Shown here one piece after another: positions 1-64,000 of a DNA stretch of 64,000 nt. Made by a program: the position numbers and the translations under genes. The notes below the pieces were generated by a model. It was not told the DNA's origin. It saw only the letters and a list, made by a program, of their open reading frames with translations, and made no database searches. The stretch is from a bacterium (GTDB taxonomy: Bacteria > Electryoneota > Electryoneia > Electryoneales > Electryoneaceae): the NCBI GenBank assembly GCA_963675295.2, contig CAXXKJ010000002.1, forward strand, positions 2,912,001 to 2,976,000, in the 5' to 3' direction. The first letter of the stretch is position 1, and every line of letters starts with the position of its first letter.

Positions 1-102
1 CAGATCCCCCTGCAATTCGCTCTGCGCGTACGCAGACTGCGCCATGCTGATCAGGGCAGACGAAAGTACCGTGCGTTTGACCGGCGGGTTGAATCCTCTC
101 AT
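1..102 (-). CDS. 5' part of probable flagellar protein FliO/FliZ (truncated by window edge)
   Basis: ATG at 102 overlaps the fliY/N stop (ATGA); reads MRGFNPPVKRTVLSSALISMAQSAYAQ..., signal-peptide-like; FliO identity is from gene order only. Confidence 0.5.
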   Translation of the reverse strand, partial: MRGFNPPVKRTVLSSALISMAQSAYAQSELQGDL

Positions 103-1031
103 CGAAGCGCCTTTATCCGATCCTCCACACTGAGCAATTCGGTGATGCGAATGCCGAAGTTTTCATCGATGACAACAACTTCGCCAAGCGCGAACTGCTT
201 GTCGTTAATATAGAGATCCACAGGTTCCCCCGAGAGCTTCTGCAACTCGATGACGGAACCCGGTCCCAATTCCAACACATCACGGATCAGCATCTCGGTA
301 CGGCCCAGTTCAATTGTGACCGGCAGCGAGATGTCCATCAGCAGGTCGAGATTGCGTGGCATTTCTCCGTTGGTGCTCGCACCATCGGAATCGAACTCGC
401 CGAACTCGGCCCGTTTCACCTTCTGCGCATCATCACCGGTCGCCGGCAGATCCCCGGCGGCGGCGTCGGGAGCTTTCACCGTGGCGGGATCGATCAGCGT
501 TTTCAACGTGTCGAACAACTCACGGTTGGCGAAGTAGCAGACCTGGGACTCGCCCCACCCCTCAATGGTAACGTTGAGCACGGTCCCGAAGTATGCCGGC
601 AGATCAATCTCCAGATCCCCGGCGAGCACCACGCTGGCCTGCGCGCCTTCGGGATTGAGGTCGGTCTTGAGCTCCTCGGCCCACTGGGTTGCCTGCGCTC
701 CGACAATCTGGTTGATGGCCTCGGCGACACCGTCCAACGATTCGTGTTCGTTGAATTCGGCGGAACCATCGCCCATCACCATCAGGTCGGTAATCGCGGC
801 GGCAAGCTTCTTGGCGAAGAAATAGTACTGGCCGGCCTCAACGCCACCGGCAAGCGGCGCTTCGACCATCACCATTTCTTCTTCGAAGGTGCGTTTCAGC
901 ATTTCGTAGGACGCGTCCTGGAACTCGTAAATGCTGATCTCGACATCGCGATTGAGGATCGGGCGCAGAACCTCAACGACAATTTCCAGCGCCTTATCCA
1001 TCACGGCGGTATAAATCGGGTCAATCGCCAT
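99..1031 (-). CDS. fliY: flagellar motor switch protein FliN/FliY (CheC-like N-domain + FliN C-domain)
   Basis: C-term NLDLLMDISLPVTIELGRT...GEVVVIDENFGIRI is the FliN/SpoA domain; N-domain has one E-xx-N motif (EAIN); start moved to MAIDP after GAGG. Confidence 0.85.
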   Translation of the reverse strand: MAIDPIYTAVMDKALEIVVEVLRPILNRDVEISIYEFQDASYEMLKRTFEEEMVMVEAPLAGGVEAGQYYFFAKKLAAAITDLMVMGDGSAEFNEHESLDGVAEAINQIVGAQATQWAEELKTDLNPEGAQASVVLAGDLEIDLPAYFGTVLNVTIEGWGESQVCYFANRELFDTLKTLIDPATVKAPDAAAGDLPATGDDAQKVKRAEFGEFDSDGASTNGEMPRNLDLLMDISLPVTIELGRTEMLIRDVLELGPGSVIELQKLSGEPVDLYINDKQFALGEVVVIDENFGIRITELLSVEDRIKALR

Positions 1032-1041
1032 GGGTGCCTCT

Positions 1042-2034
1042 TTAGAATTCGATGGAGAGTTTTTCATCATCAGACAACTGCCGGGTTACGCGAACGGCCA
1101 TTTTCCGGCCGGACTTGCCCGGCAGACCGAACATTTTCGTCCGGTTGCCCACCTTGATGACCAACTCCTCCTTCAGATCTTTGTCAAGTTGAATGATGTC
1201 ATCCTTGCGCAGGGACAGGAAATCCTTCACACGGATGGATGTTTCGTCGAAAACCGCGCTAACGTCCACGCTGGTCGCCTTGAGGCGATCCTCAAGCATC
1301 TTGACTTCTTCCTCACCGATCTTGCGTGTGGTGGTGAAGAAGGTCTGCGAGGACAATTTCTGCAAAATTGGTTCGAGCACGAAGTACGGGAAGCCGATGT
1401 TCATCGGATACACTGCCCCGCGCACCTTCACCTCGAAAAAGATGATGGCGATGGTTTCACTCGAACGGGCAATCTGCACGAACTGCGGGTCCGTCTCAAA
1501 CGAATCGAACGAAGCGTTGAGCGGAAAAACCTGCGACCAGACTTCGTTCAGCGTGGTAATCAGGTTGTTGATAATGCGTTGCACAATGTTCTGCTCGATC
1601 AGGGTGATCTCACGGACTTCGATTTCCGTCTCCCCCGACCCTCCAAGCAGCCGGTCAACGATAAACAGCAGCAGTTGCGGGCTGATCTCGACAACGGCCT
1701 TGCCCTCGATGTCCTGAAATTTGAGCAGGTAGAGACTGGACGGCATCGACAGCGACATCGTGTATTCGCTGTACGTGACCTGGTCGATGGAAATCACGTT
1801 GACATCGACCAGCGCGCGCATGTTCGTCGAAAGGAACGTCGCCAGCAGTCGGGCGAAGTTCTCATGGATCGTGCGCATCGAACGGATCTGCTCTTTGCTG
1901 ATCCGGTCGGGGTGCTTGAAATCGTAGACGGTAACAGCTTTCCGGGTTTCCGTCTCAATCGAGTCGTACGATTTGCCCTTGGATACACTGCTTAAGAGGG
2001 CATCGATTTCGTCCTGTGAAAGAATACGGTTCAT
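1042..2034 (-). CDS. fliM: flagellar motor switch protein FliM
   Basis: LSQDEIDALL CheY-binding N-terminus, YDFKHPDRISKEQ motif. Confidence 0.97.
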   Translation of the reverse strand: MNRILSQDEIDALLSSVSKGKSYDSIETETRKAVTVYDFKHPDRISKEQIRSMRTIHENFARLLATFLSTNMRALVDVNVISIDQVTYSEYTMSLSMPSSLYLLKFQDIEGKAVVEISPQLLLFIVDRLLGGSGETEIEVREITLIEQNIVQRIINNLITTLNEVWSQVFPLNASFDSFETDPQFVQIARSSETIAIIFFEVKVRGAVYPMNIGFPYFVLEPILQKLSSQTFFTTTRKIGEEEVKMLEDRLKATSVDVSAVFDETSIRVKDFLSLRKDDIIQLDKDLKEELVIKVGNRTKMFGLPGKSGRKMAVRVTRQLSDDEKLSIEF

Positions 2035-2049
2035 CGCAACACCGCGTCG

Positions 2050-2583
2050 CTATTGCAGCACGTAGCGGACGAAAAAGACTCGTCCGACTTTGCCGCTGGT
2101 CAGGTGATGGTTGGCGATCTGCTGCACCCGGTCACGGATTTTATCCCGGTACGAGATGTCAGACAGGACCGGCAATCGTTGAGCCGACAGGAAGGTGTTG
2201 ATGTTATCGCGCAGCAGGGGTTCCATCGAGCCCATCTCCGCGACAACCGCGTCACTGCCGGTTTCGAACCCGATATCGACGAGCAGGATCTTCGTGCCCT
2301 TGGAATCGGTCGGGTTGACGATAATCCCTTCAATGGTATAGAGCAGGCCTGTCAGGTTTTCCTCTTCCATCGGCGGGCCGCCGGGGAAATACGGATTCGC
2401 CTCCAGCAGCCAGTTCATGATGGTCCAGGAAGAAAAGCCCTGCAGCGCAACGATACCGACGAGGATGCCGATGAAGATGGGCATGCTCAAGCCGCGGCTT
2501 CCGCCTCCGCTCGGTGCACCACCTTCCGGCATTTCGTTTTCCGGCAGCTCTACGCTTGCCACATCCTGATCAGCTTCGTTCAT
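2050..2583 (-). CDS. fliL: flagellar basal body-associated protein FliL
   Basis: single N-terminal TM, IIVNP...LRD...VFF..YVLQ pattern, located between motB and fliM. Confidence 0.9.
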   Translation of the reverse strand: MNEADQDVASVELPENEMPEGGAPSGGGSRGLSMPIFIGILVGIVALQGFSSWTIMNWLLEANPYFPGGPPMEEENLTGLLYTIEGIIVNPTDSKGTKILLVDIGFETGSDAVVAEMGSMEPLLRDNINTFLSAQRLPVLSDISYRDKIRDRVQQIANHHLTSGKVGRVFFVRYVLQ

Positions 2584-3311
2584 GGGTAGTACCCTCTCGC
2601 GGCCGCTTCCGGTGCAAGCGGGTCCGCAAATTCCAGGAAAATCTCCACCCGCCGGTTTCTCGCCCGTCCGGCCGGGGTATCATTGGTCGATCGGGGACGG
2701 TACTCGCCGTACCCGACTCCACTCATCTTCTGCGGTGGAATGTCCGAATTCGCTGCAAGGTACTTGACAACCTGCACCGCACGGGACGCGCTCAGCTCCC
2801 AGTTGCTCGGGTAGCGCACCGTGTTGATCGGCACGTCGTCCGTATGTCCCTCCACCCGGATCAGGTCGAAGGATCGTTTCGAAATCATGTCACCAAGGCG
2901 AACCAGCAAATTCTGAAAGATCGGTGTCAGATCCGCGGATCCGCTGTTGAACAATAACGAGTCCGACAGGATCAGGCGCACACCCTGCGGCGTGTTGTAC
3001 ACCTCGATAAATTCCAGCGCCGAGTTTTCTTCCTGCATCTCGGCGACTTCCTCGACCACTTCCTCGGCTTCGCGGGCCTGGTCTTGCATGTTCCGCAGGT
3101 AGGTCATCGGGATGGCATTGTTCATGCTGGGCATGACACCCAAACCTTCCCGCAGACTTTCCATCGCCGCGCGGAATTTGACAACTTCGGTCGACGAGAA
3201 CGAGACGATGAGCACGAAGAAGGTGAGCAGCAGCGTCATCATGTCACCATAGGTGACCATCCACGCTGGCGCTCCACTGGGTTCCGGTGGCGGACACTTC
3301 TTCTTTGCCAT
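2580..3311 (-). CDS. motB: flagellar motor protein MotB
   Basis: WMVTYGDMMTLLLTFFV TM with conserved Asp; OmpA-like GHTDD...NWELS..RA...NRRVEI. Confidence 0.97.
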   Translation of the reverse strand: MAKKKCPPPEPSGAPAWMVTYGDMMTLLLTFFVLIVSFSSTEVVKFRAAMESLREGLGVMPSMNNAIPMTYLRNMQDQAREAEEVVEEVAEMQEENSALEFIEVYNTPQGVRLILSDSLLFNSGSADLTPIFQNLLVRLGDMISKRSFDLIRVEGHTDDVPINTVRYPSNWELSASRAVQVVKYLAANSDIPPQKMSGVGYGEYRPRSTNDTPAGRARNRRVEIFLEFADPLAPEAAARGYYP

Positions 3312-3325
3312 CGCTCAGGGTCTCG

Positions 3326-4102
3326 TTACGCGGCTTGCGCCGCATCATCATCCACGCGTACCGCCGGTGGCAAGAAGGTTGTCAGCTTCTGCTTCACCAC
3401 GCGTGGGTTATCACCAGACTGAATCGAAAGAATACCCTCGATAACCATCTCTTTCTGCCGGATTTCCTCTCCGGACCGGTATTCCAGTTTGCCCGCCATC
3501 GGCAGGAAAATGATGTTCGCCGCCATCGACCCGTACAAGGTCGTCACCAGCGCCGTCGCCATACCGGCGCCGATCTTGGACGGATCATCCAGCGCGGCTA
3601 GCATCTGGATCAACCCGATCAGGGTACCGACCATGCCGAACGCCGGAGCGTACGTACCCAGCGCCTCAAACACCTTTTTGCCAAGCATGTGGCGGGTTTC
3701 CATTCCGCCGAGCTCACTCTCGAGAATGCTGCGGATGACTTCCGGCTCGACACCGTCGACCGCATACTGAATCCCAAGCCGCATGAACGGATCGGTGATG
3801 GAATCCAGTTCGCGTTCTATCGCGAGGATGCCTTCACGCCGGGCCTTTTCCGCGATCTTAACCAGGGTTTCAATGGTTTCCTGCGGCGCATCGATGGTGC
3901 TCATGAACGTTTTCTTGGCCACGTTCACCACCGCGAGTACGTCCTTCAACGGGAAATTGACAAGGGTTGCGCCAAACGCACCACCGAAAACGATCATCAC
4001 CGACGGCAGGCTGAAGAAGAAACTGACGCCTGATCCGGTGAGGATGGACGCAATCACCAGTACCGCGGATGCGATCAAGCCGATTAAAGTTGCGATATCC
4101 AT
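3326..4102 (-). CDS. motA: flagellar motor stator protein MotA
   Basis: ARREGILAIE and APAFGMVGTLIGLIQML...ALVTTLYG motifs. Confidence 0.97.
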   Translation of the reverse strand: MDIATLIGLIASAVLVIASILTGSGVSFFFSLPSVMIVFGGAFGATLVNFPLKDVLAVVNVAKKTFMSTIDAPQETIETLVKIAEKARREGILAIERELDSITDPFMRLGIQYAVDGVEPEVIRSILESELGGMETRHMLGKKVFEALGTYAPAFGMVGTLIGLIQMLAALDDPSKIGAGMATALVTTLYGSMAANIIFLPMAGKLEYRSGEEIRQKEMVIEGILSIQSGDNPRVVKQKLTTFLPPAVRVDDDAAQAA

Positions 4103-4114
4103 CGTTCGTTCCCG

Positions 4115-4315
4115 CTACCGGTTGCCCGCCATGGGTTGCATCACACGTTGCCGGAAGGCAACGATCCTGTCCACCAGTTCTTCCGGCGACAGGCTCGTGA
4201 TGATTTTCTTGCCATCGGTCAAAGTGATGATGGTGTCTGGAGTCTGCTCGATGAATTCGATCATATCCGAATTCACGATCAGTTCGCTGTCGTCCAGCCG
4301 GGTTACATGAATCAT
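4115..4315 (-). CDS. flbD: flagellar protein FlbD
   Basis: MIHVTRLDDSELIVNSDMIEFIEQTPDTIITLTDGKK is typical of FlbD; GGAGG upstream of ATG at 4315. Confidence 0.92.
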   Translation of the reverse strand: MIHVTRLDDSELIVNSDMIEFIEQTPDTIITLTDGKKIITSLSPEELVDRIVAFRQRVMQPMAGNR

Positions 4316-4369
4316 CCTGCCTCCCCACCGCTTCAGGTGGCGCGAACCACACTGAACGGGGTTATGATC

Positions 4370-4396
4370 AGGCGGCGGCCATCCAGGCCGCCGCCT
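4370..4396 (-). other. GC-rich hairpin just after flgE (no U-tract; mRNA-stabilising or weak terminator)
   Basis: AGGCGGCGGCC-N5-GGCCGCCGCCT perfect 11-bp inverted repeat. Confidence 0.5.
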
Positions 4397-4408
4397 CATG
4401 CGTATTGC

Positions 4409-6334
4409 TTACCGCTTCAGGTTCGTCACTTCCTGCAGAATCTGGTCGGACACCGTGATCACACGCGAACTGGCCTGGAAGCCACGCTGCGCCTTGATCA
4501 TATCGGTGAATTCTTCGACCAGGTCCACATTGGACATCTCCAGCTTGCCCGATTCGATCGTACTGCCGAAATCGGAATCGGCGTTGCCAAGCCGTGGATC
4601 ACCCGAAACTTCGGTCGCCAGCCACATGTTGTTGCCGGCCTTTTCCAGCCCGTCGGCGTTGGCGAAATCCGCGAGCACCATCTCACCGATCAGCAGTTCC
4701 TGACCGTTGGTGAAGTTGCCCATGATCCGGCCATCGTAGTTGATGTCGATGTCGGACAAGGTGCCCATTGCGTAGCCATCCTGGCCGACCAACGTTGTCG
4801 AGAACGCCGCGGCGGTCTGCGTGATGCCGTTCATGCCGTTGAAATCGCCGGCGCTGAACGACAGGCTGACCACATTCGTGCCGTCACCCGGGTCGAACGA
4901 GAAGGTGTCGCCACCGTCGTCGAACACCCAGTTGCGGAAGCTGCCGTCGGAGTTAAAGCTGACAATGCCGGAGGAACCGCCGACATTCACCGCCGGTTCA
5001 TCCACATCGGCTTCCCACATCCACTCGTTGGGGTTCGCCGTCTTGGTGAAGGTGACGTTCAGGTTGTGCATCGCGCCCTTCTCGTCATAAACGGCAATCG
5101 AGGTGGCATGCGTGGTCGCCTCGGTGTCGATGGACAGCGTGCCGGCGTTAAAGCCATCCGCCGCGACAATGCTGACTCCGCCACCACCAAGATCGGTCAT
5201 CGTGGTCATCAGACCAGTTGCCGGATCGGGTTCGAAGCCGAGCGTGGTCGTGATCGTCGCGCCGGTCGCAGCGTCGGTGAAGACGTCGTTTGCAACCAGC
5301 GTACTCGCCTGTCCACTGTTGACCGTCACATCCGCTGCGCCGAACAGGTCGTTGATCACCGTCGAGGTTCCGCCGTCGATCATGCGCACGTTGTACTCGT
5401 TGCCGTCACCGGCGTACGTGCGGGTCACGTTGATCTGCTGAGCCTGGTCATCGTAGTCAAAGTCAACGCCGGATACCTGCGCGTTCAGCTTGGTGAGCAG
5501 ATCGCCGACAGTGGATTCATTATCGAGGCCGGTGATGGTAACCGTCGATTCATGGTTCGAACCGTCATCGACAACGATGGTCAAGTCATCAACTCCAGTC
5601 AGACCCGCACCTGCGAGGTCCGTCAGCAGGGTGTCCATACCAAATCCGGTCAGCGTACTACCCAACGTGGAATTCTGGGCGTTCGCACCGGTGATGGTGA
5701 TGTCGTGCGTACCGCCGAGACCGTTCGCGGCTACACCCGCGACGCTGGTAACGCCGGTGGTGGTCGCATCGACGAGGGACGCCTCGGAATCGGTCGCGTC
5801 GGCGTCGAGGTTGCTGTAGACTTCCACCTCGGTCGTCGCGCGGGCCGGGATCTTGCGTGCGAGCGGAATCTGCAGACCGGTCAGGGCGGTATCCTCGATC
5901 ACGCCGTCCTCGTTGGCCATGCGTCCGAGCACCGTGCCAATACCGTTACCGGCAATCATGTTGCCCTCGGCGTCGAGGGTGAAATTGCCGGCACGGGTGT
6001 AGTAGGTCGTGTCGCCACCCTGCACCATGAAGAATCCATCGCCGAGCAGCGCGAGGTCGGTGGCGTAGCCGGTCGACTCGAGGCTGCCCTGGCTAAAGTT
6101 GTTGCTGATTGACTGCAACTGCACCCCGAGACCGACCTGGACCGGGTTGACCGTGCCACGGTTGGTCAACGATCCCTGGCCGGGACGCAGGATCTGGGAA
6201 ATCGCGTCCGCAAAGTTCGCGCGCGAAGATTTGAAACCGATCGTGTTGACGTTGGCGACGTTGTTGCCGACGACGTCCATCATGATCTGGTGACTCTGTA
6301 CGCCTGTCACACCACTGTTCAATGACCGCATCAT
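4409..6334 (-). CDS. flgE: flagellar hook protein FlgE (641 aa, large central insertion)
   Basis: MMRSLNSGVTG...VGNNVANVNTIGFK N-terminus; LEMSNVDLVEEFTDMIKAQRGFQASSRVIT C-terminus. Confidence 0.96.
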   Translation of the reverse strand: MMRSLNSGVTGVQSHQIMMDVVGNNVANVNTIGFKSSRANFADAISQILRPGQGSLTNRGTVNPVQVGLGVQLQSISNNFSQGSLESTGYATDLALLGDGFFMVQGGDTTYYTRAGNFTLDAEGNMIAGNGIGTVLGRMANEDGVIEDTALTGLQIPLARKIPARATTEVEVYSNLDADATDSEASLVDATTTGVTSVAGVAANGLGGTHDITITGANAQNSTLGSTLTGFGMDTLLTDLAGAGLTGVDDLTIVVDDGSNHESTVTITGLDNESTVGDLLTKLNAQVSGVDFDYDDQAQQINVTRTYAGDGNEYNVRMIDGGTSTVINDLFGAADVTVNSGQASTLVANDVFTDAATGATITTTLGFEPDPATGLMTTMTDLGGGGVSIVAADGFNAGTLSIDTEATTHATSIAVYDEKGAMHNLNVTFTKTANPNEWMWEADVDEPAVNVGGSSGIVSFNSDGSFRNWVFDDGGDTFSFDPGDGTNVVSLSFSAGDFNGMNGITQTAAAFSTTLVGQDGYAMGTLSDIDINYDGRIMGNFTNGQELLIGEMVLADFANADGLEKAGNNMWLATEVSGDPRLGNADSDFGSTIESGKLEMSNVDLVEEFTDMIKAQRGFQASSRVITVSDQILQEVTNLKR

Positions 6335-6399
6335 GAGAAGGTTCTCCTTGTTTGGGCAATTTGCCCCGGATACATCTCAGGGATCCTTCGGTTGAGGAC

Positions 6400-6454
6400 G
6401 GTTCCGCATCTGTCGGTTAGCAGAACCAAGGCCTCCTCACAGAGGTCCAGCCTT
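6400..6454 (-). ncRNA. candidate cis-regulatory two-hairpin RNA in the flgE leader
   Basis: mRNA sense AAGGCU-GGA-CCUC(UGU)GAGG-A-GGCCUU then GGUUCUGC(UAACCGACAGAU)GCGGAACC; G-U pairs fit the - strand. Confidence 0.45.
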
Positions 6455-6461
6455 CCCTGTA

Positions 6462-6496
6462 CTCGTCTCTCGTCTCTAGGCTCTAGTCTCTCGTCC
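6462..6496. repeat. heptamer tandem array (CTCGTCT/CTAGTCT x5)
   Basis: CTCGTCT CTCGTCT CTAGGCT CTAGTCT CTCGTCC. Confidence 0.85.
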
Positions 6497-6594
6497 AGTG
6501 TGACGGAGATTGTGAATTGCTTGTTTCGGGTCCGCGTCCCATGTCTTCTGGCTGAGCATGAGCCGCGTTTCCAGACGCTTGTCTTTTGTTCTCT

Positions 6595-6672
6595 CAAGTC
6601 TCAAGTCTCACATCTCTAGTCTTTTATCTTTCGACTTCAGTTCGACTTTCGACTCTGTACTTCTTTTCGACT
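6595..6672. repeat. degenerate heptamer tandem array (CAAGTCT / TTCGACT types)
   Basis: CAAGTCT CAAGTCT CACATCT CTAGTCT TTTATCT TTCGACT .. TTCGACT TTCGACT CTGTACT .. TTCGACT, directly after the stop of the 6677-7084 gene. Confidence 0.85.
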
Positions 6673-6676
6673 ATTC

Positions 6677-7084
6677 CTAATCGATCAGCACCGCGCTGTC
6701 GATCTGTGTAAAGACATTTTCCCGTGCCTGCTCACCTTGCAGGGCGGTAATCACGGTTCGGTTTTCGACGCTTACGATCAGCGCGAGGTCCCGCATCAGG
6801 AAGAGCGATTCCTTCGCGCCCTTGGCCTGTGCCTGGTCCATCGCACTGCTGATCTTGGTCAAATCCTGCTGGTCGAGGCTGACACCGCGTTGCAGCAGAC
6901 GCTGGCTCGCGTGTGCGCTGATGGTAACGTTCGGCGCGGACGCATTCGCGGGGGCGGAAGCCTTGCGGACAGCATCTTTGAACGAGTCACCGGTGGCAAC
7001 GGTTGACGGTTTGTTGACAGACGTTTGCGGCTGAACCGGACCAACACGTCCCAGGCTCGCCTGGATGCGCGGGTCGAGGTTCAT
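6677..7084 (-). CDS. flagellar operon protein (TIGR02530 family)
   Basis: ISAHASQRL..RG...AKGAKESL...ALIVSVENRTVITA...ENVFTQIDSAV signature, between flgD and flgE. Confidence 0.93.
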   Translation of the reverse strand: MNLDPRIQASLGRVGPVQPQTSVNKPSTVATGDSFKDAVRKASAPANASAPNVTISAHASQRLLQRGVSLDQQDLTKISSAMDQAQAKGAKESLFLMRDLALIVSVENRTVITALQGEQARENVFTQIDSAVLID

Positions 7085-7827
7085 GATCCACCTCCCAGCC
7101 CGATCATGCCGGCGATATCCAGTCCGCCGCCGTTCTTGTCATCGTCCGGGTTGCGCAGCTCGAGCACGTTTCCGAAGTACACCTTGACCCCGTCCACGAC
7201 CAGCATCGCGCCGTTGGCGTCGTACCGAACGGCATCAATCGTACCGATGATGTAGGTCGTCGCCTGGGTTTCCTTGCCAGCACTGTCAGTGGCGGTTACT
7301 TCGACAGTGTATTCGCCGTCCGCGAGCGAATTACCCTTGTTGTCCTCGCCATCCCATTCGATGGTGTGTTCACCGGACAGGGTCTTGCCGAGATCGATAC
7401 TGCGGAGCTCGTTTCCGTCACTGTCCAGGATGGTGATTTCGACGTCCTCGGCGATATCGTTCAACTCGAACGAGATATCGCTGCCTTCGCCGTCGGACAC
7501 GACCAAGGTATCGCTGTAGGCCTTGACATCAGTGCCAACCAGCGACCCGGCGAGGGTGTTGTTGATCGCCTGGGAGAGGATGTAGTCCGCCTGCAGGCTC
7601 TCTTCGAGCACGGAGGTCTGGTTCTGCATCTCTTCCAGGGTGGTGAACTGCGCCAGCTGTGCCGTGTACTCGGTCGAATCCATCGGGTTCATCGGATCCT
7701 GGTTCTTCATCTGCTCGATCAGCAGCTGGAGGAACCCATCCTTGTCGACAGTTCCGGACTGAGCATCGGTGCCATAAGTGGTCGCAGATCTCCCAACGAG
7801 AGAATCAATCGACAGCGTATCGTCCAT
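7081..7827 (-). CDS. flgD: flagellar hook capping protein FlgD
   Basis: DKDGFLQLLIEQMKNQDPMNPMDSTEYTAQLAQF; FlgD Ig domain WDGED..G..LADGEY. Confidence 0.96.
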   Translation of the reverse strand: MDDTLSIDSLVGRSATTYGTDAQSGTVDKDGFLQLLIEQMKNQDPMNPMDSTEYTAQLAQFTTLEEMQNQTSVLEESLQADYILSQAINNTLAGSLVGTDVKAYSDTLVVSDGEGSDISFELNDIAEDVEITILDSDGNELRSIDLGKTLSGEHTIEWDGEDNKGNSLADGEYTVEVTATDSAGKETQATTYIIGTIDAVRYDANGAMLVVDGVKVYFGNVLELRNPDDDKNGGGLDIAGMIGLGGGS

Positions 7828-7923
7828 AGGCCAATCCTCCTTTCACGGGGACCCGTGATCGCCGGCTTCGTCCGTCCCCTGAAGCGAAGCGGCTGAAATC
7901 CTTACATAACCACTTTACATTCA

Positions 7924-7939
7924 AGCAAACCACATGCCT
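7924..7939 (-). promoter_or_regulatory. sigma54 (-24/-12) promoter upstream of flgD
   Basis: - strand AGGCATGTGGTTTGCT = GG-N10-GC. Confidence 0.75.
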
Positions 7940-7992
7940 TTGCTGCAATCAAAAGCTGATGCGGTGTTGCGGTTCTCGCGCCCTGCGACATG

Positions 7993-8028
7993 GGGTAGCT
8001 TTCACCCTGATCCGGGCAGCTTCTGCCC
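7993..8028. promoter_or_regulatory. two 15-bp pseudo-palindromes, putative enhancer-binding-protein sites
   Basis: GGGTAGCTTTCACCC (7993) and GGGCAGCTTCTGCCC (8014), 21 bp apart, first one 55 bp from the -24 GG. Confidence 0.55.
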
Positions 8029-8033
8029 GGTAG

Positions 8034-10169
8034 TTAGCCGGTATACTCCACCGTGTTCAAGCCGGTCCGCAGCGGCCGTTGCCCAGCCTCCGGATCGGAC
8101 TCAGCGTCCGCCATCTCACGTCGAGACTGCCCGTTTCGGGATGATGCATTACGTCGCTGGGCCTGACGTTCGGCTGCATCGCGCCGTTGCTGATCGGCTG
8201 CGGAATCCTGCTGCCGGGTCTGGCCGGTTTCCACTTCGACCCGATCCACCTGGATACCCTGGCTGTTCAGGTGTTCTCGCAACGCCGGCAGGTGCTGTTC
8301 AAGGCTGCGGGTCGCGTCCGCTCGGTCGACCGTCATCTTGATGATGTACTTGCCGTTGCTGCGGATCACGTTCAGCAGCACATTGCCCAACTTGGCGGGT
8401 TTCAACGCCACCTGCAGCCGGACAACTCCATCGCCCTTCAGCACTTTCGCCTGCGAGCTGACCTTCTGCATCAACTCCTGCAGGTTCTGAAGGCCCTGCG
8501 CGGACGATGGTGTGCCCCGCCCCACCTTCGCCCCCAGCGCCGCGCTGAGGTTGTTGATCACGTTCGGTTTGGCGTTCGCGGGCTTGATCGACCCGCTGTC
8601 ATCTGTCCTGGCCGCCTTCGGCTTGCTGGTGTTGCTGGATGTCGCGGCGTTTTTCGCATCTCGGGCGGACGGTTTCACGCTCTTCTGCCCTGCCTTCGCC
8701 TGTTTCACCCCTTCCGCGGAGCGGTCGCTGGCGGTCGGAGCGGTCTTGCCGGACGGCGTGTGCACATGCCAGCCGCTGCGTTCCATCGAGGCGACACGTG
8801 ACCGGGCCTGCCCGGCGGACGCAGCCGCTGCGGCGGACTGTGTCACGGTCTGGTTGGACGCTGTTTCGACGGTGACCGGTGACGGATTACTCGGCGTGGC
8901 AGCACGAGCCTGCCGGGTGAACGCACCGCGATCCGCCTGCGCGGATTCCGGCCGGGACGCCAGCCGTGATCCACGGCCCTGCCGTTGGGGCGCATCCTGT
9001 TCGCTCTGCTTCGCGATCTCAGCGGCGGTTTCGTTGGACCGTTCGACGGTGACATTGGCTACCGCTTTCGGCGTGGTCAGCTTCGCCGTCGTTTGCAGGC
9101 CGCCATCATCCTCACGGACCGTTCCCGCGCCGGACCATGCCGAAGAACGGGCGGTGCCGCCGGTTTTGGCACGCAACTGCGCGAGCAGGTCGGAACGGGT
9201 CGGTTGCGGCCGGGCGTTCACGGTCACCTTCTGCGCGACCGGTTTGTCCGCCTCGGGCTTGCCATCCAGCGCCGGTTTCTGCCCCATCTCACTCTTGAAC
9301 TCAGGCGTGGCGGCGGCTTTCTTCGCGCCGATCTTCCCCGCAGACCTGGTCAATTCGGCCACGGCCAATTGGGAAAGATCCAGCTTCTGTGCGGTTCTGG
9401 CGGCTGCCAGTGTGGCCTGTTTCGCGTCACCGTCAACGCTGACTTTCGTGGTCTGAACGGTGTTCGTGGAACGGTTGACCTTCGGCGGCGCGAACGGCTT
9501 CACATCCGGCCCGAACGGACTCTTCAACTCGACGTGCTTGCGTCCCTCCTGCCCCTCGCCCTCCGTCATCGCGCGAGCCTGGGCGACAAGCCGGGCGGCG
9601 TCGCCGTCCTGCGAGCGGGCCATGTGCGTGCGAACCTCCTGCAGCCACATGGACGGGTCTTCGAGTCCCTGTTCCTTGCGCTGCTCTTCCAGCCGTTTCT
9701 TGAGCACATAGGACCGGTTGCCGGGGGTTTCCACCTCACCGCTGAGGATGCCGATACGCAGCTGGTCGGTGAGCAGCAGGTGTTCGGCGGCGCGTTTCTT
9801 GAAGCCGGTCATCAACTGGGAGGTGCCCTGGTTGCTGCTCAGCTCCATCTCACGGGTGAGGTACGGGTCGTTGGCCTGCGGACGGCGTCCCCGGTGGCCT
9901 TCTTCCGTACGGCGCAGGCTGTCCGGATCATCCGGATCGACGCTGTTGCCGAATTGGTCAACGAAGGGGATGCTGTCAAACGTAACCGACGAGCCGCTGC
10001 GTACCAGCGCCATCGGGGACGTCTGTGGCTTGAGGCCGAAATCCGCCAGCAGGCGGGTGAACATGCCGGGCCGGGAGGAACGTGCACTGCTCCCGGTCGA
10101 CGACGCGGCGGCAGCGGAAGTATTCCGTTGCGACGCGCTGTTCAGTTGGGTGTCGAGGCTTCCGTTCAT
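8034..10169 (-). CDS. fliK: flagellar hook-length control protein FliK (711 aa)
   Basis: low-complexity body; C-terminal LQVALKPAKLGNV...LEQHLPALREHLNSQGIQVDRVEV domain; upstream of flgD. Confidence 0.88.
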   Translation of the reverse strand: MNGSLDTQLNSASQRNTSAAAASSTGSSARSSRPGMFTRLLADFGLKPQTSPMALVRSGSSVTFDSIPFVDQFGNSVDPDDPDSLRRTEEGHRGRRPQANDPYLTREMELSSNQGTSQLMTGFKKRAAEHLLLTDQLRIGILSGEVETPGNRSYVLKKRLEEQRKEQGLEDPSMWLQEVRTHMARSQDGDAARLVAQARAMTEGEGQEGRKHVELKSPFGPDVKPFAPPKVNRSTNTVQTTKVSVDGDAKQATLAAARTAQKLDLSQLAVAELTRSAGKIGAKKAAATPEFKSEMGQKPALDGKPEADKPVAQKVTVNARPQPTRSDLLAQLRAKTGGTARSSAWSGAGTVREDDGGLQTTAKLTTPKAVANVTVERSNETAAEIAKQSEQDAPQRQGRGSRLASRPESAQADRGAFTRQARAATPSNPSPVTVETASNQTVTQSAAAAASAGQARSRVASMERSGWHVHTPSGKTAPTASDRSAEGVKQAKAGQKSVKPSARDAKNAATSSNTSKPKAARTDDSGSIKPANAKPNVINNLSAALGAKVGRGTPSSAQGLQNLQELMQKVSSQAKVLKGDGVVRLQVALKPAKLGNVLLNVIRSNGKYIIKMTVDRADATRSLEQHLPALREHLNSQGIQVDRVEVETGQTRQQDSAADQQRRDAAERQAQRRNASSRNGQSRREMADAESDPEAGQRPLRTGLNTVEYTG

Positions 10170-10849
10170 CAGATCGCACTCTTTTCGTAGGCCTGGGACA
10201 GGTATCGCGCCACTTCGGCGGCTCGTTCACGGGGCATCGCGGCAAGGATTTTCGCCGCCTGCCGTTGCCGCATCGTGATCAGCAATCGTGCGGAGGTTTT
10301 GCTGCCGAGGCCGTTCAATACGGCGGCGGCCTCGACCGGACGCATGTTCTCGATGATCTTGGAAAGGCGCTTGGCGTTGGCCTGATCGACACTGTCAGCG
10401 TCCGCGCTCAGCATCGCCAGCAGGTTCGCGAGATCGTCCACCTTCTCCTCGGCTTCCGCGACCTGTGCCTGGGTCTGCTGGACGTCTTCACGTACCGGAT
10501 CGGTCTTCGCGGTGGCGACGCTGTCCATCATTTCGGTGATGGTTTGCGTGCCGCCTCCGTCAGCTGTCTGGATTTGTCCATCTTCGTCCAGCATCACTGC
10601 GCCGCTGTCACCTTCGGCGGGCAGCATCATTGGACCGCCGCCGGGGCGCGACTGCTGCAGTTGCGAGATGTCCTTCGTCAGGTCGATCGGGGCGCGTCGA
10701 GCAGCTTCTTCGAGTGAATCCGCGATCGCCAGCGAATCGAGCAGGCTGGTGTCGGTTTCTCCCTTCAGCATGAAGTAACTGCCGCCAAGTGTGATCGCAT
10801 ACCCGACAACCAACACAATGATCAGGATCAACAACTGTTTCTTGCTCAT
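10169..10849 (-). CDS. MotE/YlxF-family flagellar protein (MgtE-N-like domain)
   Basis: N-terminal TM; RLSKIIENMRPVEAAAVL...MRQRQAAKILAAMPRERAA; between fliJ and fliK. Confidence 0.85.
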   Translation of the reverse strand: MSKKQLLILIIVLVVGYAITLGGSYFMLKGETDTSLLDSLAIADSLEEAARRAPIDLTKDISQLQQSRPGGGPMMLPAEGDSGAVMLDEDGQIQTADGGGTQTITEMMDSVATAKTDPVREDVQQTQAQVAEAEEKVDDLANLLAMLSADADSVDQANAKRLSKIIENMRPVEAAAVLNGLGSKTSARLLITMRQRQAAKILAAMPRERAAEVARYLSQAYEKSAI

Positions 10850-11328
10850 GATCCGTATCCCGCACTAGGGTTCTGGCCGTTGGTTGACTCCGCGCGTGTC
10901 GCGGCACGTCCGCCGATGTCATCCAGTGTGGCCTGTTGTTCTTTCAGGGTGAGCTGCGTGTGTTCCGCGCGTTTCTTCTCTTTCAGCCGGTCGAGGACCT
11001 TGCGTTCACGCGTGGCATCCAGCAGCTCCTGCCGCCGTTGAGCGACCACCTTCTCCGCTTCCCGGCATTTCTCGATCTGAGTCCGCAGCCGTTTTTCCAG
11101 TTCGCGTTGCCAGCGGTGGTGCTGCATGGCGGTTCCGGCGGTAACCGTGCCGCCGAGCATGTTCCGTTGCTGCTTGACAAGTTGCGCGATTTCAGTTTGG
11201 ATCTGATTTTTCACCGTTTCCAGTTCTGTCAACGTCCGCTGCGCCTCACCGAGCTTGCGCTGGGCCTCGCGCTCGACCACCTCACGGGCGTCGAGGACTT
11301 TCTGCAGGCGGAAGTGGAAACGTTTCAT
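10846..11328 (-). CDS. fliJ: flagellar export protein FliJ
   Basis: MKRFHFRLQKVLD...ERKVLDRLKEK...EQ..LDD. Confidence 0.93.
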   Translation of the reverse strand: MKRFHFRLQKVLDAREVVEREAQRKLGEAQRTLTELETVKNQIQTEIAQLVKQQRNMLGGTVTAGTAMQHHRWQRELEKRLRTQIEKCREAEKVVAQRRQELLDATRERKVLDRLKEKKRAEHTQLTLKEQQATLDDIGGRAATRAESTNGQNPSAGYGS

Positions 11329-11335
11329 GACGGAC

Positions 11336-11370
11336 TCAGTTCTCAGTGATCAGTGGTCAGTGCTCAGTTA
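11336..11370. repeat. heptamer array TCAGTNN x5 (left arm of inverted pair)
   Basis: TCAGTTC TCAGTGA TCAGTGG TCAGTGC TCAGTTA. Confidence 0.95.
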
Positions 11371-11407
11371 AAACAACCGGAAATCTGTGATCGAGCACTT
11401 CAACCTG

Positions 11408-11767
11408 CTAACCTCTTTCTTTTACCTTTTGAATCAAACCAAAAATCGTTTTCGCGGTTTCTTCCGATTTAGGTTTAACTTTATCGTATGTAAGATCCGT
11501 CAGATAAGACAATCGTCTGGCCAGCGATAACTGATAATCCAGTTCTCGGACTGAACCGTATGCAATATGCAGAAAGTGTAGAAATTCTTTCGTTGTTGCT
11601 CTGGCACAACCCTCAACAATATTTGATGGTACGGAAACAGCCGCTCGTCGCATTTGATTTGTCAAGCCGAAGCGTTCCTCGTCCGGCATACTCAAGGTGG
11701 CCCGATAAACTTCAAGCGCCAGATCATCTGCAAGGTCAAAAGCTTTTAGATTCCTGTGATCCTGCAT
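11408..11767 (-). CDS. four helix bundle protein (23S rRNA IVP / TIGR02436 family, Avd-like)
   Basis: [40 protein letters not shown]....EF.HFL.IA.GS..EL.YQL signature; visibly AT-richer than its neighbours. Confidence 0.95.
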
Positions 11768-11801
11768 TTAGCATTCCTTTCCTGATCACCTGTATTTGCT
11801 T

Positions 11802-11843
11802 TCACTGACCACTGAGAACTGAGCACTGAAAACTGATAACTGT
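11802..11843. repeat. heptamer array NNACTGA x6 (right arm, reverse complement of 11336-11370)
   Basis: TCACTGA CCACTGA GAACTGA GCACTGA AAACTGA TAACTGT. Confidence 0.95.
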
Positions 11844-11849
11844 CTCGCG

Positions 11850-13205
11850 CTATTGCGCTAGATTGATCACGCTATCCCACGTCCCCTTCAACTCCGACCC
11901 TTCATTCATATCCTGGATCAGGAAATCTTCGATCGCCTGTCGTTTGTGGACAGCGCGGTCGATTCGCGGATTTGAACCTTGCTTATACGCTCCGATGTTG
12001 ATCAGGTCTTCATTTTCACGCCACACGGCCATGTCCGTCTGCACCAGTTTCGCCGCCTTTTTCAACTCATCCGGCACCACTTCGACCATCACACGGCTGA
12101 TACTGTTGAGCACGTCCACCGCCGGATAGTGGCCCTCGGTCGCCAATTTGCGGCTGAGCACGATGTGGCCGTCGAGGATTGAACGGACCGCGTCCGCGAC
12201 AGGCTCATTCATATCATCGCCTTCAACCAGCACGGTGTACAGCGCGGTGATCGAGCCTTTGTCGCCACGTCCGGCGCGTTCGAGCAATTTCGGCAGCATC
12301 GCGAACACGGACGGCGTGTAGCCGCGTGTCGTCGGCGGTTCCCCGACTGCGAGACCGATTTCACGTTGCGCCATCGCGAGACGAGTGACTGAATCCATCA
12401 TCAGCATCACATCTTTGCCCTGGTCACGGAAGTATTCCGCGATCGCGGTGGCAAGCATCGCGCCCTTGATCCGGATCAACGCCGGTTTGTCCGAGGTGAC
12501 AACCACCACGACAGATCGTGCCAACCCTTCCTGCCCGAGGTCGCGTTCGATGAAGTCACGGACCTCGCGTCCACGTTCCCCGACCAGCGCGATCACGTTC
12601 ACCTCGGCTTCGGTGTGGCGTGCGACCATGCCCATGGTGACGCTTTTCCCGACACCGGACCCGGCGAAGATGCCGAATCGCTGGCCTTTGCCGCAGGTCA
12701 ACAATCCGTCTATCGAACGAATGCCCAACGCGAGCGGTTCGGTGACTCGTTGCCGTTTCAGGGGATGCGGTGGATCCGCGGTAATCGGAACCCTGGTTTC
12801 GGTGTCGAGCGGTCCGAGGTCGTCCAACGCATTGCCCAACCCGTCCAGCACCCGTCCGAGCAGCCCCGGCCCGGCTTTGACGGTAAATGGCCGCCGCAGG
12901 GAACGCACGATCGACCCCGGCGCAATACCGCCGAGATCGCCCAACGGCATCAACAGCACGTGATGGTCACGGAACCCGACCACCTCGGCCAACCCCTGAC
13001 GCTGATTCTTTTTATCCAAAAGCTCACAGATTTCACCGACCGACGCTTCCGGCCCGGAGGATTCAATCACCAGCCCGACCACCCGCACAACACGTCCACG
13101 CGGCACGAGCGGCTGCGCGGCGTCCAGCAGCTCTTCATGGCCGCGAAACAGCTCTTCCGGTGCCGGCGGTTGCGCCAACGGTGCGAGGGTCGGTGAATCA
13201 GTCAT
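11850..13205 (-). CDS. fliI: flagellar export ATPase FliI
   Basis: GQRFGIFAGSGVGKS Walker A, ALVGERGREV, MMDSVTR, GEPPTTRGY. Confidence 0.97.
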   Translation of the reverse strand: MTDSPTLAPLAQPPAPEELFRGHEELLDAAQPLVPRGRVVRVVGLVIESSGPEASVGEICELLDKKNQRQGLAEVVGFRDHHVLLMPLGDLGGIAPGSIVRSLRRPFTVKAGPGLLGRVLDGLGNALDDLGPLDTETRVPITADPPHPLKRQRVTEPLALGIRSIDGLLTCGKGQRFGIFAGSGVGKSVTMGMVARHTEAEVNVIALVGERGREVRDFIERDLGQEGLARSVVVVVTSDKPALIRIKGAMLATAIAEYFRDQGKDVMLMMDSVTRLAMAQREIGLAVGEPPTTRGYTPSVFAMLPKLLERAGRGDKGSITALYTVLVEGDDMNEPVADAVRSILDGHIVLSRKLATEGHYPAVDVLNSISRVMVEVVPDELKKAAKLVQTDMAVWRENEDLINIGAYKQGSNPRIDRAVHKRQAIEDFLIQDMNEGSELKGTWDSVINLAQ

Positions 13206-14092
13206 GACGCATCCCCGCTGGTCGGGAATTCTTCTTCGAGCAGGGCGATGTGCAGTTCGTTAAGGATTGTTTCGATGGTTGCGTCGATGGACCCGCCGTT
13301 GGTTTCGAGGATCACACTGCCACGGCTGACACGCTGGCTCGGTTGCACCTCGATCTCACGGATACCCTCGCTGACGGTCTTCAAATCCACCCCTGCTTCC
13401 GTAAGCTCAGTTTCATCTTCCGGGTTGCAGAGGATGGTGACGCTCGTGCGTTCGCTGGCCTGCTTCAACGCTTCCTTCGCCAGCCTTGTCGCGACCTGTT
13501 CATGGTTCGCGGCGGCGTCGCCTACGACTTTCCGGGCAATCATCAACGCAAACCGCACCAACTCGGTTTCCACCTGCTGGTAGTAGTCGCTGGTCGCTTC
13601 AGTGATGGATTGCAGCACACGCTGGATCTCGGTCAGGCGGGCGTCGTGTTCGGCCTTCAGCTCTTCGATCGTCTGCTGCCGGCCCTGTTCGATTCCGACC
13701 GCGAGGCCTTCATCGTGTCCCTGCTGGCGTGCCTGCTTGACCTTGTCCTGCGCGGCCTTCAGCTCACGCCGCATGGTTTCCAGCTCAGCCTTATGCCGTT
13801 GCTCACGTTCGTCAACCGTCTCGACCTTCATGATCCCGTACCTGGACGGATCGTATTCGATCCGGACCTCATCCGGCCTGTCGTCGCTGATCGTGCGCAG
13901 CTTGGAGTGGGTTACGGTTCGCATCGCAACCGGCTCACTACCCAGCAGCACCGAAGCTTCTTCGAGGGTATAGTTTCCCCGCAGCACGCGCGCCCGGTTT
14001 GCCGGTTTCGCGGCTTCACCCTCGACCGCCTGGCCCGCTCCACGAAGCAGGCCGGAGCGGGACTGGCTAGACCATCTGGTCTTCAGATCCAT
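13202..14092 (-). CDS. fliH: flagellar assembly protein FliH (start uncertain)
   Basis: GxxxG repeats (QGHDEGLAVGIEQG); C-terminal CNPED...GSVILETNGGSIDATIE; between fliG and fliI. Confidence 0.88.
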   Translation of the reverse strand: MDLKTRWSSQSRSGLLRGAGQAVEGEAAKPANRARVLRGNYTLEEASVLLGSEPVAMRTVTHSKLRTISDDRPDEVRIEYDPSRYGIMKVETVDEREQRHKAELETMRRELKAAQDKVKQARQQGHDEGLAVGIEQGRQQTIEELKAEHDARLTEIQRVLQSITEATSDYYQQVETELVRFALMIARKVVGDAAANHEQVATRLAKEALKQASERTSVTILCNPEDETELTEAGVDLKTVSEGIREIEVQPSQRVSRGSVILETNGGSIDATIETILNELHIALLEEEFPTSGDAS

Positions 14093-15101
14093 GCGTGATC
14101 ACAATTTGGCCTTCCTCTTCGAGGCGGCGGATGATGTCGATGATGCGCTGCTGCACTTCTTCCACTTCGCGCAACCGGACCGGGCCCATGTAGTCGAGTT
14201 CTTCCTCGATCATTTCGGCGGCACGGCGTGACATGTTCGCGAGAATCTTGCTCTTCAGTTCTTCGCTGGATGCCTTCAGCGCCATCGCGAGTTCCTTGTT
14301 GTCGACCTCGCGCAGCACCTTCTGGATCGACCGGTCGTCCAGGTTGACCACATCTTCGAAGACGAACATCAGGTTCTTGATTTCGCTGGCCAGGTCCGGA
14401 TTCTCCTTCGCAATACCGGCGAGGATGTTTTTCTCAAAGCGCTGGCCGACGAGGTTCAGGATGTCGGCGGCGGTCTGGACACCACCGATCTGCGACGATC
14501 CGGAGCTGAAGTCGATGCGGCTTTCCAGCACCTTCTCGACGGCGGCGATGGTTTCCGGACTGACGCGTTCCATCTGTGACAGGCGGTACATCACGTCCAC
14601 CTGCACCTGCGGGCTGAGTTCGGTGAGCACATTCGCGGCCTGTACCGGCGTCACCTGTGTCAAGACCAGCGCGATGGTCTGCGGGTGTTCCTTCTGCAGG
14701 AAGGCAATCAGCTGGTTGGTGTCAACATTCTCCAGCACGTTGAAGCCCTTGATCTGAAGGGCCCGTTCGACGCGCTTGAGGATCTCCATCGCCTTGCCCT
14801 CACCGAGGGCGGCTTCGAGCACTTCCTGGGCGTACTGCAGACCGCCGGCGGCGATGTACTGTTGCGCCAACACCATCTGATGGAATTCCTGATTCACTTG
14901 ATGAAGCACGGAACTCGGGACACCATCCAGCATGGCGATTTCACGGCTGACCCGTTCCACTTCGCCTTCTGTCAGGTATTGATAGACCTTGGAGGAGGCT
15001 TCCGCACCGAGCGACACCAGGAAGATCGCTGCCTTCTTAGTCCCGGACAGGTTCTCGATGCTCATCGCGTTGCTTTCTTTCTTCACAACGTTTGCCATCA
15101 T
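14067..15101 (-). CDS. fliG: flagellar motor switch protein FliG
   Basis: LSGTKKAAIFL, EHPQTIALVL, MFVFED, GPVRLREVE. Confidence 0.97.
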   Translation of the reverse strand: MMANVVKKESNAMSIENLSGTKKAAIFLVSLGAEASSKVYQYLTEGEVERVSREIAMLDGVPSSVLHQVNQEFHQMVLAQQYIAAGGLQYAQEVLEAALGEGKAMEILKRVERALQIKGFNVLENVDTNQLIAFLQKEHPQTIALVLTQVTPVQAANVLTELSPQVQVDVMYRLSQMERVSPETIAAVEKVLESRIDFSSGSSQIGGVQTAADILNLVGQRFEKNILAGIAKENPDLASEIKNLMFVFEDVVNLDDRSIQKVLREVDNKELAMALKASSEELKSKILANMSRRAAEMIEEELDYMGPVRLREVEEVQQRIIDIIRRLEEEGQIVITHGSEDQMV

Positions 15102-16723
15102 CGACCTCCAAAGTCAACGAGCCAGGTTTTCAGCAACCGGGCAGACACTTCAGGCTTTTCTGCGACGAAATCAACCAGGCGCTTCTGCAACTGATTCGCT
15201 TCGACCACTTCTTCCGGCAGTTCGCTATCAAGGTCCGGCAGGGCTAGCGCTTCAGCACCGTCGCTGGTCGCACCCGGCAAGGCCGGCATCGAACCGCCAC
15301 CCGGCAACGATGCGATCTTGCGTTCCCATACCTGTCGCGCGGCGTTTGTCGATGCGGTCAACAGGTTGCGCACATAAAACAGGATTCCGATCACCGCCGC
15401 ACCGATCAGGATGCTGCGTAGCATGCTCGACCAGTTGTTCTTCAACCAGTCCATGAAGCCGCCGCCAGTGTCGAGCACCTCCGGCTGCTCGAACGGAATG
15501 TTGATTACGGAAATCTCATCTCCACGATCGAGATCCACACCCAACGCCCCACGCACCGCCTGCTCGATCTTGGTCATCTCGTCCGGCGTACGTTCGAAGT
15601 AGGTGCGCTGCATCTCACCCTCTTCGGTCTCAACATCCCGGTAGACACCGTCAATCAGCACCGACGCCGAAATTCGCTCGACGCCACCAGTATTGCGGGT
15701 TTCTGTGGTCAGGGTCTTGGACACTTCATAGTTAGTGATGTTGTTGGTCTCGAGTTGGCTTTCCGTGCTTTCCAGTGGCGGTTGCGTCGGATCAACCGGA
15801 TTGACCGACTGCGGCGTGTTGACATTCATCGAGGTCTCATTGATCTCTTCCGAACGCACCGCTGTCCGCTCCGGATCATACAGCTCACTCGAAATCTGGC
15901 TCTGCGTGAAGTCCAGCTCGACCGACACGCGCACAATCGACTTGTTCGCCCCAAGCAACTGCTGCAACATGGTCTCAACCTTCTGCGTCAGATTGTTCTC
16001 GACCTGGTTCTTCAGCTGCATTTGCGAATTGGACATCGCCAGCAACGGGTCGCCGGCCTGCATGTTCGACAGCACATTCCCGCGGCTGTCGACGATCGTC
16101 ACCTGGTCGCTTTCGAGACCTTCGACCGATGACGCGATCAAGTGGGCGATACCATTCACCTGACCGTCCTTCAAGCCGCCACGCAATTTGAGCGTGACCG
16201 AGGCGGTTGCCGGTTTTTCCTGCTCCCGGAACAACGCGGCTTCCGGCAACACGATATGGACCCGCGCCTCATCCACCTCTTCCAACGAACTGACCGTACG
16301 GGATAATTCCCCTTCCAATGCCCGGCGGAAGTTCAGCTTCTGCACAAACTCGCTCATGCCGAGGTTGGTCTGGTCAAAGATCTCGTAGCCCGTTGACCGT
16401 TGCGCCGGCAAACCTTCCTGTGCCAGCTCAATGCGCGCCTGGTATTGGTTGGCACGGGGAACAAGAATTCGCGATCCACCCTGCTCCAGGGTGTATTCGA
16501 TGCTGTTTTCGTCAAGCCACTGGGTGATCTTCCCGGCATCTTCCGGCGGCAGGTTCGAGAACAGGGGAACCATCTCCGGAGCACTCGCCCAGCGCACCAT
16601 CACGATGATCACCAGCAGGGTAACTGCAACCGCGCTTCCCACTGTGATCTTCTGTGTCGTGGTCAGGTTGCGGAAGACGCTGGATATGCGTCCCGGCATC
16701 GATGTGTTCTGGCGTTCGTTCAT
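15098..16723 (-). CDS. fliF: flagellar M-ring protein FliF
   Basis: GYEIFD..LGMSEF.Q.LNFRRALEGELSRT, ARVHIVLP, two TM segments. Confidence 0.97.
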   Translation of the reverse strand: MNERQNTSMPGRISSVFRNLTTTQKITVGSAVAVTLLVIIVMVRWASAPEMVPLFSNLPPEDAGKITQWLDENSIEYTLEQGGSRILVPRANQYQARIELAQEGLPAQRSTGYEIFDQTNLGMSEFVQKLNFRRALEGELSRTVSSLEEVDEARVHIVLPEAALFREQEKPATASVTLKLRGGLKDGQVNGIAHLIASSVEGLESDQVTIVDSRGNVLSNMQAGDPLLAMSNSQMQLKNQVENNLTQKVETMLQQLLGANKSIVRVSVELDFTQSQISSELYDPERTAVRSEEINETSMNVNTPQSVNPVDPTQPPLESTESQLETNNITNYEVSKTLTTETRNTGGVERISASVLIDGVYRDVETEEGEMQRTYFERTPDEMTKIEQAVRGALGVDLDRGDEISVINIPFEQPEVLDTGGGFMDWLKNNWSSMLRSILIGAAVIGILFYVRNLLTASTNAARQVWERKIASLPGGGSMPALPGATSDGAEALALPDLDSELPEEVVEANQLQKRLVDFVAEKPEVSARLLKTWLVDFGGR

Positions 16724-16795
16724 GCTGCGTCAACCCATGGTATGCAGCCGGCTTCTCAATCGGCTGAGTAAGGTACAAAAAATGAGTGTCAGAAT

Positions 16796-17140
16796 CTAAA
16801 CCTGCATCCGCATCACTTCCCGGTACGCATCGACGATCTTGTTGCGCACCTCCATCATCAGATGGAAGGATGTCTGTGCCTCCTCGACCGCGACCATGAC
16901 CTGGTGCACGTCTTCGATCTCGCCGGTCAGCATTCGGCGTGTGGCTTCGTGCGCGCTCTTCTGGATCGCGTCAACGTTGTGGATCAAACCGCCGAGGGTT
17001 TCACCGAATCCGGGACCGCCGGACGTACGGTGTGGCGATGAGGTTGTCTGGCTGGTGTCCACCTCCGGGAGCCTGCCGACACTTGGCAGTTCGGACGGGA
17101 AGTTTCCGACAAGTCCTTGAATTCCGATACCATCAGCCAT
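16796..17140 (-). CDS. fliE: flagellar hook-basal body protein FliE
   Basis: DVHQVMVA.EEA..SF..MMEVRNKIVDAYREVMRMQV. Confidence 0.96.
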   Translation of the reverse strand: MADGIGIQGLVGNFPSELPSVGRLPEVDTSQTTSSPHRTSGGPGFGETLGGLIHNVDAIQKSAHEATRRMLTGEIEDVHQVMVAVEEAQTSFHLMMEVRNKIVDAYREVMRMQV

Positions 17141-17172
17141 GTTGTTCTCCCTTATCTGCTGCTACTGCTTGT

Positions 17173-17589
17173 TTACGCGTAGGTGTCGATGCTCTTGCCC
17201 AGCCCCGGCGCGGGTGCCGGCCGTTGGGGTACCGCCAGCAGATCGTTGACCGCCGGCGCGGTACCCGGACGGGAAGCCCGGCCAGCGCCATTTGACGCGG
17301 AAACGGATGCGATTGACTGCATCGCCGATGTGCGCACGCTGGTTTGCGTCTCGCGTGCTTGGGCCAGCTTCGCCGCCAGGACGGGGTTGCGTGCGGCCAT
17401 TGCAGCACGAGCGCGTTCCGCCGCGTCAGAGAACCGCGAGTTGACACGTGCGACCGGCTTGGTGCTGGTCAGAGCGGGGGTTGTGGTCAAAGAGCGGGCG
17501 CGCGTCGCGTTGCCGGACATTCCCGGCTGGCGCATTCGCTGCTGTTCGATCAGGGCGGTGAACTGTTGCAATCGTGGATCAACACGCAC
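17173..17589 (-). CDS. hypothetical protein between flgC and fliE, ends GLGKSIDTYA
   Basis: fills the flgC-fliE gap on the operon strand; GTG start after GGAG; C-terminal lG..iD.yA motif. Confidence 0.65.
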   Translation of the reverse strand: MRVDPRLQQFTALIEQQRMRQPGMSGNATRARSLTTTPALTSTKPVARVNSRFSDAAERARAAMAARNPVLAAKLAQARETQTSVRTSAMQSIASVSASNGAGRASRPGTAPAVNDLLAVPQRPAPAPGLGKSIDTYA

Positions 17590-17603
17590 TGGAACCAGCT
17601 CCG

Positions 17604-18104
17604 TCAGATTTCAAGCGCTCGCTTGGCCATGTTCTTTGCGGCGTCAATCGCCGACACGTTGGCTTCGTAATTTCTCGTCGCCGCGATCATGTCCGTCATC
17701 TCGGTGATGATGTTGATCTTCGGACGTGCGACATACCCGAATTCGTTGGAGTCCGGGTGGGATGGATCGTAGTAGTAATCCGGTGTTGAATCATCGCGGA
17801 TTTCGTACTGCTTGACACCGGAAAAGTCGCGTGCGCTGATGCTGGATCCACCGGGACTCATGTGCGACCCGCTGGTCGATCCGAGGCCGAGTCCGGATTC
17901 CGCATGGTGCTGGTTGCGGTAGATTTGCGCGTCGCGAACATCTTCCTGGAAAATGGAGATGCGACGCCGGTACGGCCCGCCTTCGTCGGTGCGCGTGGTG
18001 TTCACGTTCGCGATGTTCTCCGCGATCGCGTCCATCCTGCGGCGGTTGGCGGCGAGGCCGGTGGCGCTGATATCGATGCTGGAGAAAAGTCCGCGTATTT
18101 CCAT
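17604..18104 (-). CDS. flgC: flagellar basal body rod protein FlgC
   Basis: ISATGL.ANRRRMDAIAENIANVNTTR, YDPSHPD, EMTDMIAATRNYEANV. Confidence 0.97.
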   Translation of the reverse strand: MEIRGLFSSIDISATGLAANRRRMDAIAENIANVNTTRTDEGGPYRRRISIFQEDVRDAQIYRNQHHAESGLGLGSTSGSHMSPGGSSISARDFSGVKQYEIRDDSTPDYYYDPSHPDSNEFGYVARPKINIITEMTDMIAATRNYEANVSAIDAAKNMAKRALEI

Positions 18105-18120
18105 CGTTTCCCTCTCTCTC

Positions 18121-18528
18121 CTACTTCACACTTCCGAGCAGGCGCATGGCGGTGAACAGGCCGGCCGTGCGCTTCGCAACCATCGAGTATTGCATGCTGT
18201 TGGTCAGTATGGTCGAGACTTCCTGTTCGATGACGACACCGTTCGCACCGTTCGCGTGAGCGTTGTCCTCATCCTTCCACACCGCATGCCGGACGTTGGC
18301 CGGATTGCTCGGATCGGCCGGCCCGAGCGGTCGTTCGATCCCGCGATGGCCCCAGCGATCCAGCGATTTGGCCAGTTGCTTCTCAAAGCTGACACGGGTG
18401 GAGGCAAATCCGGGAGTGGACGCGTTTGCGATGTTCGACGCGACCGCACGGTGGCGGGCGGCGTAGGCATCCAACGCGTTCTTGTACAGCGGAAGTGGGG
18501 TGTTGTTGTAAACCAATTCCCGAATCAT
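18121..18528 (-). CDS. flgB: flagellar basal body rod protein FlgB
   Basis: ALDAYAARHRAVASNIANASTPGF...NGV.IEQE; start moved to MIREL after GGGAG. Confidence 0.92.
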   Translation of the reverse strand: MIRELVYNNTPLPLYKNALDAYAARHRAVASNIANASTPGFASTRVSFEKQLAKSLDRWGHRGIERPLGPADPSNPANVRHAVWKDEDNAHANGANGVVIEQEVSTILTNSMQYSMVAKRTAGLFTAMRLLGSVK

Positions 18529-18559
18529 ACGGGTACTCCCGGTTAGCCGCAAACCAGTG

Positions 18560-18575
18560 AGCAACCCATATGCCA
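18560..18575 (-). promoter_or_regulatory. sigma54 promoter of the flgB operon
   Basis: - strand TGGCATATGGGTTGCT, near-consensus TGGCA-N6-TTGC. Confidence 0.85.
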
Positions 18576-18591
18576 GTGGTAGTGGATTAAG

Positions 18592-18604
18592 AATCAATGA
18601 GTTA
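18592..18604 (+). promoter_or_regulatory. IHF-type binding site between promoter and upstream sites
   Basis: AATCAATGAGTTA matches WATCAANNNNTTR. Confidence 0.55.
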
Positions 18605-18628
18605 GCGAGTGGTCGAGAATGATGCTCA

Positions 18629-18664
18629 AGGCAAGATGATCCGTGAGGGCGGAAAGGGATGCCG
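18629..18664. promoter_or_regulatory. two putative enhancer-binding-protein sites
   Basis: AGGCAAGATGATCCG (18629) and CGGAAAGGGATGCCG (18650); 21 bp apart and 55 bp from the -24 GG, as at flgD. Confidence 0.5.
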
Positions 18665-18672
18665 CACTGGAT

Positions 18673-18732
18673 GTCCTGAGTCCTGAGTCTTGAGTCCTGA
18701 GACTGAAAAACCTGGGATGTGAGATGTGAGAC
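18673..18732. repeat. heptamer arrays GTCCTGA x4 and GATGTGA x2
   Basis: GTCCTGA GTCCTGA GTCTTGA GTCCTGA ... GATGTGA GATGTGA. Confidence 0.85.
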
Positions 18733-18852
18733 GGGTGGGCTGCGGTCTGCGAATGGGATCGTGCGTGAGCTGAGGAGATGACTGGACTATGATACGAGCG
18801 AAAAGAGATAATGCACGTTTGAATGGAGAACCTGCACGAGTGAATGACATAT

Positions 18853-18900
18853 CCGCCGTGGAACGGCGGGGCGTGGTTAGCGTGTGGCTTCAGCCACACG
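18853..18900. repeat. pair of REP-like hairpins downstream of nadD
   Basis: CCGCCGT-GGA-ACGGCGG and CGTGTGGC-TTCA-GCCACACG. Confidence 0.5.
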
Positions 18901-18975
18901 AAGGGGATCCCCCCTCCCTCCTTCGCCCTTCTGGACCTCTCGCCGCGCCCTGCAGCGGCGCCACAAATTGGACTA

Positions 18976-19566
18976 TTACCGGTACAGCTTCAGATCGTGA
19001 ATGATCTTCAGGGCAGGTTGCGGCACAAGGAACCGCACTGACTTTCCTTCCGCCACACGTTGCCGCACGAGCGTAGCGGACACGGCCAGCTCCGGAATTT
19101 CAACGGGACGGATGTGATCGCGAACCTTGGGGTCGGCGTCCTCGAGCTTCCACCCGGGACGCACCACCGCGGCGATGTCCGCGCGTTCGATGATCTCGTC
19201 GGGGTCTTTCCAGCGCATCAGGCTGTGGACGGAATCACCGCCGAGAATCAGGGTGATCCGGCGGTCCGGGTGTTCGTCGTTGAGCCGGCGGAGGGTATCG
19301 ACGGTGTAGCTGACACCGCCCCGCAGGATCTCATCGTCGCGTACAATGAAGTGATTGACACCGGAACACGATTCGCGCAGCATCCGAAGGCGGATGTCGG
19401 CTGGTGTGGTGATGTTGTCCTGCTTGAACGGGTTGACCGCGGCGGGCATAAACCAGACGCAGTCCAGCGCAAGGGCGTCCCGCACCCATTCCGCGATCAA
19501 CAGATGGGCGACCGTCGGCGGATCAAACGTGCCCCCGAACAGCCCGGTGGGAATGCCGTCAGTCAT
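18976..19566 (-). CDS. nadD: nicotinate-nucleotide adenylyltransferase
   Basis: GLFGGTFDPPTVAH, SYTVDTL, ILGGDS...W, VSATLVR. Confidence 0.95.
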   Translation of the reverse strand: MTDGIPTGLFGGTFDPPTVAHLLIAEWVRDALALDCVWFMPAAVNPFKQDNITTPADIRLRMLRESCSGVNHFIVRDDEILRGGVSYTVDTLRRLNDEHPDRRITLILGGDSVHSLMRWKDPDEIIERADIAAVVRPGWKLEDADPKVRDHIRPVEIPELAVSATLVRQRVAEGKSVRFLVPQPALKIIHDLKLYR

Positions 19567-20392
19567 CGGAACCGAAGATATCGAAGATGCTTTTGCCTTC
19601 CTTCTGTTCCTTCTCAAGCTGCTTGCGTTTGCTCTCTTTCACTTCTTCGATGCGGTCGAGCACGTCATCGCGATGGTCACTTTCCGGGTAGCGATTGAGA
19701 TAGCCCTGCAGCGCGGCAAGTGCTTCGTCCCACTTCTTTTCATCCGCCCAGCTCTCGGCCTTGTGCAGCTGCGCGTCTTCTGCGAACTCGGAATCGTAGT
19801 AGTCGTCCAGCACCGACTGGTAGTAGATGCGTGCAGCCTTGTACTGGCCCATCCGGTGGTATAAACGTCCTGCCCGGTATTCCTTTTTCGCCAGTTTGCT
19901 GCGGAGTTCCTGGATGCGTTCCTCGGCATCGGACACCAACATGCTGCTGGGGAAATCTTCGATGAACAGCTGGAACATCTCCACCGCTTTTTCGGTATAG
20001 ACCTGTTCCTTATGGTACTTCGGCGAGAGTTCGTAGTAGCTCAGCCCGAGCTTGTACTCCCCTTCCTCGACCAACCGGCTGCGCGGATACTGCGTGATCA
20101 GCTTCTCATATTCGCTTGCGGAGATGATGTACTCCTTCATCTCGAAGTGGCTTTCCGCGAGCAGCCACTGGGCGGAGTCGGCAAGAGTCGAACCGGCATA
20201 GTTAATGAGGAAGATTTCGAGGTGTTCAGCAGCGTCGAGATGGCGCCCGCGTTCGTGGTAGTCCTTGATCTTCGCCCATGCAGCGTCCATCGGGAGATCA
20301 TCCACACCCCGCCGGCTGCAACCATTGACCAGGATCAGGGACAGCAACATCAAAGCGATCAGAGATGATAAAACGAGCGTCGTCCTGCGCAT
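19559..20392 (-). CDS. bamD: outer membrane protein assembly factor BamD (TPR lipoprotein)
   Basis: lipobox LVNGC, TPR repeats, KLAKKEY..GRLY. Confidence 0.88.
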   Translation of the reverse strand: MRRTTLVLSSLIALMLLSLILVNGCSRRGVDDLPMDAAWAKIKDYHERGRHLDAAEHLEIFLINYAGSTLADSAQWLLAESHFEMKEYIISASEYEKLITQYPRSRLVEEGEYKLGLSYYELSPKYHKEQVYTEKAVEMFQLFIEDFPSSMLVSDAEERIQELRSKLAKKEYRAGRLYHRMGQYKAARIYYQSVLDDYYDSEFAEDAQLHKAESWADEKKWDEALAALQGYLNRYPESDHRDDVLDRIEEVKESKRKQLEKEQKEGKSIFDIFGSDD

Positions 20393-20767
20393 TCAACTGC
20401 TCCGAAGCGTAAACAGCAACCAGGTGGCGGTACCAACCCCCACCGTGATCAGGATGGGTCCGAGAACGGGCCAATATGAGGGAGATTGGCCCTCAGACTC
20501 AACCTCGGCCTCCCCATTGAACCATAGCCACGTTCCCGTGCCGACGTCCACCGGATTTTCGATCCGACGCACGGACTCAACACTGAGACCCGACAGCAGG
20601 GGCCGAGGTAACGGTAACCGGGGGCTGAAGTCAACATCGTTCAAGTCGGCGGAAAGTTCCATTACAGGGGAGACAGCTGCCGGCGGCGCCAGGGTTGCGC
20701 TCTCAGCCAACGCTGCAGTGTAGGACAACAGGACCACCAGAACGATGTACAGAACCGCGCTTTTCAT
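20393..20767 (-). CDS. hypothetical membrane protein
   Basis: signal peptide MKSAVLY..., C-terminal TM ending LLFTLRSS; ATGA overlap with the lnt stop. Confidence 0.7.
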   Translation of the reverse strand: MKSAVLYIVLVVLLSYTAALAESATLAPPAAVSPVMELSADLNDVDFSPRLPLPRPLLSGLSVESVRRIENPVDVGTGTWLWFNGEAEVESEGQSPSYWPVLGPILITVGVGTATWLLFTLRSS

Positions 20768-22311
20768 CGCCGACTCAGACGTTTGACCACCGACACGATC
20801 AAGCTGAGGATAACCAATGCGCCTCCTGTCCACAAGGCCAGGAGATTGATGTGCCAGCCCCACGCGACGAAGGGCGTGTCCACCGGCCGTTCGACGGTAT
20901 GCACAATCACCCCGCGTTGATCCGAGCCCAGCAGCCCGGCGAACCGGCCGGACGGCGTAATAAACGCCGAGATTCCGGTGTTTGTCGAACGTACGAGGCT
21001 GCGGCCGGTTTCGATGGAACGCATGCGGCTCAACAGCAGATGCTGCAATTGCTGGCCCGTACCGGTGAACCAGCCGTCATTGGTCATGTTCAGCAGGATA
21101 TCGGCGTCCAGGTGTGTCGCCTTCCACCCCGCTTCCGGGAAGATGGCTTCGTAGCAGATGAGTGGCGAGACGCACAGGCTGTCTCCATTCACGCGGAACG
21201 GCCAGGAGACGATCCCGTCGCCGGGCGCGAATTCCGCCTGCCCGAAGTCAAGATTGCGGAGAAACGGGAATGCCCACTGGAATGGAATCCGTTCCCCGAA
21301 CGGCACCAGGTACACCTTGTTGTAGACGAGGAACTGGTTCATCCCGTTCGGGCGAATCAGAAACGCGGCGTTGTAGGGTGTCCTGGAATTGTCTTCGTGG
21401 AATTCGGCGAACCGTCCGCCGGTGACCAGCGTCGCACCGATCCGGTCAACCATCTTCTGGATGTAGCGTCGCCAGCGGTAATCCTGCTCGACGTACACCG
21501 GCGCGGCATTCTCCGGCCACACCATCAAATCGACGCTATCGGCGACATTGGCCGTGCTTAAGGCGTCGTACATGTTCATCGAATAGTCGTACCCGAGCTT
21601 GTATTTCCAGTCCGGGTCGATGTTTCCCTGCACGATGGCGACAGTTGCGGCGTCAGTGCCAGCGGTCTGATCGTGGACGATGTGTTCGCGGTGGTTGCCC
21701 CAGGTCCAGACGGAAACCAGCAGCAGGACAGTCAGCGCGAGGCTCGCCCAGTGACGGCCTCCGATGGTGAGGATCGCGTTCAACAAGGCAATGAAGCCGG
21801 TCATCAGCACGCTGCCGCCGATGGCGGTGAGTTGCAGCAGCTGGAGTGATTGGCCCTGTGTCAATGCAAACGAGATCCACGGGAACGACCAGTCACCGGA
21901 TTGCCAGACGACATCGCTGGCCATGTACAGGATAACCGCGAGCAGGTGAGCCCAGGTTCCGAACGCACGCAGCAGTTGCCGGTGCAGCACGGCGACGAGG
22001 CCGAACCACAGCGACAGCAGCCACGCCAACCCCAGCGCTGAGACGATGCTGACGGCGACATGGGTTCCGCTGTTCCAGGCGATCCAGTACATCGTGCCGG
22101 CGTGCCAGACAAACGCAAAGGTGAAGCCTAGCATCTGCGCTTCACGGCGGGATTCGGCGTGCTCAAGTGCGCGGAAAAACGGGACCAGCCCGAACCAGGC
22201 CAGAGCGTACAGGGGAATTGGGGGAGTGGCGAGAATCAGCAATAGGCCACTGATTGCGGCGAGCAGACGGCGTTTCGGTCTGGATTGAACCTGCAGCAGG
22301 CTGTCATTCAC
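20764..22311 (-). CDS. lnt: apolipoprotein N-acyltransferase
   Basis: VQGNI, VWPENA, YNK..LVPFGE, LICYEAIFP, TNDGWF. Confidence 0.96.
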   Translation of the reverse strand: MNDSLLQVQSRPKRRLLAAISGLLLILATPPIPLYALAWFGLVPFFRALEHAESRREAQMLGFTFAFVWHAGTMYWIAWNSGTHVAVSIVSALGLAWLLSLWFGLVAVLHRQLLRAFGTWAHLLAVILYMASDVVWQSGDWSFPWISFALTQGQSLQLLQLTAIGGSVLMTGFIALLNAILTIGGRHWASLALTVLLLVSVWTWGNHREHIVHDQTAGTDAATVAIVQGNIDPDWKYKLGYDYSMNMYDALSTANVADSVDLMVWPENAAPVYVEQDYRWRRYIQKMVDRIGATLVTGGRFAEFHEDNSRTPYNAAFLIRPNGMNQFLVYNKVYLVPFGERIPFQWAFPFLRNLDFGQAEFAPGDGIVSWPFRVNGDSLCVSPLICYEAIFPEAGWKATHLDADILLNMTNDGWFTGTGQQLQHLLLSRMRSIETGRSLVRSTNTGISAFITPSGRFAGLLGSDQRGVIVHTVERPVDTPFVAWGWHINLLALWTGGALVILSLIVSVVKRLSRR

Positions 22312-22330
22312 GGGATGGGCTCACCACAAG

Positions 22331-22807
22331 TCAAAGCGGCTGGTCAGCATCAGCTGGATACTTGTTGTTCAAGCTGTCGAGGTACTCTTGAAGAAACAGC
22401 GTCGCGGCAACGCGGTCAACCCGTCCCTTGTCCTTCGAGGGCTTGCGTCCGATGGAAATCAGGGTTTGCTCGGCGGAGAAGCTGGACAGGCGTTCGTCGA
22501 CGCACTCCACCAGCACACCGAGTTGTTCGCCGACTTCGGTGGCAAACTCCCGTGCTTTCTGCGCACTCTTGCCCTCGCTACCGTCCATGTTGACCGGCAG
22601 TCCGACGACAATCAGGGAGATTTCCTCACGAGTCACGATCTTGCGGAGTCGGTTCAGCAGTTCCGCGAGCGGCTTTGCGGGAAACGTGTCGAATGGACTG
22701 GCCAGAGACCGTCCGGGATCCGAAATCGCGGCTCCAACACGGACCGTACCCCAGTCCAGGGCGAGGATTCTGCCAGTGTCGCTAGTCTTGTTCGGCGAGC
22801 TCGTCAA
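22331..22807 (-). CDS. ruvX: YqgF/RuvX family nuclease
   Basis: ILALDWGTVRVGAAISD, VVGLP.NMDG, VDERLSS, VD.VAA...LQEYLD. Confidence 0.95.
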   Translation of the reverse strand: MTSSPNKTSDTGRILALDWGTVRVGAAISDPGRSLASPFDTFPAKPLAELLNRLRKIVTREEISLIVVGLPVNMDGSEGKSAQKAREFATEVGEQLGVLVECVDERLSSFSAEQTLISIGRKPSKDKGRVDRVAATLFLQEYLDSLNNKYPADADQPL

Positions 22808-23105
22808 GTGGCACTTTCAACGCGTTTCGCAACAGTTTGCCCGGTTTGAAATGGACCTTGCGTCGTGCAGGAACCTGGATGATCTCGTTCGTCTTCGGGT
22901 TGCGAGCGTGCGGTTTCGACTTCGTCTGCCGGACCTCGAACACACCAAAGTCCCGAATCTCGATCCGCAGCTCATTGTCATCCGACGACAGGATCGTCCT
23001 CAACGCCTGGAACATCTCATTGACGACTGCTGCAGTCACCTCGGGACGCTCCCCCGTCCTTTCGGTGACGACTTCTACGACGTCTTTTTTAATGAACGTC
23101 CGCAT
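22782..23105 (-). CDS. HU/IHF family DNA-binding protein
   Basis: RIEIRDFGVFEV...ARNPKTNE.I.VPARRKVHFKPGK. Confidence 0.93.
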   Translation of the reverse strand: MRTFIKKDVVEVVTERTGERPEVTAAVVNEMFQALRTILSSDDNELRIEIRDFGVFEVRQTKSKPHARNPKTNEIIQVPARRKVHFKPGKLLRNALKVPLDELAEQD

Positions 23106-23172
23106 ACATCCCCCCCATTCCGGATGTAACGCTTCAGTCTGCCCGATCTTATGTCTAATCATTATACGGACT

Positions 23173-25404
23173 TCAGACCACGTCAGCAACGCTCACACGT
23201 TCAACTTGCACGACTCCCTTGATCTTCCCGATTCGGCTTCTCAGCTTCGACAGATGCGACAGGGACCGCACCATCAGTACCAGATTCCCGATACCGATGG
23301 TCCCTTCGGTGCGCAAATTGACTTCCAGCGCGGAGACGGATTGCTTGCTGAGCACCTCGGCGATGTCACGCAGCAGATGTGCGCGATCCTCGGTTACGAT
23401 CCGCAGCCGCACCGGGAATGTGTCGGTCGGACCGGCATCCCAGTCGACCTCGGTTATTCGGTCTTTGTCCTTGCTCAGTTCGCTCATGTTCGGGCAGTCG
23501 GTGCGGTGGACGACAATCCCGCGATTCTTCGAGATGTAGCCAAGAATCGGGTCGCCGGGCAACGGGTTGCAGCAGCGCCCGAATGTCGTCACCAGATTAT
23601 CGCCACCCTTGATGCGTACGCCGGACGATGAAGACGACCCGACGCGCAACTTCTGCTTTTTGATGGCATCTTGAGCCGGTTGATCCTTGCCGTTGAGGTT
23701 AACGTACTTGTCGACAACGGCTCTGGCTTGCAGATCTCCGACACCGATCGCAGCCCACATGCTTTCGATGTCATTGTGGCCGAGTCTGTTCGCCAGCTCG
23801 AGTAGATCCTTGGTTGATGGTTTTTTCCTGGCGCGCTGAACTTCACGCTTGAACATGTCCTCGCCGAGCTGGACAGAATCCTCGAAATGCGCGCGTTTGT
23901 AGAACCGTTTGATCTTGGAACGGGCACGGTGCGTCTTGACGAACCGCAACCATTCCACGTTCGGTTTGGCCGTGTTGCTGGTGAGAATTTCAACATTGTC
24001 ACCGTTGTGCAGCTCTTCGCTGAGCGGCACCATGCGGCCATTGATTTTCGCGCCGAGGGTCGTCAACCCGACATCGGTGTGCACGGCGAACGCGAAGTCC
24101 ACCGGTGTCGATCCACGGGGGAGTTGGATCAGCTTGCCTCGGGGGGTAAAGACAAACACTTCATCTGTGAAGAGGTTGATTTTCAGCGTCCGCATGAATT
24201 CTTCGCTGGAATCTTCCTCTTTGGAACCCTCAATCAACTGCCGAAGCCAGTTGTAATATTCCATCAGGGCGGGATCTTCCTTCGCCGCCTTATGGTCGCC
24301 CTTCTCCTTGTATTGCCAGTGCGCGGCGATGCCGGCTTCAGCGACAAGGTCCATCTCATTCGAACGGATCTGAACTTCGACCACGTGCCCTTCCCGGTCC
24401 AGCACCTTGGTATGCAGCGACTGGTACATGTTCGCCTTGGGCGTGGCGATGTAGTCGCCGAACCGTTCCAGGATCGGAGTGTACATCCCGTGCACGATAC
24501 CGAGCGCCCGGTAGCAGGACGTGACATCATCCACAATAATACGCACGGCGAGCAGGTCGAGGATTTCCTCGAATGATTTCCCGCGCCGCTGAATCTTGTT
24601 GTAAATGCTGTAGAAGTGCTTCGCGCGGCCAAAGACCTTGGCGCTCATGCCTTCCTGCTGCAAACGTCGCAGCAGCGGATCGATGAACTTCTGCACATAT
24701 TCTTCGCGCTCTTCCCGCTTCATCGCGACACGTTCCGCGATCCGGCGGTACGCAATCGGGTCGAGCACCTTCAACGACAAGTCTTCCAGTTCCCACTTGA
24801 CTTTACCGACACCGAAGCGATGCGCCAGCGGAGCGTATATCTCGACGGTTTCGCGCGCGATCCGCTGCCTCGTTTTCGGCGGCAGGAAGTCGATTGTCCG
24901 CATGTTGTGCAGCCTATCGGCCAGCTTGATCAGGATGACGCGCAGGTCCTGCGCCATCGACAGCAGCATCTTGCGGAAGTATTCGGCCTGGCGCTCTTCG
25001 TTGCTGCGGTGATCGTAGCTCAGGGCGGACAGCTTCGTCATCCCCTCAACCAGCACACCGACCACCGGACCGAACTCACGCGCGACATCTTCAACCGTGA
25101 CACCGGTATCCTCAACCACATCGTGCAATAGCGCACCAATCAACGTTGTCGCGTCCACGTTGAGCGTCGACAGGATCGCCATCACGCCGAGTGGATGCGT
25201 GATGTACGGTTCGCCGGAGATCCGCGTCTGGCCGGAATGGGCTTCAGCGGCAAACTCGAACGCGCGCTCGATTTTCTCACGGTGCGGCGAATCCGGTTGC
25301 AGATTCGTCTTCGTCTCCATGATCATCGAGAACCGCTCGCGGGCCTCATCCAGCGTGCTGATCTTGCCCTGCATGCTTTCGATATGTTGGAGTTCCTGCG
25401 CCAT
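23173..25404 (-). CDS. relA: bifunctional (p)ppGpp synthetase/hydrolase Rel/SpoT
   Basis: HD hydrolase (LLHDVVED), GRAKHFYSIY synthetase, TGS (VFVFTPRG), CCNP, ACT domain. Confidence 0.96.
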   Translation of the reverse strand: MAQELQHIESMQGKISTLDEARERFSMIMETKTNLQPDSPHREKIERAFEFAAEAHSGQTRISGEPYITHPLGVMAILSTLNVDATTLIGALLHDVVEDTGVTVEDVAREFGPVVGVLVEGMTKLSALSYDHRSNEERQAEYFRKMLLSMAQDLRVILIKLADRLHNMRTIDFLPPKTRQRIARETVEIYAPLAHRFGVGKVKWELEDLSLKVLDPIAYRRIAERVAMKREEREEYVQKFIDPLLRRLQQEGMSAKVFGRAKHFYSIYNKIQRRGKSFEEILDLLAVRIIVDDVTSCYRALGIVHGMYTPILERFGDYIATPKANMYQSLHTKVLDREGHVVEVQIRSNEMDLVAEAGIAAHWQYKEKGDHKAAKEDPALMEYYNWLRQLIEGSKEEDSSEEFMRTLKINLFTDEVFVFTPRGKLIQLPRGSTPVDFAFAVHTDVGLTTLGAKINGRMVPLSEELHNGDNVEILTSNTAKPNVEWLRFVKTHRARSKIKRFYKRAHFEDSVQLGEDMFKREVQRARKKPSTKDLLELANRLGHNDIESMWAAIGVGDLQARAVVDKYVNLNGKDQPAQDAIKKQKLRVGSSSSSGVRIKGGDNLVTTFGRCCNPLPGDPILGYISKNRGIVVHRTDCPNMSELSKDKDRITEVDWDAGPTDTFPVRLRIVTEDRAHLLRDIAEVLSKQSVSALEVNLRTEGTIGIGNLVLMVRSLSHLSKLRSRIGKIKGVVQVERVSVADVV

Positions 25405-25406
25405 AC

Positions 25407-26855
25407 CTAAAACGGAGTCTCCTGATCGCCGGTGGATTCTGGAATATCGGCTTCGCTGAAGATACCCTCCTTGTCCTGGAATGCAGCAAATTCGCTCAGG
25501 AAAGTCAGTTCCGCGACGCCGGTCGGACCGTTACGCTGCTTGCCGATGATAACCTCGGCAGTATTGTCCAGCTCCTCATCGGACTTCTTTTCGAGTTTGT
25601 CGTAATACGCCTGCCGGTAGACGAACATCACCACGTCGGCGTCCTGCTCGATTGCGCCGGAGTCGCGCAAGTCCGAGAGGATCGGTCGCTTGCTGCCGCC
25701 ACGGGTTTCGACGGCACGGCTGAGCTGCGAGAGCGCAATCACCGGAACGTCCATCTCCTTCGCCAGTCCCTTGAGTTGACGCGAGACCATCGCGATGAAC
25801 TGCTGCTGGCTTTCGACGCGGTTCGGCGGCTGCATCAGCTGCAGGTAGTCGAACACGATCATCTCGCAGCCGTACGTCATCTTCAGCCGTTTCGCCCGTG
25901 CACGCACATCGGTAATCGTCTGATAAGCGGTATCGTCCACGTAGATCGGCAGCTCACTCAGCTTGGCGACCGCGTTCGCGATGCGGCGCCATTCTTCCTT
26001 GCTTGCCGACGCCTGCCGCACCTTGTACAACGGCACCTTGCTGTACGTCGAGATGAGACGCATCGCGATCTGCTTGGCGCTCATTTCCAACGAAACCACG
26101 CCCACCGGCTTCTTTGAATGCACGGCGGCGTTCAACGCAAAGCTCAACGCCAGCGCGGTTTTCCCCATCGAGGGGCGTGCGGCGAGAATGACGAGGTCAG
26201 ACGGCTGGAATCCACCGGTCAGCTTGTCCAGCGCCTTGAAACCGGAGGTGATTCCAGTCAGCTGACCGCCACGCTCGGAAATCTTGTTGAGTTCTTCCAG
26301 CGTTTCATGACCGATATCTTTCATCGGCCGGTAGGCGTGCCGGTCGCGATACTTCTGCAGGTCGAAGAATGAGGTGATCGCTTCTTCCAGGACGAATTGA
26401 GGATCGGCGTCCGGGTTATACACCTTCTCCGCCGTCTCATTGCTGACGGTGAAGATGGTGCGCAGGATGTACTTCTCTTGCACGACTTTCGCGTAGAACT
26501 CAACGTTGCTTGGAAACGGTGTCGCGTCCTGTAGTTCGTCCAGGTACAAGTCGCCGCCAACATTTTCGAGCTCGTTCTTCGCTTTCAGCGACTGGGTCAC
26601 GGTGACCAGATCGATGGGCTCGTTCTGGTTGAACAGATCCTGCATCACGATGAAAATGATGCGGTGCTTCGGCCAGTAGAACGAATCCTCGTGCACGAAG
26701 TCGACGATCTTCGAAAACGCGGTCGTGTCCACCAGCACCGCACCGAGCACGGACTGTTCCGCCTCATAACTCTGAGGCTGTACCTTGGTCGGCGAGGAAT
26801 CCGGCTTTCCGTTTGTCGATTCCCGCTGGGCGGACTTATCAACGCGTTCGTTCAT
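25407..26855 (-). CDS. dnaB: replicative DNA helicase
   Basis: AARPSMGKT, DYLQLM, LSQLSR, DLRDSGAIEQDAD, KQRNGPTG; no intein. Confidence 0.98.
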   Translation of the reverse strand: MNERVDKSAQRESTNGKPDSSPTKVQPQSYEAEQSVLGAVLVDTTAFSKIVDFVHEDSFYWPKHRIIFIVMQDLFNQNEPIDLVTVTQSLKAKNELENVGGDLYLDELQDATPFPSNVEFYAKVVQEKYILRTIFTVSNETAEKVYNPDADPQFVLEEAITSFFDLQKYRDRHAYRPMKDIGHETLEELNKISERGGQLTGITSGFKALDKLTGGFQPSDLVILAARPSMGKTALALSFALNAAVHSKKPVGVVSLEMSAKQIAMRLISTYSKVPLYKVRQASASKEEWRRIANAVAKLSELPIYVDDTAYQTITDVRARAKRLKMTYGCEMIVFDYLQLMQPPNRVESQQQFIAMVSRQLKGLAKEMDVPVIALSQLSRAVETRGGSKRPILSDLRDSGAIEQDADVVMFVYRQAYYDKLEKKSDEELDNTAEVIIGKQRNGPTGVAELTFLSEFAAFQDKEGIFSEADIPESTGDQETPF

Positions 26856-26863
26856 GCAAAAAC

Positions 26864-27772
26864 TCAGTTCTCGCGTGCTTCATCGAGCATACGCTTCATC
26901 TTTTGTACGTCCTCCCACGTCGGACGTTTCCAATTCGGGTTGCGCAACAGAGCAGCCGGATGGTACGTCACAATCAGCGGGATCCCATGATAGACAAGGT
27001 CCTGCTCACGCAGTTTGGTCAGGGATTCGTTGGTGCGGAGCAGGGTCTGTGCGGCGATCCGTCCCAGCGCGACAATCAACTTCGGTCGCAGCAACTGGAG
27101 TTGTTTCAACAGGTGCGGTTCACATTCGTGGACTTCCGAGGGCAGCGGGTCACGATTATTCGGCGGCCGGCACTTGAGAATGTTGCAGATGTAGACCCCG
27201 TCACCACGCTTCAAATCCACCGCCGCAAGAATCTGGTCCAGCAACTTGCCCGCGCGTCCAACAAAGGGCATCCCCTGCTTGTCTTCTTCCGCGCCCGGGG
27301 CTTCTCCGACCAGCACCAGGTCGGCGTTCGGATCACCGACTCCGAAAACGAAATGTTGCCGTGTCGCGCCCAGCGGACACTTCTGGCAGCCCTGAATTGC
27401 CTGGTTGAACTCGTCCAATTCGGTGTAATCCGGGAACGGATCGGTAAGTGTGAACACGTCCTCTGCGGCGGAATAGTCCGGGTCCGGCGCACCTCGTTCC
27501 CACTGCGACGAAGCCGTCGCGGCTGCCGGTTGGGTTTGCGGCTGCGGTGCTGGACTGGCGGGCTGCGGTTTCGGAGCCGGTTTGGTGGACGCCGCCGGTT
27601 GGGTTTGCCGTTCTGGCGTTGGTTGTGTTTCCGGTGGTTTGGACTGAGATTCGCTGCTGGAGGTACGTTCCATCCGTGTCACTCCCTCTGCTGGCGCGGC
27701 CCAGAGAGTTGACCCGTTCTCGGCTTGTTGTGCGAGGTAACGCTGGAAATCCCGCTTCAGTCCGTCTTCCAT
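26864..27772 (-). CDS. family 4 uracil-DNA glycosylase with Pro/Gln-rich N-terminus
   Basis: [33 protein letters not shown]. Confidence 0.95.
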
Positions 27773-27885
27773 GGGTGGTAACGCAACAGTTGTGTTTGAA
27801 ATGGGTTAGCTGAGGAATATACGACCCCAGCGATCAGCGTGCGTCACAGGGGATGGATGGAAATGGAAAAAAGATGACGCTCGGC

Positions 27886-29124
27886 TCACCCGCGCTTCAT
27901 TCGCTCAAGAACTTGCTGCCACACACGTTCCGCGAGCTCTCGCTTGCCGCCAGACCCGAGCTCGATGCTCTCGTCAGCCGTAACCCAGGTCAACGCTCCC
28001 TCGTGCGCTCCGATGTTCGTCTCGCGGTTGAACAGGATCGCGTCGAGGGATTTCCTCTTGAGCTTCTCGTGTGCATGATCGAGCGCGTCCGACACTTCAA
28101 GCGCAAACCCGATCGCCAGTCCTTTAACCGACTTCGCCGTATTTGCGGCGATATCCGGATTTTCAACCAGCTCGATGCTGAACGAGTCGCTGTCCTGTTC
28201 CGTGCGCTTGAATTTGCCGTCAAACGTTTGCGCCGGACGCCAGTCCGACACAGCGGCAACGTAAAACGCGACATCCGCCTTTCCGGCGTGCTGCTGCACC
28301 GCGTCCAGCATCTGCAGCGCGGTCGGAGCATGAATCGCGGTCGCGTTGGCCGGCGGCGCGACGTCCATCCCGCCGTGCACGAAGATCACTTCCGCGCCCT
28401 GCCGGAATGCTTCGTCGGCGATGGCGGCGCCCATCCGTCCGCTGGACCGGTTGGTCAGTACCCGCACCTTGTCAATCGGTTCCTCGGTACGGCCGGCGGT
28501 GATCAGCACGGTTTTCCCGGCGAGCGGTTTGTTGCTAAGGAAATGGTCCACAATCCACGCGTCGATCTCGTCCGGCTCACTCATCCGGCCTTCGCCGGAT
28601 TTTTCGCCCGGCGCTGCCATCTCTCCAACGTTCGGACCGATACGGAAGACGCCGCGTTCTTCAAGCGCCAGGATATTGTCCTGTGTCGCGGGATTGGTCC
28701 ACATTGTCGGATTCATCGCCGGAGCGACCAGGATCGGACAGGTCGCGGCGAGCAACGCGGTGGATACCAGATCATCGGCGATGCCATGCCGCATCTTCGC
28801 CAGCATGTTCGCGGTTGCGGGGACGACGACAATCAGTTCCGCCCAATGGGGCAGTTCGAGATGATCGACCTGCGGTTCACCGCTGTTCGACCACATCGAC
28901 GTACTCACCCGCTGGCCGGTAATCGCGGCGAAGGTGGTGGGTTGGACAAAACGGGCCGCGGAGTCGGTCATCATCACCCGAACAGACGCGCCCCGTTTCA
29001 ACAGACGGCGGACCAGGTCAACGGTCTTGTAGGCGGCGATGCCGCCGGTGACCGCGACTAAAATGCGCCGAGACTGGAGATCCCGGCGCATGATGGATTC
29101 GTTGTCGGAATCTTGACTAGTCAT
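27886..29124 (-). CDS. coaBC: phosphopantothenoylcysteine decarboxylase/ligase CoaBC
   Basis: VTGGIAAYK, PAMNPTMW, ITAG.T.E.ID.VR...NRSSGRMG. Confidence 0.96.
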   Translation of the reverse strand: MTSQDSDNESIMRRDLQSRRILVAVTGGIAAYKTVDLVRRLLKRGASVRVMMTDSAARFVQPTTFAAITGQRVSTSMWSNSGEPQVDHLELPHWAELIVVVPATANMLAKMRHGIADDLVSTALLAATCPILVAPAMNPTMWTNPATQDNILALEERGVFRIGPNVGEMAAPGEKSGEGRMSEPDEIDAWIVDHFLSNKPLAGKTVLITAGRTEEPIDKVRVLTNRSSGRMGAAIADEAFRQGAEVIFVHGGMDVAPPANATAIHAPTALQMLDAVQQHAGKADVAFYVAAVSDWRPAQTFDGKFKRTEQDSDSFSIELVENPDIAANTAKSVKGLAIGFALEVSDALDHAHEKLKRKSLDAILFNRETNIGAHEGALTWVTADESIELGSGGKRELAERVWQQVLERMKRG

Positions 29125-29557
29125 CGAGATTCAGTTTGGATGGGAACGAAATCGGACTGTCGCCCGCACCCTTCTCCTCGTCATCATCAGCGGCGGACAG
29201 ATCGAGCTTGCCGGGCATTTCCATCCCGGTCTCAACCATTTCCACCACTTCGACCGGCTTCTGCGATTCCGGGTACTTGACTTCGAGCTTGTCGGAAATC
29301 ATCTCACGCAGCGCCAATACACTCGGCTTTTCGAACTGCAAGACCGGTTCGGAACGCATCATCGCGATGTCATCCAACGGACTCTCTTCTTCTTCCATCG
29401 CATCTTCGAGCATCCCGACCTGGGTCAGGTAAGCGTCCATTTCCTTGCGCTGCGCTTCGGCGAGCTGGCGTGCGCGCCGCGCGACCGCAACAATGGTTTC
29501 GTAAATGCCGCCACCACGGGCGTAAAAGTCTTCAGCAAGGAACATCTCGTGCGACAT
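29117..29557 (-). CDS. rpoZ: RNA polymerase omega subunit
   Basis: YE..VAVARRARQL...KPSVLALRE; between gmk and coaBC. Confidence 0.8.
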   Translation of the reverse strand: MSHEMFLAEDFYARGGGIYETIVAVARRARQLAEAQRKEMDAYLTQVGMLEDAMEEEESPLDDIAMMRSEPVLQFEKPSVLALREMISDKLEVKYPESQKPVEVVEMVETGMEMPGKLDLSAADDDEEKGAGDSPISFPSKLNLDD

Positions 29558-29602
29558 GCAACAACCTCCACTGGGGCGTTCTACACTCTGGATCGGGAAA
29601 GC

Positions 29603-30184
29603 TTACTGTTGCTTGCGGGCTTCGTTCACCGCGGTCACGGTTTCGCTGACGGCCTGCTTCAGGTCGTCATTCACGATAATCCGGTCGAACTGATCCGCCT
29701 TCTCACGTTCCATATCGTACCGTGTCAAGCGGCGTTCGATCTCATCCAGATCCTCGCGTCCACGCGCGAGCAATCGTTCGCGAAGCACTTCCCGGCCAAG
29801 CACGTCAATATAAAGGAGGAAAGCGTCCGGAAAAAGGCGTTTCAGCGACAGAGCTCCGAGCACATCGAGATCGAAGATGACATCGGTGCCGGCCTCCAGC
29901 AGCGGCCGGACACGGGATGCGCGTGTGCCATAGAGTTGGCCGTGCACATTCTCGTACTCGATAAAATCGCCCTCATCGATCGCCTGCTGGAACTGGTCGT
30001 GCGTCAGGAAATCGTAATCGACTCCGTCCACTTCGCCCTTGCGCTGCGAGCGAGTTGTCGATGACACGGAGAATACCAGCCCCTCAACCTGCTTCATCAT
30101 CTCGTGAATGATGGTCGTCTTCCCCGCCCCGGATGGTGCGGAGAACACAATCGGCCGTCCCCGCCGGGACCCGTCATGCGACAT
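29603..30184 (-). CDS. gmk: guanylate kinase
   Basis: SAPSGAGKTT, SVSSTTR..R.GEVDGVDY.F, YGT. Confidence 0.96.
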   Translation of the reverse strand: MSHDGSRRGRPIVFSAPSGAGKTTIIHEMMKQVEGLVFSVSSTTRSQRKGEVDGVDYDFLTHDQFQQAIDEGDFIEYENVHGQLYGTRASRVRPLLEAGTDVIFDLDVLGALSLKRLFPDAFLLYIDVLGREVLRERLLARGREDLDEIERRLTRYDMEREKADQFDRIIVNDDLKQAVSETVTAVNEARKQQ

Positions 30185-31052
30185 TCTGTACCTGCTCCCG
30201 CAGCTTTTCCAGTTCTTCCTTGGCTTCCACGACATGCGTCGAGATCTCGGCGTCGAGGACTTTCGAGCCGGTAGTGTTCACCTCGCGGTTCATCTCCTGC
30301 AGGATGAAGTTCAGCCGCTTGCCAACCAGGCCGCCTTTCTTCAACGCCTGGCGGAACAGATCTACATGACTGGCGAGACGAACCAGTTCCTCGGTGATGT
30401 CGATCCGATCCACGAGGTACGCCACTTCCTGCTCGAGCCGGCCATCATCCACCTTGTCGGAGTCGATGAAGCGCTCGATGCGTTCGCGGACACGCTCCAA
30501 AGCAAGGTCGCGGTTTTCGACGGCACGGGTCTTGATCAACTCGGCCAGTTCTTCCATCCGGGTGAGCCGTTGCTGGAAATCCTTTTCCAGATTTGCCCCT
30601 TCCGCCTCGGCCATTTCTTCGAAATGGGTGATGGCTTCCTCAACACCGCGCAGCACCAGCTTCTGCCGCTTCTCGGCGATTTCTTCGCTTTCGCTGCCGG
30701 AGAGCATGTTGAGGTTGAACGCGATATCGCGGGTGGTGACATCATGCGCGATGTTGGTACGCTTGGCGATTTCACGCAGCGATTCGACGAGCGCCTCGGC
30801 AGCGCCCATGTCGATTTCGAGACGCGACCGCTGCACATCTTCCCGCGGTTCTTCGACGAACACGTTCACCTTGCCACGTTCGATGCGGTTCTTCACCGCC
30901 GCGCGGATTTCGGAATCCAGCGTCAGCAGGGTGCGCGGCATGCGGGTGGAAATATCGAGAAAGCGATTGTTGACACTGCGAACTTCGACGCTGTAGCGAA
31001 GTCCGTCATCGTCGACTTCGGCACGTCCAAAGGCGGTGAGGCTGCGAATCAT
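30174..31052 (-). CDS. yicC: YicC/YloC family endoribonuclease
   Basis: MIRSLTAFGR, EVRSVNNRFLD, GKRLNFILQEMNREVNT.GSK, EKLREQVQN. Confidence 0.95.
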   Translation of the reverse strand: MIRSLTAFGRAEVDDDGLRYSVEVRSVNNRFLDISTRMPRTLLTLDSEIRAAVKNRIERGKVNVFVEEPREDVQRSRLEIDMGAAEALVESLREIAKRTNIAHDVTTRDIAFNLNMLSGSESEEIAEKRQKLVLRGVEEAITHFEEMAEAEGANLEKDFQQRLTRMEELAELIKTRAVENRDLALERVRERIERFIDSDKVDDGRLEQEVAYLVDRIDITEELVRLASHVDLFRQALKKGGLVGKRLNFILQEMNREVNTTGSKVLDAEISTHVVEAKEELEKLREQVQNVA

Positions 31053-31305
31053 CGGTAATGCTCCCTGTCCCGTTCTAGAGTGAGAAGAATCAAGTATAGT
31101 TTCGAGGTTGTACGAAAATGGAAAATCCACCTCCGCGAGACGTTGTGAAAGTTCTGTGTTTCGCTTGCTCAACCGTCGCGCAGACACCACTTTACGAGTA
31201 CACGCCTTACACGTTCATCCCGGCGCGAGGGATTTGAACTTCTGACACGACGTATCTTGCGACCTCCGCAGCTTCCCCAGCGTCGGCCACAACGCGGGAG
31301 ACGTC

Positions 31306-33405
31306 ATGTCCACCTCTGACGCAACCGGTTCCACCCTCAACACACGCAACCGTCTGGCACGTGAAGCCAGCGCTTACCTCCGGCAACATGCGAAAAACCC
31401 GGTGGACTGGTATCCATGGGGCGAGGAGGCGATCCGCCGGGCCCGGCGTGAAGATAAGCCAATCTTCGTCTCCATCGGCTATGCATCCTGTCACTGGTGC
31501 CATGTGATGGAGCGCGAAGTGTTCGACAATGAAGAAATCGCCGCCTACCTCAACGAACATTTCATCTGCATCAAGATCGACCGCGAGGAACGACCCGATC
31601 TTGACCGGATTTACATGGAGGCGGTGCAGTTGATGACCCGTGGCGGCGGGTGGCCGTTGAGTGTGTGGTTGACGCCGGAACTGCAACCGTTTTTCGGTGG
31701 CACCTACTACCCACCGGATTCGTTTTACAACCTGCTGCAACGCTTGCATTTCGCCTGGGACGAGAACCGCGACCAGATCGACGAAACCGCGGAGCAGTTG
31801 CAAGCCTACATTTCGCGCAATCCAATGAGCGCCAATCCTGAATCGTTCACGATGTACAACGTGAAGGAGATCGGTGAAACCGCGCTGAAGATGATGGACA
31901 ACTTGTACGGCGGATTTCAGGGTGGGATGAAATTTCCGGTACCGCTGCGTTGGCAGTTCCTGCTTCATCTTTATCGTGCCACGGGAGATAAACGGTACTC
32001 GAAAGCCGTCCGCGACGCCCTGGTCGCGATGGCGTCCGGCGGGTTGCAGGACCACATCGGTGGTGGATTTCACCGCTACACGACGGATGCGTCGTGGACC
32101 GTGCCCCACTTCGAAAAAATGCTGTACGACAACGCGCAGCTTGCGTCACTGTACCTCGAAATGGCGGCGGTGTGCGACGACAAGGCGCTATACAGCCGTG
32201 TTGCCAAACGTACACTCAACTTCCTGCTCAACGAGATGTACGATGAAGAACTGGGCGGTTTTTTTGCCAGTTTCGATGCTGACAGCGGTGGCGCGGAGGG
32301 ATCGTTCTACGTCTGGACACCGGCGGAGATCAAGGCGGTTGTCGGGCCGAAGGATGCAGAAGCGTTGTGTATGCTGTTCGGCGTTACCGAGGAAGGCAAT
32401 TTCGACGGCAACCGGACCGTACTGACGCGGCGCTATCCATACGAGGATGTCGTTGCCCGCACCGGCCGCCCGCTGGAAGAACTTAAAGCATTGGTTGAAG
32501 AACACCGTAAGCCGTTGTATTACGCCCGTTCACGCCGGATCCCGCCAACTCTGGACAAGAAGATCGTCACCTCGTGGAACGCGCTGGCGGTCTCGGCGAT
32601 GGTCCAGGGCTACCGTTATTTTGGCGACGAACGTTACCTCAACGCCGCGGAGAAAACCGTCGCCTTCCTGCGCAAGCACCATTGGCATGACCGCGCGCTG
32701 GTCCGTGCATCTACAGAGGGCACGACCGCTGGGGATGGCATTCTCGATGACTACGCATTCCTCGCCAACGCACTGATCGACCTGTTCCAGGCCACCGGCA
32801 ACGCCGATCATGTTGTCTGGGCGGACGAACTTACCGGCATCATGCAACGGCGGTTCCGGCATGAATCAGCCGGCTTCTACCACACCTCGCGCAATACCGA
32901 AGCCCCGCTCGGGCGTCAGGTTGAAATCCTCGACAACGTGGAACCGAGCGGCTTGTCGATGGCATTGCACGTGTTGCTGCGGATGGCGGCACTGCAGTCT
33001 GACCAAACTTATACTGAACAAGTGAGTACAGATATTGAAGCGTTCGCGCAAATTATCAAGAAAGCTGGACTGGATATGGCGGGCTGGGTCGATGCTGCCC
33101 TGTTGCTACTGAACCCGATGTATGAGCTGGTCATCGTCCGGCCGATTGAAACGACCGCTGAACTCCCGAAACGGTCGGCACTTCGACAAAGTGTGGACGA
33201 GCTTTTACCACCGTATGTACAGGTCATTCCGCTGGAGGATGATCTTCCAACCCCTGACATGATGAACCTGCTCCCCGGGATTGGGGATAAACCCGCTCTG
33301 GATGGACAGATTACCGGGTACGTTTGTCAGTTTGGACAGTGCAATGCGCCGACATCATCCATTGACCAACTTACGCAACAACTTCTGGCCGAGTGGAAGA
33401 AATAA
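31306..33405 (+). CDS. thioredoxin-domain protein, YyaL/SSP411 family
   Basis: [45 protein letters not shown]. Confidence 0.95.
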
Positions 33406-33437
33406 AAATGAGTTCGCTCCCGCTAAACGTACGGAAT

Positions 33438-33472
33438 CGGCTCCCCTGGAGCCGTTTTCTTTTTGTCTTTTT
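33438..33472 (+). terminator. intrinsic terminator after the YyaL-like gene
   Basis: CGGCTCC-CCT-GGAGCCG followed by a long T-rich tract. Confidence 0.7.
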
Positions 33473-33719
33473 CTGGACTATTTATCAAATGAAGGTCAGT
33501 ATTATCAAAATTTTGCATAAACGCATGAGAAGCATCAGTGTACTATTATACGAGAACATCACAAATTCCCAGATTCGCCATTTTTCGTTTTAAATCGTGT
33601 TATCTTTTTCAAAGATGGTGATCGTGCTCCAAAGGGGGGTCTGCACGAAAGCCCGGGGGATTTCCATAGTCCACAGCTTCCAGGTGTAATTCGGAAGCAT
33701 TCCGGGAGGGACCGCACCA

Positions 33720-35996
33720 ATGAAGCGTAGCGTCAACACGAAACTTCTCGCCTCTGTCTTCATCGCGTTGATTACGGCGATGGGACTCTCAATGTCGATC
33801 CTGTTCAGTGTCCAGCATAACCGTGAAGTACAGGCAGCCGAAAACGAAGTCCTTTCGGTATCGAAGATGCTGGTTCACTCGCTGGAATTCGCGATGAATG
33901 AGGGAATCTTTGAGTTCGAGGATTTCCAGAAGGAAGCGGAGACGACGGGTAACACGCGCGAGTTACGCATCCTCCCCACCGATGTAATTGAATCAGGTGC
34001 GAATGCCAGGTTGGACGACTTCGAGCTGGCCAGTTTTAAAACAGCCGATATTCAAATTACTCAAGAAGAGTTTGAAGGGGAATCGGTGGTCCGTGTCGCG
34101 ACGCCAATGATAGCCACCGCGAGCTGCATTGATTGTCATGGGGGCAATGTTGGCGATGTCTTGTCGGTGGTCAGCATCCGTTCATCAATTGATGAGAACA
34201 TGCACTCACTGGCCGCCTTCCAGGTGAAGGCCGGCTTGATGATTATCGGCGCGATCGTGCTTACGCTGGTGCTGATTTATTTCCTCGTCCGGCATTCAAT
34301 CGTTCGCAAGTTGAAGAATCTGGTGTCCTTCTCGAATGACCTGACGCGTGGCGATCTGACGACCACAATGCAGGAATATGGTGAGGACGAAGTCGGCGAG
34401 GTTGCCAGTTCGCTGGCATCCATTCATGACATGTTGAAGACCAAGGCGGCCGAAGCCGATTCCATTGCCAACGGGGATTTGTCCATCAAGATCAAGGTGC
34501 TGTCGGAACAGGACGAACTCGGCTATGCAATGCGTCGTGTCTCGGCAAACCTGTTGCAGATGCGTGATGAGCTGGCTGATACCATCGAACAACAGATAGC
34601 CGGCAATCTCGACAGCCGTTGCCGGACCGAGATTGTGGCGGGAACGTATCGTGAACTGATGGAGGGCATCAATCGAGTCATTGACGCGATCGTCGCGCCG
34701 ATGATGCGTGCGGTGACCCTGCTGTCGCAATACGCCGAAGGTGATTTCCGCAAGAAAATGGACGACCTGCCAGGCAAGCAGATCGAATTTACCCGTGCGT
34801 TAAACACGATCAACGAAAACCTCACCGAACTCTGTGGCGAGGGGATGCGCTTCATCAACGCGACGCGGAATGGTGAGTTGGGCCTCGAATTCGAGAATGA
34901 CCGGTTCCACGGAACGTACCGTCAGATCGTGCAGGGCTTCAGCGAGGGTCTGGCAAACCTGAAGGCGCCGATCCGTCAGACGATTCACGTGCTGGAAGCT
35001 CTCGCCCAGGGCGATCTGACGGAATCGACGGATGGAGATTTCGTGGGCGAGTATGCGATTCTGAACGATTCGCTCACCGCGACGCTGGACTCGTTGAATG
35101 AGATGATGGTGCTTGTGGCGCAGAGTGTGGAGTCGGTAACGGTCAGTTCGGATCAGGTGTCAACGTCCAGCCAGTCGATGAGTGCCGGCGCGACGCAGCA
35201 GGCGTCCAGTCTGGAAGAGATCAACGCGGCGATGGTCGAGCTGGATGCGCAAACGAAGGAGAACACGACCAACGCGACCGAGGTACGCCGTTTAAGCACA
35301 CAGGCCCTGCAGTCTGCGAAGACCGGCGATGAGCAGATGGAGAGTATGCTCGTGGCGATGAAGGACATCACCGACGATTCGCAGAAGGTGCAGCGGATCA
35401 TCAAGATCATTGACGAAATCGCGTTCCAGACAAACCTGCTGGCATTGAACGCGGCTGTCGAAGCAGCGCGGGCGGGTGTTCACGGACGCGGCTTTGCGGT
35501 CGTGGCGGAAGAGGTTCGCAATCTCGCGCAACGGTCGGCCAAGGCTGCTGCAGAAACGAACGATATTATCGAAGGCAATCTGGCCAGCGTGACCCGTGGG
35601 TCGGACATCGCCCAGAACACCGCTGGTTCGTTGAAAGAGATCATCGAGAGCATCAGTGATGTTGCCGATCTGGTCAACGGTATCGCAAAGTCCAGTGAGG
35701 AACAGACGAACGTGACTCATGACATCAGTTCATCGCTGAACCAGATCGATAATGTCACGCAATCAAACGCCGCGGTTGCAGAGGAAACCGCTGCTGCCGC
35801 CGAGGAACTGCACTCGCAGATCACGACGTTGCAGGGCATGTTGGAACGGTTCTCCCTGCGGGATGATGATCCTGCAGCATCCGCAAGCAAGCGCAGCGGG
35901 TCAGCAGGCCAGTTCAGCAACGGAAACGGCCATGTGAACGGCCAACGCGATGATGACTTTGAGTTGGAAGATATCAGCCTGTCGGATTTTGACTGA
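33720..35996 (+). CDS. methyl-accepting chemotaxis protein with periplasmic CxxCH (heme c) sensor and multiple HAMP domains
   Basis: two TMs flanking SCIDCHG; [23 protein letters not shown] signalling tip. Confidence 0.95.
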
Positions 35997-36027
35997 TCTG
36001 ACTTTGATAGGATAGTGCACCACGCAA

Positions 36028-36060
36028 AACGTCCGGCCAAATTCAGGCCGGACGTTCTTT
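36028..36060. terminator. terminator between convergent MCP and cls
   Basis: AACGTCCGGCC-N7-GGCCGGACGTT flanked by A and T runs. Confidence 0.7.
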
Positions 36061-36091
36061 CTCACCCTGCATGCATGTTGACACAAAGCGG

Positions 36092-37606
36092 TTACAGGAA
36101 CGGGCTCAGCATCTTCGCCGCATTCTGCACCACTTTCTTGATCAATGGACGGCTCGACCAGATCTCGTTGCTCACCCGGTCGCAATGCTGGAGTAGGCTG
36201 TTCTGGTAGTCGCGGATCCCGGTGACTGATATCCTGCCGTAGAGAACAAGCGTGAGTTCATAATTCAGCTCGAACGAGCGAATATCGAAGTTTCCTGTGC
36301 TGACGAACGCGAGCCGGTCGTCGACGGTCAGGCTCTTGGCGTGCAGCAGATCATTCCGGTATTGCTGAATCTCGACGCCCATGTCGAGCAGCTCACGGAA
36401 GTAGGCGTGTGAGGCCATATCCACGAACGAGTGGTTTGAATGTCCTGGTACGATCAAGGTGACCTTGACGTCCCGCAGGATCGCCGACCGCAACGAGTTC
36501 AGGATCGTCATGTTCGGCACCAGGTAGGGCGTCGTCAGCACCACACTTTCCTTTGCTTGGTGTAACGCGGCGAGGATGGCCTGCAGGAAGTTGAGTTGAT
36601 CATAATTCGGCCCGCTGGGCAGCACTTGCACCGGAATGGTTGCCGAACCGTCAAATTCCGGGAACAGGTTATCCTGCTGCAGATCCTCACGGGTTTCAGC
36701 GTTCCAGTCCTGAACGAACACGGTTTGCAGCTGATTAACCACCGGACCGGTCACCCGCACCATCATGTCGAGCCAGTGCAGCTTTCCGTTGGTGTTGTAG
36801 TCTGTGTCGACGGCGTTCATCGAGCCGGTCCACGCCGTGTGGCCGTCCACGATCACCAGCTTGCGGTGGTTGCGCAGGTCCATGCGCACATATTGCCGCA
36901 GCTTCGGTCTCATCGGGAAGAAGTTGTGGAATTCGATTCCGGCAGCCAGCATCCGTTCCTCCATCTCGCCGATGAACGGCGCCGACCCGCTGGCGTCCAC
37001 CAGCACCCGGACGGCTACTCCCCTCTCCACCGCCCGGCTTAGTGCACGGGCCAGGCGTTTGCCGGTCTCGTCCTCCGCGAAGATGTAGAACAGGACGTGG
37101 ACGTAGTGGGTGGCGCTATCGATGTCCGCAACCATCCGATCGACGATGACCGGATGCAGATCCAGACTCTCGACGCTTCCCGCTGCGGTTACCGGTAAGC
37201 CGCCGAGATTCTCCACCAATCTCGCGAAGGGCACGAGATCCGGCGGGCATTCGGCATGTGGGTTCGGTTCAAGCTTGCGTAGCTCGTCCAGAATGATCCG
37301 GAACCGGCGTTGCAGGCGTTTGTGCTGCTCCTGGTAGGCTTTCGGCAGCTTGTTGTTGCCAAAGGTGAGAAACAGCGGCAGCCCAAGCCATGGCATGAAC
37401 AGGATGGTCAGCACCCACGCCAGGAGCGAGGACGCTTCCCGCCGATGCCGCACGAGCAGGATCGCCAGCGACACGATACGCATCACCCAGCGCGCGGCGA
37501 GATACAATACCGACGGAACCGCCGGAAACTGTAACTGCCGCAATTGCGCCGCTGTCGGGGCTTGTACCCGTTTCCACGGCCACAACCATTTCACAAGCCT
37601 GCTCAT
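36092..37606 (-). CDS. cls: cardiolipin synthase
   Basis: PLDc_N TM region; two HKD motifs (NHRKLVIVDG, LHAKSLTVDD). Confidence 0.93.
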   Translation of the reverse strand: MSRLVKWLWPWKRVQAPTAAQLRQLQFPAVPSVLYLAARWVMRIVSLAILLVRHRREASSLLAWVLTILFMPWLGLPLFLTFGNNKLPKAYQEQHKRLQRRFRIILDELRKLEPNPHAECPPDLVPFARLVENLGGLPVTAAGSVESLDLHPVIVDRMVADIDSATHYVHVLFYIFAEDETGKRLARALSRAVERGVAVRVLVDASGSAPFIGEMEERMLAAGIEFHNFFPMRPKLRQYVRMDLRNHRKLVIVDGHTAWTGSMNAVDTDYNTNGKLHWLDMMVRVTGPVVNQLQTVFVQDWNAETREDLQQDNLFPEFDGSATIPVQVLPSGPNYDQLNFLQAILAALHQAKESVVLTTPYLVPNMTILNSLRSAILRDVKVTLIVPGHSNHSFVDMASHAYFRELLDMGVEIQQYRNDLLHAKSLTVDDRLAFVSTGNFDIRSFELNYELTLVLYGRISVTGIRDYQNSLLQHCDRVSNEIWSSRPLIKKVVQNAAKMLSPFL

Positions 37607-37676
37607 TCACCTCTCCGCAACCGTCGCCAACCAGGTTTTTGTCTGGCAAACGTACTCCAGCTTTGTGAGACAACAA

Positions 37677-38234
37677 TTACACGTGCCGGATGATTTCATC
37701 GGCGGCTTTGCGTGTGCGTGGCTTATCGTCCAAGCCCTTGTAGACATCCGGAACGTGGGAGTCGTCGGGATTACGCTTGCCGATGGCGACCATCACGATG
37801 GGCTCGTCATCGTCGTCAAGGCCGAAATCGTCACGAATCATGTCCGGCTTCCATCCGGCCATCGGTCTGGCGACGAGGTCATGCGCGGTAGCTTCGAGCA
37901 TCAGGTTCATCGTCGCCATGCCGGTATCGAAATGATAGTACTCTCTTCCGTCTCCCGGCTGGCAATCATTTTGCGCTTTCGCGTATCCAATTACCAATAA
38001 TGGAGCAGTGATCGCCCAGCCGCGGTTTCCGCCGGTAAGCGCTTCGCGTGCCTTTTCCAGTCCTTCTTCGGATTGCACGAAAAGGTAGCGCCAGGGCTGC
38101 TTGTTCATGCAGGACGGGGTCAGCCGGATCGCTTCGATCAGCGAGTTCACGGTGTCCTGCGGGAGTGGATCAGGCAGGATCGCGCGGGTGGCGTAACGGT
38201 CGTTGAGTAGTCTCAGGAGAGGACTTTCAGGCAT
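37677..38234 (-). CDS. nitroreductase family protein
   Basis: RYATR, TPSCMNKQPWRY, FDTGMATMNLMLEA; GGAGG upstream of ATG at 38234. Confidence 0.92.
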   Translation of the reverse strand: MPESPLLRLLNDRYATRAILPDPLPQDTVNSLIEAIRLTPSCMNKQPWRYLFVQSEEGLEKAREALTGGNRGWAITAPLLVIGYAKAQNDCQPGDGREYYHFDTGMATMNLMLEATAHDLVARPMAGWKPDMIRDDFGLDDDDEPIVMVAIGKRNPDDSHVPDVYKGLDDKPRTRKAADEIIRHV

Positions 38235-38428
38235 GGTAGCCTCCATTATGCGTTTTTGTTAACATGACCTAAATCTACATTGTCTTACAACTTAATCACC
38301 ATGCGGGTTTCACGGTCCGGGGCCCACTTGGAGGACTACTTGATTAATCACGGGTCAGCCGTTACTTTCTCAGCCTGCAAATCCGCCGTACAAGCCAGAT
38401 AGCATTCACATACCGAGGGCATTCGAAC

Positions 38429-39628
38429 ATGATTGTCGGTGTTCCCAAGGAGTTGTACCCGGGCGAGAAACGCGTCGCCATGGTCCCGGACCTCGTTCCG
38501 ATGCTGAAGAAGCGCGGAATCGATGTCATCGTGGAGCAGGGGGCCGGTTTCGGTGCCGGGCACCTCGACAAAGTGTACGAGGAAAAAGGTGCGACGGTCA
38601 CGGCCAGCCGGGACGAGATTTTCCAGAAATCGGATATCATCGTCCAGGTTCGTTCGTATGGTGGCGACGAGGACGCGTCGAAGGAAGACCTCGCACGCAT
38701 GAAGGCCGGCCAGCTGGTTTGCGGTCAGTCGGACTCGCTGGGCAACGCGGAAAAGGCGAAGGAATACGCGGACAAGAAGGTGAACCTGTTCTCGATGGAA
38801 CTGGTTCCGCGTATCACTCGCGCTCAGAGCATGGACGTTTTGTCCTCCCAGGCAAACATCGCGGGTTACAAAGCGGTTTTGCTGGGTGCTGCCGAGTTGC
38901 CGAAAATTTTCCCGATGATGATGACAGCGGCGGGCACGATTGCCCCGGCGAAGGTGTTTGTCATCGGTGCCGGTGTTGCGGGTTTGTCGGCGATTGCGAC
39001 GGCCAAGCGTCTCGGCGCGGTTGTGCATGCGTTTGACGTGCGTCCGGAGGTGAAGGAACAGATCGAGTCGCTCGGCGGGAAGTTCGTCGAGGTCGAGCTC
39101 GATACGTCCGAAGCCAAGGGCGAAGGCGGCTACGCGAAGGAACAGAGCGAAGAGTTCCTCAAGAAGCAACGCGAGATGATGGCGAAGGTGGTCGCGGAGT
39201 CGGATGTGATCGTCACCACCGCTGCGATTCCGGGCCGCAAGAGCCCGGTGATCGTCACCGCGGACATGGTCAAGCACATGCATCCGGGCTCGGTGATCAT
39301 CGACCTCGCCAGTGAGCGTGGCGGTAACTGTGAGCTGACGAAGCATGGTGAGCGGATCATCGAAAATGATGTCGTCATCATCGGCCCGTCGAACATCGTC
39401 TCGACGGTTGCGACTCACGCGAGCCAGATGTATGCGAAGAACATCCAGACCCTGCTGTTCCACCTCATCGACAAGGAAGGCAACTACAACCTTGACATGA
39501 GCGACGAGATCAACGAGGGTTCGATGGTTGTGTATAACGGGGAAGTTGTGCACGCACGTGTCCGTGACATCCTCGGCATGCCGGCGAAGGCGAAGCCGGC
39601 CGAATCCAACGATACGAAGGAGGCGTAA
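38429..39628 (+). CDS. pntA: NAD(P) transhydrogenase alpha subunit part 1 (domain I)
   Basis: GVPKE..GEKRVA, PRITRAQSMDVLSSQANIAGY, GAGVAGL, GGYAKE. Confidence 0.96.
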   Translation: MIVGVPKELYPGEKRVAMVPDLVPMLKKRGIDVIVEQGAGFGAGHLDKVYEEKGATVTASRDEIFQKSDIIVQVRSYGGDEDASKEDLARMKAGQLVCGQSDSLGNAEKAKEYADKKVNLFSMELVPRITRAQSMDVLSSQANIAGYKAVLLGAAELPKIFPMMMTAAGTIAPAKVFVIGAGVAGLSAIATAKRLGAVVHAFDVRPEVKEQIESLGGKFVEVELDTSEAKGEGGYAKEQSEEFLKKQREMMAKVVAESDVIVTTAAIPGRKSPVIVTADMVKHMHPGSVIIDLASERGGNCELTKHGERIIENDVVIIGPSNIVSTVATHASQMYAKNIQTLLFHLIDKEGNYNLDMSDEINEGSMVVYNGEVVHARVRDILGMPAKAKPAESNDTKEA

Positions 39629-39912
39629 TGGACCTCGTCATGCTGCTGACGGTCTTCGTCCTCGCGATTTTCGTGGGGTTCGAGGTGATCACCAAGGTGC
39701 CGCCGACGTTGCATACGCCGTTGATGTCGGGATCGAACGCGATTTCCGGGATCACGATTGTCGGTGCGCTGCTGGCCGCTGGTGCCGCGGCGGAACACTC
39801 GACACACCTGGCGAAGACATTTGGGATGATCGCGCTGGTGTTCGCCACCATTAACGTGGTCGGCGGGTTCCTCGTGACCCATCGTATGCTGAAGATGTTC
39901 AAGAAGAAATAA
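39628..39912 (+). CDS. pntA: NAD(P) transhydrogenase alpha subunit part 2 (membrane)
   Basis: VPPTLHTPLMSGSNAISG, NVVGGFLVT.RML.MF. Confidence 0.96.
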   Translation: MDLVMLLTVFVLAIFVGFEVITKVPPTLHTPLMSGSNAISGITIVGALLAAGAAAEHSTHLAKTFGMIALVFATINVVGGFLVTHRMLKMFKKK

Positions 39913-39924
39913 GGGGCCGCAGAC

Positions 39925-41508
39925 ATGCTGAGTCATAGTGTAGTCAACATTGCCTACGTGGTGGCGGCGGTCCTGTTCATCTTCGGATTGAAGGGCATGG
40001 CGCACCCACGCACGGCGGTCAAGGGCAACCTGACCGGCGCGGTGGGTATGCTGATCGCCGTCCTCGCAACGGTTCTCAGCCCGGAGTTCGGGCTGGACTG
40101 GATTTACGTTCTCATCGGTCTCGCGATTGGTACCGTGATTGGTGCTGTTTTCGCCGTACGCATCGCGATGACCTCGATGCCGGAACTGGTGGCGTTGTTT
40201 AACGGTTTCGGTGGTGCGGCGTCAATCGTCGTCGCCGCGGCCGAGCTGGTTAAGTACTTTGAACACGGTGCCGGTGCGGAAGTCAACATCACCCAGATGT
40301 CGATTGCGACCGTGCTCGCCGGGCTGATTGGTTCGGTAACGTTCTTCGGATCGTACATCGCGTTTGGTAAGCTGGCCGAGTTCCTCGCGGTCAAGTGGAA
40401 GCTGTATCCGTGGCAACGGATGGTGAAGTTCCTCGCCGCCGCGATCTTCGTCGCCTTCGGCGGGTTTATTGCCTGGGCGTACAGCTTCAGCATCTTCTCG
40501 ATTCTGTCGCTCGTGTTCCTGCTGATCACGGCGTTGATCACCTACGCGAAGAAGGCTGTCTTCCCGGGCATGCAGGCGCTGAAGCTCGTCGCCGCGATCG
40601 CAACGGTCGCCGTCGGCGTGATGATGGTCCTGCAGACCATGGGCGTGATGACGTTCGCGGCCAACCCGATGGACCTGTTCTGGCTGCTGGTTGCGATTTC
40701 GGCACTGCTTGGTGTGACGCTCACCTTCTCCATCGGTGGTGCGGACATGCCGGTAGTGATTGCGTTGCTCAACAGCTATTCCGGTATTGCAGCGGCGATG
40801 ACTGGTTTCGTGATCAACAACACGGTTCTGATCATCGCCGGTTCGCTCGTCGGTGCGTCGGGTATCATCCTGACGAACCTGATGTGCGTCGCGATGAACC
40901 GTTCGCTGACCAACGTGCTGTTCGGCGCGATGGGTTCGTCGGTGCAGGATGTGGACGTTGACGAAGTCTACAAGACGGTCAAGAGTACGTCCGCGGACGA
41001 AATCGCGATGATGCTCGAGATGGCGCAGAAGGTGCTGATCGTGCCGGGCTACGGCATGGCGGTATCGCAGGCTCAGCACACCGTGCGTGACCTCGCCAAC
41101 CTGCTCGAATCCAAGTGGGAAATCGAGGTTGTCTACGGCGTCCACCCGGTCGCCGGCCGTATGCCGGGCCACATGAACGTGCTGCTCGCGGAAGCGAACG
41201 TGCCGTACGACAAGCTGCTCGAGATGGACACCATCAATTCGATGATGGATTCGATTGATGTCGCCATCGTGATCGGCGCCAACGACGTGGTCAACCCCGT
41301 CGCGCGCACCGACCCGGACAGCCCGATCGCCGGTATGCCGATCATCGACGTCGACAAGGCGCGCACGGTCATCATGATCAAGCGTTCGCTGAGCCCGGGC
41401 TTCGCCGGTATCCCGAACCCGCTGTTCGCCGCCGAAAACGCGTTGATGTTCTTCAACGACGGTAAGAAGGCGTTCAACGAGATCATCACGGCGGTCAAGG
41501 AGTCGTAA
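39925..41508 (+). CDS. pntB: NAD(P) transhydrogenase beta subunit
   Basis: MPELVA, IGGADMPVVI..LNSYSG, VPGYGMA, HPVAGRMPGHMNVLLAEA. Confidence 0.97.
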   Translation: MLSHSVVNIAYVVAAVLFIFGLKGMAHPRTAVKGNLTGAVGMLIAVLATVLSPEFGLDWIYVLIGLAIGTVIGAVFAVRIAMTSMPELVALFNGFGGAASIVVAAAELVKYFEHGAGAEVNITQMSIATVLAGLIGSVTFFGSYIAFGKLAEFLAVKWKLYPWQRMVKFLAAAIFVAFGGFIAWAYSFSIFSILSLVFLLITALITYAKKAVFPGMQALKLVAAIATVAVGVMMVLQTMGVMTFAANPMDLFWLLVAISALLGVTLTFSIGGADMPVVIALLNSYSGIAAAMTGFVINNTVLIIAGSLVGASGIILTNLMCVAMNRSLTNVLFGAMGSSVQDVDVDEVYKTVKSTSADEIAMMLEMAQKVLIVPGYGMAVSQAQHTVRDLANLLESKWEIEVVYGVHPVAGRMPGHMNVLLAEANVPYDKLLEMDTINSMMDSIDVAIVIGANDVVNPVARTDPDSPIAGMPIIDVDKARTVIMIKRSLSPGFAGIPNPLFAAENALMFFNDGKKAFNEIITAVKES

Positions 41509-41511
41509 AAG

Positions 41512-41560
41512 ACAGTCGTCAGTGATCAGTGATCAGTGATCAGTACTCAGTACTCAGGAA
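41512..41560. repeat. solo heptamer array TCAGTNN x7
   Basis: ACAGTCG TCAGTGA TCAGTGA TCAGTGA TCAGTAC TCAGTAC TCAGGAA, 3 nt after the pntB stop. Confidence 0.92.
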
Positions 41561-41566
41561 AACCTC

Positions 41567-41599
41567 AAGCCCGGTGGCGAACATGCTGCCGGGCTTTTT
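41567..41599 (+). terminator. intrinsic terminator of the pnt operon
   Basis: AAGCCCGGTGGC-N6-GCTGCCGGGCTT followed by TTT. Confidence 0.8.
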
Positions 41600-41764
41600 G
41601 CTGTAGCACACGGCACTTCGGGAATTCCATTCCGTTGAATCCGTTCAACAATCTGAGATATCGGTTGTGAATTGTTGCGGCGGGAGGCTTCTTGCACTAC
41701 CATTCTGGATAATGGACAATGAAATCGCTGGCAAGTACCCGGCCAAATCGAAGGAGACCGTTAA

Positions 41765-44266
41765 ATGCGAACATTCACCTGCATGCTTCTCATTCTGTCA
41801 CTCCTCCCCATCACCCTTGTCGCCGAGGAAAGCTGGCCGCATCACGAAGTTGCGATCATCAACTGGAACGCTGCCATTACTCATGCTGACTACGACCTCG
41901 ATGGCGATGAGGACATCATCGAGATTGACCATGGGGGTGGGTTGTACGTCTGGGAAAACGATGGTTCGGCAACATTCGCACCCGGCGAACTGTTGGTCCT
42001 GCTCTCAGCTCCCTGGTCAACCACACCTGCAGATATGGACAACGATGGCGACCTCGACCTCGTTGTCAGCTATTCAGCAACTGGCGGTGTTAAAAGCATC
42101 GGATTAGTGCGAAATAACGATGGCGACTTCATTCTGGAGAATATCATCAGCGATGATGCGTTACCCAACTGGAGCAAAGTGGTTGACAAGGACAATGACG
42201 GTGATCTGGATATCTACTCGGACACCGGTGTGGCCATCCAGTGGCTGATCAATGATGGATCCGGCCAATTTACCGAACAACTTTTTGAGTTGCCGGTTAC
42301 GGATATCAATAGTCTACATTTCGCTGATATCGACAACGACGGCGATCTGGATTACTTCATGAATTCTGACTACGAGGGTGTGGATGGATTTCGTTGTTTC
42401 ATAAACGATGGTAATGATAACTACACGGTACACGTATTGTATTATTCGTCATGCAGAATCAAGGTTGTGCAACAAGATGGCGAACAATATGCGGATCTGT
42501 TCATTGTGAACGAAGACAGAATGTTTCGGTATCGATACAATGGTGTCGATTTCGATTCGGAAACTGTGTCTCTGACCTGTGACCTCGGTGCCGGCTGGAT
42601 GGAATTCGCTGACTTTGACCTTGACGGAATCAAAGAAATCGCCGTGTTCCATTACATAGGTGCAGTTCGTTGGTACCAACGTCTGGGCGATGACGACTAT
42701 CAGTGCTGGCAGATTGACAACTCAAACTACCTGGATCGTGCGGGATTCTTCGCCGATCTCGACGGTGATGGCGACGAGGACTTTGCCGCGACCGGCCAGG
42801 TCATTGGGATCGATGTCCATCTGTCATGGTGGGAGAACCCGGACTATCAGACCGGTGTCGATGTCGATGCCGCACTAACCGTAGATGGAACTGTCGAGCT
42901 CAGTTGGGTAGATCTGAATGCTTCACAATACCTTGTTCGACGGAATGGGCAGAACATCGCGTTGGTGACCGAAAACCACTACACCGACCAGCTTCCCCAC
43001 CATGTGCTCTACGAATACACGGTCACACCGAACCCGCAACTGCCCGACAGCAAACCGTCGTATCCCTGTGACGTGTTCTGGCCGGATGTTGACAACCTTG
43101 TTGTATTTGCTGATTTCGACAACGGATTGCCGCCATCGTGGACCATCGAGGAGGCTACCGGCACCCACACCTGGGAAGCGGGCATGGGACCGTCGGATAT
43201 CGAACTGGAGCTGTTCGATTCTCCGTGTATGTTTATTGGTACCGACTATTATGAGGAGGGTGATTGGAAAGGCCGGCTCCAGACCGGGACGCTGATCAAG
43301 GGAACGAACGACAGGGTTGAAGTCGGATTCGATCACATTTCCCGGTTCAGCCACCCCGATGTGGGTAAACTTATGTGTTCGCTGGACAACGGGGTGACGT
43401 GGACCGTCGTGGAATGCTATACCGACAACCTTGAACGCTATCAGTACTTCGAATTGACAGACGAACTGGCAGGCGCGACCGAGTTCAAGATCGGATTTGA
43501 TTTCTGGTCATCCGGTTATGACGTCTGGGCGATTGACAACGTCCTCGTGTCGGTGCAGGAACAACCGTTAGTCTTGGCCCTCACCCCACAGAACACAACC
43601 ATCCCGGAAGGCGGTGGTACGTTGGTCTACGATGCAGGGGTCATCTCGCAACTGGCTGCTCCGGTCAGCAACATCAGCTACTGGATCGAAATCGAACTGC
43701 CAACCGGCGACATAGTAGCACAGACAGTTCTCAGCGGCTTGACCCTGCCCGCGTTCGGGGATCTTACTGTTCCGGGCATCACATTGACTGTACCCGCCAA
43801 CGCTCCTGCAGGGGACTATGTGTTCACGGGGAGGCTTGGAAAACCGAACAACCCCTCGTTGCAGATTCATGATTCGTTCGGGTTCACGAAGCAGGGTAAC
43901 GTTACCGTGAACACCCTCTCCCCCGCACCAGATCAATGGGTATCCGGGAATCTTGACGGCTGGTTCGCCGGTGAACAGACTGGGATTACCTCTCTCCCCC
44001 GTGTATACGAGTTGGCTGCCCCGCACCCGAACCCATTCAACCCGACGACGACGGTGAGTGTGGCGTTGCCAACGGCTTCTGATTTGCATGTCGCTGTCTA
44101 CAATACCCTCGGCCAGACCATTGCGACGCTTGCGAGCAGACGTTTCGCAGCTGGGAAGCATCAGTTCGTGTTTGACGGATCGCAGTTGTCCAGCGGCGTG
44201 TATTTCGTGCACGCGGTCGTGCCGGGTGAGTTGAACCAGACGCGAAAGATCGTGCTGATGAAGTAA
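41765..44266 (+). CDS. secreted FG-GAP/VCBS repeat protein with T9SS type A-like C-terminal sorting domain
   Basis: signal peptide; repeated D.D.DGD.D motifs; C-terminal PNPFNPTTTV...LSSGVYF...RKIVLMK. Confidence 0.9.
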   Translation: MRTFTCMLLILSLLPITLVAEESWPHHEVAIINWNAAITHADYDLDGDEDIIEIDHGGGLYVWENDGSATFAPGELLVLLSAPWSTTPADMDNDGDLDLVVSYSATGGVKSIGLVRNNDGDFILENIISDDALPNWSKVVDKDNDGDLDIYSDTGVAIQWLINDGSGQFTEQLFELPVTDINSLHFADIDNDGDLDYFMNSDYEGVDGFRCFINDGNDNYTVHVLYYSSCRIKVVQQDGEQYADLFIVNEDRMFRYRYNGVDFDSETVSLTCDLGAGWMEFADFDLDGIKEIAVFHYIGAVRWYQRLGDDDYQCWQIDNSNYLDRAGFFADLDGDGDEDFAATGQVIGIDVHLSWWENPDYQTGVDVDAALTVDGTVELSWVDLNASQYLVRRNGQNIALVTENHYTDQLPHHVLYEYTVTPNPQLPDSKPSYPCDVFWPDVDNLVVFADFDNGLPPSWTIEEATGTHTWEAGMGPSDIELELFDSPCMFIGTDYYEEGDWKGRLQTGTLIKGTNDRVEVGFDHISRFSHPDVGKLMCSLDNGVTWTVVECYTDNLERYQYFELTDELAGATEFKIGFDFWSSGYDVWAIDNVLVSVQEQPLVLALTPQNTTIPEGGGTLVYDAGVISQLAAPVSNISYWIEIELPTGDIVAQTVLSGLTLPAFGDLTVPGITLTVPANAPAGDYVFTGRLGKPNNPSLQIHDSFGFTKQGNVTVNTLSPAPDQWVSGNLDGWFAGEQTGITSLPRVYELAAPHPNPFNPTTTVSVALPTASDLHVAVYNTLGQTIATLASRRFAAGKHQFVFDGSQLSSGVYFVHAVVPGELNQTRKIVLMK

Positions 44267-44294
44267 GCAATACACGAATAGCTGGACTTACGAG

Positions 44295-44327
44295 AAAGGG
44301 GATCATCTGAGTTCGACGATCCCCTTT
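44295..44327. terminator. hairpin/terminator between convergent genes
   Basis: AAAGGGGATC-N13-GATCCCCTTT. Confidence 0.6.
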
Positions 44328-44352
44328 GTAAATCTGCGCAGTGTGTTTCAGC

Positions 44353-46575
<2,223 letters not shown>

Positions 46576-47003
46576 TCAGCGTGCCAAATGTTGTATGCCT
46601 TGAGTGCAATCGGGATGCTGCCTCATCGAGCATCCGCATCTTGATCGTACTTGAATTGAAGTAAGAATCTATCCGATTTAGGATTTGTTTTCAAGTGTTC
46701 AATAGAAAAAGCGCTCCGAGTTCGGGAGTGTAAGAGGTGTGTACGCTCGTGGGCGAAATCAGGGCAAGGGAAAAGTTGGCGAGGTTTAGCGATGAGAGGT
46801 TGTGAACGAAGAAATCGAATGGGAACGCATGGGTTCCCCAGGGCAGTATCGCGCGCAGGCCACGATCCGCCGAACAGAGAGATGCCCTGTATTAATCCCC
46901 GGGAATATCAAGGAGATACGAGACGATGCCCCCAGAAACACGAGAACCGGACATCGTTGCCCGGTCGAGTCAGTCGCTACAAGCTATCCGTTGTCGATGG
47001 AAT

Positions 47004-47606
47004 CTACAGCAGTTGCCGCACCATGCCTTCCAACTCACCACCGCGTGGTTTGTCGCTACTCTCAAAGCGGGCGACGAGGTTGCCTTCCCGATCAAGGAGG
47101 AACTTGTTGAAGTTCCAGCTGATCTCACCGGGCAGCGGTGAACTCTCAGTCAGGTATTCGTACAACGGGTGCTTATCCTTCCCCTTGACGCTGATCTTAG
47201 CCATCATCGGGAAGGTGACATCATACTCAGTGGTACAAAACTCGAGGATTTCCTGATTCGTACCGGGTTCCTGGCCCATGAAATTGTTGGCCGGGAAACC
47301 GATAATCACGAGTCCTTTATCGTTGTAGGTTTCGTACAGCGACTGCAACCCCTCGTATTGAGAGGTGAAGCCACATTTGGAAGCCACATTGACCAGCACC
47401 ACCAACTTACCGTTGTAAGCACGCAGGGTGGTAGTATCCCCATGAATCGTCTCGATCGGATAATCCAGATAGGACTGTTCCTGGTTTACCTCGGGGTTGC
47501 TGACCACTTCGTCCTCCGCCTGCAGACGGTTTACAAAAATGGCAGCACACATGATGCCGAGGGCCAGAGAAAGCAGGCCTAGCGCAAAACGTGTCCCGTT
47601 ATTCAC
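47004..47606 (-). CDS. glutathione peroxidase family protein (Cys type, N-terminal signal/TM)
   Basis: VNVASKCGFT.QY, GFPANNF..QEPG, WNFNKFL. Confidence 0.95.
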   Translation of the reverse strand: MNNGTRFALGLLSLALGIMCAAIFVNRLQAEDEVVSNPEVNQEQSYLDYPIETIHGDTTTLRAYNGKLVVLVNVASKCGFTSQYEGLQSLYETYNDKGLVIIGFPANNFMGQEPGTNQEILEFCTTEYDVTFPMMAKISVKGKDKHPLYEYLTESSPLPGEISWNFNKFLLDREGNLVARFESSDKPRGGELEGMVRQLL

Positions 47607-48044
47607 TTCTCCTCCTCACAACAGGCATCGTGGTTACGCCCTCCTCGCCCACGATGTACAGCTTGACGTTTCTATCCTTTTCGCCCAAGGATTTACAATG
47701 TTGTTCCGCGCGGACGTAACTTGCACACGGTACGTCAGCTTGATTGTGCGCGGACGCACTTCTGTCCTTCTCTGTTCCCTGCCGGGGATATTGTCACAGC
47801 AACCCGTGGATGGTTTAATACGTGTACTGGGAGTGCTAAATGTAATGCCGTTACACCAAGAAAGTCCAATTTCACAAATTATCGAAGTTGTAGAAAAACA
47901 CCAAGGTCCAAAGTTGACTTGCTCGGAGCACTCATGCTCACAGCCGTGGCGCAGTGTAAACGAAATTGCCCGACAATTGTTTGTTACTTGTGGCTGTTCG
48001 TGTTAGGAGTTCCTTTCACCCCACAGATTGGAGTCGCTCAACGC

Positions 48045-49934
48045 ATGCCCCGTTACGCACAAACCGTCCACGCACCAGAAATTCCGTCGAACCTGGAATG
48101 GCTCAACACGGATCGGAAACTGTCTCTCTCGGATCTGCACGGCAAGGTCGTCCTGCTCGATTTCTGGACGTACTGCTGCATCAACTGTCAGCATGTACTC
48201 CCGAAACTGGCACATCTGGAGGAGAAATACGGTGACGCACTGGTGGTCGTGGGGGTGCACTCCGCAAAATTTCAAGATGAAGGGGCCAGCGAAAACATCC
48301 GCCAGGCGATCCTTCGCCACAACATTCAGCATCCGGTTGTCAATGACCGTCAGTTTCAAGTCTGGAAAAACTACGCCATCCGGGCATGGCCCACAATGGT
48401 CTTGATCGATCCGGACGGCTATGTGGTGTCCACGGAGTCCGGGGAGTCCGCGCCGGACAAATTCGACCCGTGGATCGCCGGTTTGATCGAGCATTTTGAC
48501 GAACAGGGGAAGCTCGATCGGACACCGTTAAACCTGACCAAAGAGAAAGACTTAGCACCGGATAACTTGCTGGCGTTTCCGAGCAAAATCCGTGTTGATG
48601 AAACAAGTGGCAGGCTGTTCATCGCCGACTCGAATCACAACCGGATCGTGGTCGTAAACAGAGCCACCGGAGAGGTGCTCCAGTTGATCGGGTCCGGCGA
48701 GGCAGGGTTGCGTGATGGAAAGTTCGGCGAGGCACAATTCAATCATCCGCAGGGCATGGAGTTGATCGAGGACGTACTCTACATCGCGGACACGCAGAAT
48801 CACGTTCTCCGTGCGGTCGATCTGGACAAGGAAGCTGTCACAACCGTTGCCGGAACCGGCCAGCAGGGCGGATATGGCCACGGTACAGGCCGTGCGTTGG
48901 ACACTCCGTTGGCGAGCCCGTGGGATCTGGTCTGGGACGGTGACCGGTTGTACATCGCGATGGCCGGCCCGCACCAGTTGTGGTATTACGATCCGGCGAC
49001 GAAGCAAGTCGGTGTCTGGGCTGGAACCGGGCAGGAAGACCTGATCGACGCGCCGTTGCTGAATGCCGCCCTCGCCCAACCCAGCGGGGTCACCTATGAT
49101 GGCCGCAACTGGATTTTCTTCGTCGACAGCGAAGTGTCGGCCATCCGTGGCGCACAAACGGACGCCGGCGGGCTCGTCAACACGGTGATCGGACATGGCC
49201 TGTTCGAGTTCGGCGACATCGATGGAGATCGGTTGAAAGCCCGCCTGCAGCATCCGCTCGGGGTATCGTACTACGACGGGCTGCTCTACGTCGCGGACAC
49301 ATACAACAACAAGATCAAGGTCGTCGATCCCGGCGAACGGACCTCACACACCTGGGCCGGAACCGGCATCGGCGGACTTAAGGACGGCCCGAAAGCCAAG
49401 GCCCGATTTGACGAACCGGGCGGGATCGACGTCGCGGACGACGGTACGGTGTATGTCGCCGACACCAACAACCACGCCATCCGTGTGATCGATCCGGATA
49501 GCGGTGAGGTACGCACGCTCGCGTTGACCGGTTTGACGAAGATGATGCCGCAGACCGAATCCATCGACGTGTACAACGCGATCACGTTGCCGGAGCAGGC
49601 TGTCAGCCCCGCGACCCGCACGCTCGAGATCGGCATGACCTTCCCGGACGGCTACAAGCTCAATGCCGCAGGCGGGTTGCAGCTGATGCTGGAGGGTGCA
49701 TCTGCGAATCCAGACGACCTGTTTACGACGCATGTTCCGGTGTCGGTTCCAGTCACGCTGGACAAAGGCGTGTCCGAGCTGATTGTCAGTTTCTCGTTCG
49801 TGTATTGCCGGGTCGACAACGAGGGTCTGTGCTATTTCGGCGATCAGGTTGCCCGGATTCCGCTCGTTTGGAGTGAAAATGCTTCGGCGTCCGCCACGCT
49901 TCCGCTGCAGATGGTGGTTGATCACGCCGACTAG
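48045..49934 (+). CDS. thioredoxin-like + NHL repeat protein (NHLRC2/SOQ1-like)
   Basis: LLDFWTYCCINC, VGVHSAKF, NHL repeats (IADSNHNRI, YVADTYNNKI); start moved to MPRYAQ. Confidence 0.9.
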   Translation: MPRYAQTVHAPEIPSNLEWLNTDRKLSLSDLHGKVVLLDFWTYCCINCQHVLPKLAHLEEKYGDALVVVGVHSAKFQDEGASENIRQAILRHNIQHPVVNDRQFQVWKNYAIRAWPTMVLIDPDGYVVSTESGESAPDKFDPWIAGLIEHFDEQGKLDRTPLNLTKEKDLAPDNLLAFPSKIRVDETSGRLFIADSNHNRIVVVNRATGEVLQLIGSGEAGLRDGKFGEAQFNHPQGMELIEDVLYIADTQNHVLRAVDLDKEAVTTVAGTGQQGGYGHGTGRALDTPLASPWDLVWDGDRLYIAMAGPHQLWYYDPATKQVGVWAGTGQEDLIDAPLLNAALAQPSGVTYDGRNWIFFVDSEVSAIRGAQTDAGGLVNTVIGHGLFEFGDIDGDRLKARLQHPLGVSYYDGLLYVADTYNNKIKVVDPGERTSHTWAGTGIGGLKDGPKAKARFDEPGGIDVADDGTVYVADTNNHAIRVIDPDSGEVRTLALTGLTKMMPQTESIDVYNAITLPEQAVSPATRTLEIGMTFPDGYKLNAAGGLQLMLEGASANPDDLFTTHVPVSVPVTLDKGVSELIVSFSFVYCRVDNEGLCYFGDQVARIPLVWSENASASATLPLQMVVDHAD

Positions 49935-50035
49935 TCAGGAGTATTTCCCGGTGTGTGCCTCATTGCGAGAGGCAGGGATTGGATAGTACCCTCCGTCACG
50001 AAAAAGCCGCACATGATTGACGACGGGAGACCTTG

Positions 50036-51355
50036 ATGCCTTGCATTGGAATGCGGTTGGAAACCAAGTCCAACCTCGAACGGCGTGCGCCGTTAACTCC
50101 GGACGATGTCCGTGATATGTTACTGATTGACGGGATGGAAATCATTGTCCAGCCTTCCCCGTACCGTGTTTTCACGGATGACGAATACGCTGCTGCCGGT
50201 GCGACGATCTCGGAGGATATCTCGGGATGCGATTTCATCCTCGGGATCAAGGAAGTCAAGGAACCGTACCTGCACCCGGGCAAGCCGCACCTGTTTTTCT
50301 CGCATGTGATCAAAGGCCAGCCGTACAACATGTCGATGATGCGGGCGATCCTGGACAAGAAAGTGACCCTGTTGGATTACGAAAAGGTCACCGACGAACG
50401 CGGCATCCGGCTGATCGCGTTCTCATTCCAGGCCGGCCAGGCGGGCATGGTGAACGGTCTGTGGTCGTTGGGCCAGCGGTACAAAGCGATGGGATACGAT
50501 ACACCGTTGGCGAACCTGAAGCAGGCATCGGCATATGAGGGCGGTCTGCCGGAAGCGAAGGCGGCGATTGCCGAGGCCGGCGCGAAGATCCAGCAGTTCG
50601 GCCTGCCGAAGGAGATCAGCCCGGTGGTGATCGGAATTACCGGAGGTCCGGGCCGCGTCAGCCTTGGCGCGCAGGATGTGCTGGCGGCGTTGAATCCAAC
50701 GAACCTCTCCCCTGCCGAATTGCATTACAAGCCGATGCGGGATGTGTTGACCAACGATCAGGTCTACCAGGTTGTGTTCGACATGCCGGACTTCCTCCGC
50801 CGCAGCGACGGCCAACCCTACGAGTTCCAGGATTACCTCGCGAATCCGGATCAGTACGAGGGCTTTATGAACGAGTCGTTGCCGTTCGTGAGCATGCTGG
50901 TCAATGGGATTTACTGGGAAGAGCGCTACCCGAAGCTGGTTACGCTCGAGATGCTGCGAGCCATGTTCGCGGACGGCAAGCAGCCGAAGCTGACCGTGAT
51001 TTCGGACGTCACCTGCGATGTCGAGGGCAGCATCGAGAGCACCAAGGTCGCGACATTGCCGGACAAGCCAGTGTATGTCTACAAGCCGGACACGGACGAG
51101 ATCGTGTATGGCTTCGACGGCCCGGGCCTTCAGATGATGACGGTGGACATTCTCCCGACCGAGATCCCGCGTGAATCCAGCGAACAGTTCGGCATTATGC
51201 TGAAACCGTTCCTGCCAGCGCTTGCGGGTGCGGATTACTCCGTTCCGTTCGAGGAATTGGATCTCCCGCCGGAGTTCAAGCGTGCGCTGATTGCACACCA
51301 GGGAGAGTTGACCCCGGATTACAAGTATATCGAGGATTTTTTGAAGGAAAGCTGA
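50036..51355 (+). CDS. lysine-ketoglutarate reductase / saccharopine dehydrogenase family protein
   Basis: ERRAPLTP, LGIKE, FFSHVIKGQPYNM, NGIYW, ISDVTCD..GSIE. Confidence 0.88.
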   Translation: MPCIGMRLETKSNLERRAPLTPDDVRDMLLIDGMEIIVQPSPYRVFTDDEYAAAGATISEDISGCDFILGIKEVKEPYLHPGKPHLFFSHVIKGQPYNMSMMRAILDKKVTLLDYEKVTDERGIRLIAFSFQAGQAGMVNGLWSLGQRYKAMGYDTPLANLKQASAYEGGLPEAKAAIAEAGAKIQQFGLPKEISPVVIGITGGPGRVSLGAQDVLAALNPTNLSPAELHYKPMRDVLTNDQVYQVVFDMPDFLRRSDGQPYEFQDYLANPDQYEGFMNESLPFVSMLVNGIYWEERYPKLVTLEMLRAMFADGKQPKLTVISDVTCDVEGSIESTKVATLPDKPVYVYKPDTDEIVYGFDGPGLQMMTVDILPTEIPRESSEQFGIMLKPFLPALAGADYSVPFEELDLPPEFKRALIAHQGELTPDYKYIEDFLKES

Positions 51356-52020
51356 TGGCAAAAGAGATGATTCACTTGTTACCTGACGAATTGAACCAGT
51401 ACATCGAAGATCATTTGCCCGATCGGCCGGACGTCTTCCACGAGATGGAGAAGCTGGCCGCGGAGAAGAAGTTTCCGATCATCGGGCCGCAGGTTGGCCA
51501 ATGCCTCAAGCTGCTGGCTTTGTCGATCAACGCGAAGCGTGTGTTCGAACTCGGCTCCGGGTATGGGTACTCGGCGTTGTGGTTTGCGCTTGGCATGCCG
51601 GATGAAGGGCAGATTGTGCTCACCGATGAGCGTGAGGACAACCTCAAGCAGGCGGAAGACTTCATGAGCCGCCTGTGGCAGAATGGCAAGGCGGAGTTCC
51701 TCGCCGGAAACGCGCTGGATCATTTCCGCGCGGCCAAGGGCGAGTGGGATATCGTCTTCAACGACATCGACAAGGAACAGTACCCGGACACGATCGAGCT
51801 GGCCTACGAAAAGCTGCGTCCCGGCGGTTTCTTTGTCACCGACAACGTGCTCTGGGGCGGGACGGTGGTCAACGACCATTCGCACCCATCCACCAAGGGC
51901 ATTCTCGAGTTTAACAAGCGGTTGCGCGAACATCCGGGCTTCGAGAACGCGATCCTGCCGGTACGTGACGGTCTCGCGTTGGCACGGAAGGTCACGAACG
52001 ATGACTGGAAACCCTGGTAG
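51355..52020 (+). CDS. SAM-dependent O-methyltransferase
   Basis: [31 protein letters not shown]. Confidence 0.9.
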
Positions 52021-52043
52021 CCGACACACGAAGGAACGATTCG

Positions 52044-52253
52044 ATGGCCATCGAGATGTACAAGCCGGGTGAGGGTGACGGCAAGGACATGCGTCCCTTC
52101 CGCTGTGTGGTTTGCGGATACGTGTACGGCCCGAAGGTGGGTGATCCGGAGAACAACATTCCGCCGGGGACCGCGTTCGGCGACCTTCCGGATGACTGGC
52201 TCTGCCCTCTCTGCGGCGCGGGCAAATCGTTGTTCACGGCGGTCGAGGAGTAG
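52044..52253 (+). CDS. rubredoxin
   Basis: CVVCGYVY...GD...[19 protein letters not shown]. Confidence 0.95.
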
Positions 52254-52281
52254 CGAATCCCGGCGTTGACTCGCAGTCTAT

Positions 52282-52315
52282 AAGCCCCTGTACGCGGACG
52301 CTGCAGGGGTTTGTT
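52282..52315 (+). terminator. probable intrinsic terminator after rubredoxin
   Basis: AAGCCCCTGTA...TGCAGGGGTTT followed by GTT. Confidence 0.55.
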
Positions 52316-52376
52316 CGCTGTATTTTGCGAGTTACAAACTCTTGCTCCAGACCGGGGTGAGTGTCCGGCGGTTTCA

Positions 52377-52405
52377 TTGCCTTCAAACTTAGGCAAGACT
52401 ATCTT
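52377..52405 (+). promoter_or_regulatory. possible sigma70 promoter of the 2-oxoacid dehydrogenase operon
   Basis: TTGCCT-N17-TATCTT. Confidence 0.4.
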
Positions 52406-52495
52406 TGCCGCAACTGGTAAACAACAGCGGCGACAAGATCCCGTCCCGCACTGCGGAACGGGTTTTGTATCTCCGCCAGAAGGAAAGGAGTGGAC

Positions 52496-53566
52496 ATGCC
52501 GAGCAAGGTCATTGCACGGTTTGACGTGTCCTACCTGCAGATTCTTGATGAAAACGGCAAGGTGGACAAGGGGCTTGAACCGAAGCTCCCGAAGGAAAAA
52601 CTGCTCGAGATGTACCGTGTCATGATGCGCGCGCGTCGTCTCGATGAACGTTTGCTGAAGATGCAGCGCCAGGGCCGTGTCGGCACATTGCCGGTCAGCG
52701 TTGGCCAGGAAGCTTCTTCCGGCGCCGCTGCGATGGCGATGGCCGAAGAGGACTGGTTTGTCGGCTCGTACCGTGAGGTCGCCGGCCGTCTCGCCATGGG
52801 CGAGGCGATGCACAAACCGATGTTGATTTACGGCGGCTTCGAGGAAGGCAATTACAATGAGGACATCCCGCGGCTGATGCCGTTGGCGGTGATCCTCGGT
52901 TCACAGATCCCGCACGCTGTCGGCATTGCCTATGCCAGCAAGCTGCGTGGCGAAAAGAGTGCGGTGCTCGCGTTTAACGGTGACGGCGCGGCCTCGGAAG
53001 GCGACTGGCACGAAGCGTTGAACTTCGCCAGCGTCTGGAAAGCCCCGTCGGTGTTTGTTGTGCAGAACAACCACTGGGCGATTTCGACGCCGTTGAGCAA
53101 GCAGATGGCCAGCGAGACGATTGCGCAGCGTGGCATCGCGTATGGTATGCCGTGCCTGCAGGTGGACGGCAACGACGCCCTTGCAGTGTACAAGGCGACG
53201 AAGGAAGCGCTCGACCGTGCCCGCAAGGGCGAAGGCCCGACGCTGATCGAAGCCCTCACCTACCGCATGCTGATGCACACCACGGCGGACGATCCAAAGA
53301 AGTACCGTTCGGATGAGGAAGCCGAGGAGTGGAAGAAGCGTGACCCGATCACCCGCTTCAAGATCTACCTCGAAGGCAAAAAGCTTTGGGACGACAAGAA
53401 AGAAGCTGAACTCGAGGAAGAGATCAAGCAGGAAATCGACGCAGCCGTGAAGTATTACGAGAACTTCAAGGAGTTCAAGCTGGATCAGCCGTTTGATCAC
53501 CAGTTTGGCACCGAGGTCGCGTCCCTGGTCGAACAGCGTGCAGAATACAACAAGTACGCGCGGTAA
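52496..53566 (+). CDS. pdhA: 2-oxoacid (pyruvate/branched-chain) dehydrogenase E1 alpha
   Basis: MQRQGR, GQEA, GDGA.SEG...NN.WAIS TPP motif, HTTADDP..YR. Confidence 0.9.
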   Translation: MPSKVIARFDVSYLQILDENGKVDKGLEPKLPKEKLLEMYRVMMRARRLDERLLKMQRQGRVGTLPVSVGQEASSGAAAMAMAEEDWFVGSYREVAGRLAMGEAMHKPMLIYGGFEEGNYNEDIPRLMPLAVILGSQIPHAVGIAYASKLRGEKSAVLAFNGDGAASEGDWHEALNFASVWKAPSVFVVQNNHWAISTPLSKQMASETIAQRGIAYGMPCLQVDGNDALAVYKATKEALDRARKGEGPTLIEALTYRMLMHTTADDPKKYRSDEEAEEWKKRDPITRFKIYLEGKKLWDDKKEAELEEEIKQEIDAAVKYYENFKEFKLDQPFDHQFGTEVASLVEQRAEYNKYAR

Positions 53567-53579
53567 GGAGGATTGATCA

Positions 53580-54560
53580 ATGCCTAAGCTTACGATGGTC
53601 CAGGCGATCAACCTCGCCTTGCACCAGGAGATGGAAAAAGATGAGTCCGTGCTCGTGATGGGGCAGGACATTGGCAAGAATGGCGGCGTGTTCCGTCTGA
53701 CCGACGGCCTGCAGGACAAGTTCGGCGAGGATCGCGCCATCGATACGCCGTTGGCGGAATCCGCAATTATCGGATCCGCGATCGGTATGGCGATCAACGG
53801 CTTGAAGCCGGTCGCCGAAATTCAGTTCTCGGGGTTCAGCTACCTGACACTGGGTCAGCTGGAAGGCAATGCTGGTCGTTTCCGAAACCGTACCCTCGGC
53901 AAGTTCACCGTGCCGCTGGTGCTGCGGATGCCGTTCGGCGGTGGCGTGCGTGCGCTCGAGCATCATAGCGAGAGCAAGGAAACGTATTACGCGCACACAC
54001 CCGGCGTAAAAACCGTCATCCCCTCCACCCCGCAGACCGCGTATCGTCTGCTGCTCGGCGCGATCCGTGACCCCGACCCGGTCGTGTTCATGGAGCCGAA
54101 GCACTCGTACCGTGCGTTCAAGGAAGAGTTTGAGGCGGACGGCGAGGCGATGGAACTGGGCAAGGCGCGAATCGTGCAGGAAGGGAACGACATCACCGTC
54201 ATTTCCTGGGGCGCGATGCTGCACCGCACGGAAAAGGTGGTCGAAAATGTAGTCGACAAGCACGGCGTCAGCATTGAGCTGATCGACCTGCAGACGATTG
54301 CCCCGATGGATGCGCAGACGATCGCCGAATCGGTGAAGAAAACCGGACGCGCGGTGGTCGTGCAGGAAGCGCAGAAGACATTGGGCCCGGCGTCCGAGAT
54401 TATCTCGCTGATCAACGATCACGCGTTGATGTACCTCGAGGCCCCGGTCAAGCGTGTCGCCGGGTACGACATCGTGATGCCCTACTTCGCCCGTGAAAAC
54501 AACCAGATTCCGTCCGAGGATCGTATCCGTGACGGCATTGAAGAAACCCTCGCGTTCTAA
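53580..54560 (+). CDS. pdhB: 2-oxoacid dehydrogenase E1 beta
   Basis: GGVFR.T.GL, DTPLAES, AEIQF, EHHSES. Confidence 0.92.
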   Translation: MPKLTMVQAINLALHQEMEKDESVLVMGQDIGKNGGVFRLTDGLQDKFGEDRAIDTPLAESAIIGSAIGMAINGLKPVAEIQFSGFSYLTLGQLEGNAGRFRNRTLGKFTVPLVLRMPFGGGVRALEHHSESKETYYAHTPGVKTVIPSTPQTAYRLLLGAIRDPDPVVFMEPKHSYRAFKEEFEADGEAMELGKARIVQEGNDITVISWGAMLHRTEKVVENVVDKHGVSIELIDLQTIAPMDAQTIAESVKKTGRAVVVQEAQKTLGPASEIISLINDHALMYLEAPVKRVAGYDIVMPYFARENNQIPSEDRIRDGIEETLAF

Positions 54561-54571
54561 GGGAGGCATAC

Positions 54572-55930
54572 GTGTTCGAATTCAAATTGCCTGACCTCGG
54601 GGAAGGCATCGCCGAGGGTGAACTTCTCAAGTGGTACGTTGACGAAGGCGGCACCATCGCCGAAGACGCCGACCTGATGGACGTGGAAACGGACAAGGCG
54701 GCGGTGACCATCCCTTCCCCTGTTTCGGGTAAGGTGGTCAAGCTGAACGGCAAGGTCGGCGACATTCTCAACGTCGGCGACGTGGTCGTCGTGATTGACG
54801 ACGGGTCGGGCGGCGCAGTCGCTTCCGCTCCCGAACCGGCAAAGGCGGAAGAAACCGCTCCGGCCGCGCAACCTGCGGCTGTGGCACCTGCGACTCCGGC
54901 TCAACCGGCGTCCGCTCCGGTCGCAGCGCAGGCTCCGGCGGATCGTAAGCCGGGACGTCCTGTTCCGGCCGCTCCTGCGACACGACGTGTCGCACGTGAG
55001 CTGGGCGTGGACATCAACCTTGTGCCGGGCACCGGTCCGGGAGGACGTGTGACGCAGGACGACGTTCAGGCCTTCGCCAAGGGCGGAGCTCCGGCGGCGT
55101 CTGGCACGAAGTCGGCCAGTGCCGCGTCTGACACGTCCGAAGCCGCGACCGAGCGTGTCGAGTTTGGCGAAACGGGCGGAATTCCGTTCTACGAGCTGGA
55201 AACGTTGCCCGATTTCGAGACTGAAGGTCCGGTGGAACGTGAGCAGATTCGTTCCATCCGCCGCAAGGTGGCGAAGAAGATGGTCAGCTCGATGATCCTC
55301 GTGCCGCATGTCGCGCACATGGACGAGGCCGACGTCACCGAGCTGGAAGCCTTCCGTGCGAAGGAACGCAAGCGCCGGGAAGGCACACCGGGCGGAAAGC
55401 TGACCCTGATCCCGTTCGTCATGCGCGCGTTGGCGTCGTTGCTGAAGAAGTACCCACAGTTCAACGCCAGCCTCGATCCGCATCGCAACGAGATCGTCTA
55501 CAAGAAATACTACAACATCGGGTTCGCGGCGGATACCCCGCGCGGGCTGATGGTGCCGGTGGTCAAGGATGTCGACCGCAAGAGCATTCTGCAGGTTGGC
55601 AGCGAGATCAGCGAGCTGGCCGGACAGGCGCGTGACGGGTCAATCGAAGCCGGGAACTTGCGTCACGGCACGATCACCATCACCAATGTCGGTCCGATCG
55701 GGGGCACCGGGTTGATTCCGACGATCAACTACCCGGAAGTGGCGATTCTCGGAATGGGCCGGACGCAGGAGAAACCGGTCGTCCGGAACGGCGAGATCGT
55801 GATCCGCAAGATGCTGCCGTTGACGCTGGCGTTCGATCATCGTGTCGCGGACGGCGCCCAGGCGGCGTGCATGGTCACCGAGTTGGTGCACCTGCTCAGC
55901 GACCCGAACCAGCTGCTGCTGGAAGCGTAA
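54572..55930 (+). CDS. dihydrolipoamide acyltransferase E2
   Basis: lipoyl domain (VETDKA), PSBD (PATRRVARELGVD), FDHRVADGA. Confidence 0.95.
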   Translation: MFEFKLPDLGEGIAEGELLKWYVDEGGTIAEDADLMDVETDKAAVTIPSPVSGKVVKLNGKVGDILNVGDVVVVIDDGSGGAVASAPEPAKAEETAPAAQPAAVAPATPAQPASAPVAAQAPADRKPGRPVPAAPATRRVARELGVDINLVPGTGPGGRVTQDDVQAFAKGGAPAASGTKSASAASDTSEAATERVEFGETGGIPFYELETLPDFETEGPVEREQIRSIRRKVAKKMVSSMILVPHVAHMDEADVTELEAFRAKERKRREGTPGGKLTLIPFVMRALASLLKKYPQFNASLDPHRNEIVYKKYYNIGFAADTPRGLMVPVVKDVDRKSILQVGSEISELAGQARDGSIEAGNLRHGTITITNVGPIGGTGLIPTINYPEVAILGMGRTQEKPVVRNGEIVIRKMLPLTLAFDHRVADGAQAACMVTELVHLLSDPNQLLLEA

Positions 55931-55937
55931 ACCTGTC

Positions 55938-56008
55938 AGGGACACATATTCTGTATGTGTCCCTTTCATCGAGTATGTCGGGGACACTTACAGGAGTAAG
56001 TGTCCCCG
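55938..56008. repeat. two GGGACAC-family palindromes between E2 and E3
   Basis: AGGGACACATA-N5-TATGTGTCCCT and CGGGGACACTTAC-AGGA-GTAAGTGTCCCCG. Confidence 0.9.
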
Positions 56009-56029
56009 TGAACATACGTGGAGATAGAC

Positions 56030-57448
56030 ATGGTCATCGGAGAATTGACCCAGGAGACGGATGTCCTGGTCATTGGCGCAGGACCGGGCGGGTATGTCGC
56101 CGCGATCCGTGCCGCCGACCTCGGGCTGGACGTCACCCTGATAGAAGAGCGGGACAAACTCGGCGGCGTCTGCCTGATCGAGGGCTGCATCCCGTCGAAA
56201 ACCTTGATCCACGCCGTCGAACTGATGGAGGACGTCAAGGAAGCCGACAAGTTCGGCATCTCGCATGAGAACGTCAGCCTCGACATCGACAAGTTGCGTG
56301 CGTGGACACAATCCGTGGTCGACGACCTCACCAGCGGCGTGAAAACGTTGCTCGACAAGCGCGGCGTCGACGTGGTCAAGGGCCGAGCGGTCTTCACCAG
56401 CGACAACCGCGTCCACATCGAAGGCGCGGGCAATATTGACTTCAAGCATTGCATCATCGCGACCGGTTCACGGATCAACACCTTGCCGTCCGAGTATGAT
56501 TTGCCGTTGTGGGACTCGGAAACGGCGCTGAATCTGCCGAGTATTCCGGAACGTTTGCTGGTGGTCGGCGGTGGCTATATCGGCCTTGAGATGGGCACGG
56601 TGTATTCCGGCCTCGGCTCGAAGGTGACGATGGTCGAATTCGCCGAACGCCTGCTGCTCGGCGCCGATCCGGACCTCGTCAAGCCGGTGATCCGGCGTTC
56701 GGAACAGCGGTTCGAGAAGATTCTCACCGACTCGAAGGTGGTTAAGGTCGAAGAGCACAAAGGCGGCGGGTACGACGTCACCATCGAGCATCAGGGCAAG
56801 GAAACCGTCGAAACGTTCGACCAGGTGCTGGTCGCTATCGGCCGCAAGCCGAACACCGACAATCTCGGGCTGGAGAACACCGGCGTCGAGGTCAACGAAC
56901 GCGGCTTCATCACCGTCAACGATCAGAACCGCACGACGGTCGACCACATTTTCGCCATCGGAGATGTCTGCCGCGGGCCGGCATTGGCACACAAAGCCAG
57001 CCGTGAGGCTAAGGTCGTGGCCGAGGTGATCGCAAAGCACCCGAGCGCGTTCGACAATCGCGCGGTGCCGGCTGTAGTATTCACCAACCCGGAAATCGCG
57101 TGGACCGGTATCACCGAACGGGAAGCCAAGGACGAGGGCATCGAAGTCAATGTTGGCCGCTTCCCGTTGACCGCGCTGGGCCGTGCGAAGACCATCGGCG
57201 AGACTGACGGCTTCATCAAGATGATCAGTGATCCGGTAACAAACATCGTGCTCGGTGTCGGCATTGTCGGCCCGCACGCGTCCGAGCTGATCGCGGAAGG
57301 CACGCTTGCGATTGAGATGGGCGCGACGCTCGAGGATATCGCGGCGACGATCCATCCGCACCCGACGATCTCCGAATCGATCATGGAGGCGGCGGAAGTC
57401 GCGGCGGGCGATCCAGTACATATCCTGCCAAAGAAAAAGAAGAAGTAG
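56030..57448 (+). CDS. lpdA: dihydrolipoamide dehydrogenase E3
   Basis: GAGPGGY, GGVCLIEGCIPSK, HPHPTISE. Confidence 0.96.
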   Translation: MVIGELTQETDVLVIGAGPGGYVAAIRAADLGLDVTLIEERDKLGGVCLIEGCIPSKTLIHAVELMEDVKEADKFGISHENVSLDIDKLRAWTQSVVDDLTSGVKTLLDKRGVDVVKGRAVFTSDNRVHIEGAGNIDFKHCIIATGSRINTLPSEYDLPLWDSETALNLPSIPERLLVVGGGYIGLEMGTVYSGLGSKVTMVEFAERLLLGADPDLVKPVIRRSEQRFEKILTDSKVVKVEEHKGGGYDVTIEHQGKETVETFDQVLVAIGRKPNTDNLGLENTGVEVNERGFITVNDQNRTTVDHIFAIGDVCRGPALAHKASREAKVVAEVIAKHPSAFDNRAVPAVVFTNPEIAWTGITEREAKDEGIEVNVGRFPLTALGRAKTIGETDGFIKMISDPVTNIVLGVGIVGPHASELIAEGTLAIEMGATLEDIAATIHPHPTISESIMEAAEVAAGDPVHILPKKKKK

Positions 57449-57494
57449 GAAGTAATCAAGTACGAAGTAGAAAGAAGTACAAAGTCAAAAGTCA
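57442..57494. repeat. heptamer array (GAAGTAN/AAAGTCA), left arm of inverted pair
   Basis: GAAGTAG GAAGTAA . CAAGTAC GAAGTAG ... GAAGTAC AAAGTCA AAAGTCA. Confidence 0.8.
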
Positions 57495-57502
57495 GCACTT
57501 TT

Positions 57503-57546
57503 AAGGCTACGAAAAGTTGATCGTAGCCTTTTTATTTTATTTTCTT
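57503..57546 (+). terminator. intrinsic terminator enclosed by the inverted heptamer arrays
   Basis: AAGGCTACGA-N8-TCGTAGCCTT followed by TTTATTTTATTTT. Confidence 0.8.
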
Positions 57547-57603
57547 TCATAAAATCTTAGTAACCGTTTCATAGAAACATCAAGCTAATGTCCCCGCTTT
57601 CGG

Positions 57604-57645
57604 TTTTGTACTCTGTACTTTGTACTTTCGACTTTGTACTTTCTT
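57604..57645. repeat. heptamer array CTTTGTA-type, right arm (complementary to 57442-57494)
   Basis: TTTTGTA CTCTGTA CTTTGTA CTTTCGA CTTTGTA CTTTCTT. Confidence 0.88.
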
Positions 57646-57648
57646 CTC

Positions 57649-58302
57649 ATGAAAGACGATTCCACCTACCCCTTCCCGATCCACCGTTTCGAGGCGGACA
57701 AGGACCTGTTCGATCAGGTCCGTAAGACCGGCGATCCGGTGCTGCGGATCTATCGTCCCGATGAAACCATGGTCGTGCTCGGCCGGTCGAGCAAACCCGA
57801 TGTTGAGCTGCATGTTGATCGGATTCTGCTCGATGATGTCCCGATTTACCGGCGGCCCGGTGGCGGTTGTTCGGTCGTGCTCGATCCGGGGAATGTCGTC
57901 GTCGCGGTGGTGCTGCCCGCGCCGGGGCTGACGAAGACGAAAGAATGGTATGACCGCTGCACGTTCTGGTTGATTGACGCGTTGGCGACCATGGGGATGT
58001 CGGGTGTGCGCAAGGCGGGTATCAGTGATCTCGCAATCGGCGACCGCAAGATCGCTGGCTCGGCAGTATACCGCCAGAAGGATGTCTTCTACTACGCCGT
58101 CACCTTCCTTGTTGATCCGGACCTTGAGTTGATCCCACGCTACCTGGCCCATCCACCGATCGAACCGGACTACCGGCAGGGTCGCGAGCACCTGGACTTT
58201 GTTGTCGCCCTGCGGGATGCAACTGATCTCAACGATCCCGCAGATTTTGAACGACGGATCAGCGACGTACTCGACCTGGACGAGCTGATGGCGGAAGACT
58301 GA
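57649..58302 (+). CDS. lipoate-protein ligase A family protein
   Basis: VVLGRS, RRPGGGCSVVLDPG, SDLAIGDRKIAGSA, YL.HPP.EPDYR.GR.H.DF. Confidence 0.88.
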   Translation: MKDDSTYPFPIHRFEADKDLFDQVRKTGDPVLRIYRPDETMVVLGRSSKPDVELHVDRILLDDVPIYRRPGGGCSVVLDPGNVVVAVVLPAPGLTKTKEWYDRCTFWLIDALATMGMSGVRKAGISDLAIGDRKIAGSAVYRQKDVFYYAVTFLVDPDLELIPRYLAHPPIEPDYRQGREHLDFVVALRDATDLNDPADFERRISDVLDLDELMAED

Positions 58303-58328
58303 TACGTTGCGACGATGTACGATATGAA

Positions 58329-58360
58329 ACGGGGACACTTTATCCTGAAAGTGTCCCCGT
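58329..58360. repeat. GGGGACAC-family palindrome between convergent genes
   Basis: ACGGGGACACTTT-ATCCTG-AAAGTGTCCCCGT. Confidence 0.9.
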
Positions 58361-58393
58361 CTTGATTTATCATGATGAGTACGAATCGCAGTG

Positions 58394-59467
58394 TTACCGA
58401 ATCGCCTGATCGTTGCCCTTGTCGAACAGATGCGTCCGTTTCGGATCGAAGTGGAAGATCGCTTCCTGCCCGAGGCCGTACTCAACATTCGGCGCGACCT
58501 TGGCGATGACGCGTTGCTCGTTTACACGCACATGCAGGTAGGTCTCCGCGCCGAGCGGTTCGGCCAGTTCGGTGGTGCCGTGCATCTCGCCATGCCCGTT
58601 CGTCGCCGCGCCCCACTTGAGATCCTCGGGACGGATGCCCATTACCAGCGCCTTGTTGTCACCACCCTTTTTCTGTGTGTCGGTCAACGGAAACTTCACC
58701 GCACCCGCCGTGAACGCGCCGCTATGCACCGTGCCCTCGACGAAATTCATCGTCGGCGAGCCGATGAAGCCGGCTACGAACAGGTTCACGGGATTGTTGT
58801 ACAGCTCGATCGGTTCGGCGACCTGCTGCACGAGGCCGTCCTTCATCACCACGATCTTGCTGCCCATGGTCATCGCTTCGACCTGATCATGGGTGACGTA
58901 AATGATCGTCGCGTCGAGGCGCTGGTGCAGTTCCATGATCTCGGCGCGCATGTGGTTGCGCAGCTTCGCGTCGAGGTTGGACAACGGTTCGTCGAAGAGG
59001 AACACTTTCGGCTTGCGGACAATCGCACGACCGAGCGCGACACGTTGCCGCTGTCCGCCGGACAGAGCTTTCGGTTTGCGGTCGAGGTAGCTTTGCAACT
59101 GCAGGATTTCTGCGGCTTCTTCAACGCGGGCGTTGATCTCGTCCTTCGGAAACTTGCGCAGCTTGAGGCCGAACGCCATGTTTTCGCGCACGCTCATGTG
59201 TGGATACAGCGCGTAGTTCTGAAACACCATCGCGATGTCGCGGTCTTTCGGCGCGACGTTGTTGACCACTTTGCCGTCGATGGTGATCGTGCCCTTGGTG
59301 ATGTCCTCGAGGCCTGCGATCATGCGCAGCGTGGTCGACTTGCCGCAGCCGGACGGTCCCACAAGCACGACAAATTCCTTGTCGTGAATCTCAACGTTGA
59401 CATCGTCGGCGGCGGTGACGTCGCCGTCATAGATCTTGTATACGTGTTCGAGGATGACGTCAGCCAT
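58394..59467 (-). CDS. sugar ABC transporter ATP-binding protein (MalK/UgpC family)
   Basis: GPSGCGKST, VFQNYALYPHM, LSGGQRQR, DEPLSNLD, TOBE domain. Confidence 0.96.
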   Translation of the reverse strand: MADVILEHVYKIYDGDVTAADDVNVEIHDKEFVVLVGPSGCGKSTTLRMIAGLEDITKGTITIDGKVVNNVAPKDRDIAMVFQNYALYPHMSVRENMAFGLKLRKFPKDEINARVEEAAEILQLQSYLDRKPKALSGGQRQRVALGRAIVRKPKVFLFDEPLSNLDAKLRNHMRAEIMELHQRLDATIIYVTHDQVEAMTMGSKIVVMKDGLVQQVAEPIELYNNPVNLFVAGFIGSPTMNFVEGTVHSGAFTAGAVKFPLTDTQKKGGDNKALVMGIRPEDLKWGAATNGHGEMHGTTELAEPLGAETYLHVRVNEQRVIAKVAPNVEYGLGQEAIFHFDPKRTHLFDKGNDQAIR

Positions 59468-59490
59468 GTCTGTCCTTTGCCTCCAGAATG

Positions 59491-60123
59491 CTACTCGTCC
59501 AGGTACAACCCGCCGGTAGCTTCCATCCAGTCGCAGATACGGTCGCACGCGGCTGTGACATTGTCGTCTGAAATATCGATCTCGATGTGCTGCAATCTCG
59601 TCCGTCTCAGCAATTCGCGGAACTGCTCCTGCTCGTCAATGAACGGTTGCAGATCATCATACTGCGACGGTTTCCCGCTAACTTTCAATCGTTCTTCCCG
59701 TGCCGCGGCGAACGACTCCGACGCCCGCGTCAAGAGAATCAACCGGAAGTTCAGGTTGGCCAGCCGTTCCTCCAGCCAGCGGAAGTCGAGTTCACGATTC
59801 CGTTCCCGCTGCTGCACGACCATCGTTGACAGATGGAACCGGTCGATGGTCCATGAATAATACCGTTGCAGCTCAAACAGCCGTACCCAGGTCTTGTACG
59901 TCTCCAACGCCTTCGCTTCTTCGTCGGCATTGAAATTAATCAGCCCGCGTCCCCACGGATGATTCGTAAACGCGCACCATTCCCCCGAAATGATCGGCGA
60001 ATGGTAGCGGTATTTCTTTGGTCCGACGAAGCGTGGATGCTCATTCAACGCAAACGCGACATCGGTTTTATGCGTCAGGCGTGTGCCTTCCAGGATTACT
60101 TTCGGGACCAGCTTGCGGCCCAT
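59491..60123 (-). CDS. hypothetical protein, P-loop nucleotide-kinase-like
   Basis: VILEGTRLTHKT (degenerate Walker A) and IDRFHLS resemble dNK/thymidylate kinase motifs. Confidence 0.6.
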   Translation of the reverse strand: MGRKLVPKVILEGTRLTHKTDVAFALNEHPRFVGPKKYRYHSPIISGEWCAFTNHPWGRGLINFNADEEAKALETYKTWVRLFELQRYYSWTIDRFHLSTMVVQQRERNRELDFRWLEERLANLNFRLILLTRASESFAAAREERLKVSGKPSQYDDLQPFIDEQEQFRELLRRTRLQHIEIDISDDNVTAACDRICDWMEATGGLYLDE

Positions 60124-60153
60124 GACTCATCGTCCTCAGCTGCCGTGCATCGT

Positions 60154-60498
60154 TTACCCGTTCGCGGCCTTGTCTTGCTTGTCGCGCTCGTCCAGGACTT
60201 CGTTGATCAGATCCTTCATCGCCTCGCGGTCGATCATGATCTGCGGTTCCTGGTCGCCGGGTGCGGAACGTTTTTGTCCCGCGCTGGATTGATTCGACTT
60301 CTGCACGATGCTCACGCCCGACCAGCTCACCGAAATCACCACTCCGGCAAGGATGATGACGGCTACAAACTGATGGCTTGGCGTCATCGCTGAGTTCACG
60401 ACCACATAGCCCAGCACGACCATCGAAAACGCCAGCGCCAGAGCCATGAAGATGAGTGAGTTTTTGGTCAGGTCCGTGCTGTTCGTTGGATCACCCAT
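60154..60498 (-). CDS. hypothetical two-TM membrane protein
   Basis: two hydrophobic helices; co-oriented inside the ABC operon. Confidence 0.65.
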   Translation of the reverse strand: MGDPTNSTDLTKNSLIFMALALAFSMVVLGYVVVNSAMTPSHQFVAVIILAGVVISVSWSGVSIVQKSNQSSAGQKRSAPGDQEPQIMIDREAMKDLINEVLDERDKQDKAANG

Positions 60499-60529
60499 GG
60501 ATGTTTTTCCCAGTCAAATGGAACGCCGT

Positions 60530-61363
60530 TTACTCTTTCACGCCGCCGAGTGTCAACCCACCGACCAGCCAGCGGTTGGCGACGAGGAACAACGCAACCA
60601 CCGGTACCGAAACCACCAGCGCGCCGGCGGCGTACAGCCCCCACTCGGTCGACATTGACTGTTCGAACTGCTTCAATCCCAGCGGCAACGTGTACATCGT
60701 CGGATCCTGCAACACCTGCGCCGCGACAAGATACTCCGACCACGCGCTCATGAAGCTGAACAATCCGGTGATCACCAGCGCCGGAGTCACCAACGGCAGG
60801 ATCACCTTGTAAAATGCGCTGAACCGGTTGCATCCGTCCACCATCGCCGCCTCCTCCAGGGAGTACGGAATGGTGTCATAATACCCCTTCATCGTCCACA
60901 CGCAAAACGGCATCGCGGTTGCCGAGTAGACAACGATCAGGCCAAAGTACGTGTTCAGCAGGTTCATTTTGCTGATGATGATGTACATCGGCAGCAGCAG
61001 CATCGTCGCCGGGAACATCTGCGTGGTCAGGATCGACAGCATCGCGGCGGTGCGTCCGATGAATTTGTAGCGGCTGATCGCATAACCCGCCGTCGATGCC
61101 AAGGTAACACCGAGAATCGTCACCGCCAGCGAGACAAAGGTCGAGTTCCACAGCCAGCGCAGGAACGGGCGCTCGGTGAACAGTTCGACGAAGTTCGCCC
61201 ACGTCGCGCCCTCCGGGACCAACGCCAGCGAGGTGCTCAACAACTGATCGCCCGGCCGCAACGAGATGCTGAACACGCGCAGGATCGGGTAGATCGCGAT
61301 CAGCACGAAGATCAGCAGCACGGCGTAGATCAACAGTCGCTTCAGCAATGGGTCTTTTTGCAT
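60530..61363 (-). CDS. sugar ABC transporter permease (MalG type)
   Basis: QMFP, KGYYDTIP.SLEEAA.VDG EAA loop, GGLTLGGVK. Confidence 0.95.
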   Translation of the reverse strand: MQKDPLLKRLLIYAVLLIFVLIAIYPILRVFSISLRPGDQLLSTSLALVPEGATWANFVELFTERPFLRWLWNSTFVSLAVTILGVTLASTAGYAISRYKFIGRTAAMLSILTTQMFPATMLLLPMYIIISKMNLLNTYFGLIVVYSATAMPFCVWTMKGYYDTIPYSLEEAAMVDGCNRFSAFYKVILPLVTPALVITGLFSFMSAWSEYLVAAQVLQDPTMYTLPLGLKQFEQSMSTEWGLYAAGALVVSVPVVALFLVANRWLVGGLTLGGVKE

Positions 61364-61372
61364 GTCATTGCC

Positions 61373-63883
61373 TCAATAAACCGCTTCAACGGCTTTTGCC
61401 CGCCTGAGGTAGTACACCCCGAACGCCAGCAGGATCGCGAAGATGACCATGCTCATCGCGGCGGCGTAGCCGTAACGGTAGAGATTGAACGCGCTCTTGT
61501 AGACGAACGAGACCAGGATGTGCGTGTTGTCGCTGGGTTCGCCCGCATTCGACACCAGCCAGATCACGTTCAGGTTGTTGAAGGTCCACACGGTCCCGAG
61601 CACAATCGCCGGCGCCATCACCGGTTTCAGCAATGGCAGCGTGATCGTACGCAGCTTGGTCCACCAGCCCGCGCCATCGATTTCGGCGGCTTCGTACAGT
61701 TGGGTCGGAATCGATTGTAGCCCACCCAGCGCGACGACCATCATGAACGGGAATCCGAGCCAGACATTGGTCAGGATGACGGCGAGGAACGCTTCCGTCG
61801 GTGACCCGAGCCAGTTGACCGGATTCATGTGCAGGAACTTGGTGATGACGAGGTTGATCGCCCCGTATTCCTGGTTGAACATCCCGCGCCAGGTAAGCGC
61901 GGTGATGTACTGCGGCACCGCCCACGGCAGGATCAGCAACGTGCGGATAACCCCGCGTCCGGGCAGCACACGGTGCAGCAGCAGCGCGAGGAAGACACCG
62001 ATCGTAACGTGGAACACGATGTTGGAAACGGTCCAGATCACAGTCTTGCCAAATACCGACCAGAAGCCAGGTTCGGAGAAGACTTTCACGTAGTTCTGGA
62101 AGCCGATCACGTCCCACGAGAAGAAATTGCGCAGCCCCATGTTCGACAGGCTGAGGATCACGTTGTACGCAAATGGATAGACCACGGTGATGAAGATGAC
62201 GATGAACGCCGGCAGGATCATCAGGTAGATGAACGAGCGGCTGCGCAGGTCTTTCACCAGCGCGATCATCGGCTTGACCATGACGATGAACAACGCCAAT
62301 AGGCCGAGCATCGCGATCACCTGCAGCACCGGCACATAACCCGCAGGCTCGATGACATCGTTCATCTCACGGATCTTGCGTTCCGCCTCGGACTGCATCG
62401 TCGCGGCTGCTTCCTCGGGGGTGACGGTCCCGCCGAGCACGGCCTGGTAGCTGGGCCGCATCGCATCCCAGATCGCCCGCAGTTCCGGCACCACCGGCAT
62501 TGGCGTGCCAACCTCGATCTCGGACAGACTTCCACGCATGATCGGGTTGCCGGTGATAACCGGATCGTCACGCAGGCTAAGCCGTGACGGCATGATCCCG
62601 GTCCGCGCCGCCAGTTCACGTTGTTCCGGGGTGCTCATCAGGAAGGTGAGGAAGCGGTGTGTCGCGGCGAGTTTGTCCTCGGCGATGTTGACATTCAGCG
62701 AGAATCCGCGCGGGCTGACCAGCGGGGACGGCCACCGCTGCGTCTCCTCGATGTACGGTATCCGTGCGACACCAATGTCGATGCCATCCTCGATGTAGGT
62801 CGCCCACGACCAGTCACCGTTGATGATCATCGCCGCCTGCCCCTCCTTGAACAGGGTGTGGGCGACCTCGTAGTCGGCGTTCTGCGGGGTAATCTTGTAC
62901 TTGTCACGCAGATCCTGGACAAACTGCAGCGCGCGGACATTGGCCTCGGTGTCCAGCGTTGGACGGTACTGATCGTCCATCAGCTGTCCGCCGAATCCGG
63001 TGAAAAATGGGATGAAAAAGAACGGTTCGGTGAAATTCCAGACGAGGCCGAAGCGGTCGATCTTGGAATCGCCGTCGAAGTCGAGCGTGTTCGCCTGCCC
63101 GATCTCGATCATCTCGGCGATGGTTTGCGGTGGTTCGGGGACAAATTCCTTGTTGTAGACCAGCGTCAAGTGATTGCCGAAGCGGTCGGCGACCTGGTAC
63201 AGGTGATCGTCGTACCACACCAGCGCCTGCGAGTCGAGCTCCGCCAGTTCCTGTTCGGAGAAAATGTCCTCAAGCGGACGGATAATGCCCATGGTTGCGA
63301 ATGGTCCGACCTGGTCTGAGGGTCCGTGGATCAGTTCCGGCCCACGTCCGGCGAGCGCGCTGTTCTGGTAACCGCTGCGAAGTTCTTCTGTTTCACGGTA
63401 CAACGCGGTGATCTTGATGTCCGGGTTCTGCTCTTCGAAGCGCGCGACCTGTTCCTCGAGGACCACTCGCTCGGCGTAGTTCAGCTGGTGCCAGAGGGTA
63501 ACCTCGGTGCGATCATCCTCCTCGGCGCAGCCGGTGAAAAGACCAATGGACAGCAGCAGGATTACCGTGAGGATGATCCCGGACATGAATGTCCGGGGCA
63601 CGACAGACATGGGGACACTTACTCCGACAGACACGGGGACACTTACTCCGACAGACACGGGGACACTTACTCTGTCAGACATGGGGACACTTACTCCGTT
63701 AAGTGTCCCCATGTCTGTCACGGACGTATTCACATCTTTCGGGGACACTTTGGGGACAAAGTGTCCCCTTTCCGTTGACCAGTCGGATGATCCCGACTTG
63801 CGAGCAAGTCGGGGCACACGCATGTCGTTTGGGGACACTTTAGGGACAAAGTGTCCCCTTTTGCGGCGAGATCGCCCTCTCAT
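61373..63883 (-). CDS. fused sugar-binding lipoprotein (MalE-like) + permease (MalF-like) with repeat-derived N-terminal extension
   Basis: lipobox LFTGC; SBP motifs (AAMIINGDW); permease with LQSIP..LYEAAEIDGA; ATG 63883 has GGAGGT and an ATGA overlap; alternative start at 63586. Confidence 0.88.
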   Translation of the reverse strand: MRGRSRRKRGHFVPKVSPNDMRVPRLARKSGSSDWSTERGHFVPKVSPKDVNTSVTDMGTLNGVSVPMSDRVSVPVSVGVSVPVSVGVSVPMSVVPRTFMSGIILTVILLLSIGLFTGCAEEDDRTEVTLWHQLNYAERVVLEEQVARFEEQNPDIKITALYRETEELRSGYQNSALAGRGPELIHGPSDQVGPFATMGIIRPLEDIFSEQELAELDSQALVWYDDHLYQVADRFGNHLTLVYNKEFVPEPPQTIAEMIEIGQANTLDFDGDSKIDRFGLVWNFTEPFFFIPFFTGFGGQLMDDQYRPTLDTEANVRALQFVQDLRDKYKITPQNADYEVAHTLFKEGQAAMIINGDWSWATYIEDGIDIGVARIPYIEETQRWPSPLVSPRGFSLNVNIAEDKLAATHRFLTFLMSTPEQRELAARTGIMPSRLSLRDDPVITGNPIMRGSLSEIEVGTPMPVVPELRAIWDAMRPSYQAVLGGTVTPEEAAATMQSEAERKIREMNDVIEPAGYVPVLQVIAMLGLLALFIVMVKPMIALVKDLRSRSFIYLMILPAFIVIFITVVYPFAYNVILSLSNMGLRNFFSWDVIGFQNYVKVFSEPGFWSVFGKTVIWTVSNIVFHVTIGVFLALLLHRVLPGRGVIRTLLILPWAVPQYITALTWRGMFNQEYGAINLVITKFLHMNPVNWLGSPTEAFLAVILTNVWLGFPFMMVVALGGLQSIPTQLYEAAEIDGAGWWTKLRTITLPLLKPVMAPAIVLGTVWTFNNLNVIWLVSNAGEPSDNTHILVSFVYKSAFNLYRYGYAAAMSMVIFAILLAFGVYYLRRAKAVEAVY
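63578..63858. repeat. cluster of palindromic repeats: 4 x 24-bp tandem units plus inverted copy, two GGGGACACTTT/AAAGTGTCCCC hairpins, two REP-like hairpins
   Basis: CGACAGACAYGGGGACACTTACTC x4 (63601-63696), inverted copy 63701-63720, hairpins at 63741-63768, 63831-63858, 63578-63597 and 63792-63813. Confidence 0.95.
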
Positions 63884-64000
63884 TCCCCACCTCCGACTTG
63901 CATCGCCCCTCCTCCCTGTTCGCCGGGCTGGGCGGACTCCGGGTTGATCAGCGGCGGAATCGGCGTGGTGCTGACCGGATAGCCGAGCGCCTGCAGGTGG
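63880..64000 (-). CDS. 3' end of an upstream gene (truncated by window edge)
   Basis: open frame HLQALGYPVSTTPIPPLINPESAQPGEQGGGAMQVGGGE*; TGA overlaps the ATG at 63883. Confidence 0.6.
   Translation of the reverse strand, partial: HLQALGYPVSTTPIPPLINPESAQPGEQGGGAMQVGGGE

Follow-up and report, generated by a model that had tools for sequence, protein, structure and literature searches.

In the flagellar operon of this bacterium (genome G000), fliI and fliJ are separated by the gene of a 119-residue four-helix-bundle protein, and complementary arrays of tandem heptamers bracket this gene on its two sides. With about even confidence, we regard this unit as a resident cassette of the intervening sequence (IVS) type, whose arms would pair on the operon transcript and be cut by RNase III. 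The same combination of gene and inverted heptamer arms recurs at unrelated junctions in this genome, in its congeners and in other phyla.

The PF05635 family, to which the protein belongs, is very widespread and structures of its members have been solved; we know of no established function for it. Three loose ends meet in the cassette: this family, the way in which ORF-bearing IVS of rRNA arise and operate, and the long-noted excess of 7-base tandem repeats in bacterial intergenic regions. Should the arms work as proposed, they would offer a gene a general route into essential operons that leaves the operons undisturbed, in the present case by splitting the translationally coupled pair fliI–fliJ. 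The conserved association of the gene with its arms is also a handle on the role of the protein.

Layout of the cassette

The features of the cassette, which lies in the 64,000-nt stretch of DNA that was analysed (the window), are listed in Table 1. From arm to arm it measures 508 nt (11336-11843), of which the ORF takes up 360 nt. The original prediction, made from the sequence alone, described a gene, six plus five heptamers and spacers of 6 and 7 nt, and this layout is correct in every detail. TRF finds period-7 arrays at 11335-11368 and 11803-11842, and the best inverted repeat (I1) has 41-nt arms which are 83% complementary and separated by 419 nt. The two arrays have the arrangement of the convergent heptamer pairs of the Xanthomonas and Geobacter type, with tandem 7-nt units and two opposite-strand arrays close together. 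The GC content is 0.42–0.46 in the cassette, against 0.61–0.64 in the flanks.

Table 1. Features of the fliI–fliJ junction (positions in the window).
Feature	Position	Strand	Evidence
fliI (flagellar export ATPase), host gene upstream of the cassette	11850..13205	-	TIGR03497, 648 bits (cut-off 629.8); ORF list
fliI stop codon TAG	11852-11850	-	sequence
CGCGAG spacer, 6 nt, between fliI stop and first 5' heptamer		-	sequence
5' arm, 6 tandem heptamers: ACAGTTA TCAGTTT TCAGTGC TCAGTTC TCAGTGG TCAGTGA	11802..11843	-	sequence; TRF period 7; inverted repeats I1-I5; MFE and centroid folds
Inner GTGATC, extends the stem inward with GATCAC 11387-11392	11784..11789	-	sequence; paired in MFE fold
AAGGA, Shine-Dalgarno-like site of the cassette ORF	11775-11779	-	sequence
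Gene of the 119-aa four-helix-bundle protein (TIGR02436/PF05635, 23S_rRNA_IVP family)	11408..11767	-	ORF list; profile scores
Cassette ORF ATG and stop	11767 (ATG); 11408 (stop)	-	sequence
Inner GATCAC, partner of GTGATC 11784-11789	11387..11392	-	sequence; fold
3' arm, 5 tandem heptamers: TAACTGA GCACTGA CCACTGA TCACTGA GAACTGA	11336..11370	-	sequence; TRF; inverted repeats; fold
GTCCGTC spacer, 7 nt, between last 3' heptamer and fliJ ATG		-	sequence
fliJ, host gene downstream of the cassette (ATG at 11328)	10846..11328	-	TIGR02473, 65.8 bits (cut-off 50.45)

The surrounding operon encodes FliF, FliG, FliH, FliI, FliJ, an MgtE_N protein and FliK. They include no transposase, recombinase or reverse transcriptase (RT) gene, in line with the predicted absence of an adjacent RT or transposase gene. 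A search of 10800-12300 revealed neither a promoter-like nor a terminator-like site on the minus strand, and Rfam, in E-value mode, gave no match in the same interval.

Regarding the DNA reads, no contig bridges the cassette, and a run from a second sample (X4, depth 2-7) leaves 11388-11723 uncovered. The contigs of this run end inside the arms, which is expected at repeats and is hence not counted as evidence.

The four-helix-bundle protein

The ORF matches TIGR02436 with 117.3 bits (cut-off 24; model positions 4-109 of 109) and PF05635 with 119.1 bits (cut-off 33.8; positions 1-105 of 106). By these scores, which exceed the curated cut-offs over the full length of the models, it is a member of the 23S_rRNA_IVP family. 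Its relatives in the PDB include 2gsc (E 5.8e-22). The entries of 2gsc and of a second solved relative, 2rld, contain five chains each, which agrees with the homopentamers mentioned in the original prediction. PADLOC gave no match.

A more distant homology links the protein to Avd (PHROG 3206, E 4.3e-6; NF033474, E 2.8e-4), so that the predicted membership of an IVS/Avd superfamily holds. Avd, an accessory protein of diversity-generating retroelements, is described as a pentameric four-helix-bundle barrel which works with RNA (bioRxiv 2023.10.23.563531). The cassette protein differs from it in several respects: the score against the Avd equivalog NF033474 is 21.1 bits for a cut-off of 80, no RT gene is nearby, as a diversity-generating retroelement would require, and the protein appears near neutral by residue count and not strongly basic.

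In three G000/G001 orthologue pairs from other cassettes (G001 is the closest relative), dN/dS is 0.133, 0.025 and 0.025. Judged from these ratios, the protein is under purifying selection in the sister cassettes.

Origin of the fliI–fliJ insert

The fliI loci of 29 relatives were inspected, and fliJ was found downstream in 28 of them. Among these 28, only G001 has a four-helix-bundle gene between fliI and fliJ. In G002 and G003, which belong to the same genus, the fliI stop overlaps the fliJ start (ATGA). These empty sites identify the cassette as a discrete insert, as had been predicted, and not as a gene which all relatives keep at this locus. We conclude that it was inserted at fliI|fliJ in the common ancestor of G000 and G001, and that the two genes overlapped (ATGA) beforehand. 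No large insert is present in 26 of the 28 relatives, many of which have overlapping genes. G028 has a second, unrelated heptamer-armed insert at the same junction, without a four-helix-bundle gene and without any remnant of one in tblastn and profile searches. A target-site duplication is unreadable in the comparison of filled and empty sites, where the host C-terminus and the junction differ.

The core of the units is TCAGT/ACTGA in G000 and TCGGT/ACCGA in G001, that is, changed on both arms. The cassette orthologues of the two genomes share 66% nucleotide identity, against 86% for fliI and 88.5% for fliJ, and dS is saturated. The cassette has thus diverged far beyond its flanks, and the compensated change of the core may therefore reflect the replacement of the whole cassette and not a change in place.

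These observations also bear on an alternative in which the element acts at the DNA level. The arrays would be hairpin or cruciform ends, or recombination substrates for the insertion, replacement and maintenance of the cassette; their complementarity would arise by intramolecular template switching during replication, the protein would be a nucleic-acid-binding accessory, and RNA pairing would be a by-product. The clean empty site and the unrelated armed insert in G028 are in favor of such an element. The operon, which lacks a transposase, recombinase or RT gene, and the unreadable target-site duplication argue against it. Overall, we consider this alternative possible, if on the unlikely side; further evidence is given below.

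Recurrence of the gene with its arms

All six TIGR02436 genes of G000 have protein-coding flanks and are flanked by heptamer arrays on both sides. Arrays likewise flank the 13 family genes of the three congeners G001-G003 on both sides, and the unit differs from one junction to another. In 12 of these 13, the arms are at least 81% complementary over at least 18 nt; the other one (L123) has 20 matches out of 26. In a cross-phylum sample, strict criteria (period-7 arrays on both sides and an inverted match with 18 or more of 21 positions) select 33 of 81 genes, compared to 1/521 shifted positions and 1/154 neighbouring small ORFs. The inverted arrays that had been predicted for homologous genes are therefore found in the genome, in the genus and beyond it.

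It could be argued that arrays are so common between genes in this lineage that the gene merely happens to lie between two of them. Indeed, period 7 accounts for 630 of the 2728 TRF rows of the genome, more than any other period, which gives 478 merged arrays, mostly solo. However, only 14 of the 278 adjacent array pairs are complementary, yet all six four-helix-bundle genes are bracketed by such a pair. Phyla and genomes that are poor in arrays show the design as well: G002 has none in a 100-kb sample, and both its cassettes are armed. Being contradicted by the survey controls as well, a chance neighbourhood is barely credible.

The two arms of a cassette vary together, as was also predicted. 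For 45 of 52 cassettes, no 3' arm matches the 5' arm better than its own partner does, and at the uvrB-like/purD junction the arms in four species are GGTRTGA/TCAYACC, GTKRTGA/TCAYMAC and GCTRTGA/TCACAGC; the shift of the fliI/fliJ core in both arms is a further case. Unrelated junctions, among them those of rpsO, purD and an xth-like gene, harbor the same package. The xth-like junction has the arms GGGCTCA/GAGCCCA in G000 and TCGTCTC/GAGACGA in G002, with proteins that are 57% identical; the presence of a different cassette lineage at the same place would suit a DNA-level element. On the other side, the paralogues of G000 are 45–62% identical and group according to junction rather than genome, so that there is no sign of recent copying. 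Moreover, the arms vary by cassette, which leaves the protein no common end sequence to recognize.

On each side, the arms have a median of 5.0 units. The lengths range from 3 to 94 units, with a low end that is set by the detection threshold; in 38 of 55 cassettes the shorter arm consists of 4-5 units, and 21 of 55 show a difference of at least 2 units between their arms. The original prediction envisaged that the pentamer may bind the register of 5-6 repeats; the homopentamer would then hold one heptamer per subunit, and the arrays would exist as its binding register. The arm lengths around five units, the five chains of 2gsc and 2rld, and the pentameric Avd barrel are in agreement with this idea. 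It is nevertheless quite improbable, because the heptamers are wholly different between cassettes whose protein motifs are conserved, because arms reach 94 units, and because the number of genes is weakly related to the density of arrays (see below).

The upstream neighbour is co-oriented with the cassette gene in 69/86 cassettes, compared to a background of 250/374 adjacent gene pairs (from crude gene calls). In a search that allowed -20 to +60 nt around the start of the 5' array, 50 of 55 cassettes have a sense frame of 80 codons or more which terminates between -19 and +17 nt (median -1), so that the array abuts the upstream stop codon. An inner A-run or T-run beside the arms is present in most cassettes of the genus and is not general (A-run in 23/55, T-run in 12/55, with fuzzy array borders).

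Folding of the transcript and proposed mechanism

The folding of the fliI–fliJ interval was one of the checks proposed with the original prediction. In both the minimum free energy (MFE) and the centroid folds of 11320-11860 (minus strand), the arms pair with each other; z is -3.87 and none of 100 shuffled sequences folds as well. Similarly, the arms of the orthologous cassette of G001 pair on folding (z -4.22, 0/100 shuffles). In both genomes, terminal complementary sequences are thus predicted to form a long stem which encloses an ORF, as in IVS. The base of the stem lies 5-6 nt past the fliI stop and 4-7 nt ahead of the fliJ start.

We infer that the cassette is looped out at the RNA level and that its stem is cut by RNase III, which is encoded in the genome (250.7 bits). 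Lacking its own promoter-like and terminator-like sites, the cassette would be read on the fliF-G-H-I-[cassette]-J operon transcript, on which the arms would pair as an imperfect stem of some 40 bp. Several pairing registers are possible, because five of the seven positions are constant in each unit. The 360-nt ORF would be looped out and the host cistrons fliI and fliJ returned side by side. In analogy to the ORF-bearing IVS of 23S rRNA, the stem would be a substrate of the host RNase III, and cleavage would free the mRNA of the four-helix-bundle protein and leave fliI and fliJ on separate messages, which would not be re-joined. The complementarity of the arms would be kept by concerted evolution, through the gain and loss of units by slippage together with copying between the arms or selection. 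The cassette may in this way affect the translation of fliJ. Splicing, one of the options of the original prediction, is unsupported; the known excision of an IVS leaves the RNA in pieces (PMC4990558).

Instead, the stem could be a regulatory device of the host, a stabilizer or processing site comparable to REP/BIME sequences which sets the fliI:fliJ ratio or the stability of the mRNA, the enclosed gene being a passenger. The stem base is close to both the fliI stop and the fliJ start, and the last unit of the 3' arm contains the sole GAG ahead of the fliJ ATG; a terminating ribosome that opens the stem could thereby couple the translation of fliJ to that of fliI. Arrays also abut upstream stop codons in general, and are common at gene ends in G000 (478 merged arrays). 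This proposal is improbable, since 26 of the 28 relatives do without a large insert, the same package is present at unrelated junctions, and strong purifying selection on the enclosed gene does not fit a passenger.

A more ambitious version of the IVS-type interpretation, to which we give a small chance, is that the cassette exemplifies widespread "self-insulating intervening genes", free of transposase, whose working part would be the heptamer arms. As 7 and 3 have no common factor, one stop triplet per unit would close all three frames. A G-rich arm would be transcribed first and a C-rich, Rho-attracting arm second, so that the latter would be paired once made, and RNase III would cut the stem. 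The insert would end upstream translation at its border, avoid polarity and leave the host message. The four-helix-bundle pentamer would act on the arms, and the family would explain part of the bacterial 7-base repeat excess. Hints of such a design are that the inward-reading strand is G-rich in 39/43 cassettes, that inward stop triplets number 284 versus 129 outward, and that the 5' arrays begin at the stop codon of the upstream gene. In 22 of 43 cassettes, no frame stays open through the 5' arm; the fliI–fliJ cassette is an exception, whose 5' arm closes just one frame. Both arms contain more stop codons than mononucleotide shuffles, an effect of the dependence between units, and G-richness is a confounder of the inward excess. 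This G-richness is moreover the same property on both DNA strands, which fits a DNA-level element too. Two results speak against self-insulation: the number of genes is only weakly tied to the density of arrays, and there is no G·U excess.

The only sequence test able to reveal selection on the sense RNA is the comparison of G·U and A·C mismatches. With RNAduplex, whole 200-nt flanks gave pairings of over 100 nt throughout, which did not separate the strands; the test was therefore made on ungapped arm diagonals. Among the non-Watson-Crick transition mismatches of 43 arm pairs, 35 are G·U and 38 are A·C; G·U predominates at 17 loci and A·C at another 17. There is therefore no G·U excess, which suggests that the complementarity of the arms may be maintained at the DNA level. 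Further points against the proposed looping are the frequently unequal lengths of the two arms, the many TCAGTNN arrays that have no such gene (see below), and the negative Rfam search.

Heptamer arrays in the rest of the genome

The 478 arrays comprise 123 distinct units. TCAGTNN arrays occur at at least 25 other genomic sites, most of them without a four-helix-bundle gene. Some inverted heptamer pairs enclose no gene and span a terminator-like hairpin, e.g., the pair at 57449-57643 of the window (hairpin 57503-57530). The arms of such pairs are probably on separate RNAs, and pairing in cis on RNA is thus not a general reason for complementarity. Another pair without a gene, at C2:4129578-4129712, has 26 identical bases in common with an arm of the fliI–fliJ cassette. 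Both observations are arguments for a DNA-level element.

In 17 genomes sampled over 100 kb each, the number of four-helix-bundle genes is weakly related to the density of arrays (Spearman 0.33, p 0.20). The genomes devoid of such a gene have 0, 1, 2, 0, 2 and 3 arrays per 100 kb, and those with at least one have 1, 5, 0, 3, 8, 9, 7, 1, 2, 1 and 3. This comparison gives no clear support to the idea that the protein drives the genome-wide arrays.

Comparison with known systems

Dispersed intergenic heptamer repeats are found in other bacteria, the cyanobacterial STRR repeats among them. The GGGAATC repeats of Xanthomonas include convergent pairs (PMC4692102), and Geobacter metallireducens has intergenic heptanucleotide sites (PMC2700814). 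The arrays described here resemble both: they are tandem 7-mers between genes, often with two opposite-strand arrays nearby, and their positions are conserved among related species while their length varies. They differ in that the pair encloses a gene and that the unit varies by junction within one genome. The main text of PMC4692102 does not contain "four helix", "S23" or "xcc0516", and thus does not connect the repeats to PF05635 genes; the passages of PMC2700814 on heptanucleotide repeats mention no such gene. We found no publication linking the PF05635 family with inverted heptamer arrays, although the supplementary tables of repeats and neighbour genes of these two papers could list such a neighbour. 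The arrays and the rRNA IVS have each been published.

The closest parallel to the proposed looping is provided by the IVS in helix 45 of the 23S rRNA of Coxiella burnetii, which is 428 nt long (508 nt here) and carries an ORF of the same family in the loop of a terminal complementary stem (PMC4990558). Tandem heptamers, in a copy number that varies between strains, lie upstream of this ORF, and the 5' cut occurs at the first repeat. The cassette likewise has tandem heptamers on the 5' side, in a host that has RNase III. ORF-bearing IVS are also cited for Leptospira, Salmonella and others (PMC4990558). Unlike rRNA IVS, the cassette is located between protein-coding flagellar genes and not in an rRNA helix, and, unlike in Coxiella, both of its arms consist wholly of heptamer arrays. 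Horizontal acquisition followed by vertical inheritance is the presumed history of the Coxiella IVS and a likely parallel to that of the cassette. The Coxiella ORF is reported to decay (PMC4990558), whereas the protein is under purifying selection in the sister cassettes.

A transposable element of the IS or MITE type was considered and rejected, as no transposase is nearby, the arm units differ by copy, and the paralogues are 45–62% identical. Like REP/BIME palindromes and MITEs, the cassette has inverted repeats between the genes of an operon, and gene-less versions share arm sequence. Unlike them, it has no transposase or RAYT gene in the operon, its arms are tandem arrays of locus-specific units instead of a single conserved end sequence, and the gene-bearing copies are old and divergent.

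The cassette between fliI and fliJ

The ORF that separates fliI from fliJ scores 117.3 bits against TIGR02436 (cut-off 24) and 119.1 bits against PF05635 (cut-off 33.8), and profile searches identify its neighbours as FliI and FliJ. The operon order is fliF-fliG-fliH-fliI-[ORF]-fliJ-(MgtE_N protein)-fliK. The original prediction described inverted arrays of heptamers (the arms) on either side of this gene, and all the details of its sequence description are present on the minus strand; it also stated that no reverse transcriptase (RT) or transposase gene is adjacent, and indeed there is none among the genes of the fliF-to-fliK operon. The GC content is 0.42-0.46 within the cassette, compared to 0.61-0.64 in the flanks. 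No promoter-like or terminator-like site was found on the minus strand between 10800 and 12300.

Features of the fliI-fliJ cassette (window positions)
Feature	Position	Strand	Remark	Basis
fliI stop TAG	11852-11850	-	six bases to first heptamer	sequence
5' arm, six heptamers (ACAGTTA TCAGTTT TCAGTGC TCAGTTC TCAGTGG TCAGTGA)	11843-11802	-		sequence
Inner GTGATC	11789-11784	-	AAGGA ribosome-binding site next	sequence
119-codon ORF	11767-11408	-		sequence
Inner GATCAC	11392-11387	-		sequence
3' arm, five heptamers (TAACTGA GCACTGA CCACTGA TCACTGA GAACTGA)	11370-11336	-	seven bases before fliJ	sequence
fliJ ATG	11328	-		sequence

Both arms are reported as period-7 arrays by TRF, and the top inverted repeat of the cassette spans 41 nt with 83% complementarity. 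When 11320-11860 (-) is folded as RNA, the arms are paired to each other in the minimum-energy and centroid structures (z = -3.87; none of 100 shuffles folds equally well). The arms draw on a common set of units (TTA, TGC, TTC, TGG and TGA variants), in an order that is not mirrored; five positions are constant in each unit, so that the arms can pair in several registers. The base of the folded stem lies 5-6 nt past the fliI stop and 4-7 nt ahead of the fliJ ATG, and the only GAG upstream of this ATG comes from the last 3' heptamer. A small GCGC-AAUA-GCGC hairpin (11852-11863) directly precedes the long stem in the minimum-energy fold, with the fliI stop in and next to its loop.

Recurrence of the design

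The cassette is real, inserted and recurrent in design. The genome of the window (G000, 4.81 Mb) contains six TIGR02436 genes, all flanked by inverted tandem heptamers. The units differ from cassette to cassette (AAAAGAY-type, TCAGTNN, TCTATGG, GTRTGAG in two cassettes, and GGGCTCA), and Watson-Crick pairs make up 27-50 of the 30-57 positions on the best ungapped diagonals. Similarly, the three congeners G001-G003 have 13 further genes, each with heptamer arrays on both sides; in 12, the arms are at least 81% complementary across 18 nt or more, and the remaining locus (L123) matches at 20 of 26 positions.

Homologous genes also bear such arrays outside the genus, as seen in a survey of the kind that the original prediction proposed. 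The best 80 of 596 confirmed stretches, from many phyla, contain 85 family genes, 81 of them with full flanks. With "armed" defined as a period-7 signal of at least 15/21 on both sides and an inverted match of at least 18/21, 33 of these 81 genes are armed. Of 521 control positions taken 1.2-3 kb away within this set of loci, one is armed, as is one of 154 adjacent ORFs (80-220 codons). Even with strict thresholds and crude gene calling in the controls, this is a large difference. The inverted match alone (at least 18/21) occurs at 46/81 family genes and 4/521 shifted positions.

Insertion, residence and possible replacement

Among 29 relatives in which the fliI locus was inspected, fliJ follows fliI in 28, and only the closest congener, G001, has a four-helix-bundle gene between the two (FliI and FliJ are 94% and 88% identical to those of G000). 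Relatives with an empty site, which the original prediction proposed to look for, exist within the genus: in G002 and G003, the stop codon of fliI and the start codon of fliJ overlap (…AAATGAAG… and …TTCATGAAA…). The simplest history would be that a cassette entered once, before G000 and G001 diverged, and split a translationally coupled fliI-fliJ pair.

Genus-wide, the cassette proteins cluster by junction and not by genome. Identities are 92% at the rpsO junction, 92% and 81-82% at the xth-like junction, and at the purD junction 93% (G000/G001), 83% (G002/G003) and 61-63% across these pairs; paralogues within G000 are only 45-62% identical. Thus, the cassettes are old residents inherited with their junctions rather than recent copies. 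The dN/dS ratios of three G000/G001 pairs (0.133, 0.025 and 0.025) indicate purifying selection on the proteins.

Two observations point to occasional replacement of cassettes. The xth-like junction of G002 (locus L119) houses another four-helix-bundle lineage (57% identity) than those of G000, G001 and G003, with arms (TCGTCTC/GAGACGA) unrelated to the other xth-like arms and a C-rich 5' arm, which reverses the usual polarity. The fliI/fliJ cassette itself has diverged far beyond its flanks: in the G000-G001 comparison, the protein is 73% identical with saturated dS, and nucleotide identity is 66% for the cassette gene, compared to 86% for fliI and 88.5% for fliJ.

In G003, the family model aligns to the gene at the xth-like junction (L126/L128) as two separate segments, model positions 3-45 and 59-108, hinting at a frameshift or decay within an otherwise armed cassette. 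The fliI-fliJ junction of G028, a distant relative from another family of the phylum, contains an insert of some 670 nt, unrelated to the cassette, with inverted CAAGTTN/AACTTGN heptamers at its borders (L028:590-1290). No trace of a four-helix-bundle gene was found in this independent insert, which is densely packed with short hairpins.

Co-variation of the arms and level of action

The arms co-vary, which the original prediction had made a test of the pairing. The core of every 5' unit is TCAGT in G000 and TCGGT in G001, a one-base difference, and the 3' core differs at the complementary base (ACTGA and ACCGA, respectively); the G001 cassette also folds arm to arm (z -4.22). At the purD junction, the units in four species are GGTRTGA/TCAYACC, GTKRTGA/TCAYMAC and GCTRTGA/TCACAGC. 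Across 52 cassettes whose arms reach 21 nt or more, the best-matching 3' arm is the own partner for 45 of the 5' arms, and mean identity is 0.91 for own partners and 0.54 for non-partners; 36 of the 52 are survey cassettes selected for complementarity, and the informative part is therefore that non-partners fail to match.

The favoured mechanism, with about even chances, acts on the transcript: the arms would pair into a stem that loops out the four-helix-bundle gene, RNase III (its gene is present in G000) would cleave the stem, and the fliI and fliJ cistrons would be kept functionally adjacent. A ribosome terminating on fliI may open the stem base beside the fliJ start and so bring back, by other means, the coupling given by the ATGA overlap at empty sites.

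The main alternative is that the arms act at the DNA level. Array slippage, and template switching from one arm of a quasi-palindrome to the other, are established mutational mechanisms. An excess of G·U over A·C mismatches is the usual mark of selection on the sense RNA. Watson-Crick pairs number 1322 in the 43 arm pairs compared (36 survey, six G000 and one G001), and the mismatches are 35 G·U, 38 A·C and 89 of other kinds. Loci with more G·U than A·C and loci with fewer are equally numerous, 17 each. There is thus no G·U excess in this set, and RNA pairing of the arms gains no support from it. Moreover, some inverted heptamer pairs enclose no gene. At 57449-57643, the stop of the gene ending at 57448 is immediately followed by AAGTACN-type units, and TTTGTAC-type units stop just short of the next gene, with a terminator-like hairpin and T-run (57503-57530) between the arms; further gene-less pairs in G000 also enclose a terminator-like hairpin. 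The arms of such pairs are probably on different transcripts. Together with the lack of a G·U excess, this means that co-variation could be maintained by DNA-level processes.

Other features fit the logic of RNA or translation. In 39 of 43 cassettes, the inward-read strand is rich in G and poor in C (5' arms: 543 G, 157 C). Because the repeat is inverted, this holds on both strands, so that transcription in either direction produces the G-rich arm before the C-rich one; the C-rich arm, if single-stranded, would resemble a Rho loading site. Stop triplets in the arms number 284 inward and 129 outward, and in 22/43 cassettes no frame stays open through the 5' arm, both counts being confounded with G-richness. 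The fliI-fliJ cassette is an exception: all three frames are closed by its 3' arm and only one by its 5' arm. A sense-strand open frame of at least 80 codons, not necessarily a real gene, terminates -19 to +17 nt from the start of the 5' array in 50 of 55 cassettes (median -1; search range -20 to +60), with the proviso that stops in an array end the frames entering it. The inward G-richness and stops, the arrays at upstream stops and the position of the stem base would all suit action on the transcript. The original prediction also suggested that the protein pentamer may bind the register of 5-6 repeats; the one point in favour of this idea is the median arm length, five units.

Relation to known systems

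The closest solved relative of the cassette protein is PDB 2gsc (molecule name XCC0516), which we take to come from Xanthomonas campestris.

Xanthomonas genomes are described as having about 186 GGGAATC heptamer arrays, 70-75 as convergent pairs, conserved in position and variable in length across species (PMC4692102); the main text of that paper makes no mention of a four-helix-bundle/S23 gene or of XCC0516. Heptanucleotide sites in Geobacter are presented as putative regulatory elements (PMC2700814). Literature searches turned up no paper linking the family outside rRNA to inverted heptamer arrays.

A 428-nt intervening sequence (IVS) in helix 45 of a 23S rRNA is reported to contain an ORF of the TIGR02436/PF05635 family, preceded by three tandem heptamers (GACAGAT) whose number varies by strain, and cleavage on the 5' side falls where the first repeat begins (PMC4990558). 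The cassette is predicted to work like such ORF-bearing IVSs, as a variant of their design outside rRNA; it differs in their first defining feature, the rRNA location, since it lies between fliI and fliJ. A preprint on rRNA insertions in CPR terms 23S_rRNA_IVP functionally uncharacterised.

Avd, the accessory protein of diversity-generating retroelements (DGR), is a pentameric barrel resembling S23 proteins, according to a DGR preprint. The cassette protein is a distant relative (PHROG 3206, E 4.3e-6), and its NF033474 score of 21.1 bits is under the cut-off of 80. That the gene is part of a DGR was rejected because no RT gene is adjacent.

Heptamer arrays across the genome

The commonest TRF period in G000 is 7 (630 of 2728 rows), which gives 478 merged arrays with 123 distinct units. 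Most are solo: 23 have a reverse-complement partner (at least 21/24) within 1.5 kb, compared to four each for the reverse and complement controls. The four-helix-bundle family goes with its own arms, and its link to the genome-wide heptamer excess is weak: across 17 related genomes, each sampled over 100 kb, gene count and array density show a Spearman coefficient of 0.33 (p 0.20), and the genomes with 15, 8 and 6 four-helix-bundle genes have 3, 1 and 1 arrays per 100 kb, respectively.

TCAGTNN arrays like the fliI-fliJ arms occur at at least 25 other G000 sites. At C2:4129578-4129712, a gene-less inverted TCAGTNN pair with 63 nt between its arms shares 26 identical bases with the cassette 5' arm. 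In the window, one more array from this unit family (TCAGTGA/TCAGTAC, 41519-41557) stands alone, directly after a gene stop codon and ahead of a terminator-like hairpin (41567-41596). Intergenic period-7 arrays lie at 6462-6495, 6592-6622 and 18673-18731 (CTCGTCT, TCTCAAG, GTCCTGA, GATGTGA), the first two not being mutually complementary. Inverted GAGTNNT-type pairs at C2:973027-973336, 1093335-1094338, 3927029-3927628 and 3949704-3949881 enclose non-coding spacers or entire unrelated genes, and each has a recurring CCACGGAC...GTCCGTGG hairpin immediately inside its G-rich arm. A 24-nt tandem repeat (63601-63698; 4.1 copies, 93% matches) contains a GGGGACAC motif that recurs in another intergenic stretch of G000, C2:1094200-1094300.
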